Of a stretch of DNA of 64,000 nt, positions 1 to 64,000 are shown piece by piece. The notes below the pieces were generated by a model. It was not told the DNA's origin. It ran no database searches and was given only the letters and a program-made list of their open reading frames with translations. How positions within the stretch are numbered: the first letter of the stretch is position 1; every line of letters starts with the position of its first letter. Made by a program: the position numbers and the translations under genes. Source of the DNA: a virus. The DNA is taken from positions 2,334 to 66,333 of IMG/VR virus record IMGVR_UViG_3300035670_000181. One strand, written 5' to 3'.

Positions 1-1
1 A

Positions 2-235
2 GATGACTATTTTTCTAGCACCACAAAATATTACATCCTCAGTAGTGAAGATAGGGATGACGTAGATCAAATGGCGATGTATCCAGAATTACCAAACATT
101 AAACAATTTATATTTCCAGGCACAGGACACGACTTACCAGCAGTGCTTGATGATAACCTTGGTATGCTAATTTTGTCTTGTATAAATGATAAGCCAGAAA
201 TTGTTGAAAACTTTATTCAATCACAAATTATATAA
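2..235 (+). CDS. 3' end of a CDS truncated by the window edge, possibly alpha/beta-hydrolase-like
   Basis: Open frame 2 from the window start to TAA at 233-235; contains IFPGTGHDLP, resembling the catalytic-His loop of alpha/beta hydrolases. Confidence 0.45.
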   Translation, partial: DDYFSSTTKYYILSSEDRDDVDQMAMYPELPNIKQFIFPGTGHDLPAVLDDNLGMLILSCINDKPEIVENFIQSQII

Positions 236-1165
236 TTCTTTATCAGCCAATGCTTTCATTTGCCAATAAAAATCTTTTTGGTCATTGGCTGCCCAATAGT
301 CTTCTGGAGATCTAACAGCATTTTTGACTGCATATTTTGAGTAATCATTATATATAAAAGCCATTGCAAAGTCACGCATTGTATTTTGATTATCTATAAA
401 TTTTGGAACTGTATATATGTCTTTAAACTTTTCATTGCTCCATACAGCATCATAGTATTCTTCTGGCTTATGCGTTATCATATCTACGTTTACCTGATAG
501 ATATTCCATCCAGCAAGAAATGACCTGAAAGATAAATATCCTTCCTCATGAATTCCATGGGTATACGGATCAAAGCCAACTTCTCTAATAAATCTGCCAG
601 GCATTACTACGGCACCAGATCTCCAAGTAGTGGTGTATTCTAATTCTTCAAAATCTGTTTTAACATTATTTACTGGACGCATTGATACATGGTAGGTAGA
701 GTTTTGATTCATACCCTGAGAATTTAGTTGTTCAAAATGAAATTTTTGATCATTAACGGCAATTTTGTCAGTGTCTGGAATTCTCATTGGAGACTGAACT
801 AGCAAGACATTGTTTTTGCTTCCAAACTTATCTTCAACCTGTTGCATATAGGCATATATTTTTGTATCCCAATCTTTTACAAATTCCATATGAGAGTCTA
901 TCATTAAAAAGTATTGCTGAAATCCATATAGCTGACTAAGAAGATACCTTATCTTAATAAGCCCTGGCCTTTCTTCTGGATGCCAATTCAGCGTTATATA
1001 CTTGCTTTCTGGTAAAAAGCTTAGATCTGGAATCTCGTCTTCGTAATATTGCAAACCAAGTCCAAAGTATATTGATTCTGGCCACCTAGCATTATCAAGT
1101 GCAGACTTTATTGTTTTAATTAATGTTGGGTCTCTATACGATGCAATAGATATAAAAATACTCAT
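221..1165 (-). CDS. GT60-like glycosyltransferase (Skp1/hydroxyproline GlcNAc-transferase-like)
   Basis: N-terminal IFISIASYRD, LMIDSHMEF..WD (DxH) and EE..LS.R.F..GW.IY motifs typical of the Gnt1/GlcNAc family. Confidence 0.8.
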   Translation of the reverse strand: MSIFISIASYRDPTLIKTIKSALDNARWPESIYFGLGLQYYEDEIPDLSFLPESKYITLNWHPEERPGLIKIRYLLSQLYGFQQYFLMIDSHMEFVKDWDTKIYAYMQQVEDKFGSKNNVLLVQSPMRIPDTDKIAVNDQKFHFEQLNSQGMNQNSTYHVSMRPVNNVKTDFEELEYTTTWRSGAVVMPGRFIREVGFDPYTHGIHEEGYLSFRSFLAGWNIYQVNVDMITHKPEEYYDAVWSNEKFKDIYTVPKFIDNQNTMRDFAMAFIYNDYSKYAVKNAVRSPEDYWAANDQKDFYWQMKALADKELYNL

Positions 1166-1168
1166 TGA

Positions 1169-1816
1169 CTAATTACTTTCAAAAAACAATATGTCAGATG
1201 GGTTATGATCTGTTGGTGCCTGCTCAGCTGGAACGTCATCCTCTATATCAAAAGTAAACCAAGCTGGCATTGTATACCTTGTTCCATTATTAAAAGTAGA
1301 GATAGAATGTTTGTATCTGCTTGGAAACAATAGTAAGTCACCTACTCCTGGTTTTATTGATAGATCAAATTCTGGAAACTCAATTTCTCCACCATCAAAC
1401 TTATCACTTAGATAAACTATTGATGTTATGTTGTATTTATAAAATCCGCCTGCAATAGCTGGCTTGCCACTTGGTGTCTCTGAATCACTATGAAGTGGCA
1501 TAGCACTTCCAAGCAACATGTCCCACTTTGTGAAATGAACAGGGATTATTGGATTGCTGTTAATAGATATCCCATACCTATCAACATAATTACGATTAAT
1601 TTCTTCAAGAATCATTCTTTGATACATGTTCATTATTTCTATTACATATGTATTATCAATTTCATCTTGATATATGTTGCCAGATTTATCAAATGATGAC
1701 AGATAGTCTGTTAGCCTATTTGCATCTGACTCCATCATAAATGATTTTATTTGAGTTATACCGCTTTGTGAGTAACCAATTTTATTGTACTCATTCATGA
1801 AAACTTCATATCCCAT
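1169..1816 (-). CDS. 2OG-Fe(II) oxygenase, prolyl-4-hydroxylase-like
   Basis: HSD...YL...FDGGEIEF...GDLLLFPS..H...G.RY motif set. Confidence 0.85.
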   Translation of the reverse strand: MGYEVFMNEYNKIGYSQSGITQIKSFMMESDANRLTDYLSSFDKSGNIYQDEIDNTYVIEIMNMYQRMILEEINRNYVDRYGISINSNPIIPVHFTKWDMLLGSAMPLHSDSETPSGKPAIAGGFYKYNITSIVYLSDKFDGGEIEFPEFDLSIKPGVGDLLLFPSRYKHSISTFNNGTRYTMPAWFTFDIEDDVPAEQAPTDHNPSDILFFESN

Positions 1817-1822
1817 GAATAT

Positions 1823-1831
1823 ATTATACCC
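1823..1831 (-). promoter_or_regulatory. -10 box of a probable leaderless transcript
   Basis: TATAAT 6 nt upstream of the ATG at 1816, no Shine-Dalgarno. Confidence 0.6.
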
Positions 1832-2178
1832 TACTCAGCCAACCACTCAATTAGATCTGGATTGTCTTGAATGATTACTAAAAAAGCGTTCTCAAATATA
1901 CTAATAAAGTGATGCTCCCACTTTTCATATTCAGATTTTTTGTTGGGTATTGTTGTTCCTTCAAAAATCATCCTTGCTGCATGAAGTATTTCATGAACAA
2001 CAGTGACCTTTTGTTTGCTATCGCTAATATCACTAGCAACTACTATTAGATTTCCTTGATCTAACGTATATCCATAATTATTATCATTTAGCATACCGTC
2101 TTCTTTTGGATTGCGATATTCAATGGTAAATACCTGTGGGCCAATCTTTACCTCACCTGGCTTCTTTATAACTGGCAT
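1831..2178 (-). CDS. Phage protein with HExxH metallopeptidase-like motif
   Basis: VVHEILHA; start moved to MPVIKK (2178), which follows GGAG and avoids overlap with thyX. Confidence 0.6.
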   Translation of the reverse strand: MPVIKKPGEVKIGPQVFTIEYRNPKEDGMLNDNNYGYTLDQGNLIVVASDISDSKQKVTVVHEILHAARMIFEGTTIPNKKSEYEKWEHHFISIFENAFLVIIQDNPDLIEWLAE

Positions 2179-2186
2179 ATAGTCTC

Positions 2187-2906
2187 CTATTCTTCCTGAT
2201 ATAGTGTAGCAAATGTTTCTGGGAATGCCTTGTGTGCCAAATCCTTGACTGCTAGAGCATATTGCTGAATCTCCCATTGGGCATCATGCTCAAGTCTTTG
2301 GTCAAGAAATGTTAGCACACCCTGGAGGGATACGGTCCAACGCCAACGTACGTACATGCCATAGGCAGGTAGAAATAGACGTGCTATTTCTGGTGCAATG
2401 CCATCCTCAAGGGCTTGGTGATAGTTGTCAACACCAAGAACAATTGCCTCACAAAGCCTACTAAAATGCTTTTCTCCAAGCTTCTCGTCTATTGGATCTC
2501 CAGATCCCTGCTTGCTGTTCTCAGGCTTGGATCGCCACTCATGGGGCAATGGGACATAAAACTTCTCTTCCTCAGTAACATATCTACGTGATGACTCATT
2601 CCAACCGTTTTGCTCATCCACATGAGTAGATGCCACCGCATACTTCCACCATTGTCGTGCTACAAAAAGTGGGGCATAAACCTCAAAAGTAAGTGCAGCA
2701 TGTCTAAAAGGACTAGTATGCTGTTCACGGATAAGAAAGTTTATTAGCTTTGCATCTTTGACAGAGAACTCAGTAGACTCTTTATCATAGGAAACTCTGG
2801 CTGCATTAACAATACTAAGATCATCTCCTAATGTGTCTACAAGACGAACATAGCCCTCATCCAAAACGCTGATTGGCTCTGGAAAGCTTTTAATTATAGT
2901 TGTCAT
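2187..2906 (-). CDS. thyX: FAD-dependent thymidylate synthase
   Basis: NAARVSY, HTSPF, NESSRRY, E.AR..LP, HAQWEI-like motifs. Confidence 0.93.
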   Translation of the reverse strand: MTTIIKSFPEPISVLDEGYVRLVDTLGDDLSIVNAARVSYDKESTEFSVKDAKLINFLIREQHTSPFRHAALTFEVYAPLFVARQWWKYAVASTHVDEQNGWNESSRRYVTEEEKFYVPLPHEWRSKPENSKQGSGDPIDEKLGEKHFSRLCEAIVLGVDNYHQALEDGIAPEIARLFLPAYGMYVRWRWTVSLQGVLTFLDQRLEHDAQWEIQQYALAVKDLAHKAFPETFATLYQEE

Positions 2907-3841
2907 TCTGACATCCTTTCATAAGCTAAAATATCTTTAATTATTTTAATTAGATCAAAACGTGGCTCCCAGCCAAGTGATACTAATTTGGTAACATCTG
3001 GAACTCTTCTTGAAATTTCTGTGTATCCAGGATAAGCAGAGTCGTATGAAACATACTCTATCTCTGACTTAGAGCCTGCATACTTTATAACAGTCTTTGC
3101 TAATTCATTGATTGAAACTTCTTCTGGATTACCAATGTTATAGACTTCGCCATAATTGCCGTGATCTATGACTGTTAAAATTCCAGAAATGGCATCTTCG
3201 ATGTGGCAGAATGATCTAGTTTGGTTTCCATTACCATAAACAGGTATTGGAGAGTTGTCTCTTGCTGCAGAAACAAACCTAGGAATTACCATGCCGTACT
3301 TGCCAGTCTGTCCTGGTCCTGCTACGTTAAATAGTCTACCAATCTTTACCTTAAGGCCAAACTTTTTATTTAGTAGAATTAAAGATCTTTCGCTAATTGC
3401 TTTTGATTCAGCATATCCCCATCTTTGATCCCATGTAGCACCAATTACTCTGTTTGCATCTTCAGCCAATGGAACCAAAGTATTTAGTCCATAAATCTCA
3501 GAAGTTGATGCAAAAAATAATTCCTTATTGTGCTTTAGACATAGCTCAGCTATTTTTTTTGTTCCCTCAGTATTCTGATATAAAGACTCGTATGGATAGT
3601 CAAAACCATTCTTCATACCAACGATTGCTGCCAGGTGAATAACCCTATCAGAAGACTCTACAACTCTATCTAGCATGTCATATGTTGCAATATCTGCCTC
3701 TATGAAGGTATGATCAAAACCATTCTTTCGTGAGCTAGTTGACAAATTATCAATAATTGTTACAGTATGCCCTATGCGATAAAGGTGTTTTGCTAGGCTA
3801 TAGCCAATAAATCCATATCCACCAGTAATAAGATATTTCAT
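2903..3841 (-). CDS. NAD-dependent nucleotide-sugar epimerase/decarboxylase (extended SDR)
   Basis: ITGGYGFIG, HLAA, ASTSEIYG, YxxxK, QTRSFCH, YNIGNP, RRVPD. Confidence 0.9.
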   Translation of the reverse strand: MKYLITGGYGFIGYSLAKHLYRIGHTVTIIDNLSTSSRKNGFDHTFIEADIATYDMLDRVVESSDRVIHLAAIVGMKNGFDYPYESLYQNTEGTKKIAELCLKHNKELFFASTSEIYGLNTLVPLAEDANRVIGATWDQRWGYAESKAISERSLILLNKKFGLKVKIGRLFNVAGPGQTGKYGMVIPRFVSAARDNSPIPVYGNGNQTRSFCHIEDAISGILTVIDHGNYGEVYNIGNPEEVSINELAKTVIKYAGSKSEIEYVSYDSAYPGYTEISRRVPDVTKLVSLGWEPRFDLIKIIKDILAYERMSE

Positions 3842-4962
3842 TAAATTCTCTCACAGTCAATGACCTGCATATTATTTAGAATTGATGTATCAAAACCATC
3901 ATGCCTATGTACAACAATTACCAAATCTGTTTTAGAATCAATGTTTTGTGATTCAGTGTTCCTGTATTTTTTAACCACATCATCGTGCCAGTAAGTATTT
4001 GCACCAAGACTATTCAATCTATTTAATAGCTCCAGGCCCTGAGAGTTTGTAGTATACTCAACATTTGGCTTATATGAAATTCCAACAATACAAATTTTTT
4101 TATTGTTTACTGTGCCCAGCCTATTTATCGCTAATGATATAAAATAATTAATTGCCTTATCATTTACCGACAAGGCCTTGTCTATCATTCCTGCCTCAAT
4201 ACCCAGCTCAGCTGTAGATTCCAGTATAAAGGTTGGATCTACAGGAATGCAGTCACCGCCTGCACCTAGACCAGGCCTAAATGAACTAAATCCAAAAGGC
4301 TTTGTGTCTGCTAATGAAATAACACTGTTAACATTAATGCCAAGCTTATCAAGGATCATAGCATATTCATTAATAAAAGATATATTTATTAGCCTGTACG
4401 CATTTTCTAAAAGCTTTGCAGCCTCAGCATCTTCAACCGATCCAGATAGAACAACCTCATCAATAAAGGTTTTATAAAAATCTTCTGCTCTATCTCTTGC
4501 CAGCTCTGTTATTCCAGAAACTATTTTTGGTGTGTTGGATATATTCCAGCTATGGCCCCCAACATTTATTCTCTCTGGAGAATATGCAAGTTCAAAATAT
4601 TTACTGCTTTCTTCTAAAACCCTATGAAGTCTGCGTGTTGTTCCAATTGGCACCGTAGACTCTATGATGACTAATGCACCATCTTTAATGTTTTTAGATA
4701 TTGACTTAATTGCATTAAAAACATAGGCTGAGCTTGGCAATCCTGGCTTTGCTACTACGGTTGGCACACATACAACCAAAATATCTGATGACTTAATATC
4801 TGAATAATCAGATGAGACTGGATAGTCTACGGTATCAGACAGGCTTTGCACTAGTGCTTGATTAACATCAATACCAATTACAGAATGCTTTTCAGACCTA
4901 GCTATCGCATCTGATAAAGATCTTCCAACAATGCCCTGACCAATAACCGCTACCTTAGACAC
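3841..4962 (-). CDS. UDP-sugar (UDP-GlcNAc/ManNAc-type) 6-dehydrogenase
   Basis: GQGIVG, CVPT, ESTVP.GTT, SPER, KLLENAYR, GGDCIPVDP, SYKPN. Confidence 0.9.
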   Translation of the reverse strand: MSKVAVIGQGIVGRSLSDAIARSEKHSVIGIDVNQALVQSLSDTVDYPVSSDYSDIKSSDILVVCVPTVVAKPGLPSSAYVFNAIKSISKNIKDGALVIIESTVPIGTTRRLHRVLEESSKYFELAYSPERINVGGHSWNISNTPKIVSGITELARDRAEDFYKTFIDEVVLSGSVEDAEAAKLLENAYRLINISFINEYAMILDKLGINVNSVISLADTKPFGFSSFRPGLGAGGDCIPVDPTFILESTAELGIEAGMIDKALSVNDKAINYFISLAINRLGTVNNKKICIVGISYKPNVEYTTNSQGLELLNRLNSLGANTYWHDDVVKKYRNTESQNIDSKTDLVIVVHRHDGFDTSILNNMQVIDCERI

Positions 4963-4965
4963 TAC

Positions 4966-5253
4966 CTACCCCAAAACTGCTAGAATGTCTCTATATGGCA
5001 AGATTAGATATGACTTGCCGTTTTCTGAATACTCAGTGCCACTAAACTTTGCAAATGCTACCTTATCGCCAACGCTAACGTCTGGAACCATTAAAACACC
5101 ATTATCTAGTTGAAGACCTGGCCCAACTGCCACAACAATTGCCTCACTAGGCTTTTCATCAGAAAGGCCTGGAATGATAAATCCAGAAGAAGTTGTTTTC
5201 TCTTCCTCTTTAATTACCTCTACAACGACCTTATCATAAAGTGGTTTAATCAT
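4966..5253 (-). CDS. groES: Co-chaperonin GroES
   Basis: IKPLYDKVVV, TSSGFIIP, VAVGPG, GDKV.F.KFSGTE, DILAVL. Confidence 0.95.
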   Translation of the reverse strand: MIKPLYDKVVVEVIKEEEKTTSSGFIIPGLSDEKPSEAIVVAVGPGLQLDNGVLMVPDVSVGDKVAFAKFSGTEYSENGKSYLILPYRDILAVLG

Positions 5254-5479
5254 TATAAATAATCTTTCTTAGATTGTATAAAGAGATATACATGTTTTCA
5301 TATCCCTTAGCATTATTTGTAAGTGTATTATAAATACGCTCTCGCTCTTTTTCTTGACCAGCTCTGAAGGCCTGTGCTACAAATTCCATATCTTCAGGGC
5401 TACTAGGTGTTGCTAGGCCAACTGAATACTCAAACTGTCCCAAGTCTCTCAATTCATAGTCTATGTCTGGAATGCTCAT
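5246..5479 (-). CDS. Hypothetical protein
   Basis: 77-aa ORF with its own promoter, packed between groES and nrdH. Confidence 0.6.
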   Translation of the reverse strand: MSIPDIDYELRDLGQFEYSVGLATPSSPEDMEFVAQAFRAGQEKERERIYNTLTNNAKGYENMYISLYNLRKIIYND

Positions 5480-5485
5480 TTATAC

Positions 5486-5514
5486 ATTTTACACTAAAAT
5501 GCAAAATATGTCAA
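5486..5514 (-). promoter_or_regulatory. SigA-type promoter, leaderless
   Basis: TTGACA-17 nt-TAAAAT, 6 nt before the ATG at 5479. Confidence 0.7.
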
Positions 5515-5732
5515 GCAGCAAGTAGATTAATTTTATCTGGCTGGAATCCAGCCCAGTTGCCAGCCTCAGAGATTACAACAGGTGCTGACTGAAACCCCAT
5601 CCCCAGGATCATTTGCAGTGCTTGCTCATCCTGAGTAATATCAACGGTGTCATACTTAACCCCAATTTTGTCCATATATCTTTTAGTCATGTCGCACTGG
5701 ACACACGATGGCTTTGTATAAACCGTAGTCAT
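5511..5732 (-). CDS. nrdH: Glutaredoxin-like NrdH redoxin
   Basis: VYTKPSCVQC, APVV, WAGFQPDKI; start at 5732 follows AAGGAG. Confidence 0.93.
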   Translation of the reverse strand: MTTVYTKPSCVQCDMTKRYMDKIGVKYDTVDITQDEQALQMILGMGFQSAPVVISEAGNWAGFQPDKINLLAA

Positions 5733-5791
5733 TTGTTGCTCCTTTTCAATTAGTGTATCTATTATACCGATTTGTTTTGGCTTTATCAAGC

Positions 5792-7447
5792 CTAATTATT
5801 ACGTTTTGGTAACAGGACAACCTTGCCCTTCTCTGGAATGTATAAAAATCTTATTCCACTTTCCGTACAAGTCCTAATAGCATCCTCAAAACTATTTACT
5901 AAGGTATCTCCTGCTAAATTAAATGATGTATTTAGTATCATTGGAATACCTGTTTTATGATAAAAAGATTCTATCAATCTATAGTAGTTTTCGTTATCAG
6001 ACAAAGACACTGTTTGTATTCTGGAAGTACCATCATTATGCTGAAGTGCAGGTACAAGATCACGCTTATCTAGCTTTGCCTCTACTGCGTACATCATATG
6101 AGGACTTGACACTAAGCTAGCCATATCAAACCAAGCATGTGCATGCTCTTCTAATACGCTTCCAGCAAATGGTCTAAAGTATTCTCTTTTCTTAATTGTA
6201 TTAACAACATCTCTACCATTTGGATCTCTTGGATCGTATAGGATTGACCTATTACCCAATGCCCTGGGACCAGATTCCGCTTTTCCTTGATAAATGGCAA
6301 CAATGTTTCTATTTGCGATTAGCTCTGCTACCATGTCTGGGGTAGCATCATACATTGATAGATCATTGCTAAAACTATCATAAGAATAGTCTGCACCCTT
6401 GCCAAGGTATAGCCTATTGATCGGAGCTATAGACTTGTCCTGTGATAGTTCACGATAAACAAATAATGCTGCACCTATTGCGGTTCCAGAATCAGCAGAG
6501 TTTGGCTCTACGTAAAACTCAATGTCTGGGAAAGCCTTAAGATACTTATAGTTATTGACACAATTTAAGAAATACCCCCCACTCAGACATACCTTATTTA
6601 ATCCTGTGGTCTCTATGGCCCTTTTAATGAGCATTAAGGATGGTTCTAGGCTGTCATGTTGGACTCTATAGGCTAAATCCTCATTGCTGATATCTGCCTG
6701 TAGAATTTCCTGGTTAGCTATGCCATTAGTGAATGCTCTTGGATGCTCTGGGTTGTCGGTGCCATAGGCAGACAGCCCCATGACTTTTCCTGCATTATGA
6801 TAGCTGTTAAAAATCTTGATACCAGTTAAGCTAAACAGCTTTCCAATACTAACATTGCTATCTAGCTTATTGATTTCATAAGAGGTTGGGACATCTAGAT
6901 TACATCTAGAAAAATATGTCTTAGATTCCACATCCTGGACAAGCTTTTGATCATATTCAGATACTGTAAGCTGTCTAATAAGATTTTTATAGATTGGAGT
7001 AATTTCACTACGACTTGCAGAAAATATTGTTTCTGTTTCTCTATAGAGATATTCACTATCTATAAAAGATTGACCTGCACCGTCTACAACGAGTACTGCT
7101 GCATTTTCAAAACCAGAATTGTAGAATGCAAGTGCTGCATGAGATAGGTGATGATCCCTAAAATTGTAGGTGTTATACTTCTTATTGTTTTCAAAATGTT
7201 TATATAAGCCAGTAGAAAGCATGAGCGATGAAAAAACAGCATCAGCATCTATCTCGTGTGGAAATGCTCCAACAAATACAACATGTTCAGGGTCATACAA
7301 CCTCATAGCCTCTGCAAAGCTATTTATAACTCCAGTCGTATGCTTTGTATGGGTATAGCGTTCTTCTTCAGCATAATAAATTACTTGACCATTCTCAATA
7401 ACGCAAACGCTTCCATCGTGTGAAAGATTAACCCCCATCACTCTCAT
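5792..7447 (-). CDS. Carbamoyltransferase (NodU/CmcH family)
   Basis: HDGS, EEERY, HHLSHA, DGAG, GKVMGLSAYG, GPRALGNRSIL, KKREYFRPFA, LNTSFN. Confidence 0.92.
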   Translation of the reverse strand: MRVMGVNLSHDGSVCVIENGQVIYYAEEERYTHTKHTTGVINSFAEAMRLYDPEHVVFVGAFPHEIDADAVFSSLMLSTGLYKHFENNKKYNTYNFRDHHLSHAALAFYNSGFENAAVLVVDGAGQSFIDSEYLYRETETIFSASRSEITPIYKNLIRQLTVSEYDQKLVQDVESKTYFSRCNLDVPTSYEINKLDSNVSIGKLFSLTGIKIFNSYHNAGKVMGLSAYGTDNPEHPRAFTNGIANQEILQADISNEDLAYRVQHDSLEPSLMLIKRAIETTGLNKVCLSGGYFLNCVNNYKYLKAFPDIEFYVEPNSADSGTAIGAALFVYRELSQDKSIAPINRLYLGKGADYSYDSFSNDLSMYDATPDMVAELIANRNIVAIYQGKAESGPRALGNRSILYDPRDPNGRDVVNTIKKREYFRPFAGSVLEEHAHAWFDMASLVSSPHMMYAVEAKLDKRDLVPALQHNDGTSRIQTVSLSDNENYYRLIESFYHKTGIPMILNTSFNLAGDTLVNSFEDAIRTCTESGIRFLYIPEKGKVVLLPKRNN

Positions 7448-8031
7448 CAGTAAAGCACCATACTATCTACGCTAAATACCTCAGCTGCCGTTGTGTTTAT
7501 AAATCCACCCCTCCAGGAATCGTGGGATGCAACTTGCTCTGCCCACTCTGAAACATTTGAGTACTCCGCTATTGCATCATACTTTTGAAAAGCAAAATCG
7601 GTTATGTCAACATATAAGTTAGGATTAAAGTTTTTATATTTAAGATTGTATGGATATGAATTCATGTGCCATACATCTACTGGCTGGTTTCTTCTTATTA
7701 TTGATACAATTTCGTTGCAGGCTCTATGATCTTGATGCCAGTCCTCTTCCCAGTGAGTAATTATTAAATCTGGTTTAATTGACTTTACAATCTCATCTAT
7801 GGAAGATATTGTTTGACTATTTACAGCAAATCTTGGATTTTCTAATGAATATATTAGTGGGGTATATCCAAGCACTTTAGAAGCATTATCCAAATACTTT
7901 ACATGAGGAACATTGCCAACCATAATTAGATTAGTTACTGATGCACCTTGGCTAATCATCTTTGCCACAGTACCGCCACATGACAACTCTAGGTCATCTG
8001 GGTGTGCTGATACAACTAAAACATTCTTCAT
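7447..8031 (-). CDS. PIG-L/LmbE-family N-deacetylase
   Basis: AHPDDLE..CGG and D.HQDH motifs. Confidence 0.9.
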   Translation of the reverse strand: MKNVLVVSAHPDDLELSCGGTVAKMISQGASVTNLIMVGNVPHVKYLDNASKVLGYTPLIYSLENPRFAVNSQTISSIDEIVKSIKPDLIITHWEEDWHQDHRACNEIVSIIRRNQPVDVWHMNSYPYNLKYKNFNPNLYVDITDFAFQKYDAIAEYSNVSEWAEQVASHDSWRGGFINTTAAEVFSVDSMVLY

Positions 8032-8037
8032 AGCTAT

Positions 8038-8066
8038 AGTATATCTAACCGATAGCTAAAAGTCAA
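8038..8066 (-). promoter_or_regulatory. SigA-type promoter, leaderless, for deacetylase-carbamoyltransferase
   Basis: TTGACT-17 nt-TATACT, 6 nt before the ATG at 8031. Confidence 0.65.
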
Positions 8067-8278
8067 TCCTCATCTGCCAATCTTTCATATGCCCAGCCAA
8101 GGACAGCTGCTGCAATCTGATCATCTGATAAATCCTTCTCCTGGATTAATAGCCTAAGCCTTTCAAATATAGCAATTCTTTCTGCCTGTGCTCCAAGGAA
8201 ATATAGGTCACTAGCTGATCCAGATATCTTAGTTAGCACTATCTCAGCAACTTGTCTGATTTCTTCCTTGCTTTCCAT
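8063..8278 (-). CDS. Hypothetical protein
   Basis: 71-aa ORF preceded by TGATATAAT-N6-ATG. Confidence 0.6.
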   Translation of the reverse strand: MESKEEIRQVAEIVLTKISGSASDLYFLGAQAERIAIFERLRLLIQEKDLSDDQIAAAVLGWAYERLADED

Positions 8279-8284
8279 TTATAC

Positions 8285-8303
8285 ATTATATCAGTGTTAT
8301 AAT
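8285..8303. promoter_or_regulatory. Back-to-back divergent extended -10 promoters
   Basis: TGATATAAT on the minus strand (8285-8293) and TGTTATAAT on the plus strand (8295-8303). Confidence 0.65.
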
Positions 8304-8313
8304 TAGTTGTAAT

Positions 8314-8556
8314 ATGTCAAATACAGTTGAATTCCAAAGGTATAAGGAAAAGATGGGCTGTGCTGACTGTAAAAAACTTTACCCACATTATGTCTTAGAA
8401 TTTGATCACAGACCTGGCGTTAAAAAAATAGACGTTGTCACCAGAGTTTTAAAGAAGTATGGCCCTGAAAAAGCATGGGCAGAAGTTAAAAAATGCGATG
8501 TTGTCTGTGCAAACTGTCACAAAATTAGAACATATCAGCGTGAGCATGATGTATAA
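8314..8556 (+). CDS. Small HNH endonuclease-like protein
   Basis: CADC...LEFDH...KCDVVCANCHKIRT. Confidence 0.85.
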   Translation: MSNTVEFQRYKEKMGCADCKKLYPHYVLEFDHRPGVKKIDVVTRVLKKYGPEKAWAEVKKCDVVCANCHKIRTYQREHDV

Positions 8557-8577
8557 TGGTAGTGTCGAAAGCTAACT

Positions 8578-9150
8578 ATGATAATTATTGATGACTCTTT
8601 TATTTCTGAAGACTACGTGGCTATGACTCAAGAAGCTATTCTCTCTGACACTAGACCAATTTTTTGGACTTTGAATCAACAGACCAACGTTCCAGATGAA
8701 GAAAGTGTTTACGCTGTTCCAGATAAAAATACGCAGAGTGCCGTTCAATTTGTATCTCATGTAGACAAAAATCATCCACTTTATAATGGAATATTTGGAA
8801 TATTTAATTCATTTGTGAAAAAGCATGGTATTGATTTTGCAGAAATTGTGAGAATTAAAATAAACCTAATTCAGCCTGGACCAAATCCAGATGCTAGCAA
8901 ATATCATATGCCTCATGTTGACTCAGATTCTGAACACAAAGTTTTTATATATTACGTAAATGATAGTGACGGAGACACTATATTTTTTAATCAGGTTGCA
9001 GACGGACATAAGCCTGAAAAGTTTACTGTTATGAATAGAGTTTCCCCAAAGCGTGGACGTGGAGTAGTCTTTGATGGATCAATATATCATGCATCGTCTT
9101 CACCAATTGAGAATCAGTATAGATGTATAATTAATATTGATTTTGTTTAA
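8578..9150 (+). CDS. 2OG-Fe(II) oxygenase
   Basis: PHVD..IYYVNDSDGDT..PKRGR.VVFDG..YHASS.P..R..INI. Confidence 0.85.
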   Translation: MIIIDDSFISEDYVAMTQEAILSDTRPIFWTLNQQTNVPDEESVYAVPDKNTQSAVQFVSHVDKNHPLYNGIFGIFNSFVKKHGIDFAEIVRIKINLIQPGPNPDASKYHMPHVDSDSEHKVFIYYVNDSDGDTIFFNQVADGHKPEKFTVMNRVSPKRGRGVVFDGSIYHASSSPIENQYRCIINIDFV

Positions 9151-9152
9151 TA

Positions 9153-10208
9153 TTAAAAGTTATTTCTAGAGATTTTAGAAATAGTTTTTCCAAACTCAGC
9201 AAACAATGCCTTGTCTGTTTCTCTTTCAACAATTCTACGTGCCCAAGAGAATCCTGCATCTCCACCCCAGGCAAGCCACATGATGTATCCGTTAGAAGGA
9301 TTGGCCGTATTGCCCCAGTCTTTACCCTTCTTGTCTACTTCGTGACGTGAGAAGTACGAGTACATACGCTTTACTGTGCTGAGCGAGAGTGTCTCTCCAT
9401 TAGCCAGCTGTCTAGCTCTAGTCCATCCAACGGCAGTTCCTGCACCTGTGGCCTTGCCATCTTCCTTAAACTTAATAGCACGACGAGCAGCAGCCCTGGC
9501 ACCAGCAGGAGGAGAATACCCCTCTGCCTTTTCCACATTTTCAATATCATATATAACATCATCATCATCTTCCCAAAGATCGTCAAACTTTTCTGCTGGA
9601 ACACAGTTTGGAACCATTCGTCCACCGTCTCCAGGCTTCATGCCACGCTGAACGTATCCATCCCAGCACGGTGCTTGCTTGTCTATTGATTCATTTTTTT
9701 CACTCATTGTGTGTTCCTCCATATCAAACTCTTTTGCATCTAAGTACATCATACCAATGCTATATGCTGTTGGCTCCCAGCCAGATCCGCTATTAGTAAA
9801 TATTCTAACTGACATTGCTGGATTTTCTGGTGGCATAGACTCAAGTGAGTAGGCAGACCCAGGGGTTCCAAGGGTACCACCCTCCCACATAATGTGCTCT
9901 ACAACACCATGAATGACTCCTTCGCTTGTTTTTCCCATAACAAAGCTTCCCTCTGTTATTGAATTCTTCTTAAGCTTAGGGTCTTTAATTTCTGTTCCTG
10001 GCCATGCTTGTGGATTTTTAATGCCCACTCCGCCACCAGAAGTTACTACGTCTTTTGATTCGACATTTCCCTCAGACTGATTAATAGCAAAAATTTGATT
10101 GGCTGCTTCTTCTTTAGTGTTGTGACAACCCATGACAGTACCATCATCTTTTACAGCAGGGTAGCCCGAACATCCGTATGAACCCTTTTCTCCGACATGA
10201 TATGGCAT
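9153..10208 (-). CDS. Multidomain phage protein, probably head/virion-associated
   Basis: Modules GCH.TK.EA, CWDGY..GMK..VPNCVP and VGW.RARQLA..TVKRMYSYFSRH..WGGDAG recur in phage head-associated proteins; start placed at MPYH after TATAAT-N6. Confidence 0.55.
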   Translation of the reverse strand: MPYHVGEKGSYGCSGYPAVKDDGTVMGCHNTKEEAANQIFAINQSEGNVESKDVVTSGGGVGIKNPQAWPGTEIKDPKLKKNSITEGSFVMGKTSEGVIHGVVEHIMWEGGTLGTPGSAYSLESMPPENPAMSVRIFTNSGSGWEPTAYSIGMMYLDAKEFDMEEHTMSEKNESIDKQAPCWDGYVQRGMKPGDGGRMVPNCVPAEKFDDLWEDDDDVIYDIENVEKAEGYSPPAGARAAARRAIKFKEDGKATGAGTAVGWTRARQLANGETLSLSTVKRMYSYFSRHEVDKKGKDWGNTANPSNGYIMWLAWGGDAGFSWARRIVERETDKALFAEFGKTISKISRNNF

Positions 10209-10222
10209 AATGATATTATACA

Positions 10223-10675
10223 CTATTCTGCAATATATGTGCCAGAGATATGGAAGTTATCTGCAGCATTTAGGGTAAATGGTACATTATAAGTAAATGG
10301 GTTTTGCTTGCCATTTGAGGTAGTTGTTAGTAGCGTGAGAATGTCGCTACCAGCAAGCACATGACCTAGGATAGCATATTCATCTCCAGTAGAGGTGTCG
10401 TGGATACAACCATCAGACATTAAATAATTATACTTAGATACAAATGGGAGCCTAACGTAGTATTGTCCTTCACCAAAGTTTGTTATGTTGTCCATGTCGA
10501 CATCTACATTGAAGTGAACAAGGTTATCAAATCTGGTCCAGGCACCAGAAAATAGAGGTGCTCCATTAAAGGTTGGCTGAATAGCCCCTACACCAGTTGT
10601 TCCCCCATCAATTATCCAGGTTCCGTTCTCTGTATTAGCACTAGCACCAATTGATGGATGAGTAAACCTAGCCAT
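10223..10675 (-). CDS. Hypothetical beta-rich protein, possibly virion/fibre-like
   Basis: G.W.R..NLVHF, LPF and terminal ISGTY patterns resemble fibre C-terminal domains. Confidence 0.45.
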   Translation of the reverse strand: MARFTHPSIGASANTENGTWIIDGGTTGVGAIQPTFNGAPLFSGAWTRFDNLVHFNVDVDMDNITNFGEGQYYVRLPFVSKYNYLMSDGCIHDTSTGDEYAILGHVLAGSDILTLLTTTSNGKQNPFTYNVPFTLNAADNFHISGTYIAE

Positions 10676-10956
10676 TATGAGCCCTTTTCTAGCTTAGTCT
10701 TTAGCACTGCAACCTTCATGCCAGATGAACTAGAAATAGCATACAACGCCTCTTGTCCTGGCAACTCAAAAGAGATAGAGTGATTGGGCAGAATTCTAAA
10801 GCCATAGTCTGTAGATGTAACACCATCAGAACCAACATAAATATATCCAGAGTCATTTACGTTTTGAATAGTTATATCCATACCAGAATGTATGCCATCT
10901 GGAGTTAGTCTAGTTGATTGAGATGTTGATAAAGTAATTAAAGAGTGAGTGGCCAT
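10675..10956 (-). CDS. Hypothetical protein
   Basis: 93-aa ORF, TGGTATAAT-N6-ATG, coupled to the next gene. Confidence 0.6.
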   Translation of the reverse strand: MATHSLITLSTSQSTRLTPDGIHSGMDITIQNVNDSGYIYVGSDGVTSTDYGFRILPNHSISFELPGQEALYAISSSSGMKVAVLKTKLEKGS

Positions 10957-10984
10957 GGTGCTATTATACCACGTAAATAATAAA

Positions 10985-11072
10985 CCCCCACACAGCGACC
11001 ATGGCGTTGCCCAGCATAAAATGGTAACTACTCATCCTAAGATAACAAAAGTTGCCTTGCCCTGTGTGGGGA
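10985..11072 (-). ncRNA. Candidate ~90-nt structured small RNA
   Basis: Perfect 10-bp closing stem CCCCACACAG/CTGTGTGGGG with internal stems; TATAAT a few nt upstream; no ORF. Confidence 0.55.
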
Positions 11073-11087
11073 CTCTTTAATTATACA

Positions 11088-11516
11088 CTAATTAATAGCG
11101 ATCTTCTTTGGCTTCTTTTCTTCTGGAACACGCTTGTACAAATCAATGTACAGAATTCCATCAATCATAGATGCCCTGTCTACCTCAAAATATTCTGGCA
11201 GACTGAATGATCGTGTGAACTTGCGACCAGCAATGCCCTTATAGACGTAGTTGGCTCCCTCGTCCTCTTGACGCTCACCCTTAACGGCTAGCACATCCTT
11301 CTCTACTGAGATGTCAATGCCATACTGATTGAATCCAGCAACAGCAAACTCAAGGACATAGTGTTCGTCCGAGATCTTGTTGATGTTGTATGGTGGGTAG
11401 TTGGATGTGTAGCTAGATGCGAAAGCCTTATCAATTTCCTGAGTAATGCTTCCGATGCCGAGAGAGCTAAAAAAGTTCAGATCTCTTCCTGCGTGTGGTG
11501 TACGTGTGTATACCAT
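11088..11516 (-). CDS. Small heat-shock protein (Hsp20/IbpA family)
   Basis: NYPPYNI, LEFAVAGF, Y.YKGIAGRKFTRSF.L, DGIL.I.L, PEEKKPKKI. Confidence 0.95.
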   Translation of the reverse strand: MVYTRTPHAGRDLNFFSSLGIGSITQEIDKAFASSYTSNYPPYNINKISDEHYVLEFAVAGFNQYGIDISVEKDVLAVKGERQEDEGANYVYKGIAGRKFTRSFSLPEYFEVDRASMIDGILYIDLYKRVPEEKKPKKIAIN

Positions 11517-11525
11517 ATATATCAT

Positions 11526-11568
11526 CTCCTTATATTAAGCGAGTTAATTGCCCCCAATTGGCAGGCAT
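11526..11568 (-). promoter_or_regulatory. ROSE-like RNA thermometer in the hsp20 5' UTR
   Basis: CUC(G)CUU-aauau-AAGGAG hairpin sequesters the SD with a bulged G in UCGCU; upstream UGCC/GGCA hairpin; TGCTATAAT promoter at 11573-11581. Confidence 0.6.
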
Positions 11569-11584
11569 ATACATTATAGCATAT

Positions 11585-12211
11585 CTACCAGGTCCAGCCA
11601 AGATCAGACTGTCTTTTTATTACTGCGTCCCTAAAGTCTGCGTAGCTATTTGATAGCTTTATAAGGAAATCTCTATCTATCATGCTATACTTCAAAACAA
11701 TTTCTTCGTATCTTTCATGATTTTTAGAGCTATTGGCAACTATTTTATATTTATCATTAGCATCTTGTAAGAATATTTTTTTTACAATAGCTTCTGCATT
11801 TTTATTTACAACATTAATACCTAGGCTACTAGCTAAATTCTCTATAGTTTTTTCCAGGTTGTCTGATAGCTGCTCAAATAGTATCGGATAAATTGTGTCA
11901 ACACTCTTTGATGCTGCAGCATAAAAATCTATATACTGCTTGGCGTTATTCTCAAATAGATACGGCTTTATTTCAAGACCTTGCATTATTGTTCCAAGTA
12001 TAATTGCAGAAGGAATACAGTCTTTTGGATCTCTTAAAATAGTTATTACTGGAATGTCTGACCTAAGCAAAAGTTCTATTTCGTGATCATTATATCCGTC
12101 TTGATAAAATTTTTCTAGGTCATACCCAGTTAATCCCTGTGAATATCCAATAACTCTTCTTAAAAAGTGTGTGCCAGATCGTGGAAACGCCACAACGCAT
12201 GGGTTTATCAT
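11585..12211 (-). CDS. Sulfotransferase-family protein
   Basis: 5'-PSB-like FPRSGTHFL, 3'-PB-like LRDPKD..S, FEQL; start at 12211 after AGGAG. Confidence 0.7.
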   Translation of the reverse strand: MINPCVVAFPRSGTHFLRRVIGYSQGLTGYDLEKFYQDGYNDHEIELLLRSDIPVITILRDPKDCIPSAIILGTIMQGLEIKPYLFENNAKQYIDFYAAASKSVDTIYPILFEQLSDNLEKTIENLASSLGINVVNKNAEAIVKKIFLQDANDKYKIVANSSKNHERYEEIVLKYSMIDRDFLIKLSNSYADFRDAVIKRQSDLGWTW

Positions 12212-12220
12212 ATATCTCCT

Positions 12221-12258
12221 AAAAACAAAAAATGGGCTATATATAATTATACAGCCCA
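12221..12258 (-). terminator. Intrinsic terminator with an embedded -10 box
   Basis: TGGGCTGTATA/TATATAGCCCA hairpin followed by TTTTTTGTTTTT; contains TGTATAAT. Confidence 0.7.
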
Positions 12259-12274
12259 CTTAATGCTATTTAGT

Positions 12275-12649
12275 TTACTTTTTAGTTGTTGGCTTCTTTG
12301 TAGCTGGCTTCTTTGCAGCTGGCTTCTTTACATCTGCGGAAGCTACCTTGCCTGTTCCAGCAGACCCAGACGCAGCCTTAACTGCCTCTTCCTGAATCTT
12401 AGTGGAAACAGATGTTGCAACAGCTTGTGCCACCAAACCAAATGCTGGGTCCTTCTTGTTTACCCAGCGAATTAGTGTTGGTACTGCTGCTGCCCAAAGA
12501 CCATTAGCAACAGTTAGCCACTCTCCAGTACCGAAGTCTAGAGGTGATGCTAGGCCAGAATTTGCCATGGTAGTTGTTACCAGTGCTAATGCTACACCTA
12601 GCAGGTTTCTTAGATATGAATCTAGAGCTGCCTTTAATTGATTACTCAT
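12275..12649 (-). CDS. Holin-like membrane protein with Lys/Pro/Ala-rich tail
   Basis: SYLR then two hydrophobic segments, RW.NKKDPAFG, KKPAAKKPATKKPTTKK tail. Confidence 0.6.
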   Translation of the reverse strand: MSNQLKAALDSYLRNLLGVALALVTTTMANSGLASPLDFGTGEWLTVANGLWAAAVPTLIRWVNKKDPAFGLVAQAVATSVSTKIQEEAVKAASGSAGTGKVASADVKKPAAKKPATKKPTTKK

Positions 12650-12667
12650 TTATTTTTTTCTCCTTGT

Positions 12668-12835
12668 TTACCATAATACTTGACTAGCTATTTGATTATA
12701 GTGTAGGTGGCATAGGTCAATCAGCTTACCCTCAACAGTCTCAAACTGATCTTCCGTTTCAAGTTCACAGGAAGATATCTCGCATACACGATATAAATAT
12801 TCCTCAACCTGTTGTCTTGACTTTAAGCCTAACAT
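12668..12835 (-). CDS. Small Cys/His protein (55 aa, below the ORF-track cutoff)
   Basis: MLGLKSRQQ...CEISSC...LCHLHY...LW* fills the intergenic gap. Confidence 0.55.
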   Translation of the reverse strand: MLGLKSRQQVEEYLYRVCEISSCELETEDQFETVEGKLIDLCHLHYNQIASQVLW

Positions 12836-12847
12836 ATTATCACCTAG

Positions 12848-13222
12848 CTAGTTTACCATATCTGGATTTGTGTTTGGCAAAAACTTAATAAGCCTATTAT
12901 ATGCCTCTTGAATTTTGCCAGTATCTGAGCCTTCCATAGCCCCATGCAGTTCAACAATAGCTTCTTGGACCTCTTCAATATATCCAAAAGCCCATTCTCT
13001 AGATTCAGAAATAAATTTTAAGAATCCATCTGTTTGTTGAATTTCCAGGGACTGAGAATACTCAGAAAGCTTTGTCAGTTGATCAATAAGTGCCATCCTA
13101 TCAATCTCAAACTGAATAATGATATTAGACAGCTTGCGTGTCTTTAAAAATGAAATCAGGTTGCCAATAAATAGCAAAATAATTATTACAGATATAGATA
13201 TATAAACCAAGATATCAGCCAT
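12848..13222 (-). CDS. Hypothetical membrane-anchored protein
   Basis: N-terminal TM helix; FLKFISESREWAF.YIEEVQ. Confidence 0.65.
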   Translation of the reverse strand: MADILVYISISVIIILLFIGNLISFLKTRKLSNIIIQFEIDRMALIDQLTKLSEYSQSLEIQQTDGFLKFISESREWAFGYIEEVQEAIVELHGAMEGSDTGKIQEAYNRLIKFLPNTNPDMVN

Positions 13223-13694
13223 TAGCTTGCCTTTCTAAATGCGTAACCCAAAAGTATTGACACTTATCGCAGCAAGGGTTAGCATTATCGTGGACAAAAT
13301 CCATATAAAACTCTGGATCTTTTCTATACAGGTTAGCTCTATGAGATTCTGTGATTCTGTCTAGAATTGCACTATCCTCATACCACCTTGGCATGCTGTG
13401 TTCCCAATTCATAGCGTATTTGCTGTGTAGCTCAATAAGGTTTGATTCATTCTTATCAGTCTTAATTCCCCTACTACGTGCCTCAACTACCATATTAGCC
13501 ACATAGTCATAGAGAGCATCCTGATATCCATTCCACATCTTTACAGCAGGATGGTTCCGCCAGGCTGCACGTGGATCTGGATTATGCAAGACCTTAAGGA
13601 TCTGATATCCTTCAAGAATCTGCTTATTCAAACGTTTTGAGTCTAGTGCCTGGGCAGACTGAGCAAAACTCTTATAGGGTAAGAATGTTTGCAT
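13215..13694 (-). CDS. Pyrimidine-dimer DNA glycosylase/endonuclease V-like (MSMEG_6728 family)
   Basis: MQTFLPY..F..SA..LD.KRL.KQ..E..Q, WRNHPAVKMW.G, SHR.NL.RKDP. Confidence 0.85.
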   Translation of the reverse strand: MQTFLPYKSFAQSAQALDSKRLNKQILEGYQILKVLHNPDPRAAWRNHPAVKMWNGYQDALYDYVANMVVEARSRGIKTDKNESNLIELHSKYAMNWEHSMPRWYEDSAILDRITESHRANLYRKDPEFYMDFVHDNANPCCDKCQYFWVTHLERQANG

Positions 13695-13936
13695 TATTCT
13701 TCTACTCCGCCTTCTCTTACTAGCAACACGATTGCTCCATTATCTTCTAGTGCCTTTTTTATCTTAGACATATATTCTACAGCACGACGCTTATCTTCGT
13801 CAAGTAGCGACATGAAAACTTTTTCATTAGCTATAACTGTAAGAAAGTATTCATTGTCCATAATGTCTAGATAAAAGCCTTTTGGTGCGTGATGTGCCAA
13901 AGACCTCACTGCAGTCTTCATGTTATCTGTATACAT
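13694..13936 (-). CDS. Hypothetical protein
   Basis: 80-aa ORF in a coupled run. Confidence 0.6.
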   Translation of the reverse strand: MYTDNMKTAVRSLAHHAPKGFYLDIMDNEYFLTVIANEKVFMSLLDEDKRRAVEYMSKIKKALEDNGAIVLLVREGGVEE

Positions 13937-13938
13937 AA

Positions 13939-14226
13939 TTACCTAACATCTGTTGTTAAAGACTGCCATTTTTCAGCCCATACTTGCTTATTACGATGAC
14001 GGTTAAATTCCCTGGAAATAGCTCCACCCTCAAGATATATGCCACCCCAAACACCCCATTCCTTTTGAGAAACGCCAACAGCAAAACACTGCCTTGCTAC
14101 TGGACACTCTGAGCATAGCTTATCAATAGCTGGTCTCAGAGCTAAATCCTCCTCATATTTATCAAAGAATAGGTTAGTATCGTAGTCAACACAGTCTGCA
14201 TCGTTTTTCCATGCATTCTTGTCCAT
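13939..14226 (-). CDS. whiB: WhiB-family transcription factor
   Basis: C..(FF)..CxxCPV..QC and GVWGG. Confidence 0.9.
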   Translation of the reverse strand: MDKNAWKNDADCVDYDTNLFFDKYEEDLALRPAIDKLCSECPVARQCFAVGVSQKEWGVWGGIYLEGGAISREFNRHRNKQVWAEKWQSLTTDVR

Positions 14227-14227
14227 A

Positions 14228-14437
14228 CTACCTCACTAGTCTGTCAGGGATCTCCCAACCGCTAGCAGTTACCGTATAACGCTTTTGCAGGTGCCACTTA
14301 CCCTTGTAGAAAATGCCGTTTGGGTCAGTCCAAGCAGCATGAGATGGGGTCCTGTGTAGAACATCCCAACCATCCCAAAACAAAGACTTGTTAGATGCAA
14401 CAATCTTTTCCATTTTTGAGAGTGATTTAATTATCAT
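14228..14437 (-). CDS. Hypothetical protein
   Basis: 69-aa Trp-rich ORF (WDGWDV). Confidence 0.65.
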   Translation of the reverse strand: MIIKSLSKMEKIVASNKSLFWDGWDVLHRTPSHAAWTDPNGIFYKGKWHLQKRYTVTASGWEIPDRLVR

Positions 14438-14488
14438 TGTAATTGTCCTTACTATATGATAAACCTGACAACATACCTTGTAGTCAGC

Positions 14489-14842
14489 CTAGTATCTGTA
14501 TACTCCAACTGGCACATCCTTAGATTCTGCCAGGTGTACTAAATCAGATACTGATTCTTTTGGTTTGCTGAAGAATGCAAAGTAGTCAACAGCAGAAATA
14601 TTTTGCTTAATCCAGCTTGGTGGAACCTTAAGCACACGAATCTTAATTCCATTTGCCTTAAGAGTTCTTTCTGCAATATTTGCAAACTCCAAACACATGC
14701 CATTTATATTAGCAGGTCCAGCAGAATAAAGCAATATCTCTGAATCATTTTCATCTTTTGTTGTTAATGCAACATGCATTGCTCGCAAAAATATATTGCT
14801 GTAGTCTGAGAAATTACGAGTTCCCTGAACTCCTACGATCAT
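14489..14842 (-). CDS. Hypothetical protein, possibly SLOG/YspA-like
   Basis: N-terminal IVGVQGTRNFSDY resembles SLOG-family starts. Confidence 0.45.
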   Translation of the reverse strand: MIVGVQGTRNFSDYSNIFLRAMHVALTTKDENDSEILLYSAGPANINGMCLEFANIAERTLKANGIKIRVLKVPPSWIKQNISAVDYFAFFSKPKESVSDLVHLAESKDVPVGVYRY

Positions 14843-15245
14843 CAGCCTTCCCTTCTGTTAGCTTCTGTACTATAAAAAACATCTTGTCCAATTGTACCTT
14901 ATCCATGCCCATTGTGTCAACTGGTTTTGCTGTTTCTTGATCAACATTGCCATCAACAAGGTCTGCACAATAGAACTGATTATCTTTAATCCAATAGGCC
15001 CTGCCATCCAAAAACATAACCTTAAGAGAGTTGCGGTCATAGTGGTTGGTTGCCTGGGTCCTAAGCTCTGGCTTAAAACTATTTATATTATTAGATATAT
15101 ATAAGGCTGTTCTAATAAGATCAAAAGTCCTGCTTTGGCTATGTTCTGGCTTAAAGTAAAATATATTTTTGGGAGTATTTCTAGCAATAAGCATTGCAGA
15201 GGTCATGACTATAATGCCAGCAACTAAACCAATCAAATACTCCAT
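14814..15245 (-). CDS. Hypothetical membrane-anchored protein
   Basis: N-terminal hydrophobic helix; TATAAT and GGAG upstream. Confidence 0.6.
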   Translation of the reverse strand: MEYLIGLVAGIIVMTSAMLIARNTPKNIFYFKPEHSQSRTFDLIRTALYISNNINSFKPELRTQATNHYDRNSLKVMFLDGRAYWIKDNQFYCADLVDGNVDQETAKPVDTMGMDKVQLDKMFFIVQKLTEGKADDRRSSGNS

Positions 15246-15271
15246 TTAGATCTCCAAAAACAATTATACTA

Positions 15272-15601
15272 TTATTCTTTGGACATTAGGCCAATAATTT
15301 GCTTTAGGTTTAAAAGCTGTTCAGCATTTAGGGTATCAGTGTGTGCAGCACTAAATGCTTTTTCGGTAAGCCTTACTGTTGGACTATCGTCTGTAAGATC
15401 AATCTCTAAAAATCCATTTTGCCACAAAAACATGATTTCAGAGTGAACATAGTTCATAAGTCTTTTATGTAGTGGTGGAGAGAACTGTGCCAACTTCTCA
15501 GTAAAAGTATATAGCATTTCTCCAGAGTTCATATCCATTCCTGCTGGTTCTACCGTGCCATTAAGAATCATAGACTCTAAAATATTTTTATCTTTGCTCA
15601 T
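15272..15601 (-). CDS. Hypothetical protein, possibly winged-helix
   Basis: 109-aa ORF; LWQNGFLEI..VRLTEKA. Confidence 0.55.
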   Translation of the reverse strand: MSKDKNILESMILNGTVEPAGMDMNSGEMLYTFTEKLAQFSPPLHKRLMNYVHSEIMFLWQNGFLEIDLTDDSPTVRLTEKAFSAAHTDTLNAEQLLNLKQIIGLMSKE

Positions 15602-15803
15602 ATCTTCTTCCCCATTTTACAAAATTCCATCCACGTTCATGAAAATAATAAAGTACTGTTTTTGTTAAAACTTCTAGCGATGCAATTGATGCAGCAGCAA
15701 CTGGCTCTTTAGTAATTAACCAGGATATTAAGAATGTGTCTGCTGTCCCAATAATTCTCCACGAGATGGCCTTAGCAGCAGACCTAGACCTTGTTACATT
15801 CAT
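15588..15803 (-). CDS. DUF2061-like small membrane protein
   Basis: RS..KAISWRIIGT.DT...K..LYYFHER.W..V.WG. Confidence 0.8.
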   Translation of the reverse strand: MNVTRSRSAAKAISWRIIGTADTFLISWLITKEPVAAASIASLEVLTKTVLYYFHERGWNFVKWGRRYEQR

Positions 15804-16558
15804 ATGCCCATCTCTTTTCTTTTCTGAGTAGCAGAGATTGCCTGTATTTCTGGTGGCAAATCTACATGTTCAATCTTATATCCAACATCACGTCCATAAA
15901 CAATGTTTGTGATATTGGGCAAACGCATTACCAGGGTAGCCCCATCATGTTCGATATCTTTATATATATATCGTTCAACTTCTTCATAAGTAAGCGGATC
16001 CTTTTCTGAAGTTCCATAAGTATTTCTAACTCCCACTAATACCTGGCTGGTCCTCTTATGTGCCTCATTTTTCAAAGCACTATGCCCCTCATGCCATGGC
16101 TGGTACCTTCCAAGCTGAAGGGTTGTTGGTGCTGACCAATCAAACAGCTCTGCTTCTTTAATTACTAAGGCTACCTCTTCTTCTACAGTAAGCCCATCCT
16201 CAATCCTAAGATCACATACTGCTGGATTTTGCCAAATAGAGTCTGTATCCTCAAACCTACTCTTATCAATTCTATCAACCCAAATTAAAAAATCCTGGTA
16301 TCCAAAAGCTTTTCTTGTTTCAACAGTTGGGCAAACAAAATCAACAATCACTGTTTTTCCCTGATTAGATAGTAGTTCTGCTATAGCACCAAGCCTGCGA
16401 GCATTCTCTATTCTATCCTCAATACTAAAGCCAAGATCGGAGTTTATAGAGGATCTAACTTCATCTGCATTTAGGTGTATGGCATCTACCTTTTCTAGCA
16501 ATGCCTTAGCAAGGGTAGTCTTACCGCTGCCTGGTAAACCAATAATTTGAATAATCAC
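15800..16558 (-). CDS. Adenylylsulfate-kinase-like P-loop domain fused to an HxGH nucleotidyltransferase domain
   Basis: GLPGSGKTT, LNADEVR, DLGFS.EDR.EN.RR; C-terminal GRYQPWHEGH. Confidence 0.8.
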   Translation of the reverse strand: MIIQIIGLPGSGKTTLAKALLEKVDAIHLNADEVRSSINSDLGFSIEDRIENARRLGAIAELLSNQGKTVIVDFVCPTVETRKAFGYQDFLIWVDRIDKSRFEDTDSIWQNPAVCDLRIEDGLTVEEEVALVIKEAELFDWSAPTTLQLGRYQPWHEGHSALKNEAHKRTSQVLVGVRNTYGTSEKDPLTYEEVERYIYKDIEHDGATLVMRLPNITNIVYGRDVGYKIEHVDLPPEIQAISATQKRKEMGI

Positions 16559-16560
16559 AA

Positions 16561-16971
16561 CTATCCCTTTTGTGAGTTTAGTCGTGCCTTAGCAAGTGCT
16601 TCAAAGTCTTTTACCTTAGTATCCCCTAAGTATCCCCAGGCATAGCCCTTCTCAATCATCTCATTATTGATTGAGTTTCCAGATCCATCCAGGTATACCC
16701 AGCCAAGAATGCGACCATACTTTTCAGATGAGTCCATCTTTTCGGTCTTAATCACAACAGTCTTGGCAGCCTTGATGGCCTTCTTTAAGTATTCTTTAGA
16801 CTCTAAGCCAAGGGCCTTTTCAGCCCTGTCAGATGTACGTGACTCTGGAGTGTCAATGCCAGCAAGGCGTACACGGCTCTGGAATAGGATATCAAATCCT
16901 AGATCAATCACAACGTCAATGGTATCACCATCTACTACGTTAGTCACTTCCTTAACAAAATATTCATACAT
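16561..16971 (-). CDS. Thermonuclease (SNase-family) nuclease
   Basis: VVDGDTID, RVRLAGIDTPE, KYGRILG. Confidence 0.92.
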   Translation of the reverse strand: MYEYFVKEVTNVVDGDTIDVVIDLGFDILFQSRVRLAGIDTPESRTSDRAEKALGLESKEYLKKAIKAAKTVVIKTEKMDSSEKYGRILGWVYLDGSGNSINNEMIEKGYAWGYLGDTKVKDFEALAKARLNSQKG

Positions 16972-17204
16972 TAGTTTTCTCCTACTAAACGATTTTCAAC
17001 CAATCGCTCTCGCTCGTCAACAAACTCAAAAGCAAACTTCATCATATTCTCATAACCGATTGAACTATTCATTATCTTGTCGTAGTGATGAGAGCAAAAC
17101 AATAGCTCTCCTGTAACCCCTGTAACTTTTACATAGGCCTGTGCTGAGCATTCAGCATCACAACGATCAGAAGCAGTTAAAGTCCATTCTTGGGTTTGAA
17201 TCAT
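16971..17204 (-). CDS. Small Cys/His actinobacterial-type hypothetical protein
   Basis: LTASDRCD..C.AQAYV...LLFC.HH. Confidence 0.7.
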   Translation of the reverse strand: MIQTQEWTLTASDRCDAECSAQAYVKVTGVTGELLFCSHHYDKIMNSSIGYENMMKFAFEFVDERERLVENRLVGEN

Positions 17205-17386
17205 TACTTTCCTTTGTCAGTTGAATAAAATCCGCCACCATTAAAGGTAACTCCTATAGAAGAGTATACCCTATTTAAAGGAATATTGCAAGACTGACAC
17301 TGTGGAACAACTTCTTTGTCAGCAATGCCCCTGGAAATAGTCTCAGAGGCATCGCATGACTTACACTTATATTCGTAAATCGCCAT
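17204..17386 (-). CDS. FmdB-family zinc-ribbon protein
   Basis: M.IYEYKC..C...C..C...RVYS..F.GGGFYSTD. Confidence 0.85.
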   Translation of the reverse strand: MAIYEYKCKSCDASETISRGIADKEVVPQCQSCNIPLNRVYSSIGVTFNGGGFYSTDKGK

Positions 17387-18186
17387 TATGGTAGCTTAAT
17401 AACCTGTCCTACGCCAATTGAATTTACATTAGTAATCTTGTTAAGCTTTGCTAGAGCATCTACGGTTGTCCCATGTTTCTTAGCAATCTTGCTAAGAGTG
17501 TCACCAGATGCGACAGTATAAACCTTTGCTTTGGCAGCAGGCTTTGCTACTGGCTTAGCAAGTGTCTTCACAACAGGCTTGGCCACTGGCTTGACAATTG
17601 GCTTAGCGACAGGCTTATCCTCTTTTACGCCATCATCAGCAACTGGGGCATCTTCTGGAGTGGCCTCACCAGCAAATCCCTTTGCCTTTTCTGCCTGAAT
17701 GAGTGCCTTTGTGAACTCAATTGGCTCAACAAAGCCCTTTCCATCAGCAGACCAGCCATGGTCCTTGCCCTTCCAGATCTCCCAGTGTAGGTGAACACCA
17801 GTTGACATGCCAGAAGTTCCCATCTTACCTAGAACCTTTCCAGCCTCAACCTTGTCTCCAGTCTTGACCTGTAGAGAACCCTTCTCAAGGTGTGCATACA
17901 GGTGACTGTACCATTCGCCATCAATTAGTGATGCGATCTTTACGTAATAACCAAATCCGTCTGGTTCCCCATTAGACTTCTTTTGCTTTGATGGTCCAGC
18001 ATACATGACCTTGCCTGGAAATGCTGCTTCAATATAAACTGGTCCCTTTGAGTTACCAGGAATGATGTCAGTACCGTTGTGGTGCTTCTTCTCATTCTTT
18101 ACTGGGTGGATTCTCCAACCCATCTTGCTCTTTACCTTCCAGGCTTTTCCTGGAATTCCGTCAATTGGAAATTGATACTTAGCCAT
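17386..18186 (-). CDS. Endolysin: M23 peptidase, KP-rich linker, LysM
   Basis: [18 protein letters not shown]; [13 protein letters not shown]...[10 protein letters not shown]. Confidence 0.9.
17525..17620 (-). repeat. Coding repeat KP(V/I)(A/V) in the endolysin linker
   Basis: [29 protein letters not shown]. Confidence 0.8.
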
Positions 18187-18196
18187 ATGTTACTCC

Positions 18197-18895
18197 TTAT
18201 TCTGTTCCGTCTGACATTCTTGGGTTTTTTAAATGATGATACCAATGTGGCATAGAATATCTTGTTCCAGACCTTATTGGCATAATCTCATGTACATACA
18301 AGAAATTTGATGGGAAAAATACAATACTTCCAGCCTCTGGCTTTATCTTAACGTTAGACTGCCTAAACTCTATCTCTCCACCCTCATAATCATCATTTAG
18401 GTATGATACTGTAGAAATTAGTCTACTGCTTACCCCCAAATCTTGGTGTGCTGGCAGGTGTCCACCATCAGACTCGTATCGCAAAATACCATCCATTGGC
18501 TCCTCAGACTTTACAGCATTTTTAGCCCATGGATATAACACTGTGCTATAGTGCTCAAATGCTCTGTCTAGTGAGCCATATAATGCATCAGCAATTGTAA
18601 CTAAATCATTTTTATAAAAGTCATGCTCATCAATTTCATTATGACGATAAATATAAAACTTATAGTTAAATGGTTTTGGCATGTGATCATCCCACCATGG
18701 CTCCCAGTCACGAACCCTGGTAAAGCTATCTCCATGCTCTTTTGCATCATATCTATCACTCAGCTTCTTGACCAAGCTTACAATCTTTTTAGAATCTGGA
18801 ATAATATTTTTATAATATACCAGCCCAAGGTCAAGAACTTCAAAGTCTAGGCTCACAGCTACCTCACTATCTTTGTTTTGTATGTCTGTTCCCAC
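18197..18895 (-). CDS. 2OG-Fe(II) oxygenase, prolyl-4-hydroxylase-like
   Basis: HQD, YLNDDYEGGE, FFPSNFLY.H, G.RYS; true start may be slightly downstream. Confidence 0.88.
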   Translation of the reverse strand: MGTDIQNKDSEVAVSLDFEVLDLGLVYYKNIIPDSKKIVSLVKKLSDRYDAKEHGDSFTRVRDWEPWWDDHMPKPFNYKFYIYRHNEIDEHDFYKNDLVTIADALYGSLDRAFEHYSTVLYPWAKNAVKSEEPMDGILRYESDGGHLPAHQDLGVSSRLISTVSYLNDDYEGGEIEFRQSNVKIKPEAGSIVFFPSNFLYVHEIMPIRSGTRYSMPHWYHHLKNPRMSDGTE

Positions 18896-20271
18896 TTAAT
18901 TATATCATGCTCGTCGTTAAGTAGTGGCTGCCCCTTAATGTTTAGGCTAGTATTAAGCAATACTGGAACACCAGTTTCGCTATAAAACTTTTCCAATACT
19001 GCGTACAGGCCAGGGTGCTGATTGCGTGTCACTGTTTGAACCCTAGAAGTTCCATCAACGTGAACAACTGATGGAATAATATCTGGCTTTAAGCATTTAG
19101 GGGTATACTGCATATATGGAGACTCGTAGTCCATATTAAACCACTCAGAGGCATGCTCTGCCATTACCACAGGAGCAAATGGCCTAAAAAGCTCACGTTT
19201 TTTAATTTTATTAACCTTATTTTTGATATCTGGGTCTCTTGGATCAGCCAGGATGCTTCTATTTCCTAGTGCACGTGGACCAAACTCTGCCTTACCACTT
19301 GCCACTGCAGCAATCTTATTTGACATGATTTCATTAAAGATATCGTCTACTGGATATTCTCCACCAAGATCATATCCAAGGTATGGCCCTTGCCAATCCA
19401 AGTGTTTTCCATATAGGGCAGCTGCAGCCCCTAGCGAGCTTCCAGCATCTCCTGGGTTTGGCATAATCCAAACATTAGGGAATATGTCCCATAACATAGT
19501 ATTTGCCTTACTATTAAGTGCACAGCCACCCATAAAAACTAAATTCTGACTAGGCAACTCTTGCCTAATAATATACATAAAGTCCCAAAGTCTATCTTCA
19601 TATACAGCCTGTACTGCAGCTGCTATGTCAAACCTATCCTGCTCTGAAATTGTGTCATTCCAGTCAATTATTCCTTTATGAAATCCATATTTTTGTTTAT
19701 ATACAGATGGGAAATATTCTTCAATTTTATTTCGATACTTGTCAGGATTTCCATACCCTGCCATCCCCATCATAATATACTCTTCTTCGTTTTCCTTTAA
19801 GCCAATTAGCTGAGTAAATGCAGAATAGAATAATCCAAAGCTGTATGGATAAGACCAAGACCTGTATGGCTTTATGGTATCTTTATCTCCTATCCAAATG
19901 CTAGATGTTGTAAATTCTCCAATAGCGTCAAGCACAACAATTGTTGCATCTTTAAATGAGCTTGTATAATAACCTGCAGCTGCATGAGAGTAATGATGCC
20001 TAAATGCCTTATCGTAATGATGAGTTGGCTTCCAGTCAGATGCTCCACCACTTAGCATAAGCCTTAAATGCTTAAATTTTGGTTTTTCATAATAAGCAAT
20101 TGTATCTGGCTCACCAAACTTAAGTCCATCTAGCCATAGCTTATCATTGGTATACCAATCATTTTTTTGTTTACTATATCGTTCAGCATGACCAGCAAAT
20201 AAAATTTTTCCGTCTTCAATAACAGCTAGGGCAGCATCATGAGACGTTTCATTAAATCCAAGTATTCGCAT
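18859..20271 (-). CDS. Carbamoyltransferase (NodU/CmcH family), second copy
   Basis: SHDAA, HHYSHAA, DAIGE, MGMAGYG, EFGPRALGNRS, KRE.FRPFAP, LNTSLN. Confidence 0.92.
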   Translation of the reverse strand: MRILGFNETSHDAALAVIEDGKILFAGHAERYSKQKNDWYTNDKLWLDGLKFGEPDTIAYYEKPKFKHLRLMLSGGASDWKPTHHYDKAFRHHYSHAAAGYYTSSFKDATIVVLDAIGEFTTSSIWIGDKDTIKPYRSWSYPYSFGLFYSAFTQLIGLKENEEEYIMMGMAGYGNPDKYRNKIEEYFPSVYKQKYGFHKGIIDWNDTISEQDRFDIAAAVQAVYEDRLWDFMYIIRQELPSQNLVFMGGCALNSKANTMLWDIFPNVWIMPNPGDAGSSLGAAAALYGKHLDWQGPYLGYDLGGEYPVDDIFNEIMSNKIAAVASGKAEFGPRALGNRSILADPRDPDIKNKVNKIKKRELFRPFAPVVMAEHASEWFNMDYESPYMQYTPKCLKPDIIPSVVHVDGTSRVQTVTRNQHPGLYAVLEKFYSETGVPVLLNTSLNIKGQPLLNDEHDIIKWEQTYKTKIVR

Positions 20272-20348
20272 TAATAAATATACTTTCTTTGCTTTAAATC
20301 TTTACGATTTTTAAATTTCCAAATAAGAAACTTAATATACTTAATCAC
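20271..20348 (-). CDS. Tiny basic peptide (25 aa), coupled to the carbamoyltransferase
   Basis: GTG start, MIKYIKFLIWKFKNRKDLKQRKYIY*, TAATG overlap with the ATG at 20271. Confidence 0.45.
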   Translation of the reverse strand: MIKYIKFLIWKFKNRKDLKQRKYIY

Positions 20349-21254
20349 CTAGACCTCCAAACTTTTTATATATTCATTATATATGAAGTTGTAGTAAAAA
20401 TCATGAACAGCAATTCCAGGATGTGCGTCATCCATGGCCTTTATGAAAAAATCGCTGTATTTATGCTCTGAGTTTTCCTGAGTAAAATTAAAAATGTGCC
20501 GTTCTGCATCCTTAATTCTAAATGGCAAAAGTCCCATGGCTGATCTTATATCTCTATTTGGCTTAGCGTTAAAGGTTTTATCCCATGTGAATGCATAAAT
20601 TTTTGATGGCAATATCCTTCTTAAAAATTTTATTAGCATTAAATTACTAATCAAAAGTTTATTCTTAAAAATCTCTCTTTGATCTAAATTATCAATAGAG
20701 GATGATTCTCTTTCTGCGTCTGGAAAGTTAATGAAAATTAAATCTGGAACTCCATAATAATATAGATAGACAAGGATGTTTGACAGTATTTCAGACATCC
20801 CAACGCCTGGAGTTCCAAGATTAAAGTATCCAGATGTTTTTTGAGAAGATGAGATTTTTGAATATAATTTATGTGCCCAAGTATATTCTAGTGGAATAGA
20901 ATCGCCAAATGTTATAGAGCATCCAGCAAAAAGAATATGCAAACCATTGTGCTTGTCTGTAAACTCATCAGATCTAAATCCATAACTATTTAATTTATAA
21001 AAGTCTCTAATATCAATCCCCATGCCATTTAGATATTTTTCTAATATATAAACTGCTGAGTCTTTTTGCTTTCCAACATTGGCAAAGCGTCCTTCCTTGT
21101 GATTACGATCAAACCCCAGCTCATTTATTAGTCTATCTATTCTTTTTTTGTGTTTTGGAAATTCAAGATGATCAGCTTTATCTTTTTGGTATAGCCTACC
21201 TGCTTCATCAATTGGAAGACTTACAAGCTCGCTTGGATCTGGACCATCAATCAT
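20349..21254 (-). CDS. SGNH/GDSL-like hypothetical protein
   Basis: NSYGFRSDEF, ILFAGCSITFG, FNLG.PG, D.AHPG; start moved to 21254. Confidence 0.6.
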   Translation of the reverse strand: MIDGPDPSELVSLPIDEAGRLYQKDKADHLEFPKHKKRIDRLINELGFDRNHKEGRFANVGKQKDSAVYILEKYLNGMGIDIRDFYKLNSYGFRSDEFTDKHNGLHILFAGCSITFGDSIPLEYTWAHKLYSKISSSQKTSGYFNLGTPGVGMSEILSNILVYLYYYGVPDLIFINFPDAERESSSIDNLDQREIFKNKLLISNLMLIKFLRRILPSKIYAFTWDKTFNAKPNRDIRSAMGLLPFRIKDAERHIFNFTQENSEHKYSDFFIKAMDDAHPGIAVHDFYYNFIYNEYIKSLEV

Positions 21255-22167
21255 TTTGTGCAATAGCCTTTTGATATAAATTAAATGCAAAGTGAGCGTA
21301 AAAATCATGCTCTGCTACCCCAGGATGAACGTAGTCAAGACCCTTAAGCATGTGCTCTATATATGGAGAGTCTTGATTATTTTTTATATAGTTATACATA
21401 TGCAAATATCTTTCATCATAGTCAAAGGTATAAAAGTTATCAAATTTTAATCTAGGATCTTCATACTCATAAACTTGTTCTGGAGCACCATCGTTTACCC
21501 TAGCATCCCAAGAAAATGAAATTAACTTAATATTATTTTGAGCACAATAATGGCTAAGCATCATATATGGTGGTAATATATTTATATTGACGACATGCCC
21601 CTCAGACTCGTACCCTCGTTCACGATTCAGGTCTGGAAGGTTTAAAAATATAACATCTGGATTACCATACTTAACTATATACTTAAATGTTTGCCCCAAT
21701 ACCTCTAGTACTGTAGCACCATTCATGCCAATGTTAAAATATCCAGAAGTCTTAGTTTCTCTTTCAATCATCTGGTGTGTCTTATATGACCAAGTTTCTT
21801 CTAAAAACATAGCGTCACCAAATGTGATTGAACAGCCAGCAAATAAAACGTGTAGACCGCTGTGATCTTTTTTAAACTCGTCAGACCTCAGTCCATTTGA
21901 GTTTCTTTTTTTATATAGGTCATAAATTGTCATATCATACTTTTGTAACTCTTTTTCAGTATAGTATATGTTAAATGCCCCCAGGTTAGATGCAAAAAGA
22001 TCTTTGATATCTCTATTGTCTTTGGTGTAAAACCCAAGTTCTATTGCAATAGAGTTAAGCCTATCAAGCTCTGGAAGGTAGGCATTTCTTTCTATACCGT
22101 GCCTTTTATAAAACTCTGACTCATCTTCTTTGGGACTATTTCCAAAAACTTTAGAAAACATTTCCAT
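21247..22167 (-). CDS. SGNH/GDSL-like hypothetical protein (paralog)
   Basis: NSNGLRSDEF, VLFAGCSITFG, FNIG..G, D.VHPG. Confidence 0.6.
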   Translation of the reverse strand: MEMFSKVFGNSPKEDESEFYKRHGIERNAYLPELDRLNSIAIELGFYTKDNRDIKDLFASNLGAFNIYYTEKELQKYDMTIYDLYKKRNSNGLRSDEFKKDHSGLHVLFAGCSITFGDAMFLEETWSYKTHQMIERETKTSGYFNIGMNGATVLEVLGQTFKYIVKYGNPDVIFLNLPDLNRERGYESEGHVVNINILPPYMMLSHYCAQNNIKLISFSWDARVNDGAPEQVYEYEDPRLKFDNFYTFDYDERYLHMYNYIKNNQDSPYIEHMLKGLDYVHPGVAEHDFYAHFAFNLYQKAIAQND

Positions 22168-22168
22168 A

Positions 22169-22771
22169 TTATTCCTTTCTTGTATTTGGATGGTTTCTTG
22201 CAGCCCAGAATGCGGTTTCTTCTACTGTGTGAAAGTCAGGATCCGCATGCTCTGGAAGGCTTGTGTGCATATAGAGTGCGGTATGCCTGTGCCCAGCAGT
22301 CACTGTTGTTATTCCATGAATGTATTCTGACCCAGCACTTGGGAAAAATACAGCAGAATACTTTTTAGGCTTATACTCAAAATCTTGATTGGGAAAATAA
22401 ATTATTCCACCCTCATAGTCTTCTGGATCATTTAAATATATAATTGTGCTCCACTCAATAAATGGCTCTGGGTCCTGTGCATCAATATGAAGCCCACCAA
22501 CCGATCCAGATTGCCAATGTGATCCGAATGCCTTAAAAACATATATTGGATTTACAAATCCATTAAGGTTTTTATGTACATCATTAGACTTATGTCCATA
22601 CTTAATTAACAAATCCATAACCACTTTGTTATACGGAAATGCTGTTCCACCAAAACGATCCTTGTAATATTCTGGATATGGATTAACCTCTGATGGATTT
22701 AATTGCTCATTGATTAAAATCTGAGCATCTTCTGGTGCAATAAAGTTATCTATGATGTGGATTCTATGCAT
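22169..22771 (-). CDS. 2OG-Fe(II) oxygenase, prolyl-4-hydroxylase-like
   Basis: HID, IIYLND..DYEGG, FFPS...YIHG, G.R.T. Confidence 0.85.
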   Translation of the reverse strand: MHRIHIIDNFIAPEDAQILINEQLNPSEVNPYPEYYKDRFGGTAFPYNKVVMDLLIKYGHKSNDVHKNLNGFVNPIYVFKAFGSHWQSGSVGGLHIDAQDPEPFIEWSTIIYLNDPEDYEGGIIYFPNQDFEYKPKKYSAVFFPSAGSEYIHGITTVTAGHRHTALYMHTSLPEHADPDFHTVEETAFWAARNHPNTRKE

Positions 22772-22780
22772 TATGTTCTC

Positions 22781-23644
22781 CTAATAAATTGCCTTGGTTG
22801 AAGCCAAGAATCGTTCTCCACCAATATCTACAAACTTTAACGTATTTGGATCATACAATACATCATCGTTTTGATATGGTATAGGCTTTAGATCATTCTT
22901 TTTGAGTCCATGAAACTCTAAAAAGTCTGACAGTTTTCTTTCTTTACCCTGGTAATAGCTATACCTATTATAGCTTATTTCATTTATCAAATTTATGAAA
23001 TCATTATATTTATGCTCTAGGGAAAATGGGGCATATAAGTTCTCCAGGGTCCTATTCTTTAAGTCAGTATATAGGTCGCTTGGTGCTGAATATATATCAA
23101 TATTATTACAAAAACACTCAATGCTAAGAAGCTCAGACTCTCCAAAATACTTAGTCTGAATAGGATACTGAATTGAAGAAAATGTTTCTTTAGACCCAAA
23201 CATAAAATTATTGTCAATTATTTGACTCAGTATAAAGTTATTAGCCTCATACCTGTCTACTGTCAAAAAATATTTGTCTTTTTTTCTATATCTTGAAGTA
23301 CCTTGACCAGAAACTATAATATTTTTATCAGCAACAAAATCCATCAGCCTGGTATCCCATCCAGGGGTAAAAATTATGTCATCTGTGACCATCATACGAT
23401 AGCCATCTGGACCATTATAAATAGATTCATGCCTATAGCTTGCAGGACCATACTGATGATCCCAAAAAATATTATAGTAATCTATTGCCTTGGCCTTTAT
23501 CTTATCCTCTCTTGTTAGAGGATTTTGATCTTTTACTACTACATATGGAACACTGTCAGCAGTGTCAACCATATTTTTTACCATTTCTGGCAAATTCTTT
23601 CCTTTATAAGAGTAAACTAATACTGATATCATTCTGGCTGTCAT
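22781..23644 (-). CDS. Divergent GT-A glycosyltransferase, GT60-like
   Basis: MMVTDDIIF..GWD and YFGE..LLS...F...IDIYSAP align by eye with the DSH..F...WD and EE..LS.R...IY motifs of 221-1165. Confidence 0.55.
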   Translation of the reverse strand: MTARMISVLVYSYKGKNLPEMVKNMVDTADSVPYVVVKDQNPLTREDKIKAKAIDYYNIFWDHQYGPASYRHESIYNGPDGYRMMVTDDIIFTPGWDTRLMDFVADKNIIVSGQGTSRYRKKDKYFLTVDRYEANNFILSQIIDNNFMFGSKETFSSIQYPIQTKYFGESELLSIECFCNNIDIYSAPSDLYTDLKNRTLENLYAPFSLEHKYNDFINLINEISYNRYSYYQGKERKLSDFLEFHGLKKNDLKPIPYQNDDVLYDPNTLKFVDIGGERFLASTKAIY

Positions 23645-24393
23645 TTTTTATTCTTTGACTCCCCACGAAATATTTTTCTTCTCCACGCAAACCACTTATA
23701 GTATCCATGAATTTTTGTTCTGCGACGTTCTGCTGCAAAATCATGTCTCTCAACTTCTTCAGGAGTCTCTATCACCTGCATTCCCCAAGAGTCTCGCTTA
23801 AAGGGAATCATTTGAAAAATTGGAGTTCCTTTTGGAATAACTCCACGAAAATTTCTATTTAAAAAGAATGCAACGAATACTGGCAGTCCCCAAATATCTG
23901 ACTCAATAATTCCAGACTGAACTATAAAAGGCAAGTCATATCTATTCATTGGGTGTGTAACCAATACAGAGTACCCTGGTGGAGTTTCATAATACCAATT
24001 CATTTTAAAACCATAATGTATTGGGTGACAATTATTTGGAACTGGTAGCTCTATTGTGGGGCGTTGATCAACAATCATGAAATCGCCCTTCCACCAAAGA
24101 ATTGGCTTGCCATCATCATCTATGTCAACATGAAGATCATCTTCTAGAGTAAACATATATCCTGCTGTCATAGCATCTAGAAATGGAGGGCACTGCTTTG
24201 TTGCTACAACTGCACCATCAGTACCTATATAGTTAACTGGATGCAGGGTCTTTTCGCTATTAGATAGGTTATGCTTAGCAAGACTTTTATACCACTCTGG
24301 AACATGGATACTTGCAGGTGTTGGTGCCGTTAGCCTACCACCATGGTCTGGCATAGTGGGAACAAAGCTAATCTTTAAAAGATCATCTTCCAA
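23641..24393 (-). CDS. Conserved phage protein (K.C.PFLDAM family, DUF6065/dUTPase-like fold suspected)
   Basis: PEWYK, KQCPPFLDAMTAGY, TPPGYS, GIIESD, KGTPIFQMIPFKR. Confidence 0.6.
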   Translation of the reverse strand: MEDDLLKISFVPTMPDHGGRLTAPTPASIHVPEWYKSLAKHNLSNSEKTLHPVNYIGTDGAVVATKQCPPFLDAMTAGYMFTLEDDLHVDIDDDGKPILWWKGDFMIVDQRPTIELPVPNNCHPIHYGFKMNWYYETPPGYSVLVTHPMNRYDLPFIVQSGIIESDIWGLPVFVAFFLNRNFRGVIPKGTPIFQMIPFKRDSWGMQVIETPEEVERHDFAAERRRTKIHGYYKWFAWRRKIFRGESKNKK

Positions 24394-25128
24394 TTACTTA
24401 TACTCTTTCTTAGAGCGAAACTTATTCTTGTAGCCATTCAAGAAGGTGCTTCTAAGCCATAGCCTCTGATTATCAAACATTTCTCTAGCCTCTTCTGGTG
24501 TTTCAAGCTCCATTTCCCAAGATTCTCTTTGGAATGGCACTAACTGTAACATTGGAGTACCTTGCTTGATTACCCCCTTGAATCCCTTCTTTACCAAGAA
24601 TGACATGTGGCCGTCAGTAGCAAAAGTGTCAGTATCAACAATAGCACTAAATGCCCAAAGCGGTGAGTTGTCTGCGTGATGTGGATTCATAATTAAAGTG
24701 CTGTATCCCTTTGGAGTTCTGATTGCCCACATTGGCATTATTCTTAATAATTGCTTATGATAAAGTTCTGGATCAATTGGGTAATTTGCGTACTGTTCTG
24801 GAGAATGGTAAGAAAATACATCATTCTGCCACTCGTGTAGCTGAGATGGTATTGACCACTTTAGCTGGTTTGGATCAGTAGCATCTAAGAAAATATCGCA
24901 TGGAACACCAAGTATATATCCTGCTGTCATAGCATCAAAAATTGGCATACATCTTTTAATTGTTGATGTAGCAAATCCCATTGGGATGGTTTCTTCGTCC
25001 CTAATACTTCCAGGCTGTACCTTATACCATTCTGGTACGTACTTCACTGCTGGCTTTGGCTCTGGAACAAAAGTTTTAGTAGCATGATTAAATGGATAAA
25101 ACTTTATAAGGTTAGACTGCTTTTTCAT
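24394..25128 (-). CDS. Paralog of 23641-24393
   Basis: PEWYK, KRCMPIFDAMTAGY, TPKGYS, IVDTD, QGTPMLQLVPFQR. Confidence 0.6.
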   Translation of the reverse strand: MKKQSNLIKFYPFNHATKTFVPEPKPAVKYVPEWYKVQPGSIRDEETIPMGFATSTIKRCMPIFDAMTAGYILGVPCDIFLDATDPNQLKWSIPSQLHEWQNDVFSYHSPEQYANYPIDPELYHKQLLRIMPMWAIRTPKGYSTLIMNPHHADNSPLWAFSAIVDTDTFATDGHMSFLVKKGFKGVIKQGTPMLQLVPFQRESWEMELETPEEAREMFDNQRLWLRSTFLNGYKNKFRSKKEYK

Positions 25129-25789
25129 AGAACTCCTCTATTCTTTCTTTAATTATATCATTTACTGCAAAAACCATATCAAACATTGGCGATGGCATTC
25201 TTACTACTCCAAACTCACTATCTTCCATATGGGGTCCACTTTTCTTAAAACTAAATGGAATAAAGTGTGGCCTGACGTAGTCATTAGCGGTATTTCCAAT
25301 GTAATGTCTAAAATCCTTCATCTCGTAAATATGAAAGGCAGACTCTTCTTGTGGCTGCTCATAAGATATTTCTACATCAATATCTGGAAACCATGGAGTA
25401 TAAAACTTATGGATTACATCAAAACAATTATCAGGAACCGTGGCCTGAAAGTTAGTGGGATAATATTGTCTAACCCATGGCCTATCAACATGATAAAGCT
25501 CTTCGTTTTCTTCTTTTAATAAGAAAATATCTGCATGGGTGTATTGCCTTAGCCTAACAATATTGTTATTAATAGAAACAAGCTTTGGTGGTGCAATAAT
25601 GTTAGCAGCATACCAGTTAATTGGTTTAATTATGTTCCTGCCAAAATTACTTTGCAATACCTTTTGGTAAGATCTCCAGGATGGCCTAACCGTAGACTTA
25701 ATGCAAATATCCAAAAAATCAGGGTCTGGATTATTTTTCCAGGCATCTTTATCGAAATTTTCTGTACCTGGTGCGAACATCTCTTGCAT
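25112..25789 (-). CDS. Hypothetical protein
   Basis: 225-aa ORF with upstream TGGTATAAT. Confidence 0.6.
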   Translation of the reverse strand: MQEMFAPGTENFDKDAWKNNPDPDFLDICIKSTVRPSWRSYQKVLQSNFGRNIIKPINWYAANIIAPPKLVSINNNIVRLRQYTHADIFLLKEENEELYHVDRPWVRQYYPTNFQATVPDNCFDVIHKFYTPWFPDIDVEISYEQPQEESAFHIYEMKDFRHYIGNTANDYVRPHFIPFSFKKSGPHMEDSEFGVVRMPSPMFDMVFAVNDIIKERIEEFYEKAV

Positions 25790-25822
25790 ATTAAGCTCTT
25801 TCTACATAACAATTATACCATG

Positions 25823-25895
25823 CAGTCCGTATGGGATTCGAACCCATGATCTTCTCCGTGAAAGGGAGACGAGATAACCGCTACTCCAACGGACC
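25823..25895 (-). tRNA. tRNA-Glu(TTC)
   Basis: Cloverleaf; anticodon arm TCTCC-CTTTCAC-GGAGA; GTTCGAATC T-loop; no encoded CCA. Confidence 0.93.
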
Positions 25896-25899
25896 AAAG

Positions 25900-25973
25900 A
25901 GCTCCCTGTCAGGTTCGAACTGACGACCTATCGCTTACAAGGCGATTGCTCTGGCCAACTGAGCTAAGGAAGC
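25900..25973 (-). tRNA. tRNA-Thr(TGT)
   Basis: Anticodon arm ATCGC-CTTGTAA-GCGAT; TAGCTCAGTTGG D-arm; GTTCGAAC. Confidence 0.93.
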
Positions 25974-25976
25974 AAA

Positions 25977-26116
25977 TGCCATCCACGCAAGTGCTGATGG
26001 CTGTGTAATCTAAGTTCTCGCCTAGACGCATGATCTGTTGGCTGAACTCCTCAACCATACCGCTGGAACATGCAATTTCAACTACACGATCTTTGTACTT
26101 ATGTTCAGATACCATA
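25977..26116 (-). ncRNA. Candidate structured RNA between tRNA-Asp and tRNA-Thr
   Basis: Stems GAACAT/ATGTTC, GGTTGAG/TTCAGCC, TCTAGG/CTTAGA, GCCATC/GATGGC; G-U pairs favour the minus strand. Confidence 0.4.
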
Positions 26117-26123
26117 CAAAGAG

Positions 26124-26197
26124 CGACTCCGATGGGACTTGAACCCACGACCCCCACCGTGACAGGGTGGTGCTCTAACCTACTGAGCTACGAAGCC
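26124..26197 (-). tRNA. tRNA-Asp(GTC)
   Basis: Anticodon arm CCACC-CTGTCAC-GGTGG; GTTCAAGTC. Confidence 0.93.
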
Positions 26198-26202
26198 AAA
26201 AC

Positions 26203-26455
26203 AGAAGAGTTACGACCAGTCACTGCAATAGCGATAGCCGTTCATGCCTTCCGCACTCCTTTCGGAGTAGTGTGAGTAGGTGGATTGCCTTTTACCACCA
26301 GTGCCTAGTCAATACGGCTCGTCATAGATCCGCTTTTGAGCACACCCTCAGTTTAGCTTGCTAAGCTTGGACGCTAGTCCCCAAGTTGCCTTATTCTCCC
26401 CATTTGACTCTGAGAATTATTCAGCCATACTCCACAGAAACCGTCGTCTCTGTGT
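26203..26455 (-). ncRNA. Candidate ~250-nt multi-hairpin ncRNA between tRNA-Asn and tRNA-Asp
   Basis: Long-range stem GAGTATGGCT/GGTCGTAACTC enclosing several hairpins including ACTCC-GAAA-GGAGT; no minus-strand ORF of 60 aa or more. Confidence 0.6.
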
Positions 26456-26458
26456 TTG

Positions 26459-26530
26459 CTCCCCCTCCTGGATTCGAACCAGGAACCTTAGAGTTAACAG
26501 CTCTCTGCTCTGCCGTTGAGCTAAAGGGGA
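26459..26530 (-). tRNA. tRNA-Asn(GTT)
   Basis: Anticodon arm AGAG-CTGTTAA-CTCT; GGTTCGAATCC. Confidence 0.93.
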
Positions 26531-26538
26531 AAACCTAT

Positions 26539-27306
26539 TTACTTATATGTTGCAGCAGCTACTACAGTTGCTACTGATGTAGTATTACCAGCCTTGACAG
26601 CATATGGACTTACTAGATCAATTTTAGCAGAATCCTGTAGAGATGTTTTAATAGATTTTAGATTTGAACTAACAAATACTGGTAGGTTCATAACAATATC
26701 TGATCGTAGCTGGCTACCACGGTACATTGTAGAGCCAACAGCAACCACCTCATCAATACACGCTGGGTAGTTAATGTTATTTCCAGAACCATAGTTACCA
26801 GATGCTGCATATACCTTAGTTCCAGCATTAGACAAAGACTGAACATCGGAGACAATGTCTCCATGTAGAGTTTTTACATTAACACCAGTTGCCAGTGGCA
26901 AACACTTAGATCCACTGCCAGCATTTGCTGAGAAGGATACAGACTTAATATTTAGAGATTCACGATTAGCAATTACCCAATCAAGAGCAGTCTCAAGATT
27001 AACAGCATTCACGTTAGAAGTTGGAGATGCTGCATTAATTAGAACTAGCTTTGCTGATGGGTTGTTTGCTCTAGCAATGTTTGCCATGATTGTTCCATGA
27101 TTAAATACCTTGAACTGGGATGCTAGTCTTGGCGTTACGTTGGCACAAGATCCAGCTACTAGGCATACCTCAGTAAAATCTCCAGTAATGGCTGATTCAT
27201 CAAAATTAGAATCAATAATAACGATAGACTCTACACCCTCTGCCTGTGCTGGAGCAACTCCAACAATAGCAAACAGTGCAATAAATGTAGCAATTAGTTT
27301 TTTCAT
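26539..27306 (-). CDS. Secreted subtilisin-like (S8) serine protease
   Basis: Signal peptide ending AQA; IIDS, HGT, ASGN, YPAC, TTSVAT. Confidence 0.72.
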   Translation of the reverse strand: MKKLIATFIALFAIVGVAPAQAEGVESIVIIDSNFDESAITGDFTEVCLVAGSCANVTPRLASQFKVFNHGTIMANIARANNPSAKLVLINAASPTSNVNAVNLETALDWVIANRESLNIKSVSFSANAGSGSKCLPLATGVNVKTLHGDIVSDVQSLSNAGTKVYAASGNYGSGNNINYPACIDEVVAVGSTMYRGSQLRSDIVMNLPVFVSSNLKSIKTSLQDSAKIDLVSPYAVKAGNTTSVATVVAAATYK

Positions 27307-27328
27307 GTTTTCTTTCTTGTTTATTTGA

Positions 27329-27505
27329 TTAGTTATTTAGTAGTTTTACAACAGGAAGGCAGGGGTCTCCACCCTCTTCCCACTCTTTTTCTTCTTCTTC
27401 AGTCATGTATGGATCGCCATCATGTGTATTGCAGAATGGCTTAGATATCCATCCATTAGTAATTCCAACCTCTAGCCAGGCTAGGAACTCGTCTTCTTTT
27501 TCCAT
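27329..27505 (-). CDS. Small acidic hypothetical protein (58 aa, below the ORF-track cutoff)
   Basis: MEKEDEFLAWL..G..NGWIS.PFCNTHDG...EWEEGGDPC; own promoter. Confidence 0.7.
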   Translation of the reverse strand: MEKEDEFLAWLEVGITNGWISKPFCNTHDGDPYMTEEEEKEWEEGGDPCLPVVKLLNN

Positions 27506-27511
27506 AGTATA

Positions 27512-27540
27512 AGTCTACCTTAAAACAAACCAGATGTCAA
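27512..27540 (-). promoter_or_regulatory. SigA-type promoter, leaderless
   Basis: TTGACA-17 nt-TAGACT, 6 nt before the ATG at 27505. Confidence 0.7.
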
Positions 27541-27544
27541 GAAA

Positions 27545-28255
27545 TTAATAAATTTTAGGAAGTGGGAAGTAGTGCTGTTCCCAGAATCTTTCGTGTGGCT
27601 TCATGTCAGACTCAAGGAATGCCTCTTGCTTGATAACACGAAGTGGCATAACATCATAAGCAATTGTAATTCTTTCGCCATCCCAGTCCCAAGGACCCAT
27701 AGCATGTTGGAAGCCAACCATAGATAAAATTGCCCTATTGTTTTTATTCTGATTAATCTTAATCTCATCATTAACCATATAATGAGTCTCTGATGGCTCT
27801 GCATTAACGGAATAGTAGCCATGGAATGCTGGAACCTTAATATTTGGATCCATGTGGTCGTGCCACTCTAACTTTGCTCCCTTAGCACGGCTATTAATAT
27901 TAAACCAGGCCTGTGCCATCCACTGTTCTGAATTATAATCAATGCCATAGTATTCGCAAGCTTCACGAGTCATATCAACTACTGCCGAGAATAGTTCATG
28001 CATAAACGGATAGTACATCTGAAATGCATTATACTCACGAGACTTCTGCGTAGAGTATGATTTAGAGTATGTAAAGATATCTAGCTCTTCACTGTGCTCT
28101 TGAATACCCCACATTTCACCCTTAGCAATACGATCATACTCAACCTTTAGTCTTTCTGTAACGTACTCAAGGTCATTATCTAAAAATCTTTCAAAAAACT
28201 TCTGTGGTTTGCCATTCTTGTCAAACGTATTGTCTCCCCAAAACGGTTCTTGCAC
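27545..28255 (-). CDS. 2OG-Fe(II) oxygenase-like (cupin fold)
   Basis: AWFNIN, WHDH, GYYSV, QHAM, RITIAYD; start set at a GTG after GGAG; TTGACA-16-TATAAT at 28304-28331. Confidence 0.6.
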   Translation of the reverse strand: MQEPFWGDNTFDKNGKPQKFFERFLDNDLEYVTERLKVEYDRIAKGEMWGIQEHSEELDIFTYSKSYSTQKSREYNAFQMYYPFMHELFSAVVDMTREACEYYGIDYNSEQWMAQAWFNINSRAKGAKLEWHDHMDPNIKVPAFHGYYSVNAEPSETHYMVNDEIKINQNKNNRAILSMVGFQHAMGPWDWDGERITIAYDVMPLRVIKQEAFLESDMKPHERFWEQHYFPLPKIY

Positions 28256-28334
28256 AATATCTCCATCTCTTATATATAGGAAAACCCTTCCTAATGCATA
28301 TCTATTATACACTATCAGGAAGGGCTGTCAACTA

Positions 28335-28604
28335 TTACTTAGAGTTTTTATCTACTTTAGAAAAAGCCTGGTTGATCTCATCCATAGTCAGCTTTCCATC
28401 ATCTAGGAATGCCCTTGCTAGTTTTTCAACAACAGTTGCTACCCCCAGAATACCAGCCATAAATACGGCTGATAATAAGTCAACACCAACAACAGCACCA
28501 GCACCCAAGACGCTAAGTCCAGATGCAGCAAATACTGCTAGGATTCTCATTAGGACATTCTTCATGGTGTGCCAGCCACCAGTTACTCCTAGTTCATCTT
28601 CCAT
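28335..28604 (-). CDS. Small membrane protein
   Basis: Two hydrophobic segments, C-terminal DDGKLT.DEIN.AF. Confidence 0.7.
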   Translation of the reverse strand: MEDELGVTGGWHTMKNVLMRILAVFAASGLSVLGAGAVVGVDLLSAVFMAGILGVATVVEKLARAFLDDGKLTMDEINQAFSKVDKNSK

Positions 28605-28626
28605 TTTTTACCTACCTTTCTGATGA

Positions 28627-28812
28627 TTACTCATCTTCTTTTTCATAGCGTAGTGGGAATGTTATTACCCATACGCCTAGAGTGATCCAGATAAGCATGC
28701 CAACTACTTCTTTGGCTGAGCCTTCTAGAACTACCCAAGCTACAAACATACCTAACAGGGTCCATGCCTGATCGATAATATCCTTTAGTAATGCTTTAAC
28801 AAATTTAATCAT
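28627..28812 (-). CDS. Small membrane protein
   Basis: DQAWTLLGMFVAWVVLEGSAK; TAATG-coupled to the upstream large gene. Confidence 0.7.
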   Translation of the reverse strand: MIKFVKALLKDIIDQAWTLLGMFVAWVVLEGSAKEVVGMLIWITLGVWVITFPLRYEKEDE

Positions 28813-31169
28813 TATGGTCTCCTTGCTGCAGACGCTGCTGCACTAGTGGCTGCTGCTGTTGCTGTCATCGCTACTTGTCCTACGATAACAGCTGCAATAA
28901 CAACCTTTTCTGATTGCTCACGGACCTGTGGAGACATGTCTGCTCCAGCATTTCCAAGTGAGTTAAATATTTCTACCGCTGCACCTGCCACATCACCAAT
29001 AAGTGGGATGGCAGCAAGCTCCTCGTCTAGAATAATGTCATCTTCCTGAGCTACTACCAGCAATGCATCCAAAGCTGCCTCATACTCAGGAGATCCTTGT
29101 TCTGCAGAAGCAAAGACTTCCATTGCTGCTTCAACAATTAATATCTGCTGCTCTTCAGTCAATAGCTGTGGCTGTATTTCTGTAAGCTCTTCTACTAAGC
29201 TTTCGATATTTTCAGCAGAAATCTCTTCCTTTATTTCGACCTTGTCTTCTGGTAGAATTAATTCAGGTTTTTCTTCGATAGGAGGTTCTGGTGAGGGCGA
29301 AGGCTCAGGTGTTTCTGAAATTTCTGGCGTGGGTTCCTCTGTTACTTCTGGCTCAGGCTCTAATGTTGGCTCTGGTGTGGGTTCTGGTTCAGGAGTTGGC
29401 TCAGGCTCAGGAGTTGGTTCAAGCTCAGGCATAGGCTCTGGAGTAGGCTCTGGAGTAGGTAAAGGTTCAGGAATAGGAGTAGGTGTTGGTTCTGGTACTA
29501 CTGGCTCTGGTGTGGGCGTGGGTATTGGTTCTGGCTGTGGGGCAGGCTGCTCCGTTGGCGTTGGCTCTGGCTGGGGTGCTGGTGTGGGGGTTGGCTCTGG
29601 CGTTGGTGTGGGCGTTGGAGAAGGCTCTGGAGAAACGGTAGGGGAAACAGTAGCAAGCATTATTGGTGTGCTTAACCTCAATACTTTACCCCATCCTGGA
29701 CAAGGGTCTGTAAATGTATCATTGTTTGCTAAAAATGAAGCAGTTGAATTACCATAAATAATTGACGATACTGTTGAGGATACGTCAAGTCCACAGGTAC
29801 CGTCTGGCGTTCCATACCAGGCACGTGGTGTGGCAAATACATATCCATCTGGTGCACCAATTGTTACTGTCTGATTTTCATCAAACTGTATTTGCCACCA
29901 CTGAGGCTCTGTAGTTTGTATAGATGCAAAGGTAGATCTTGGAGAGTAGATAGCTAATGTATCGTTGTCTGCCCTAATTGCAAACTGAAACGTATTTCCC
30001 AGTCCGCCATACTGAGCAAGAATGCTTACTGGAATAGATATGCTTGTTTGATCGTGTGTCCAAGCCCAACCAGTCTGATTAAAATTGTCAACGCTCCACA
30101 TAATAGCATACCGCTCTACCTGAACACTAGATAGATTGGATTCTGGAGCATTCCAGGATAGGTCAACCTGCTCCCCATTAATTACTGCTGTAAGTCCTGT
30201 AGGGGCATTTAGGTGTGGAGTAAGTTCTACAATCAATGCCTCTAGTCTAGCCACCTCAGCAATTGCGGTTGCCAATCTATTCTCAGCAGCGGTAAGGCTT
30301 GAGATTGCACTATCCAGATTTGACTGAGCTATCTGCAAAGTCTGATATGCATCATTCTTAGCTGCTGTTTCTGCTTCACCATAGGTATAGGTATCTGGTG
30401 TAGACTGAGTCATAGTTGCTGTGAGAGTAACGTTGTCCATAACTGGACCAAATGCACCTGCCCAATAACCAGAGTCTTGCATTCTAAAACCAATATCCCA
30501 TCTAACTGCATCGTCAGATAGGGTGTATGTTGCACCTCTAGTAATCCAATAGTTGTGCCATTGAGACCACTCAAGATTGTAATAGTTTAATCTTGTACCA
30601 TCAGCAGCGTATGTTCTAAATTCAATGCGGTAGTAGTCAGGATTGTTTATGCGGTTACCCTCGTTAGTATCATAGTTAAACACATCAACAGCAAAGGTTA
30701 CCTGCCTTGTTGGACTTGGGAATGTTCCTGTTTGCTGAATGTAAATACCTGCAGTATAGGATCCCTTAAGTGTGCCGTTATAAATGATTGGAGATGCCCC
30801 AGTTCCGTAAACTGAGTTACTTGCAATTACGTTTGACCACCCAGCAGTGCTATCAAATGTACCGTTCTGAACCACATTTTCTGTAGTGGTGGTGCTAGTT
30901 CCAGAAACGGTTACTCTGGTAGCCTCCCATGCAACTAGAGCAGCACTGTAGCTTGCCTGAGCCTCGTCTTTGATTGCAGAGGAAATGCTTACCTGATCAC
31001 TGGCAGACTGCACTTCTGCAGATGCACTAACAACTTCCTGCTGTGCCAAAACTAAAGCAGCCTGAGCTTCTTGCATTGTCATAGTGCTAGCCTGTGCTGG
31101 GCTTACAAAAAAGATTGGCAAAAATGCTAGGGCTATCGCAAATACGGATCTTCCTACTTTACTGCTAAT
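28812..31169 (-). CDS. Large surface protein: signal peptide, coiled coil, beta-sandwich, FN3, SUEL-type lectin-like, PE/PT stalk, C-terminal hydrophobic segment
   Basis: APTGL..VDLSW.AP..Y (FN3); AWYG..C..F.DPCPG..K.L (SUEL-like); long PEPTP repeat; start extended to a putative ATT at 31169. Confidence 0.7.
29280..29645 (-). repeat. Pro/Glu/Thr low-complexity coding repeat
   Basis: (PEPTPT)n-type array of about 120 codons. Confidence 0.9.
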
Positions 31170-31233
31170 GATAACAACTCCAATGTTAGCTGGGGTCAGA
31201 CTAACACTTTAATTATATCATTATTTAAATAGG

Positions 31234-34278
<3,045 letters not shown>

Positions 34279-34292
<14 letters not shown>

Positions 34293-34686
34293 ACAGTACT
34301 TCTAACCTCTCTTTTATTTTTTTAACATCCTCATCAGTGCCGAATATTTCTACCCTGGCAATAATAGGTACACCTGTTTTAGCTGAGATCATATCTGCTG
34401 CTTTGCAGAAATGTTCTCCAAAATTTGTGTTTCCAGTTCCTATTACTCCACGTAATAAGTTTCTGTTGTGTTCGATATTTAGAAAATGTCGAACCTGTCG
34501 TGGGATTGCAGATTTTTCACTACCTCCACCATAAGTAGGAACAATAAGCACATACTCGTTATGAGCAAGGGTAGGCCTATTACTATCCCAATCAATAGGA
34601 ATACGAATAGAACTTCCATCTATCTTATCAACCAGCCTTTTCGTATTTCCTGAATAGTTAGAGAAATAGACGATTCCTATGGACAT
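34279..34686 (-). CDS. nrdI: Flavodoxin-like NrdI
   Basis: YFS..SGNT.R, PTYGGG, GNTNFG..FC. Confidence 0.95.
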
Positions 34687-34720
34687 CTATTCTAACTCCT
34701 TTTTTAAATATTAGATGATA

Positions 34721-34763
34721 GTAAAGGGGAGGATTATAGCCCTCCCCTCTACAATTTTACCAC
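34721..34763 (-). promoter_or_regulatory. Promoter plus strong leader hairpin upstream of nrdI
   Basis: TGGTAAAAT followed by GTAGAGGGGAGG/CCTCCCCTTTAC inverted repeat. Confidence 0.55.
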
Positions 34764-34766
34764 TTG

Positions 34767-35666
34767 TTACTTGATGAAAGCAAGCTTTTTAGACTTTGGC
34801 TTACCAACGTTGTACTTCTTTACCAAAGTGTTATACTGCCACTTTAGCTTACGTAGAGCCTTGGCAACATCTACGCCTTCAGCAGTAAGAGATGCAATTG
34901 TTGCATTAGCTACGGCTAGATCAGCAAGAGCCTTTGTTAGCTCTGCCTCAATATTACGTGGCTGACCAACAGTAATAGTTGTAGTGGCAGAAGAGCTAGC
35001 TGCATATGCAGTTACGGTTACAGAACCAGACGATGGCAATGTAACTGTGTGGCTAACTGTACCATTTGCACCAGTTGTTACGGTAGTGGTTGAGATTACT
35101 CCGTTAGTGTTAATAACTAGGTTAACGCTTCCAGATCCCTTTGCATTGTCGTACTTATCGGATGCAGAAACTACGACAGACTGAGTAGTTCCAGCAATAG
35201 CAACTGATGGTGCAGAGATAGCAACCTTAGCAACATCACCAGCAGTTCCCTTTACATAGTATGTAGTTTGAGTATTACCAACTGTAACAACAACAGACCC
35301 AGTTGCAGATGTCTTAGTAAAGACAAATAGCTCTGCACTTGTGCTAGATCCAGTATTTACTGAAATTGTAGCAGATCCACTAGCAGAGGTTGCTCCTGCC
35401 AATGTAGAAAGCAGTAGTGCATTTGTAGCAGTTGCAGATACTGTTGCATTGTTTGCTAGACCAGAGACCGAAATGCTAAGTGCATTTGACGCAGTTACGC
35501 TGTCTCCTGGTACTGGCAGAGCAACAGCAGTTGCGGAAGTTGTACCACCATTTGCTGCAGCACCAGCAATTGTTAGAGTCTGGGTATTAGCGGATGCAGG
35601 AACCACAGACAATGTTGCTGCAGTTAGTGCTGTAACTACGGCAATAGCAAGCTTAGATAGCTTCAT
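34767..35666 (-). CDS. Secreted Ser/Thr/Ala-rich Ig-like surface protein
   Basis: Signal peptide ending ASA; DKYDN and TTGANG Ig-like patterns; C-terminal coiled coil with basic tail. Confidence 0.65.
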   Translation of the reverse strand: MKLSKLAIAVVTALTAATLSVVPASANTQTLTIAGAAANGGTTSATAVALPVPGDSVTASNALSISVSGLANNATVSATATNALLLSTLAGATSASGSATISVNTGSSTSAELFVFTKTSATGSVVVTVGNTQTTYYVKGTAGDVAKVAISAPSVAIAGTTQSVVVSASDKYDNAKGSGSVNLVINTNGVISTTTVTTGANGTVSHTVTLPSSGSVTVTAYAASSSATTTITVGQPRNIEAELTKALADLAVANATIASLTAEGVDVAKALRKLKWQYNTLVKKYNVGKPKSKKLAFIK

Positions 35667-35687
35667 ATTTCTCCTTTGTTTTTTAAT

Positions 35688-37463
35688 CTAGATTAGATCA
35701 AATCTAGCCAAGTATTCTTTTACATCTTTTGGCATAGGCTTATATTCTATCACATTGTCTGGCCTACTGTCAACAGCCTCTTTTGGCCTATCCCTAAAAG
35801 TATGAACCTCAACTTCAAGGTTTTGATCTCTTGGGGTATGTGATATTGCACCAAAGATTGCACCACAAACAGCATCTGCCAAGTCTTTAGACTTTTTTCT
35901 TGGGTGGTCAACCTTGTTATTATTCATAATCTTTAGCTCTGACAGCTCATCAAATAATAAGTCAATCATGGGCATAGCAAGTCGCTCTTCATATACTAGC
36001 ATTGCCATATCTTCATAGTGTTTCTTTGCTACAGATACCGTCTCAGTTCTCATGCCAATAGACTTCAGCTCATTCTGAATATCAAATGATTGCCAACGGT
36101 CAAACGATACCATTCCAATATTAAATCCAAGCCTACGCAAATTTTGAATCCATTGCTTTACCTCAGACAGATCAACTGGTCCCTCTACTCTTGGCTCCCA
36201 CCAGGCTACGGCATCTACAACAACCACTGGTGCAATTTGCTGATAATCTTTAATTACCTGAATGTTAACCCATTTGTCTACGTGAGCAATTGCAACGGCA
36301 CACTTGTCATGCTTCTGTGCAAGGTCAGCGTGAACAAAATAAATTTTTTCTGGATCTGGTTTAAAGGTTTCATCAAAACGACGTAGCTGATCTAGTGGAT
36401 TTCTAATAGTCATAGACGCTTTAACCTTTTCAGTTTGTTTAAAGAATCTGTCTGATGCAAATGTTGGAACGCATGCAAAGCGTTGCATAGCGTCTCCCAT
36501 ATCAGTAAAGAATGCAAGCTTAAAGTCATCAATCTTGCGTGTTGGATTAACAACCCATGTCGGACGCTTTAATGCAAACATACCTGGATACTTATATGAA
36601 ATAACAGTATCCTCATCCCACTCAATATCTAAATAGTTACCCTCAGCATCTGATGGAAGCTCAGGATTCATAATAAACCTATGACTCTTAGTTACAACTT
36701 CTTTTTCTGCAATAACAGCCTCATACCTCTGAGAAATAAAGTCACCTGGAAAACGTGGGAACGACAATAGGGCTACCTTACCAAGATCTGGAAAGCGTGA
36801 ATCTACAGATGCACGGAAGGCTTTATAGATATTATCCGCAGTTTTACCCTGATCATTTCCTGTTCCAATTTCCGTAGCAAAACCAGAGATCTCATCAAGC
36901 ACTGCCAGGATAAGGTTGAGACCCTCGTGGGACTCTCTTTCAGAATGTCCTGAGTAAACTGTAATAGATTTATCAAACTCAATACTCTCCGCTTTCGCAT
37001 AGAACCTTCCTGCAAACCAAGGTGACTTTTCAATCTTTGTTTTAAATCCTTTAAAGAAAACGTTCTTTGCCTGCTGGGCATTGATAGCCACGTTGATAAT
37101 GTCAATAGCGTCACCGCTAGGCTTTCCGAAATACCTAGCAGGATCTTTAAGGCATAGAAGTTTATATACAATATATGCACACGCAACTGTTGAAGTAAAA
37201 TCCTTACCAGACCCCTTACCAAGTTGGAGAATTACCTCATTCTTGGTGTATTTATTATAATACCTTTTACCCTCAGTTTCCCCCATAAGATCAATAAGAT
37301 CTTCCAGCTTATAGATTTGACTCATAGCCTCTACAATGTCATACTGGACATCAGAAAGGGTAGGCTGCCCAAGATAATCTTCGCCCTCAACAAAAGTTTT
37401 TACGTCTACAGGACGTTCTGCAAAATTATCAGCCTTAAGAACTTCTAAAAAATCATCAAACAT
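35688..37463 (-). CDS. Terminase large subunit
   Basis: Walker A GKGSGKD, Walker B VLDE, nuclease HADLA..D, FDRWQS, DHP..SKDLADA. Confidence 0.88.
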   Translation of the reverse strand: MFDDFLEVLKADNFAERPVDVKTFVEGEDYLGQPTLSDVQYDIVEAMSQIYKLEDLIDLMGETEGKRYYNKYTKNEVILQLGKGSGKDFTSTVACAYIVYKLLCLKDPARYFGKPSGDAIDIINVAINAQQAKNVFFKGFKTKIEKSPWFAGRFYAKAESIEFDKSITVYSGHSERESHEGLNLILAVLDEISGFATEIGTGNDQGKTADNIYKAFRASVDSRFPDLGKVALLSFPRFPGDFISQRYEAVIAEKEVVTKSHRFIMNPELPSDAEGNYLDIEWDEDTVISYKYPGMFALKRPTWVVNPTRKIDDFKLAFFTDMGDAMQRFACVPTFASDRFFKQTEKVKASMTIRNPLDQLRRFDETFKPDPEKIYFVHADLAQKHDKCAVAIAHVDKWVNIQVIKDYQQIAPVVVVDAVAWWEPRVEGPVDLSEVKQWIQNLRRLGFNIGMVSFDRWQSFDIQNELKSIGMRTETVSVAKKHYEDMAMLVYEERLAMPMIDLLFDELSELKIMNNNKVDHPRKKSKDLADAVCGAIFGAISHTPRDQNLEVEVHTFRDRPKEAVDSRPDNVIEYKPMPKDVKEYLARFDLI

Positions 37464-37992
37464 CGCTATGTACTACCGTAATAACTTCATTTTCTCTTGC
37501 AACTGCAGAAAGCCTTCTCATAATCTCATCACGAATCTGTGGATATTCAGAGGCAACGTCTTTAAGAATTCCAACCAGAATGTCTTGCTTGCGTTCAATC
37601 TCAAGCATTTCTTCTGCAAGCTCTTTGTTTTCCAGCAATCCAGCCTTTTGCAGCATATCAATACGCTTTGCTTCAATGTCAAGAACCAGCTTGATTGCAG
37701 AAGTCTTGGCTGTTAGATTAGCTGTTGTTGTAGCATCATCAATAACCTCATAGGCTTTTTGAATTAGCTTATTATAGTGAGTATCTGCCCCAACAAGTGC
37801 CTCTTTTGCACGAGCACGGATTGCTGCATTGTCAGATGCCATCTGCTTCCACTCATTGATATATAAAACTACCTTTTGTCTTGGCATCTCTAATTCTTTT
37901 GAGATTTGGGTAGGCTCAGCACCCTGCAGATACTTTTCTACAACACGATTGACATCATCAAGATGTTGAACTAGCTGTTCCTCCGCTGACAC
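37456..37992 (-). CDS. HTH protein, probable terminase small subunit
   Basis: N-terminal HTH-like (ISKELEMPR) plus helical region; immediately upstream of terL. Confidence 0.55.
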   Translation of the reverse strand: MSAEEQLVQHLDDVNRVVEKYLQGAEPTQISKELEMPRQKVVLYINEWKQMASDNAAIRARAKEALVGADTHYNKLIQKAYEVIDDATTTANLTAKTSAIKLVLDIEAKRIDMLQKAGLLENKELAEEMLEIERKQDILVGILKDVASEYPQIRDEIMRRLSAVARENEVITVVHSDV

Positions 37993-38290
37993 GCTTACTC
38001 CTTCTCTTACGTCTAGTTGGAATTCTCTTTAACCTTTCCAACCTGAACGATCTAAACACAGATGATGTTCCATTAATTAATTCAAAACAGTCAACCCATT
38101 GTGCCCCAGAGATTGTGTTGGTAACAAAGCTATCAAACTTAAACTTTGCCCCATGCTCTCCCTGCACCTTAATTATATCACCACGACTAATGGTAAAACC
38201 ATTAACTTCTACGAAAGACTCTTTGACAAAGAACGACTCCTTAACGTCTGCCTTAAGCTTCTTGCGACCCACTAGACCTCTCCTTAGCAA
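37958..38290 (-). CDS. Hypothetical SH3-like protein
   Basis: GDIIKVQGE.G.F.F...WVDC...RSF. Confidence 0.55.
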   Translation of the reverse strand: MLRRGLVGRKKLKADVKESFFVKESFVEVNGFTISRGDIIKVQGEHGAKFKFDSFVTNTISGAQWVDCFELINGTSSVFRSFRLERLKRIPTRRKRRSKRVSGGTASSTS

Positions 38291-38528
38291 TCTTTAGCAA
38301 AATCAAATACCCAACCAAATCATCAATATCATTATCTCCAGGATAGCTCTTTCCCCTAGAAAACCTAGAAAGCTTATCATCAATTCTAACAAGAAGCTGT
38401 TCTACTGGGTTTGCCTTGGAAAATATCCTAACTGGATCTAAAGCAGAGTCTCCATAGGAAAGATTTTTTGACATTAGCATATCCTTGATGTCATTGCATA
38501 CTCTATTAATATCATTAACAGTATTCAT
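38253..38528 (-). CDS. Nucleotide-modification-associated/DUF1599-like (MazG-like) protein
   Basis: KN..YGDS, RIDDKL.R, DL.GY. Confidence 0.65.
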   Translation of the reverse strand: MNTVNDINRVCNDIKDMLMSKNLSYGDSALDPVRIFSKANPVEQLLVRIDDKLSRFSRGKSYPGDNDIDDLVGYLILLKIAKERSSGSQEA

Positions 38529-38680
38529 CTACGTGACTTTCTTAATCCAAATTTTGCAAGATAAACGTATATTGTCTCTACACTTACCCCACACTCTGAA
38601 GCAATTTGCTCAGGAGTTCTTTTATCGAAGTGATATCTTTTCTTTAACCACATCTCGTTGGTATATAGTTTACTAGCCAT
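38525..38680 (-). CDS. Small HTH DNA-binding protein (51 aa, below the ORF-track cutoff)
   Basis: MASKLYTNEMWLKKRY...TPEQIASECGVSVETIYVYLAKFGL. Confidence 0.8.
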   Translation of the reverse strand: MASKLYTNEMWLKKRYHFDKRTPEQIASECGVSVETIYVYLAKFGLRKSRR

Positions 38681-38691
38681 GGCTTAAAATG

Positions 38692-39270
38692 TCAACCCCC
38701 CAAAACTTTAGACCAATTATTAATAGAATAATACCCTATTCCAATAGCATCCGCAACATCATTATCAATCACATTAATATCAAAGTATGTATTAACAAAC
38801 CTTAGTGTTTTTGCTTTTCTAACAGATCTTTCATGATTTTTATACCAAGAGTCTGTCTTTCCTGGATTTTCTCGTCTGATAGCTAGCTGCTCTTCTTTTG
38901 TAAGCTTTCCATTTCCTATGAACGTTTGCCAGGTTATTGGATTAATAGATCCAACTCTTTTTATTCCAGAATTGATTGCTGAGCCAAGTAGAGCTCCCTG
39001 GACCATTGCAAGGTCTGCCATAGTCTTTGGACTATTCATATATACTGTATGCTCAATTACTATAGCATCTAGGTTAAACTGCCTAAGAACTGCCCCTGTT
39101 TTTGCTGCAGCATCTCCAACCTTTTCAAAAGTGTTTGACCCTAAAAACATAATCTTTCCATATTTAGTTAATTCTTTATTTGTAAAAATTGCGAAGGCCA
39201 GGCTATTTGTACTTGCGTCAATTGAACAAAAGGTTTTTGGATAATCAAGAAGCTCGCTAATTTTTTCCAT
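38692..39270 (-). CDS. RuvC-like Holliday junction resolvase
   Basis: SIDAST..LAF, IVIE, P.TW, ND.ADAIGIG. Confidence 0.8.
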   Translation of the reverse strand: MEKISELLDYPKTFCSIDASTNSLAFAIFTNKELTKYGKIMFLGSNTFEKVGDAAAKTGAVLRQFNLDAIVIEHTVYMNSPKTMADLAMVQGALLGSAINSGIKRVGSINPITWQTFIGNGKLTKEEQLAIRRENPGKTDSWYKNHERSVRKAKTLRFVNTYFDINVIDNDVADAIGIGYYSINNWSKVLGG

Positions 39271-39547
39271 TTGCCAGCCCCTTGATATCTTTTAAGGCTT
39301 TTGCTATTTCGCTTGGGTTTACCAAACAATTTTGACACAATAGCTCATCATTATAGATAGAAAGCTTTATGCCACAAGACTTACAAGCTCTCTCTTTTCC
39401 TTGTCTGTTGCTACGCCGTGTTTGAGCGTAGCGTTGAGAAATTTTTTCTCTAGTTGCTTCCTCTCTACACTGAGGAGAGCAGTATATCTGATAAGATATC
39501 TTAGTTTCAAATAGCGTATCACACCATTGACAATGCTTGCTTTTCAT
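39257..39547 (-). CDS. Zinc-finger protein
   Basis: CxxC, YCS..C, CxxC, CxxC. Confidence 0.7.
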   Translation of the reverse strand: MKSKHCQWCDTLFETKISYQIYCSPQCREEATREKISQRYAQTRRSNRQGKERACKSCGIKLSIYNDELLCQNCLVNPSEIAKALKDIKGLANGKN

Positions 39548-40337
39548 CTATTGGCTCCAGGGACTTAATCCTAATCAGTCCCTTGCCAGCTTCTGCACAT
39601 GCCTTTTGAATAGGACATGTCTTGCAAATCTTAGAGTTTGACCTGTAGTTTTTCTCAGGAAGCTTTTTATCTTCCCAAGCCTTTCTAACAGATTTCATCC
39701 AATCAAATGTCTGGTTTACCCACCTTACATAGTAATCATTAATTTCTACTGGAATAATCAGTAGGTCATGATTGTTTTTGTTTTCATAAATCAAGACTGC
39801 TTTAGTCTTGTTTAGAATCTTCATATAAATAAGCAGCTGAACTAGGTGCCCTAGCTTTGGCTTACCATTTGCCTTGCGATACTCAAAGCCTTCGCTTGGC
39901 ATAGTCTTGATTTCTCCTAGCAGATCTTCGCCTGCCCAATCTAAAATAACGTCACCAAAACCAAAAATTGGTGGGTCACTATATGTAACCTTGAACTCTG
40001 CATCTTTTAGAATTCCAGCATCTGCCATAGCCTGCTGAATTCTTTCATGCGACTTTGTTCCGCTAGTCATGTTGGCACCACCATAAGCGTCTGCATTATC
40101 CTCAAACATAGCACCCTCAAACGCCAGGTACCAATAACGTGGACACTCTCCGTGAGAATATGCGATCGTGCTTGGTGCAAAAGTTTTCTTTTGTGCGAAC
40201 TTAGTCTCACGCTTAGCGATATACCCATAATTAATCTTATCAATCAAATCTTGAGTATTTAAAAAGCTTGGTGCCTTCATTGGCGTATCGCCCTTTAGCA
40301 TAATTTGTTGCAATAAATTTTTAGCCATAATATCCAC
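39519..40337 (-). CDS. Cas4-like PD-(D/E)xK exonuclease
   Basis: ECPR, G...HE, D..L...EIKT, Q...YM, CKTCP...C. Confidence 0.82.
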   Translation of the reverse strand: MDIMAKNLLQQIMLKGDTPMKAPSFLNTQDLIDKINYGYIAKRETKFAQKKTFAPSTIAYSHGECPRYWYLAFEGAMFEDNADAYGGANMTSGTKSHERIQQAMADAGILKDAEFKVTYSDPPIFGFGDVILDWAGEDLLGEIKTMPSEGFEYRKANGKPKLGHLVQLLIYMKILNKTKAVLIYENKNNHDLLIIPVEINDYYVRWVNQTFDWMKSVRKAWEDKKLPEKNYRSNSKICKTCPIQKACAEAGKGLIRIKSLEPIDEKQALSMV

Positions 40338-40679
40338 TTAGCGAGCAATATACTTTAAGGCTGAAACTAAGTCATTGATTGCCTCAGCTGCAGTATAATA
40401 TATATTCTTTTTTGCTCTATCTCCCTTATCTACGTTAGTCATCCATGTTGCTTTAAAAGCCATTTTTGCTGCAATCGCTTGCAGTCTAACAATCTCAACA
40501 GTAGCCACATTCATAGGAATATCTGGCTTTACAATTAGTTTTGCTATAAAAGTCAATGCTTGTGTAAGCTCCTCGTCATTCATAAAATCAGCAATCTCTG
40601 CCAATCCGTTTACCATAGACAAGGTTGTCTGGTTTTGATCAGTCAATATTAACCCTTCTGGTCGTAGATTTCTTGCCAC
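40338..40679 (-). CDS. Hypothetical protein
   Basis: Helical ORF in the replication module; true start probably near 40650. Confidence 0.6.
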   Translation of the reverse strand: MARNLRPEGLILTDQNQTTLSMVNGLAEIADFMNDEELTQALTFIAKLIVKPDIPMNVATVEIVRLQAIAAKMAFKATWMTNVDKGDRAKKNIYYTAAEAINDLVSALKYIAR

Positions 40680-41230
40680 GACCGCTCTCTCTCCGTCATC
40701 ATATCAGTAAAGTCTTGATCTAGTATTTCTCTGCCCACTCCCTTTTCAGAGAAGTGACAAAATATCATATCAGTAAAATCATCTTTTGTAAAGTCTACCT
40801 TATCCCTCCAGTGTACCTGGTGAGTTCCAGCAAAAGTTAGTGCCTCATTATCTTTTAGGGTATAAGATCTTCCCTCAACAACAATTGCCCATGGAATAGT
40901 AGATCTAAGCTGAATATCAAACGTTAGCCTTGGCTCCTTGAAGGTATGATCAACATGTGGATTTAGCTGTGGCTTGTGCCCAGTATCTAAAGAATATCTT
41001 GCAAAAGATAGTTCTCGTAGCTCAAGTGGTGTATCCGTTATGGATTGTGCCTTTTCTACAATAACATCTACAATCTCATCTGGCAGCCAGGAGTGGTAGG
41101 CTGCCTGACCATAAAAGTCAAGTATGCCAACCTTTTCTTTAGATGTAGAATTAACGTGAGCATAAATTTTCTTTATTTGCTCTTCATTAAATATATTAGA
41201 AACTATTACATTATCTTGGTCAAATTTCAT
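40649..41230 (-). CDS. 2OG-Fe(II) oxygenase-like
   Basis: PHVD...L.DNEALTF.G...VHWR. Confidence 0.7.
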   Translation of the reverse strand: MKFDQDNVIVSNIFNEEQIKKIYAHVNSTSKEKVGILDFYGQAAYHSWLPDEIVDVIVEKAQSITDTPLELRELSFARYSLDTGHKPQLNPHVDHTFKEPRLTFDIQLRSTIPWAIVVEGRSYTLKDNEALTFAGTHQVHWRDKVDFTKDDFTDMIFCHFSEKGVGREILDQDFTDMMTERERSWQEIYDQKG

Positions 41231-42010
41231 CTATGCCTCCTCTACAATTCCATGAACATTGGATGGAATTCCAGCTTCTTCTCCCATTCCATTATACAGG
41301 CTCCATGCAGATAAAAATCTTGGATGACTATTTAGTTCATCAACATACTTTTGTCTTTGCTCTTTGTGATAGCGAACATCAAGTGGATCAACTTGCCCAG
41401 TAAACCTCCAGTTGTCTAGCGGTGAATAGTTTACTGTCAAAATTTTAACAAAGTCGTCTCTGCCCCAAACTCTTTTTGGTCTCCAGTGAACCTGATTTAA
41501 TGAACTAAAAATTAGGGCATCGCCTGTTTTTAAAGAATGTGGTTCACCATCAATATAAATTTCCCAATCAATGTTTCCACCTATTTGATAATTAAAGGTT
41601 AAGATGGTTTCTGCTGCATCAATGTGTGGTGGCAAAGATGGAGCAACCTTATAGTCGCTATACTTTGGTGCATAATCCAAGTAGCTAAAGTGTGAAAGCT
41701 TTAGCGGTTCTTGATATAGTGGAAGGATAACAGCATCCATCTCTTTTTCAGCTATCTCTGGAAATGGAAATTCTACCACTAGGCGTGATAGCTCTGCCAT
41801 AATTCTAGGAGCATACCGCTCAGGATGCTTCGGTGAGGACAAATCATCAACCTTTAGGTCAACACCATTGGTAACATCCTCAAAAGCCTTCAAAATCGAT
41901 TCTACGGCCTCTGGAGATAGGGCATCCTCTATGTATATTGGCAAGTCTGAGCTGTATTTTTCAAAGCCAGTTAAATATTTATGCATTGGAGCTATGTTGT
42001 TCATATCCAT
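41231..42010 (-). CDS. 2OG-Fe(II) oxygenase-like (paralog)
   Basis: PPHID...GDALIF...QVHWR; leaderless start at 42010. Confidence 0.7.
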   Translation of the reverse strand: MDMNNIAPMHKYLTGFEKYSSDLPIYIEDALSPEAVESILKAFEDVTNGVDLKVDDLSSPKHPERYAPRIMAELSRLVVEFPFPEIAEKEMDAVILPLYQEPLKLSHFSYLDYAPKYSDYKVAPSLPPHIDAAETILTFNYQIGGNIDWEIYIDGEPHSLKTGDALIFSSLNQVHWRPKRVWGRDDFVKILTVNYSPLDNWRFTGQVDPLDVRYHKEQRQKYVDELNSHPRFLSAWSLYNGMGEEAGIPSNVHGIVEEA

Positions 42011-42017
42011 AGTATTA

Positions 42018-42302
42018 TTATACACCATTGACCAACTGGTCTAAAAGATCAAATTCAATAATGGCTAAACGAACCTTTGAGTTGCCTTCTCCAAGAACCA
42101 CAACTATTGCAGGATCAGCATTTGACTTTATTGCATCAGTTACAGCTTTAGCCCAAATATCTTTGTCTATTCTAATACCGTTAGGATATTCTTTAAAATC
42201 AATAACAAAGCTATTCCAAGAGGCATCGCCTTTCTTGGTATTTCTTCCAGAGTTCTTGTGCTGCTTAGCACCAATCCTTTTACTCTCTGTTCTTTCGCTC
42301 AT
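42018..42302 (-). CDS. PD-(D/E)xK resolvase-like nuclease
   Basis: E..RIGA...NSG...KGDA...IDFKE. Confidence 0.65.
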   Translation of the reverse strand: MSERTESKRIGAKQHKNSGRNTKKGDASWNSFVIDFKEYPNGIRIDKDIWAKAVTDAIKSNADPAIVVVLGEGNSKVRLAIIEFDLLDQLVNGV

Positions 42303-42465
42303 AATCTTTCTTTGTTTTTTTAGTATCTAGTGATACCGTGCTAAGATGTTTATCAGGACACATCCAAGTAAGCGTTTTATCATCAATATAGTGCCTTAAA
42401 CTTTTAACAACTACCTTGCATGTGTGACAAGGAAACTGACCATTGTGAACAACATATCTAGACAT
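42280..42465 (-). CDS. Small Cys/His protein
   Basis: CHTC...WMC..KH. Confidence 0.6.
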   Translation of the reverse strand: MSRYVVHNGQFPCHTCKVVVKSLRHYIDDKTLTWMCPDKHLSTVSLDTKKTKKDYERKNRE

Positions 42466-43471
42466 TTATTTTTGCCATCAGGCTTTCTTGTAGGTCTAAG
42501 TCTTCTCTTACCCTTGCAATAAATGCATCACGTCCTTGGATCTTGCTTCCATCTTCTAGCTGGTACCAGGCACCTGTTCTTGAAACAGCACCAAGCATTT
42601 CTGCAGTATCCACAAGGTCTCCAATACTATCAATTCCAGTCAGTGGTCCCTGAAAGTAGAAGTCATACTCTCCATCTTGGAATGCTGGACTAGTTTTTGA
42701 AAACTGTAAATCCCAACGAACCTTACGCCCAACCTTTTCTTCAATAAGCTTATCTCCAACCTGGATCTTGCCCTTTAAAGCTTGATTATCTGATTCCGAA
42801 GAAAAAAGCTTGATTACGGTTGAAGAGTAAAACTTTGTAGCTTGTCCACCAGATGGCTGCTGACTGGTGTACATTGCAGAAATGTTGTTTCGTGACTGAC
42901 TAATCAAGATTAGCAAAGTTGGCTTAACCTTATTATTTGCATAATTTAGCATCTTCCACGCATTGCTAAAGTCTCTTGACTCTGCACCAATCTGCTTTGT
43001 ATTCTCTAGCTGCTTTAGCTCATCAGAATCTTTTTCAAAATAGATTGCAGGTAATAGAGATGTAATGGAATCAACTACGATTAGATCTACCCCTGCCTCC
43101 ATTAATCCAACACCAACATCTACCATCTCATTAATTGTTCTTGCTTGAGAGTAAATCAGCTTTGTTGGATCAACGCCAAGCTTTACTGCCCACTCTTCAG
43201 AGTAGGACATCTCTGCATCAATCCAGGCACAAATCTTCCCCTCTTGTTGAGCTAGAGCAATAGTCTGCAAGCATAGCGATGACTTAGCACTTGACTTGCT
43301 ACCCCAAATTAATACCTGTCTTCCATAGGGAAGGCCACCATTAAGTGCACGATTCAGTCCATGACTTGGTGTTTTTTGATACTCTGTCTTAATCCCTACA
43401 GCAGTTCCAAGTCTCTTACGAATTCTAGGGTCTAGCTGTGCTAATACATCTTCTACGCTAACTGTTGACAA
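42458..43471 (-). CDS. recA: RecA-like recombinase
   Basis: LNGGLPYGR, variant Walker A GSKSSAKS, WIDAE, LGVD, VVDS, ISQ.R, GG.A.KFYSS, GAWY. Confidence 0.88.
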   Translation of the reverse strand: MSTVSVEDVLAQLDPRIRKRLGTAVGIKTEYQKTPSHGLNRALNGGLPYGRQVLIWGSKSSAKSSLCLQTIALAQQEGKICAWIDAEMSYSEEWAVKLGVDPTKLIYSQARTINEMVDVGVGLMEAGVDLIVVDSITSLLPAIYFEKDSDELKQLENTKQIGAESRDFSNAWKMLNYANNKVKPTLLILISQSRNNISAMYTSQQPSGGQATKFYSSTVIKLFSSESDNQALKGKIQVGDKLIEEKVGRKVRWDLQFSKTSPAFQDGEYDFYFQGPLTGIDSIGDLVDTAEMLGAVSRTGAWYQLEDGSKIQGRDAFIARVREDLDLQESLMAKINV

Positions 43472-46400
43472 TTACATCCTCCATGATCACTGTTCCGTCT
43501 TTAGTTTTACCAAACTCAAATTTATAGGCATTGCCCTCTTGAATTTTCATGTAAGCCTTAGCAAAAGTGGTAGGAAAGACTGTTACTGAATGCAAGTCTC
43601 TGCTTGAATCAGCCAACGTAAGTGAAGCCATCTTTTTACCAGTTTTTGTAACTCTTGGCTTAAATGATACCACAAACATCTCGTCATTCTTATATGGCAG
43701 CTGTTTATAGTTTAGAAACTTTACCAAGGCTGACTCAGAATTTCTAATTTCATCAGCAGCAACATGACTAACAATCCTGTTATCACTACATAGTAGGAGA
43801 TAAGTTTTACCAGGTTCAATCGCTGTTTGTTCTTCATCAAATATACCAACACTTCCTGTCTTGTCTAATATTTCTACACGTGACCAGCCCTTGCCACGCT
43901 TAATATTCTTTACCATGCCCATCAAAACAAATGATCCTGACTCCTCAAAGTCAGCCACATCATTTATAAATGCATAGTAGTGTGATGGCACAGTAATATT
44001 AAACTCTGGAAGATTTAAATACTCGTAAAGATTTTCACGAACTTCATCATCATTCCTTGGCTGATCTGGGAATGTCGCAGCACCAATAACACGTAATGCC
44101 TGTAGTGCACGACTATTGACTCCATTGCCCTTGCCAAATGTAAATTCTTCTAGCTCTTTGTATGACTTAAAGGGCCTAGCAGCAATATATTTAGATGCAA
44201 TATTATCGCTAATATATTTAATTGCTGTCAAACCAAACCTAATAGCCTTGCCCTCAATCTTAAAATCATTATCTGACTCATTGATATGTGGCAAACGAAT
44301 AGGAATGTCCATACGCTTAGCTTCAATTAAGTACTCAGTGCGAGCGTCCTTGTCCTTCTCATTCTTAAGAAGTGAGTACATAAACTCTAGAGGATAGTAA
44401 TACTTTAGCCAGGCAGTCCAGTAGGACAGGGTTGAGTATGCTACGGCGTGAGACTTGTTGAACGAGTAGCCTGCGTGAGCCTCAAAGTCATGCCAAAGCT
44501 CCAGAGCAACGTTTGGAGCCAAGAATCTGGAAGCACCCTCTACGAACTTATCCTGGAACTGCTTAAACTCCTTGGCATCCTTCTTCTTACCAATAATCTT
44601 ACGAACCTTATCAGCCTCAGCCATAGTCATACCGCCAAGCTCTGTACAGGCCTGCATAACTTGCTCTTGATACAGAATACATCCATAGGTTTCCTGAGTA
44701 AAGGCTTTCATTACTTGGTGATGATATGCAATATTTTGCTTACCATGCTTACGAGCAATGTAGTCTTTGCCAATTGTATTCATGGCACCTGGACGAACTA
44801 GAGCATTAGATGCTGCAAGCTCAGAAAAGTTTTTGACACCCATTTTAATCAACAGATTTGTATATGGAGTAGCTTCACACTGGAAAACACCCTTTGTATA
44901 TCCAGATGATAGCATCTCGTAGACCTTAGAATCTTCCATATTGATATCATGCAGATCAATCTCTATTGCATGCCTGTCCTTGATAATGTCTAAGGTATCA
45001 CGAATAACAGACAATGTTTTTAGACCTAGAGCATCAATCTTAATAAGACCAATACGCTCTGCCTCTTCCATGTCTACAGCTACTACTGGGATTCTTTCTC
45101 CGCTACCTGGCGATGTCCTTGTTTCCATCGGAGCGACTTTAAATATTGGAGACTTAGAAGTGACAACACCAGCAGCGTGGATGCCAGTTCCCCTAATCCT
45201 TCCACGAAGTTGTTCACCATATTTTTCAATTTCTGGGTACTTTTCTCTAAACCATGCTGCCTGTTTTGATGTGCAGTAATCATCCCAAGTGTCCACCACC
45301 TTCATAACTTTATTGACATCCGTCAATGGTATATTGAGGACACGTGCGATATCACGCACTACGCCCTTATCTTTAAACTGCAAAAATGTAGCAATAGACG
45401 CTACGTGACGATACTGGCGTACTAGATAATCCTTTACCTCTTCACGCCTTGAGTCTTGAATATCTGTATCAATATCTGGAAAGTCATTACGCTCTGGATT
45501 AATAAAACGGAAGAATAGCAGACCGTGAACAATAGGGTCAATGTCTGTAATGCCAAGAGCGTAGCATAGAAGAGATCCTGCAGCAGAACCACGTCCTGGC
45601 CCCACCATGATTCCCTCTTTCTTTGCCCATGCAATCATATTTCTAACTACTAGAAAGTATGGACCAAAGTTTTTACTACTAATAACCTCAAGCTCTTCAT
45701 CAAGCCTAGATAAGTACTCTTCTCTATTGTGCAAACCAAGCTTTTCAAGGCCTTCCATTGCAAGGTTTCTCAACTCTTGATCTGGGTTTTGGTATTGAAC
45801 TGGAAGAAGATCTAGATGCTCTTTAAGCTTATAGTCTTCAATCTTTGCTGCAATCTCACGAGAATGCTCATAAATATCTTCACGATCTATGCCCTGCTTC
45901 TTCATGGCTAGATGCATCTCTTCATCTGATAAAAGATGAATCTCAAACTTATTAAATGACATCTGACGGTCTGCACCATATAGATAGTCAAGCCTATCCA
46001 TCAGATTATCATACTTTGTAGACTTTTCATATGTAGCATCTTTCTCAACCTTATTTGCATAAGTATTAAGAATTAGCTTAAGCTCCTGGATTTCTTTTTG
46101 CCCAGTGTGTGAGTGGTGGCAGTCTGGTGTTACTACAGCTCGTACGCCATACTTATCTGCTAGGTTTAACAGCTCATTATTAACCTTTGCAGGGTTGTGT
46201 GGCATAACCTCAATGTAATAGTCATCACCAAAAACTCTTTGATGCCACTCAATAATTCTCTTAGCCTCAGCATACTCATCTGCTTCAATAGCCTTAGCTA
46301 GAGCACCAGAGAGGCATCCAGAGGTAACGATAAGTCCCTCTGAATACTTCTCTAGCACCTCATAGTCAATACGTGGCTTCTTGTAATAACCTTCAGTCCA

Positions 46401-46739
46401 CGCAATCTCGTTGAGCTTATTTAGATTTTCTAGCCCAACCTTATCTTTGGCAATTAGGATGATGTGGTTATAAACCAAATCAAGAGGACCCTTACGATCT
46501 TCCTTATCTCTCTGATCAAATCTATCAGATGTAATATAACCCTCAATGCCAAGAATTGGCTTGATGCCCTTCTCTTTTGCTACACGATACATCTCACGAT
46601 GCCCAGAAAGGGATCCATGATCTGTAATCGCAATAGCATTCATTCCAAGTTCAGCTGCTCTATCTACATACTCCTGTGGCGTAGCGATACCATCAAACAG
46701 GGAATAGTGAGTGTGAACATGCAAGCCAATGTAACTCAT
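43458..46739 (-). CDS. dnaE: DNA polymerase III alpha subunit
   Basis: PHP HVHTHYS/TDHG, GPGRGSAAGS, PDIDTD, HAAG, GVFQ, YQEQ, YSFNKSHA. Confidence 0.96.
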   Translation of the reverse strand: MSYIGLHVHTHYSLFDGIATPQEYVDRAAELGMNAIAITDHGSLSGHREMYRVAKEKGIKPILGIEGYITSDRFDQRDKEDRKGPLDLVYNHIILIAKDKVGLENLNKLNEIAWTEGYYKKPRIDYEVLEKYSEGLIVTSGCLSGALAKAIEADEYAEAKRIIEWHQRVFGDDYYIEVMPHNPAKVNNELLNLADKYGVRAVVTPDCHHSHTGQKEIQELKLILNTYANKVEKDATYEKSTKYDNLMDRLDYLYGADRQMSFNKFEIHLLSDEEMHLAMKKQGIDREDIYEHSREIAAKIEDYKLKEHLDLLPVQYQNPDQELRNLAMEGLEKLGLHNREEYLSRLDEELEVISSKNFGPYFLVVRNMIAWAKKEGIMVGPGRGSAAGSLLCYALGITDIDPIVHGLLFFRFINPERNDFPDIDTDIQDSRREEVKDYLVRQYRHVASIATFLQFKDKGVVRDIARVLNIPLTDVNKVMKVVDTWDDYCTSKQAAWFREKYPEIEKYGEQLRGRIRGTGIHAAGVVTSKSPIFKVAPMETRTSPGSGERIPVVAVDMEEAERIGLIKIDALGLKTLSVIRDTLDIIKDRHAIEIDLHDINMEDSKVYEMLSSGYTKGVFQCEATPYTNLLIKMGVKNFSELAASNALVRPGAMNTIGKDYIARKHGKQNIAYHHQVMKAFTQETYGCILYQEQVMQACTELGGMTMAEADKVRKIIGKKKDAKEFKQFQDKFVEGASRFLAPNVALELWHDFEAHAGYSFNKSHAVAYSTLSYWTAWLKYYYPLEFMYSLLKNEKDKDARTEYLIEAKRMDIPIRLPHINESDNDFKIEGKAIRFGLTAIKYISDNIASKYIAARPFKSYKELEEFTFGKGNGVNSRALQALRVIGAATFPDQPRNDDEVRENLYEYLNLPEFNITVPSHYYAFINDVADFEESGSFVLMGMVKNIKRGKGWSRVEILDKTGSVGIFDEEQTAIEPGKTYLLLCSDNRIVSHVAADEIRNSESALVKFLNYKQLPYKNDEMFVVSFKPRVTKTGKKMASLTLADSSRDLHSVTVFPTTFAKAYMKIQEGNAYKFEFGKTKDGTVIMEDVIVNS

Positions 46740-46749
46740 AAACTATCTG

Positions 46750-47412
46750 CTACCAATCCATGTTGGATGCAGAAGTTACAGATGGGCCATCAAAGCCAAG
46801 GTAAAAAGACTCCTGCTCTGCATATGGCACCTTGCTTAGTGCTCGCTCCAGAGGGAATGGGCTAATGCCTGACCAGTCAAATGGCTCCTTATCTGGAGTG
46901 GAAGGAATTAGAGTATAGCTGGTCTCAGTACCCTGACCATTACGCTTTAGCTTCCACTGTAGATTAGAAATACTGCCAGTCTCTAGTGCATACTCACGAA
47001 TAGTGTTAAATGCAGACTGCTTGCTTACACCCATTGACCAAATGGCTACGTATGGTGCCTCAATACCATCATCAACTAGAACATTGCAGTAGAAGCGAAG
47101 ACGACCACGCCAACCGCTATTACCCTTTGGATCCTTGCGATACATTTCTTCTGCCCAGTCACGGCCCTCAGTGTCCATAGTGTCTACAGCCTTACGACGA
47201 TAGTCCTTTGGATTAGTGTGTTCCTTGACCACTAGGGCCAGGCCACGTGCTTCAGCATAGCTTGCACTGTCCTCGTCAAGCTCTTCAATAAAACGAATCT
47301 TGACTGACTGACCGTCAGCTAGCTTTAGCCAACGCACCTTTGGTGCATTTTCATCATACTTAGGCTTATCAAGTAGTGCATTGATATTCTTTAGCCCTTT
47401 AATTACGCTCAT
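46750..47412 (-). CDS. Single-stranded DNA-binding protein (gp32-like)
   Basis: KLADGQS.KIRF, KRNG.G.ET.Y, acidic/aromatic C-terminus; lies between primase and polymerase. Confidence 0.65.
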   Translation of the reverse strand: MSVIKGLKNINALLDKPKYDENAPKVRWLKLADGQSVKIRFIEELDEDSASYAEARGLALVVKEHTNPKDYRRKAVDTMDTEGRDWAEEMYRKDPKGNSGWRGRLRFYCNVLVDDGIEAPYVAIWSMGVSKQSAFNTIREYALETGSISNLQWKLKRNGQGTETSYTLIPSTPDKEPFDWSGISPFPLERALSKVPYAEQESFYLGFDGPSVTSASNMDW

Positions 47413-47450
47413 TCTTTTTCTCCTATAGTTTGCTATATAAATTAGCTATG

Positions 47451-48395
47451 TTAGTTTAGCATTAGCGATATAGTTTTGTCAAATGTTTTATCAAGTAATT
47501 TGATAGATTCGTCATCCATATCACCAATGTCTTTGTATTTTTTATCAAGCTGCAGAACTGTTACACGAGATCCAAGACGTTCAACAATCCTATTTCTCAT
47601 ATTACTTCCTGCCTCATCATTATCTGCAACAATAATAATATTGTTGAAGTATTTTTGCAACAAATCTAGCTGACTTGTTGAAACATTTGCACCAAGAGTT
47701 GCTACAGCTGGAAAGCCACATTGATCCAGCCTAATCGCATCAAACGAAGACTCAACTACATAAACCTTGCTTGAGGCCTTAGTTCTGTGTAAATTAAACA
47801 AAAGCTTACTCTTTGGTAGTCCTGGAGTGTTTTTAAAATCTTTGCCCTCAACTGATCTACCAACAAAACCGATAAGCATTCCATCTGGTGAGTGGACTGG
47901 GATTGTAATCATATCTTGCTTTTCAGAGTATCCAAGAGCAAACTTCTTAACAGAATCTTCAGTGATTAACCTAGATGAGTAATAACGCATAGCCCTAGGA
48001 CTTTCGATGGCTTGTGTGTGTAGTCGTTTTACCAAAATCTCGTCAAACTGAACAAAGTCTGGCTTGGCATTTAATTGCTTAACAATATCATCTGCAATAT
48101 TTGATGCCTGCTCCTTGCTTTTAATGAATCTAGCTGCTTCAAAATAGTTTCGTCCAGAGGTATGCATGATTAGCTCTACAAGATTAGCTGTATGCTGACA
48201 GGAAAAGCAGAAAAATATTCCAGTTGACTTACTTACTTCACCTGCTGGAGTTCTGTGATTACCATGAAATGGGCAGAAGATTATGTAGTTGCTGCCAAAA
48301 TCTGCCTCTACGTCTATGCCAGATCCTGCAAGTACACGTCTGATTTGCTCTTCTGTGTAAACACTACCGTTGTTCCGTCTATTCCTGCTATCCAT
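47451..48395 (-). CDS. DNA primase
   Basis: CPFH...CFSC Zn finger; TOPRIM VESSFDA, ATLG, DNDEAG, KDIGD. Confidence 0.92.
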   Translation of the reverse strand: MDSRNRRNNGSVYTEEQIRRVLAGSGIDVEADFGSNYIIFCPFHGNHRTPAGEVSKSTGIFFCFSCQHTANLVELIMHTSGRNYFEAARFIKSKEQASNIADDIVKQLNAKPDFVQFDEILVKRLHTQAIESPRAMRYYSSRLITEDSVKKFALGYSEKQDMITIPVHSPDGMLIGFVGRSVEGKDFKNTPGLPKSKLLFNLHRTKASSKVYVVESSFDAIRLDQCGFPAVATLGANVSTSQLDLLQKYFNNIIIVADNDEAGSNMRNRIVERLGSRVTVLQLDKKYKDIGDMDDESIKLLDKTFDKTISLMLN

Positions 48396-48640
48396 TCTGC
48401 TTTTTTCTTTCCTACGTATACTCCATGTATTGATAATTCAAATTCAAAATATTTTGTTAGTTCGTTATATGCTGTTGTAAAGTCTGGGTTGATATCATAT
48501 CTTGGAACATATCCAGATAGCCTCATTTCAGATATCAAGAGTCTAATATATTCATTTTTAAGTCTACTAAAAGCAGAGTCATCATGAATTATACCATCCA
48601 GCTTGAACATCTTTATAGGTTTGTGATGATAGTGTTCCAT
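48314..48640 (-). CDS. Hypothetical protein
   Basis: MR..GYVP..DI...HGVYVGK; TATAAT-N7-ATG. Confidence 0.65.
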   Translation of the reverse strand: MEHYHHKPIKMFKLDGIIHDDSAFSRLKNEYIRLLISEMRLSGYVPRYDINPDFTTAYNELTKYFEFELSIHGVYVGKKKAEWIAGIDGTTVVFTQKSKSDVYLQDLA

Positions 48641-48654
48641 GACATATATTATAA

Positions 48655-49875
48655 CTACTTATCTTCATAGTCCTTGTACTTATACCAACCTTTATCAAAA
48701 TCTACCTGGACCAAAAACTCGCCCATAAAGCCATTACGGTTCTTTCTGAATACACACTCAATAATGTCAGAATTTGTCCCACGACCCAATGCCATAACCC
48801 AGTCAGCATCATATGCAATCTGACGTGACCAAGCAGTCTGTCCAAGTGTAGGAACAGTATCAAGCTTTGTAACATCATCAGGAGTAGCAGATGAAATTGC
48901 AATAATAGGAACTTCTTCTGAAATAGCCATAAGCTTTAGCTCACGAGATAGGTTCTTCATACGTACTGTCTCATTGTCTGCCTTTTGGTTTGGAGACATA
49001 AGCTGTAGGTAGTCAACAATAACAAAGTCTGGATTATATTGGTCAATCTTTCCACGCAATACAGATGGGGTGATGTCTCCACCTGTATCGTTAGAAATAA
49101 TATGGAACTCTGGCTTGCCCTGCAACCTGTCTTTATGCCAACGCTTAAGATCATCAATATCTACCATACCAGAGCTGAGCTTTCTATGTGACCAAAGGCC
49201 CTCCCCCATGATGGTAAATACACGATTTCTAACTTCAGCCTCTGACATTTCAAGGCTAATCACTAGCGGAGATTTACCCTGTTTCCAGGCCTGTACGGCG
49301 AAATAAAGGCTTAGCCAAGACTTACCTATACCTGGATAGGCCAAGAATACACCAAGCTGTCCTGGCATGATTCCTGCTGGCAGGTAATTGTCAAAACCTG
49401 GCAAACCAGTTTTAATGCCCACGGTGCCTAGCTCTTGCTCTCTCTTTAAGTGTTCATAATAGGCAATTGCTGAGTCTATATCAGTGACATCTATGTCACG
49501 AATAACTGCTGTATTTTTTCTTAGCTCTGCAGTTTTAGCAATTAGATCTTCTAGTGCATTTGCACCATTTCCACTCTGTACCTCAGATGCAGAAGACATC
49601 AGGATTTGCTTTAGGCTTTCATTAACATATTCATGCTGAAGCTCGTCTAGATGATACTTTGTTGAACCAATACCCTCAGCTGGTGAAAAGTCACGATGCT
49701 TCTCTACCACCAAGCTCACAGGTGGTACAGTGCCATTTGCCTCATAGTACTTGCGAATAAACTGCCAGATATCACCATGGGTACGCAGAAGGTTTTCTAC
49801 ATTTGCCTGCAGCAAGACATGCAACTGCTTGTCCTGTAAAACTGCTGTTATTAGTTTTGCCTCTGTATTACTCAC
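48655..49875 (-). CDS. dnaB: Replicative DnaB-like helicase
   Basis: AYPGIGKS, SLEM, VDYLQLM, SRELK, IAYDAD, KNRNG. Confidence 0.93.
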   Translation of the reverse strand: MSNTEAKLITAVLQDKQLHVLLQANVENLLRTHGDIWQFIRKYYEANGTVPPVSLVVEKHRDFSPAEGIGSTKYHLDELQHEYVNESLKQILMSSASEVQSGNGANALEDLIAKTAELRKNTAVIRDIDVTDIDSAIAYYEHLKREQELGTVGIKTGLPGFDNYLPAGIMPGQLGVFLAYPGIGKSWLSLYFAVQAWKQGKSPLVISLEMSEAEVRNRVFTIMGEGLWSHRKLSSGMVDIDDLKRWHKDRLQGKPEFHIISNDTGGDITPSVLRGKIDQYNPDFVIVDYLQLMSPNQKADNETVRMKNLSRELKLMAISEEVPIIAISSATPDDVTKLDTVPTLGQTAWSRQIAYDADWVMALGRGTNSDIIECVFRKNRNGFMGEFLVQVDFDKGWYKYKDYEDK

Positions 49876-50176
49876 TTAACCACTTCTTTGCTAGTTCTCT
49901 ACGTTGTTGTCGTTCTCTATTATCCTGCTCTTGTGCAGCTTTTGCAAGCACTATTTCATGTGCGAAATTAGAAAAGTATTTCCAGTCTGGCTTTTGTGCT
50001 GATTCAAAGTAGTACTCTAGAAGGTCATAGCATTGATCTAGTCCATAGGACTCTACCAGAGCATCTGCTGCCCACTGCTCTGCCCATAAATTATATGTTG
50101 GCTTTGCACTATACTTAAGCTGATAATGCTTGTTAAATCTGCTCAGCAAAGCCATACGGTCTTTGCGATCAGCCAT
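49868..50176 (-). CDS. Hypothetical replication-module protein
   Basis: 102-aa ORF overlapping the dnaB start. Confidence 0.6.
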   Translation of the reverse strand: MADRKDRMALLSRFNKHYQLKYSAKPTYNLWAEQWAADALVESYGLDQCYDLLEYYFESAQKPDWKYFSNFAHEIVLAKAAQEQDNRERQQRRELAKKWLSE

Positions 50177-50425
50177 TTACTTGCTTTCGATTTCAGCAGA
50201 TGCTTCTTTAACCTTTTCAGCAAGCTTATCTTCTACAAACTTATAGACTCGCTCAAAGGCCTCATTAGTGTTCTCGCCGTCACGCTTGTTATCAGTAACT
50301 GCTAAGTCAATCCTTAGCGACTGAAAATTACCCAAATTAAGTGTGTAGCCTAGAGTTACACTAACCTTAGTCTCTTCGTTATTCATACCCATGTACCTTT
50401 CGTACTTTATATTGATTCTCCCCAA
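50177..50425 (-). CDS. Hypothetical protein
   Basis: LGYTLNLGNFQSLRID motif; start probably near 50387. Confidence 0.65.
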   Translation of the reverse strand: MGRINIKYERYMGMNNEETKVSVTLGYTLNLGNFQSLRIDLAVTDNKRDGENTNEAFERVYKFVEDKLAEKVKEASAEIESK

Positions 50426-50946
50426 ACAGGGATAAATCTACCATCTTCGGTTCTAGTATAAGTTAGTATACCACTGCCCATACGCCTTGTCAACTCTTGC
50501 CTAGAAGGAGTAATATCGTTAGTAATTAACTTATCTTTTCTTGGTCTACCCATATGGTAGGAAGCTAGTATATCACGAATCTCATGAACTTGTGACTCTG
50601 AGTAATAGCTTCTTACTTGCCACCCTCTAGCACCACCCTTTTGAGATCCCATTGGTTCTGGTAGTATACCACGCTTCATCAAGTCTGGCAAGTATTTTTT
50701 GTGCCTATTTACTAGCTCTGCTGTTTCACCAACAGTAAATGCCTTTTCTCTATTTCTTTTGAAATCAGAAACTAGACAGCTTTCAATTCTGTCTTTTGTA
50801 ATATTATAAACAGACATAATTCCATTAGATCTATTAAAATGATGAACCCTAACAAGGTCACCATTTAAAAAATATACCTTTTTGCTTCCAGGTATTACTG
50901 GTGCAGAGTTATAGGCTTCTCTATCTAAGGGCTGTCTTACTCCCAA
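50407..50946 (-). CDS. HTH (MerR-like) DNA-binding protein
   Basis: FTVGETAELVNR...GILPEP...YYSE. Confidence 0.6.
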   Translation of the reverse strand: MGVRQPLDREAYNSAPVIPGSKKVYFLNGDLVRVHHFNRSNGIMSVYNITKDRIESCLVSDFKRNREKAFTVGETAELVNRHKKYLPDLMKRGILPEPMGSQKGGARGWQVRSYYSESQVHEIRDILASYHMGRPRKDKLITNDITPSRQELTRRMGSGILTYTRTEDGRFIPVWGESI

Positions 50947-50957
50947 TTTTACCCCAA

Positions 50958-51395
50958 TTATTGGTTAGGAACTCCGACAATTAGCAGATTAACAACAACT
51001 GCAGCAGTTCCTGCTGTATTAAAATTAACCACACCCTCAATTCTGGAAGTGGTAACAGATGTAATCAAAACGGTGGCACCCTCTCCAGATGCAAATCCAG
51101 TTACTCCAACAGGAGTAGCTGTAACTACTGGAGAATACTTAAAGCTATTTCCAGGAATAGAGTAGTAGAATCCCTGAGTATTCTGAGAGGCACTATCCTT
51201 GCTAACATTAACAAGACCAGCAACAATTTTAACTTCTGAAGAAATTAGGTTTTGTGGTCCTGCAGAGTTTGTGTCTACTGTAACATATCCAAACTTTGCT
51301 TGTGACTGAGTAATTGAATTGATAGCACGTGCCATCTTTTCAATATAGCCAACGTCTATCGGTTGTCCTCGTTCTGGTACTGGAATTTCTGCCAT
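50958..51395 (-). CDS. Putative minor tail protein
   Basis: End of the tail module; beta-rich, PVVTAT. Confidence 0.5.
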   Translation of the reverse strand: MAEIPVPERGQPIDVGYIEKMARAINSITQSQAKFGYVTVDTNSAGPQNLISSEVKIVAGLVNVSKDSASQNTQGFYYSIPGNSFKYSPVVTATPVGVTGFASGEGATVLITSVTTSRIEGVVNFNTAGTAAVVVNLLIVGVPNQ

Positions 51396-51415
51396 AGTAT
51401 CTCCTATTATATCAC

Positions 51416-51871
51416 TTAAACTGTAATTGGATCTGATGTTTGAACAATAAACGCTTCATCAATTTTTTGCCTTGGTGAGGTGATGTACTGTATCCAAACC
51501 CAGACTTGGTTAATTGCGTCTGGAATTTCTGCAGAAGCTGTATTGGTATAAGACCTTGTAAGGTACGTCCAAGGGATAGTTGGAGTGCCACCCTGCCCCC
51601 ATTGAAGATAAATATCTACTGTATCAGCATTATATCTTTCAGGAATGTACCAAGTAATTGAGACAAACCTATTAACCTTTTCAGCGTCAACAAATGGCAT
51701 ATCTCCAGGAACATCGTCTGGACCTAAAAATGGTACAAAATATTGTGGTGACCAATGAGATAGCTGACTCTTATCTTCAGAGACTATTCTATACCTTAAG
51801 ACATAACCCTTTTCATTAGCATCAATTGGTGGCAAGTCTTCTGGCTTAATGATAATCTTTTTGTTGGCCAC
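51416..51871 (-). CDS. Putative minor tail protein (FN3-like)
   Basis: RYRIVSED....SHWSP; position in the tail module. Confidence 0.5.
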   Translation of the reverse strand: MANKKIIIKPEDLPPIDANEKGYVLRYRIVSEDKSQLSHWSPQYFVPFLGPDDVPGDMPFVDAEKVNRFVSITWYIPERYNADTVDIYLQWGQGGTPTIPWTYLTRSYTNTASAEIPDAINQVWVWIQYITSPRQKIDEAFIVQTSDPITV

Positions 51872-53049
51872 TAAATCACATCCAGGGCAAATCTAAATTC
51901 TGCTAAGTTTGTGGTGTTTGGCTCTTTTACAATTGGTAAAGCGTTTGCCGTTTGAATAACTGTATACCCAGTCATCCCATAAAGTGCGTTTCTTCCAATA
52001 GCATCACGCTCTAGTCTAATTGAATCAAGGCATACATAAAAATCTTCAGAGACAACATCATCAACATAGACAGTAGCATATACCTTGACAAGCCTAACAT
52101 CTCCCCAGTCAAAGCCAGCACTCTTATATAGCCCCTGGAGCTGCTTTGATACAATAGCATATCTATTTTCTGCCCAAGGATGCGTTCCGTTAGCATGATC
52201 TAAAACGCCATTCTCTAAAACAATTTCAAATCTTGCAAAGTCAACCGATGCCTCAGTCTCTGATGACGCAAACTCAATCAATAAAACAACTTTTGATGGA
52301 TCAGCTGGCTTATCTGCTACAAGCTCCCCCCATCTATTTACTACTGAAAATGCTACCCTAAGCTCATCAGATGGAGAGTTTTTGTCTAGGTTTAATGCAA
52401 TTCCAGTTAAGTGAATATGGTCATTACCAGTAATTAAGATATGTCCATCATTGGTTAATGGAGGCACAAGCTCGGATACATCACCACGCAATGCAATAAT
52501 TCTATTTAAAAACCTGCAACGTTCGCTTCTTTCAACTCTAAAGTCATTATCAAAAAATGAATTATCTGCGTTAGATTGGAATACGTTTGGCACAGATGTG
52601 TCCATTGAGTTGTCATCATTATTAGCATCTAGTGCTTCATTTTTAGATGTGATGGATGTTGCAGAAGCAGCTGAGTGAAATTCCCAGTTTTCGTTAGAAG
52701 TAAAAGAGTATAGAGATCTACTGTCTGTAGAAGCTGCAGAAGGATCCGATCCAGCAGAAAAAATTCCAACCTCAGTAATTTCATATCTTTCCTCTGTTGG
52801 CAATTCTGCTGTTAAAACTATTTCAGAAGTACCAGCATCGTTGGTTACGATACCCCTAGAAATAATTGGGACACGAAACATCTCAAAGTCTAGAGATTGC
52901 TTGGTAGCAAATGAATCTATCTCCTGCTGGGTAAAGTCAGTAGTTGAGTGAGCAGTTGCACCACAACCAAATGCCATGTACGAAGCGTATGCTGGGGCAT
53001 GCCCAATAAGGTATTTACCTAAAATCCTCTTGCCATCATCAGTAATCAT
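51871..53049 (-). CDS. Putative minor tail/baseplate protein
   Basis: MIT..GK...AFG.G, L.FE.FR, ITEVGIF. Confidence 0.6.
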   Translation of the reverse strand: MITDDGKRILGKYLIGHAPAYASYMAFGCGATAHSTTDFTQQEIDSFATKQSLDFEMFRVPIISRGIVTNDAGTSEIVLTAELPTEERYEITEVGIFSAGSDPSAASTDSRSLYSFTSNENWEFHSAASATSITSKNEALDANNDDNSMDTSVPNVFQSNADNSFFDNDFRVERSERCRFLNRIIALRGDVSELVPPLTNDGHILITGNDHIHLTGIALNLDKNSPSDELRVAFSVVNRWGELVADKPADPSKVVLLIEFASSETEASVDFARFEIVLENGVLDHANGTHPWAENRYAIVSKQLQGLYKSAGFDWGDVRLVKVYATVYVDDVVSEDFYVCLDSIRLERDAIGRNALYGMTGYTVIQTANALPIVKEPNTTNLAEFRFALDVI

Positions 53050-53057
53050 AATTTTCC

Positions 53058-53534
53058 TCAGTATATTGTATCATCCAGAATTGATCCAGCAGATAAAATT
53101 TGAACCTCTACCTGTTTTCCAGCTGGAATATCAGAAACTTCTATTACGACACTCCTGGATGCTTTATCATAATAAACGCTTGCCTCATTTAAGGCCACAT
53201 AGTCTTCCATCTTTATTGGAAATGAAGCAAAGTATTTATCTGCCGAACCCTGTAAAGAAGTAATGTTTAGTGGATTATTTTGTAAGAAAACAGACTTTGT
53301 GTTTTTTATTGGACTATATACCACATTCTGACCATCAATAAGGTCATGTCTTGTAATAGAAATAATCTCCTGGCCAGCTATTTCTTCAAATATCAATTCA
53401 TTTGTTAATGCTAAGGGCAGCTCAGAGTCATCATACAGAATCAGATCTGGACTAGCAACCTTTACGGCATTCTTAACATAAGAGTTTAGTGGTACAGCAT
53501 TAGATGGAATATTAGGTGTTGCATTAACTGCCAT
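53058..53534 (-). CDS. Putative tail protein
   Basis: Position and translational coupling in the tail module. Confidence 0.5.
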   Translation of the reverse strand: MAVNATPNIPSNAVPLNSYVKNAVKVASPDLILYDDSELPLALTNELIFEEIAGQEIISITRHDLIDGQNVVYSPIKNTKSVFLQNNPLNITSLQGSADKYFASFPIKMEDYVALNEASVYYDKASRSVVIEVSDIPAGKQVEVQILSAGSILDDTIY

Positions 53535-56500
53535 TATGATACCTCACTTAAATACAGTGTCATGGATGGTCCCTCAGCAGACCTAACATATTCAATGTTA
53601 TACACAATAAATCTAGATCCGTCAAGACCAATCTGATTAATATTATCAGATGACTTATAGGAAAACTCTACAATATCACCAAGCTGAATTGCTGGGTTTG
53701 CAAAAATTGATACACCAACAGATTTCCTTGGCTTCATTATCTTGGAAACAAGCCATCCCATTAACCTGTTTGCTTCATCATAATTTTGTATGTATGGAGA
53801 GCTAATAGAGAACTCGTTTCTGCCATAAGTAATTCTGCTAAACTTAATGTCTTCATAGTTTTGCTTATTGGTAATGGCACCAGTAATGGTTTTATCTAGT
53901 GCAAACTGTGAAGATATAAGATCACTATTCTTTACAAAATAGTCATCTACCGACAATTCATCTGTTGATCCTTGAGTAAAGGTAATTCCCTGAATACGTA
54001 AATAGTTTGAACTTGATGAATCAAGCTGCAAGATATTGTCAGTTGCATTAAATACCAAGAACTCTGCAGTATAGGCTCCTGCTGTAAATCCAGCTACGGT
54101 GTACCCCTTAACCCTGTCCAGCACTGGCAACAACCTCGCATTAAGAGCAGGATAGGCCTTTTCATAACGTGCCTTAATGTATGCTGCCTCACGCATTAGC
54201 GTTCCGAACTCTTCATAATAAATCTTGTATTCTGGTGGTTGTGATGAGCTAACGCTAGATAGATATGTTGACTGTACAATACCACTTAAAGCATATTTTC
54301 TGAATGCCTCATTAGCATTTATTTCGCTATCTTCAAATGTTGATCCAATAGGAAGACCAAGCTGTGCAGTAGTATTCTGACTATAGTTTAGGGTTAGGGC
54401 ATAAGCATTTTCAAAAAATACTGTAGATGTTCCTCGTACAAATAATGCCATATTATTATAAATATCTAGTGGGCTTTCATCATCAACAACGCCAACAATC
54501 TTATCATTTAGGAATAGGTAGAATCTGCGTGTAGTTCCTATGTTTTGGTACTCAATTGCAATATCGTGAACACTTTGAGAGTTAGCACCAACTAGCCTCT
54601 GCTGACCATCAAACAATCCATTATCAACCAAAATTGCTGCGTTTGCACCCCATAGCTTAATTGGTACTGCGGTATCTTTTGCAGAATTTTTCTTTATTTT
54701 ATAAAACACTAAATTATTTAAGCTATCAGACCCTTCAAGACCTGTATCAGAAAGTGCAATAACCTCAAAATAATATCCAGCATTTGTATCTGGATTTACC
54801 ATAATTCCAAGGCCCCCAGACCCTCCACCTATATTTACATTCTGATCTGGACTATCATTTGGCACAGTAACATAAGACATAATTCCATCTGGTATTTGAG
54901 TTCTATTTTCATTATTGACAATCTTTCCAGCTACCCTCAGCCTGGTACCAAAATGCTTAAATGAATTATTTAATGGCTTATACATATAAGATATAAAGTT
55001 TACTGGAGACTCAGTTACAGAAAGCGATGGGCCAGTTAATACTAGAGCAGATGCCTGGCTACCACCACGAGAGCTATACTCCTGCAAAGCATCTGCATCA
55101 GACCTAAAATATGTTGCTAAAAAGTTTTTAATTTTACCTGTATGAGTTAATCTTTTAGCAACGTCAGACCTAACCCCTGCCTTTCCATCCGTCACAGATG
55201 GAACTACGATATTTCCAGAATTGTCACTAATATACCTAAATAGATATTGAGACTCCATCTCACAGCTTCTTGCATATTTATTGTCTGACCAGGTTGGGCT
55301 TAGTCCAGCATAATGATAGACTATCTCAGTTCCAAATTGTCCACGACCGTGCTTAGCTACTGGACCATTTTGTAATCTTGATATTCCATTAACAGTCTCG
55401 TAGTTTGGCTCAGAGTAAATTCTTATTAATCCTGTTGGATATATTTTTCCATTAAATGGAAGCTTAGAAACATAGTACTGATATTCCTGATTAGTAGATA
55501 TCCAAACATTAGACTCTTCTAAATCACTCACAGTAATCGAAAATTCTTGTGCATCGTATCTAACGACTTCACCGTTTGCATAGAAATATCCAGAGAATCT
55601 GCTTAAGTAGTAAATGCCTTCTCCAAAATCTATAGTGTTATTAATTACTTCGTGGTTTTCTACGTATGGAACATCATCATATAAATCAGAGTTTAGTGGA
55701 ATTGCAGACAAAGAGTATGCAGATGAATCAGAAACTTCATTATTTACTGTTTTTATTTTTTGAGTTGGAGAAATTTCCCACACAATAGATGGCTTATAAA
55801 CCCAAGTTCTGTTAGACTCCAGGAGGCTGGCCTGCTTTATTGTTCTTTGAGTTCTTTGAATTGCCCTAGTCGTATAGGCAATAGATCCATCATTATATAC
55901 CTTATTCTCTTGTGAAGATACTTCTACAATATTTGCTAGTGGCTGGTTAGCACTCTTATTAGTATATCCGCCATCTTTACTAAAGTCTGTAGATCCATAT
56001 AGAATGATATCTGTATCTCTATCATCAACAGATGGCATCATGTAGTCTTTGCTCATTATAACAAAATTGTTATATTCGTCAAAAAACATTGCAGATTGTG
56101 TAGAAATAGCCAAGTTTTGTAAAACTTCTGCTACTGTAGTTTCTGGCTCAACAAAAAAGTTATCAATAATTGACTCATCTTCTTCTGGCAATCTTTTAAA
56201 AACATAATTAGTAAATCCAATATTATCTAGTAGTATTGATATTGCAGAGCTTAAAGATACATCTCTTAGGAATAACTGTGGGGCTGTAGAAGTTTCTAGA
56301 TAAAAGAAAAGATCTCTCAGCTCCATATTAACAGTACGCTCATTTGAATCTACAACTGGGAATCCCTCAGAATATAGAACCTTAATTGGCAAATAGTAGC
56401 TATCTGAATTAACATCATTAATAATTTCAAACAGCTTAATTTGAATATACTGACTTAAATATTTGCTGATAATACTGTCAGTATTGTTTATGTTAAATGC

Positions 56501-57955
56501 CTGGTCATAATCAAAAAAGGATATTGATCCAGTTGATGCTAGAAGCTGTCCCACTGGAAGACCGCTAACGCCAAGATCTGACGCTGTCTTACTTACTGAA
56601 AACTCTAGAACTTTATCTGATAGGTCTGCTACTAGCCTAGGTGACATCTCAATAAGATCAAATGTAGATTCTGCCTTATTCATTGACTCAGCAACAATTC
56701 TAATTCCATCTATATATTTAAACTCACTAAATATTTGCTTATTATCTATTGTCCTGAGATAAGAAATTGGATCAGTTAAATCAGTAACAAAGTTGCTAAT
56801 GTTATTTACTGGATCTTCTACTAAATGCCAATCAAAATCTGGGATAAAGGTATCATACCCATTCTTAGAACTAATCCAAATGTGGTAGACTCCCTGATCA
56901 GCATCGCTTGATTTTAACCAATAGGCAAAACCATTTCCAGCAGTTTCTGGTAATTCGTTAACAGACCTTACTGTCTTTTGATAGCTAAAAATATTACGAT
57001 ATTCAAAAGGAACTGATAGCCCATATGCAATTTCTACATAGCCATCACTGCCAACTATTGGCGTTCCATCAGACTTTGTAGAGTTATTGTCAAACACAAT
57101 TGCATCATTCCAGGCAACGCCATCTAGATACTGAATTCTCCAGCGGATTGGGGTTGTTTGGTTTGAATATCCATAAAATGGATCATCATATTGGCCTGAC
57201 TCATTGTTAAAGGGTCCAAGGTCAATGCTACCAACATTGGTTTGCATTTTTACAATTATTCTATTGGCAGGCACAGAATCTTTATATACAACAAATGGCG
57301 AAGCATCATCAATCAAATAAGATCCATCAAAACGCTTATTAGCAATTCCTCTTTCAATTGCTGGATCTGCTGTCCCAGAAATAGTTGCACCAGTTACCTC
57401 ATCGTATATCTCTGGTCTTGGACTATATAGGTTTATAGAGTCATACCGATACATTGGCTCTGTTCTATAAGATGTCCAATACTTAAACTTATCGTTTTTA
57501 TGTGGCATGTAGTATCTAGGCCTACTTGCCATAGACGTATTGGCATAGTGAATAAAATTATTGCTAAAGAATCTTAGCTTGTTTACCCCAGACCTTGGTC
57601 TAAATTTATATAAACAATCTTCTAGCGAATATAGCAGCTTTTCTTTTTCTTTTTTAGACTTAAAAATTGCTGGAACTTTGTTATCTGTATCATCTTCGTT
57701 ATACTCATATCCACCATCTATAACTACGCTGGCATCAGTGGCATCAGTATAAAAGTACCCCTCATCATTAATATCAAAGCTATTTACCAATGTTCCATAA
57801 ATAGACTCTACACCATCTGCTGGTCTATACCTATAATTACCAACCATTAAAATATTATCTGCAATGTTCATATTCCATTCAGCAATTACAGCAGACTGAA
57901 GCTTAATTACGCTAGATGTTTCAAAGTGATTTTTTAGTTCAGTAGACTGAAACAT
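53534..57955 (-). CDS. Large minor tail protein (hub/Tal-like)
   Basis: 1473 aa, second gene after the tape measure; C-terminal NP.IQLGDIV pattern. Confidence 0.65.
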   Translation of the reverse strand: MFQSTELKNHFETSSVIKLQSAVIAEWNMNIADNILMVGNYRYRPADGVESIYGTLVNSFDINDEGYFYTDATDASVVIDGGYEYNEDDTDNKVPAIFKSKKEKEKLLYSLEDCLYKFRPRSGVNKLRFFSNNFIHYANTSMASRPRYYMPHKNDKFKYWTSYRTEPMYRYDSINLYSPRPEIYDEVTGATISGTADPAIERGIANKRFDGSYLIDDASPFVVYKDSVPANRIIVKMQTNVGSIDLGPFNNESGQYDDPFYGYSNQTTPIRWRIQYLDGVAWNDAIVFDNNSTKSDGTPIVGSDGYVEIAYGLSVPFEYRNIFSYQKTVRSVNELPETAGNGFAYWLKSSDADQGVYHIWISSKNGYDTFIPDFDWHLVEDPVNNISNFVTDLTDPISYLRTIDNKQIFSEFKYIDGIRIVAESMNKAESTFDLIEMSPRLVADLSDKVLEFSVSKTASDLGVSGLPVGQLLASTGSISFFDYDQAFNINNTDSIISKYLSQYIQIKLFEIINDVNSDSYYLPIKVLYSEGFPVVDSNERTVNMELRDLFFYLETSTAPQLFLRDVSLSSAISILLDNIGFTNYVFKRLPEEDESIIDNFFVEPETTVAEVLQNLAISTQSAMFFDEYNNFVIMSKDYMMPSVDDRDTDIILYGSTDFSKDGGYTNKSANQPLANIVEVSSQENKVYNDGSIAYTTRAIQRTQRTIKQASLLESNRTWVYKPSIVWEISPTQKIKTVNNEVSDSSAYSLSAIPLNSDLYDDVPYVENHEVINNTIDFGEGIYYLSRFSGYFYANGEVVRYDAQEFSITVSDLEESNVWISTNQEYQYYVSKLPFNGKIYPTGLIRIYSEPNYETVNGISRLQNGPVAKHGRGQFGTEIVYHYAGLSPTWSDNKYARSCEMESQYLFRYISDNSGNIVVPSVTDGKAGVRSDVAKRLTHTGKIKNFLATYFRSDADALQEYSSRGGSQASALVLTGPSLSVTESPVNFISYMYKPLNNSFKHFGTRLRVAGKIVNNENRTQIPDGIMSYVTVPNDSPDQNVNIGGGSGGLGIMVNPDTNAGYYFEVIALSDTGLEGSDSLNNLVFYKIKKNSAKDTAVPIKLWGANAAILVDNGLFDGQQRLVGANSQSVHDIAIEYQNIGTTRRFYLFLNDKIVGVVDDESPLDIYNNMALFVRGTSTVFFENAYALTLNYSQNTTAQLGLPIGSTFEDSEINANEAFRKYALSGIVQSTYLSSVSSSQPPEYKIYYEEFGTLMREAAYIKARYEKAYPALNARLLPVLDRVKGYTVAGFTAGAYTAEFLVFNATDNILQLDSSSSNYLRIQGITFTQGSTDELSVDDYFVKNSDLISSQFALDKTITGAITNKQNYEDIKFSRITYGRNEFSISSPYIQNYDEANRLMGWLVSKIMKPRKSVGVSIFANPAIQLGDIVEFSYKSSDNINQIGLDGSRFIVYNIEYVRSAEGPSMTLYLSEVS

Positions 57956-57956
57956 T

Positions 57957-58592
57957 CTACACCTCTTCCAGGCTGACCTCTATATCCCAGAAGTCAAATG
58001 TGGAGGTGCCACGACTAACAACGTTATATTGAAAGTCTGAGAAAAATACCTCTATGACTTCATTATACTTATTCATATTGTTATATTGGTTGTCTCCAGA
58101 AAAGTTAGAGTAGTTGTCATATGCCAAGAATAACCAAAATGAACCTGGATTGTTATTGTACCAATTTAGCATTTCTACACCACCTGCACCACCATCTGAG
58201 GTGTGCTTTGTTAGCGATGAATTAGCTACCCCAGCAGCGTTAAAATCTGGAGATCCAGAAAATGATCTAGATGGCAACTTCTTCCATCCTGTAGAGATAT
58301 TCTTTTTATCAGCGATATGGAAAGAACGCATTCTTCCGTTAATCATTCTTTTCTTGGTTTCAATTCTTTGTGGTTGAATAGATATTGGATCACGATTATC
58401 ATCAGATAAAATTATAAAGTCTCCTAGGCCTGTTGCTTGACTTACTTCAACGCCATCTGGGATATAGAACTGCTCAACCAAACCTGTTGTCTGGTTTAGC
58501 TCTTCAACAACCCTGCCTGGGTTATTAGACCATAGCATGGCCTGTGGCCTGCCATACTGCTTTCTTCCAGTAACATATCCAAGTGTTGCCAT
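57957..58592 (-). CDS. Distal-tail-like protein
   Basis: First gene after the tape measure; RMINGRMRS, terminal LEEV. Confidence 0.6.
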   Translation of the reverse strand: MATLGYVTGRKQYGRPQAMLWSNNPGRVVEELNQTTGLVEQFYIPDGVEVSQATGLGDFIILSDDNRDPISIQPQRIETKKRMINGRMRSFHIADKKNISTGWKKLPSRSFSGSPDFNAAGVANSSLTKHTSDGGAGGVEMLNWYNNNPGSFWLFLAYDNYSNFSGDNQYNNMNKYNEVIEVFFSDFQYNVVSRGTSTFDFWDIEVSLEEV

Positions 58593-61500
58593 TATAGCCT
58601 ATTGCCCCTTATTCTTTGAGAATCTATCTGTCTAATCTGAGAAATCACTGTTCTTGCAATCTCATCAGCATTTGCATTAGACTTAACATTTACATTAATG
58701 TCATAATTATACACTGAATCTCCAGAGTATGAGCCAGAATTGATAGCCTTTAGCTTATCAACACCAAAATTATCTACAGCATACTTTCTTATTACAAACT
58801 CTCCAGGAGTTAGCATCGCAGGCACCGTATCCGTACCCATAGCAAATCCACCAACATTAAAGTACTTTGGCTTTACCATGCCACCCATAGCATATCCTGC
58901 TGGCTTGATAGTTCCAGTCATATTTGGAGTCCCACCAAGCTTCTTAATTTCCGTAATCCTATCAACGTTCATATCCATTAAAGCGTCTTTAACGGTTGCA
59001 GAAAGCTTTTCATTCTGAACTCTCCAACGACTTATTTGTACCAATCTATTAAGCTCATCAATTTTTGCTTGATTTGGATTAGTTGTTTTGCCATCATTTG
59101 GATTGCTAACAACAATTGGGTCTGGAACAGTCTGCTGCTGAGAGTTTTCAGTTAACCACTTCTTATATGCTGCTGGATCAAACTTAAAACCTGCAAACTT
59201 TCCTTCTGCATCTAATATTTCTGTAAATCCTGGCAAAGCCTTTAGAGTATCCTTGATTGACTTACCAAATGCATCTGACTGAACAACTGCCAGCCTTGCA
59301 GCATTTTCAATATTTTCCCATTCAGTCTTAGTCTTACCAAGATATCCCTCTTTGCCAATAGCCTCTAGTGCAACATCTCTAGCTGCTTCAGCCAAGTCTA
59401 GAGAACGTTGTGCTGGCTCAAGCTTTTCTTCTTCAAGCTTAACAATATTGGTTTGTAAGTCTGATATTTGCTTTTCTAGGTCAAGCCTGCTCTTGCCATT
59501 GGTAGCCCTTACACCAGCAATTTCTGTCTCACGAGATTTCTCTATAATCTTCTTCTGAGTTTCTCTTGCCTGCTCAGCACGTCTTCTTTGATCTTCTTGT
59601 GCTGCTCTTGCTGCACCAGCAATATCACCCTGAGCAAGAGCATTGACAATATCTAGCTGAGACTTTTGCTGCTCTTCGATTGACCTGTTTGCATTAAACA
59701 CAGCATCAAGAGCTTCAAGCCTCTTGTCATACTTCTCATTAATCTTATCTTCCTTAGAAGCAATTCCATCAAGCAGGTACTCTAAGTCATCAATCTGATA
59801 CTCATAAGTTGCAATGCTTGCTGCTGCACTATCTATATCAGACTGTAGCTGCTTCATATTGTACTTAGAGGCATTTCTACCACTTGTGTTTGTGCCTTGG
59901 CCAAAGTCTTGCTCTATGACTGCTTCTTGAGCTGCAAAATATTCATTTACCTGCCCAATTGCAGAGCTAACTTCATTAAGCTGGTCACCAAGCCACTCCT
60001 GAACACCTTGTGGGGTAGACAGCTGAAGGTTCTTTTGTGCAATCTCAAGAGCCTTAAAGTTATGAACCAAAATAGCGACTTCCTCGCTAGTTGCTGCAGT
60101 TGCAATTGCATATGCAAGCTGAGAGTCTTGTGCAATTTTTGAAGCATCACTTACAGATAATCCAGCACCAACCAATCTATTCATTGCAGTCATTTGCTTA
60201 TTTATGTCTGCAATATCAGCCACAAGAGAGAACTGATAATCTCCAAGTGCTAGCTCAGAAAGCATTGCCTTGAGAAGCTCACCCTTTTCTGTTACCTTAA
60301 CCATTCCGTTCTTGATTGAAATAAAGTTTGCCCTGGTCTCCTCATCCATAGACATAACAGTTTCAATAAACTCTCTGTTATACCCAGCAGCCAGCAGCTT
60401 TTGGTCAACGCCTCTAAATAGGTTTGTTGTCGCAGTACCAAACTTACTTTCAGTAACAGATCCACCCTTAAGAACCTTTAAGAATTCTGCCACCCCACCC
60501 TTAGCATTAATAGCTGCATTTCTAATTCTCTTTAACCTATTGAGAAGGTCCTCAAATGGATCTGTCTTTGTGCCACCACCATCATCGCCACCGTTGGTTT
60601 GCTGATTAAGCAGATCATTCAGGCCCTGAATATTGGTAACTTGGCCCCCAAGAAATGCAAGATACTTATCAAATGATGGCTTTACTGTTTCAAAAGTTGG
60701 GACACCCCTATTTCTATCATATCCAGTTGCCTTTCTTTTAGTATTTTCAGCTGCCCATGTTTCGTAAGATGGTAGGGCACCCTCTCCTGCAACTGAAAGA
60801 GTTGCAATAGTCTGCAAATATGTTACTTGTTGGACTGGATCAAGCTTTTCGAAATACTCTTGGTCTGCCTTTAGGGCAGCCATTGTTGCATCACCAAGTT
60901 GAGTAGTTTTCTGAACATACTCAATTGTCATTGGCTTTGTAGTGTCAAGCTTTGAAATTTCATCCAATTGACGCAATAATTCTGTTGACTTTTTCTCGTC
61001 TTCAAAAATTGTTGAAAGTACTAGAGTGGTATCTACAACCCATCCAAGCTTAGATGCTTGAATAAACATATCTAGATAGCTTTCTGCATCACCAAGCTTC
61101 ATTGTGCTAATCTTTGCAATAAAGCTAGCCTGCATCTTCTTTATTGGCTTGCCATCTTTATCTACAAATAGCCCTGCAACCTGAGTTATCTTGTCTGTTT
61201 GGGCTGCACCAAACTTTGTGACCATATTCAAAATTGCAGTAGTATCAGTATCCCCACTTGCTAAAAGATCTGTAATTGTTTTAAAGCTAGACTGGGAAAT
61301 CTGTCCTGCATCAAATAGAGCCTTTATTGTAAAGCCACCCTTAGTCTTACCAAGACCTAGCCCATCTACAGTAATTTCATCAAATTTTTCTAATAATGTC
61401 TTTGCATTCTTATACTCTTCACTATCTTTTTCGAATCCAGAAAGAATAGAGGTATTTTGGCTTAGTCTCAAGTCTTCTATAGTTGTTAAAGGATCTTTAT

Positions 61501-64000
61501 CTGATGATGCAGATGCACGAATAATATTACCCCAAGTAGTTGCTACTGAATTTACAATACCCTGATATTCTTTAGTTAGCTTACCTCTTTGCTCTAGCCA
61601 ACGTTTTTCTAAAGTATTAGCCTCTTCCATATCGCCAGCTGCTTTAGCAGCCTCAATTTTTTCAATAAATCCAGCGTCTAGCTCAGCAAGAGATGATCCA
61701 ATTCCAGAAAATACGCTAGAGTATCCTTCGGAAATACCTGCCAAACCATCTTGATATTTTTGTAATCGCTCTGTTGTGTCGTCTCCACCAGTAATCCAGT
61801 CTGGCACCCAGCTTTCTGCCCAAATACCTAGCCTAGTTCCAAGATCATCTGGATCAAAACGTACCAGTCCTTCAGATATGGCATTTTGAATTTGGGTTTG
61901 AGTTTCAGTAACTGACTCAGCAACAGCCTTAATTCTAATTGAAAGAAGCTGCCCCTCAGAAAGATTTTCTCCTCCAGGTCCGAACAAGCTGGTAATTTTT
62001 CCTTGAAGATCAATGCCAAGCTTGTAGTCTTTTAGCTGATTAGATATAGCAGTTGCAATGCTTCTAGCTTGGGTAACATCCATAGCACCAGAAAGTACTG
62101 AGTCTCTTAGCTGTGAGTAGAGGGCATCAGTTACATTCATACCGCTTGCTTTTGCTAGCTGGGCATTCTTGATTATTTGCTGACCAGCTTCTGACTGAGC
62201 AAAGGCAGATCCAAATGTTGTCTTGCCTGGTTGGATTGGCAAAAGATTAAACATGTTTTCATTGCGTCTTTGCATGATTTCAGAGCCAGTAACATTGCCT
62301 GCAAACTCAGCATACTTGCTAATGCTTTCTGCAGAAGTTCCAAATGCATTTGCCAATTCAATTGACTTTTCTCTAGCCTTATCAATTGCAGCATTCGTGC
62401 TCATCCAAACCCAAGCAACAGTTCCAGCTACGGCAGCTAAAGCTCCAAGCTTAGTCATTAATAGTGGTAGAACAGACATAGCCATACCAGCCATCATTAC
62501 TGCTCCACCAGCTTGCTGCATTGTCGGGTCGCCAGACATTGACATTCCCATACCAGCCATTGAAAGGGCTCCACCAGCTACACCCATTGGTCCAGCAATT
62601 CTTTGTCTTAGCGGTGCCTTCTCATTAGCTGGTGCAGCTTGTGCAGAGCCTATGGCTGCTGCCTTAGCTTCTCCAGTTAGTGATCTTGCCTTTCCATTTT
62701 CATCAAATTGATATACCTTGCCAGTTGATGTAACATATGAAGTTCCTGGCTTTCTGTTAACCCTTATCTCTTCATTTCTTTGATGATCTTTAGAATATGC
62801 GTCATAAGATGAAAATGTTTTTCCAGTTTCTGGATTATAAACTTTTCCACTAGGAAGAGCATATACCCCACCTTGCTCCTTACCAGCAAGAAGATTCATT
62901 CCAGCTATTGCAGCCTTGTCTTTAGCATTAGAGAATGCAGCTGTAACACCAGTCTTTAATCCACCTGCTATAAGTTTTGATGCCCCCATTACAGCACCCA
63001 TTCCCTTACCCATTAGCGATGCAGCCCTATCGCTTATTTTTGGAGTGGCTGGAGTTGGAGTAGTATAGGCTGGTGGCTTAGAGAAGTCATAATAATCTCC
63101 AGATAGTCCTCTTGGAGGAGTAGGAGGGTAATCAAATAGTCCACCATCATAGCCAGGAATCGAATCTGAAATCATAGCACCGATTAAAGGAGCATACTTC
63201 TTAGATATTTTACTTGGAATGACAGACTCTCCTGGAGAAAGCATAGCTGGCACAACATCTCCAGCCCCCTTTGGACCAGGCACAGAAACAATTCCGTCCT
63301 TATATCTATTTTGCATCAATGATGGCAGAAGCGATGCAGCTAAACCAATAGCACCAAAAGCACCAGCCCCCCTTCCAAGAAGGCTACTAAGCTTAAAGGC
63401 TTGTGCACCCTTTGGCACTGGCACTGTGGCTGTTTTGTTTTTATTGGCAGATGCTTTAGCCTTTCCAACCTTTAATCCCTTAAACTGACCAGAGTTTATT
63501 CTTTGCTGATAGGTAGGTATTGGCTTCTTGTAATAGCCAGTTTGCTGCCTGTAAGCTAGACCCTCATCAACCATTAGTGGTCTATAAAAAGAATCACTGT
63601 TTGGTCCCAAAAATGCCATATGCTTCTTAGCTATGCCACGAAGTGTTGCAATTTCTTTTTCTGTTGTTGGGTGAATTCCCTTAGATATTCTTTCTAGAGA
63701 TGCAATATCTATTCCAGCTTTTTTCATAGCAGCTGGGTTTGTCTGTGCTTCTTCAAGAAGCATCTTCATAAATCTATTGTTCTTAGAACCTAAATCATTA
63801 ACATATCCATTTACATACCCAAGATCTGGAATTAGGTTGTCCATGTTTGTCCAAACCTTGTTTCCCATAGAATCTAGCTCTGGGCGTATGTGAGAAGCCT
63901 GTAGTTGAAGGGCATTAGTAAGTTGACCATTAGTTAGAGCTAGTCCACGTTCTGCTAGCTTTTTCTTTAGATATTCACGCTCTGCCATAAATTCTGCACT
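58592..64000 (-). CDS. Tape measure protein (5' end probably outside the window)
   Basis: >1798 aa Ala/Gly-rich helical and coiled-coil ORF with two D.VPAML(S/T)PGE.VI motifs and hydrophobic segments. Confidence 0.88.
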   Translation of the reverse strand, partial: SAEFMAEREYLKKKLAERGLALTNGQLTNALQLQASHIRPELDSMGNKVWTNMDNLIPDLGYVNGYVNDLGSKNNRFMKMLLEEAQTNPAAMKKAGIDIASLERISKGIHPTTEKEIATLRGIAKKHMAFLGPNSDSFYRPLMVDEGLAYRQQTGYYKKPIPTYQQRINSGQFKGLKVGKAKASANKNKTATVPVPKGAQAFKLSSLLGRGAGAFGAIGLAASLLPSLMQNRYKDGIVSVPGPKGAGDVVPAMLSPGESVIPSKISKKYAPLIGAMISDSIPGYDGGLFDYPPTPPRGLSGDYYDFSKPPAYTTPTPATPKISDRAASLMGKGMGAVMGASKLIAGGLKTGVTAAFSNAKDKAAIAGMNLLAGKEQGGVYALPSGKVYNPETGKTFSSYDAYSKDHQRNEEIRVNRKPGTSYVTSTGKVYQFDENGKARSLTGEAKAAAIGSAQAAPANEKAPLRQRIAGPMGVAGGALSMAGMGMSMSGDPTMQQAGGAVMMAGMAMSVLPLLMTKLGALAAVAGTVAWVWMSTNAAIDKAREKSIELANAFGTSAESISKYAEFAGNVTGSEIMQRRNENMFNLLPIQPGKTTFGSAFAQSEAGQQIIKNAQLAKASGMNVTDALYSQLRDSVLSGAMDVTQARSIATAISNQLKDYKLGIDLQGKITSLFGPGGENLSEGQLLSIRIKAVAESVTETQTQIQNAISEGLVRFDPDDLGTRLGIWAESWVPDWITGGDDTTERLQKYQDGLAGISEGYSSVFSGIGSSLAELDAGFIEKIEAAKAAGDMEEANTLEKRWLEQRGKLTKEYQGIVNSVATTWGNIIRASASSDKDPLTTIEDLRLSQNTSILSGFEKDSEEYKNAKTLLEKFDEITVDGLGLGKTKGGFTIKALFDAGQISQSSFKTITDLLASGDTDTTAILNMVTKFGAAQTDKITQVAGLFVDKDGKPIKKMQASFIAKISTMKLGDAESYLDMFIQASKLGWVVDTTLVLSTIFEDEKKSTELLRQLDEISKLDTTKPMTIEYVQKTTQLGDATMAALKADQEYFEKLDPVQQVTYLQTIATLSVAGEGALPSYETWAAENTKRKATGYDRNRGVPTFETVKPSFDKYLAFLGGQVTNIQGLNDLLNQQTNGGDDGGGTKTDPFEDLLNRLKRIRNAAINAKGGVAEFLKVLKGGSVTESKFGTATTNLFRGVDQKLLAAGYNREFIETVMSMDEETRANFISIKNGMVKVTEKGELLKAMLSELALGDYQFSLVADIADINKQMTAMNRLVGAGLSVSDASKIAQDSQLAYAIATAATSEEVAILVHNFKALEIAQKNLQLSTPQGVQEWLGDQLNEVSSAIGQVNEYFAAQEAVIEQDFGQGTNTSGRNASKYNMKQLQSDIDSAAASIATYEYQIDDLEYLLDGIASKEDKINEKYDKRLEALDAVFNANRSIEEQQKSQLDIVNALAQGDIAGAARAAQEDQRRRAEQARETQKKIIEKSRETEIAGVRATNGKSRLDLEKQISDLQTNIVKLEEEKLEPAQRSLDLAEAARDVALEAIGKEGYLGKTKTEWENIENAARLAVVQSDAFGKSIKDTLKALPGFTEILDAEGKFAGFKFDPAAYKKWLTENSQQQTVPDPIVVSNPNDGKTTNPNQAKIDELNRLVQISRWRVQNEKLSATVKDALMDMNVDRITEIKKLGGTPNMTGTIKPAGYAMGGMVKPKYFNVGGFAMGTDTVPAMLTPGEFVIRKYAVDNFGVDKLKAINSGSYSGDSVYNYDINVNVKSNANADEIARTVISQIRQIDSQRIRGNRL

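Follow-up and report, generated by a model that had tools for sequence, protein, structure and literature searches.

The window (the whole 64,000-nt stretch of viral DNA analysed here) carries a cluster of four tRNA genes on its minus strand, in which a gap of 260 nt separates tRNA-Asn, whose sequence encodes no CCA end, from tRNA-Asp (Table 1). A sequence-only reading of this DNA had placed in the gap a non-coding minus-strand RNA that is richer in G+C than its surroundings and lacks the hallmarks of tmRNA and RNase P. These points were confirmed: the RNA occupies the gap, its G+C content is 0.485-0.515 compared to 0.335-0.44 in the flanks, no tmRNA was called by ARAGORN, and no RNase P match was obtained with Rfam. 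The gap RNA was predicted to fold at -85 kcal/mol (z -3.37), and none of 200 shuffled sequences folded as well. The ORF upstream of tRNA-Asn, for which PHROGs returned a weak protease match and nothing else, stops 8 nt before the tRNA gene. Past the tRNAs, the next plausible protein gene is a 225-aa ORF (25112-25789), about 410 nt beyond the 3' end of the RNA (26198). A Pfam search of the neighbouring proteins assigned no family to any of the eight (8/8).

Table 1. The tRNA cluster and the RNA embedded in it, with structural elements of the RNA, in window coordinates
Feature	Position	Strand	Remarks and evidence
tRNA-Asn (GTT)	26458..26530	-	directly 5' of the RNA; ARAGORN; Rfam tRNA, 62.1 bits
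manA-family core	26269..26454	-	Rfam RF01745; R1, 201.8 bits; covariation
P1 hairpin	26454-26446/26441-26433	-	core
Closing helix GAGUA/UACUC	26432-26428/26278-26274	-	core
GC pair and AUUCUC/GAGAAU hairpin	26425-26412/26398-26388	-	core
Inner junction helix, carries two hairpins	26385-26381/26351-26347	-	core
Inner hairpin 1, loop UAGC	26380-26369	-	core
Inner hairpin 2, loop AGC by the pairs used	26367-26355	-	core; UAGCA motif at 26363-26359
Long hairpin	26343-26301	-	core
GGUGG/CCACC hairpin, 11-nt loop	26299-26279	-	core
Lineage-specific 3' accessory domain	26198..26268	-	outside the Rfam match; fold; strain-variant substitutions
GAAA-capped hairpin ACUCC-GAAA-GGAGU	26268-26264/26259-26255	-	fold
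Long interrupted hairpin	26254-26247/26208-26201 and 26241-26230/26224-26212	-	fold
tRNA-Asp (GTC)	26123..26197	-	directly 3' of the RNA; ARAGORN; Rfam tRNA, 66.2 bits
Spacer tRNA-Asp/tRNA-Thr, 149 nt	25974..26122	-	highly conserved in relatives
tRNA-Thr (TGT)	25899-25973	-	ARAGORN; Rfam
tRNA-Glu (TTC)	25822-25895	-	ARAGORN; Rfam; with tRNA-Thr completes the four-tRNA cluster

The spacer between tRNA-Asp and tRNA-Thr was examined separately. It is 98% identical to its counterpart in a related locus, L046 (loci found in our searches are given L numbers), with 5 differences, and a contig from one sequencing run that spans 26011-26177, thereby covering the spacer for the most part and tRNA-Asp in part, has zero differences from the window. 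The spacer holds a possible ORF of 68 codons (26115-25909) which runs into tRNA-Thr, and four of the five differences from L046 alter an amino acid of this ORF. The fold of the spacer has a z of -2.11, and it gave zero matches in Rfam or Pfam. It may encode a small protein or be a further RNA.

Of the 42 large ORFs in the plausible gene map, 41 lie on the minus strand, the exception being 8578-9150 (+), and the shorter plus-strand ORFs overlap large minus-strand ones. PHROGs names a DnaE-like polymerase, a DnaB-like helicase, ribonucleotide reductase subunits, a terminase and tail proteins, as well as two carbamoyltransferases and a UDP-glucose dehydrogenase. The DnaE-like polymerase is at most 56.8% identical to the versions found in Streptomyces phages, e.g. 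BillNye. The carrier is a tailed phage and not a T4-like cyanophage. The DNA sequencing runs containing at least half of the sampled window words are labelled as subsurface metagenomes. Among the runs listed for 25000-27400 none is of RNA, two labelled RNA-Seq being flagged as probable DNA. The two Nol-like carbamoyltransferase genes (5792-7447 and 18859-20271) and the UDP-glucose dehydrogenase-like gene (3841-4962), all on the minus strand, suggest functions in sugar or surface modification.

When the whole window was scanned with Rfam at curated cut-offs, five matches were obtained: the four tRNAs and a manA RNA (RF01745) at 26269-26451 on the minus strand, whose score of 63.7 bits exceeds the gathering score (55.2). 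In a local search of 25700-27000 the manA match spanned model positions 1-192 of 192 (E 1.4e-15), and the 66,333-nt virus record contains no second manA match. The conserved blocks CUGAAUAA, UAAGG and GGUA-N6-AAUCC are all present in the cmscan alignment, in the family order, and all three are invariant across an alignment of 18 sequences. We consider it practically certain that the window RNA belongs to the manA family. This motif was described in 2010 by Weinberg et al. (PMC2864571), and 48 of its base pairs are statistically significant according to the Rfam 14 paper (PMC7779021). T4-like cyanophages, the classical carriers of manA, and marine metagenomes contain the canonical form. Model positions of about 100-116 are deleted in the window RNA, i.e. 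one model hairpin is missing, and about 66 nt before tRNA-Asp (26198-26268) fall outside the model. The window RNA is a divergent two-hairpin form of manA joined to a lineage-specific 3' accessory domain, the two making up a single RNA about 255 nt long.

The sequence-only reading had presented this RNA as unrecognised and possibly as a new class of tRNA-linked phage RNA, and had named cmscan against Rfam as a check, a known-family match being what would speak against novelty. The scan did match a known family; since RF01745 is matched over its full length and above the curated cut-off, the RNA does not constitute a new class. Any Rfam-based annotation would name it, and the supposed class drops out. 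For comparison with relatives we built a covariance model of our own, R1, from 18 two-hairpin sequences and the Rfam-derived structure, and this model matches the window once, with 201.8 bits. The idea of an RNA class unrelated to any described family could draw on the Rfam score being a mere 8.5 bits over the cut-off, on the absent model hairpin and the 66 nt outside the model, and on relatives that stay under the cut-off (L007, L009, L078 and L093, and likewise a copy in Streptomyces phage Annadreamy at 45.2 bits), but it is extremely improbable and was rejected at the family level, given the full-length match (E 1e-15), the invariant blocks and helix order common to canonical manA and the window RNA, and the fact that R1, built from two-hairpin forms alone, matches all 108 canonical-pattern loci listed, at 30-72 bits. 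A COG2908 RNA candidate on the plus strand (26249-26285) scored 20.6 bits against a cut-off of 58.7, and was taken as chance.

The order of the helices is the same in canonical manA and in the window RNA: a 5' hairpin with a GACG-type loop, the closing helix, the CUGAAUAA junction, UAAGG, an inner multi-stem junction, the long hairpin and the GGUA..AAUCC hairpin. Both have phage carriers, and the window RNA passes the Rfam cut-off, but its score is far from the 172-185 bits obtained with both of the canonical RNAs tested (2/2). The main structural difference lies in the inner junction. The Rfam consensus, like the canonical marine loci (e.g. L100 and L117), has three inner hairpins with GUGGUG, GNRA-like and ACCA loops, whereas the window RNA has two, with loops UAGC and UAGCA; its relatives also have two, with loops of the UUAGCG, UAGC or UAAC type. 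The window RNA further differs from canonical manA in its extra 3' domain and in its carrier. That some manA RNAs contain "modular structures" was already remarked by the original authors (PMC3023696). A two-base GC/GC kiss between the UAGC loops, suggested by the loops of L081 (UAAC and UAGUA), was rejected, as both loops read UAAC in the L198 group.

Covariation was assessed with two alignments. In a MAFFT alignment of 18 sequences, 81.7% of the cells were paired and 27 of 52 pairs were changed on both sides; none of 500 shuffles reached as high, and slid controls gave 41-50% paired cells. In an alignment of 23 sequences fitted to the model, which takes in distant members and is biased towards the model, 88.3% of the cells were paired and 43 of 52 pairs were changed on both sides, with a covariation score of 0.651 compared to 0.199 for shuffles (0/500 as high) and at most 0.156 for slid controls. 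The helices of the family, namely the 5' hairpin, closing helix, P3, inner junction helix, and long and terminal hairpins, are supported by covariation. In close strain variants, represented by contigs from two sequencing runs, none of the 12 core substitutions listed breaks a pair, and two core pairs go from UA to CG on both sides. The check for covariation proposed in the sequence-only reading came out positive for the core fold in both alignments, and its description of a real, ornate structured phage RNA physically tied to tRNA genes is correct. Most of the individual helices it had listed (CACAGAGAC/GTTTCTGTG, ATTCTC/GAGAAT, GGAC/GTCC, GGTGG/CCACC and ACTCC-GAAA-GGAGT) fit both the minimum-energy fold and the family structure. 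Two had to be replaced. The domain is closed by GAGUA/UACUC, all five pairs of which show changes on both sides in relatives (5/5), and not by the outer closure GAGTATGGCT/GGTCGTAACTC; the Francesca, L023 and L068 RNAs are devoid of the 3' stretch and therefore cannot form the latter. The bases assigned to a TGAG/CTCA hairpin belong, in the family fold, to CUUGG/CUGAG and GUGCUCA/UAGGCAC.

Downstream of the core, the UUUU that follows the long interrupted hairpin of the 3' domain abuts tRNA-Asp. A strain-variant contig of 318 nt has 13 substitutions in this hairpin, 12 of them at paired positions; all 8 changed pairs still pair, and 4 are changed on both sides. The domain has the same length in L212 as in the window, and is expanded in L220 (about 162 nt) and L197 (about 140 nt), both of which keep a GNRA loop (GAAA or GCAA) at the tip of the first hairpin. 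In one contig, 26199-26266 is replaced by 159 other letters. At this site just one short hairpin is present in L046, L063 and the L005 group, and L023, L068 and Francesca have no 3' domain. Its size across relatives is thus 0, about 19-30, 66 or 140-162 nt. Because both presence and size vary among relatives, the 3' domain is a real but optional accessory RNA domain, outside the family core.

Among phages, blastn with the window RNA gave Rhodococcus phage Francesca as the sole match (72.5% over 165 nt, E 1e-12). The Francesca RNA (76482-76664) is unannotated, scores 72.9 bits with the Rfam manA model, and is separated by 3 nt from the preceding tRNA-Met and by 1 nt from the following tRNA-Lys; used as a query against phages, it found nothing beyond itself. 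Annadreamy (L196) contains a more divergent copy (65451-65618 of the phage), directly after tRNA-Gln in a tRNA array, which is matched by R1 with 54.2 bits. Zero blastn matches were obtained with L007 against phages and plasmids or with the window RNA against plasmids, and zero R1 matches in the related phages BillNye, Bmoc and S-RSM4. Pattern scans of IMG/VR, one genome collection and metagenome contigs yielded at least 198 loci with the family blocks; two search patterns were modelled on the window's own subtype, and many of the sampled sequences are related and do not represent independent events. Among the matches listed, R1 recognised 44 of the 74 loci from the first scan, all four of L078-L081 and all 108 of L082-L189; the remaining 30 loci of the first scan were dropped as chance matches in coding DNA, not matched by R1. 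The two-hairpin UAGC-type relatives scored 56-69 bits with Rfam, and the cut-off was reached by 10 of 14 in each of two sets (L078 being in both).

Several of these loci deserve a separate mention. L081, the sole match in the genome collection, is on a 91.6-kb contig titled uncultured Polynucleobacter MAG, which may be a phage or prophage binned with Polynucleobacter. A G+C-rich manA group, consisting of L007 and about 40 similar loci from IMG/VR and from metagenome contigs labelled as gut, is flanked by tRNA-Ser(GCT) and tRNA-Tyr(GTA); most of its members have a 133-nt insert before tRNA-Tyr, which five IMG/VR loci do not have, and with the Rfam manA model L007 and L009 stay under the cut-off. 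Two contigs with two-hairpin manA, L200 and L230, encode a tmRNA (6817-7147 and 384-716, respectively, both on the minus strand; 117-125 bits), with manA about 2 kb from the tmRNA and a tRNA. In L130, an array of about 25 tRNAs includes a match to the selenocysteine tRNA model (4863-4946, plus strand; 48.5 bits vs. a cut-off of 47). In Annadreamy (positions of L196), the manA-like RNA is immediately followed by a tRNA-like sequence that is not annotated, has a T-arm and ends in GCCA (1221-1292), and a weak match to YrlA (Y RNA-like) is found after tRNA-Ile (1582-1688; 37.8 bits vs. a cut-off of 69). The Annadreamy array may hold more unannotated RNAs.

The genomic context was compared for 126 distinct cores from at least 199 loci, the window included, by recording same-strand tRNAs called by ARAGORN. 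Among the matches listed, 26 of the 41 two-hairpin cores with UAGC-type loops have a tRNA within 60 nt, 28 have one within 200 nt, and 16 have tRNAs within 200 nt on both sides. For the four two-hairpin cores with GUGGU/ACCA loops, the corresponding numbers among the matches listed are 1, 3 and 1. By contrast, canonical three-hairpin manA precedes protein genes, and among the matches listed only one of 81 such cores has a tRNA within 60 nt, three have one within 200 nt, and none has tRNAs within 200 nt on both sides. These counts are lower bounds, because ARAGORN missed low-scoring tRNAs directly upstream of the RNA in L023, L046 and L212, which were found by Rfam. The missed tRNAs are short (Rfam 43 bits; L023 5263-5331, L046 5774-5841 and L212 393-460, all on the minus strand) and are inserted between tRNA-Asn and the RNA; this extra tRNA is absent from the window.

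The flanking tRNAs occur in 16 different combinations among the matches listed, some of them one-sided, the two-sided ones including Asn/Asp, Gly/Asp, Asp/Gly, Met/Lys, Ser/Tyr, Gly/Pro, Pro/Thr and Met/Ala. One chance event passed on by descent therefore does not account for the arrangement. The gaps before and after the RNA are as short as 7 and 1 nt (L068), 7 and 0 nt (L023) or 11 and 6 nt (L157), which leaves no room for an expression platform. The "cis-reg" label of manA is based on a position in 5' UTRs, and the window RNA, with tRNA-Asn and tRNA-Asp as neighbours, is located differently. We did not find a split between a two-hairpin form in tRNA arrays and a canonical 5'-UTR form in the literature; supplementary sets may show it. 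A 2026 preprint distinguishes "two related sets" of manA that differ in peripheral helices (bioRxiv 10.64898/2026.07.01.735769). That manA members can lie beside tRNAs is already known: in the Bifidobacterium breve megaplasmid pMP7017, a manA motif in the tRNA array region is one of two non-coding RNAs identified by transcriptomics (PMC10832533). As in the window, the RNA adjoins tRNA genes on a mobile element, here an actinobacterial one, but this is a plasmid and not a phage, and the two are likened here by description, not by sequence.

In many phages the two-hairpin form fits flush against tRNA genes on either side, which argues that it is a processed, free RNA. The explanation that we consider best overall, and adopt with moderate confidence, is that the RNA is co-transcribed with the tRNAs, freed by tRNA processing and acts as a free RNA. 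With the upstream ORF ending so close to tRNA-Asn, the RNA and the tRNAs would be transcribed in one precursor. The RNA would then be freed by processing of the tRNA-Asn 3' end and by RNase P, whose cut at the start of tRNA-Asp would set the 3' end of the RNA. The freed product would be about 255 nt long in the window phage and about 160-190 nt in the flush relatives. It would act as a compactly folded free RNA and not as a switch in a messenger leader, and, by analogy with other manA RNAs, it may form a multimeric particle. Judging from the known maturation of tRNA precursors, release as a discrete species is probable. RNase P takes part in the release of the species I and II RNAs of phage T4. 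These are small stable RNAs produced from a phage tRNA precursor, one that also yields eight tRNAs (PMC2330249), and serve as a precedent for the proposed release; the likeness to the window RNA is one of description only.

A cis-acting riboswitch or attenuator would assign other roles to the same elements: the core would bind a ligand, and the 3' hairpin with its U-run would serve as a conditional terminator before tRNA-Asp, tRNA-Thr, tRNA-Glu and later genes. manA was indeed proposed as a riboswitch candidate in 5' UTRs (PMC2864571). In the window, the long hairpin is followed by UUUU just before tRNA-Asp and could be a weak terminator, and the UACUC strand of the closing helix recurs 4 nt downstream as UACUCC, which could pair alternatively with GGAGUA. 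Some two-hairpin members with no tRNA nearby also speak for such a role, and against a free RNA. In L215 the RNA is directly followed by a U-run, GGAGG and ATG, resembling a ribosome-binding site and start codon, and in L200 it is abutted by a terminator-like hairpin (9270-9241), then an ORF; both look cis-regulatory. L226 sits between two terminator-like sites, an arrangement equally compatible with a small independent gene and with a switch. Promoters seen by eye before L200, L226 and L223, all devoid of tRNAs, were not relied on, as the scanner called none. On the other hand, many relatives are 0-6 nt from the next tRNA with zero platform, the 3' domain is optional and variable in size, and the terminator scan of the window, with a scanner that cannot handle interrupted stems, called no site at the 3' hairpin. 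No manA ligand is reported in the literature cited here. We know of no precedent for tRNA genes under riboswitch control. For the window RNA we therefore regard a riboswitch or attenuator as unlikely.

Another role is suggested by the tight and repeated association with phage and plasmid tRNA arrays, units of which have been termed a putative antidefence system (PMC12803027). The RNA might be an accessory of the array, either as a decoy or inhibitor of tRNA-attacking host nucleases or defences, or as a module for processing or stability of the precursor. This is less plausible still. Among the matches listed, 13 of the 41 two-hairpin cores are without a same-strand tRNA in the 200 nt around them, canonical manA is almost never near a tRNA, and no conserved protein partner was seen, the neighbours being without Pfam matches.

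If the window RNA acts as a processed free RNA, what form could it take? In vitro, manA RNAs form closed RNA-only particles of 8, 10 and 60 subunits, held together by contacts between loops L5-L7' and L8-L9' (bioRxiv 10.64898/2026.07.01.735769). The text of this preprint deals with cages in vitro, does not address their biology and mentions tRNA zero times. Compared to the oligomer-forming variants, the window RNA is without the third inner hairpin, and its loop sequences differ. That it multimerises is, by analogy, conceivable but doubtful. A second analogy, drawn already in the sequence-only reading, is with the large phage RNAs GOLLD and ROOL, which are found near tRNA islands and form RNA-only cages (PMC12286853). 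It is an apt one as an analogy, since these are also phage or prophage RNAs, often located by tRNA islands, and form closed multimers as manA does in vitro. They are, however, 600-800 nt or longer as opposed to about 255 nt, with no relation in sequence or structure, and their multimers are established, whereas a multimer of the window subtype is a proposal by analogy. With the GOLLD and ROOL models, the window as a whole yielded nothing at the gathering score, and 25700-27000 yielded nothing at E values of up to 10.

It is tempting to speculate that two-hairpin manA with UAGC loops is a distinct, free-standing phage RNA, made from its own small unit or by excision from a tRNA precursor, which assembles into an RNA-only multimeric particle as a small counterpart of GOLLD and ROOL. 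We put this forward tentatively, as something that may well prove wrong; if true, manA would not be a riboswitch, and phage tRNA arrays would routinely carry cage-forming RNAs. Since 2010 manA has remained an orphan among riboswitch candidates, and the residual interest of the window RNA lies in its context. The tRNA-embedded form occurs in cultivable actinophages (Francesca and Annadreamy), which offer tractable phage-host pairs in which the function of manA is directly testable. With it, manA joins GOLLD and ROOL, as a third family, in the pattern of structured RNAs that form multimers and accompany the tRNA clusters of phages.
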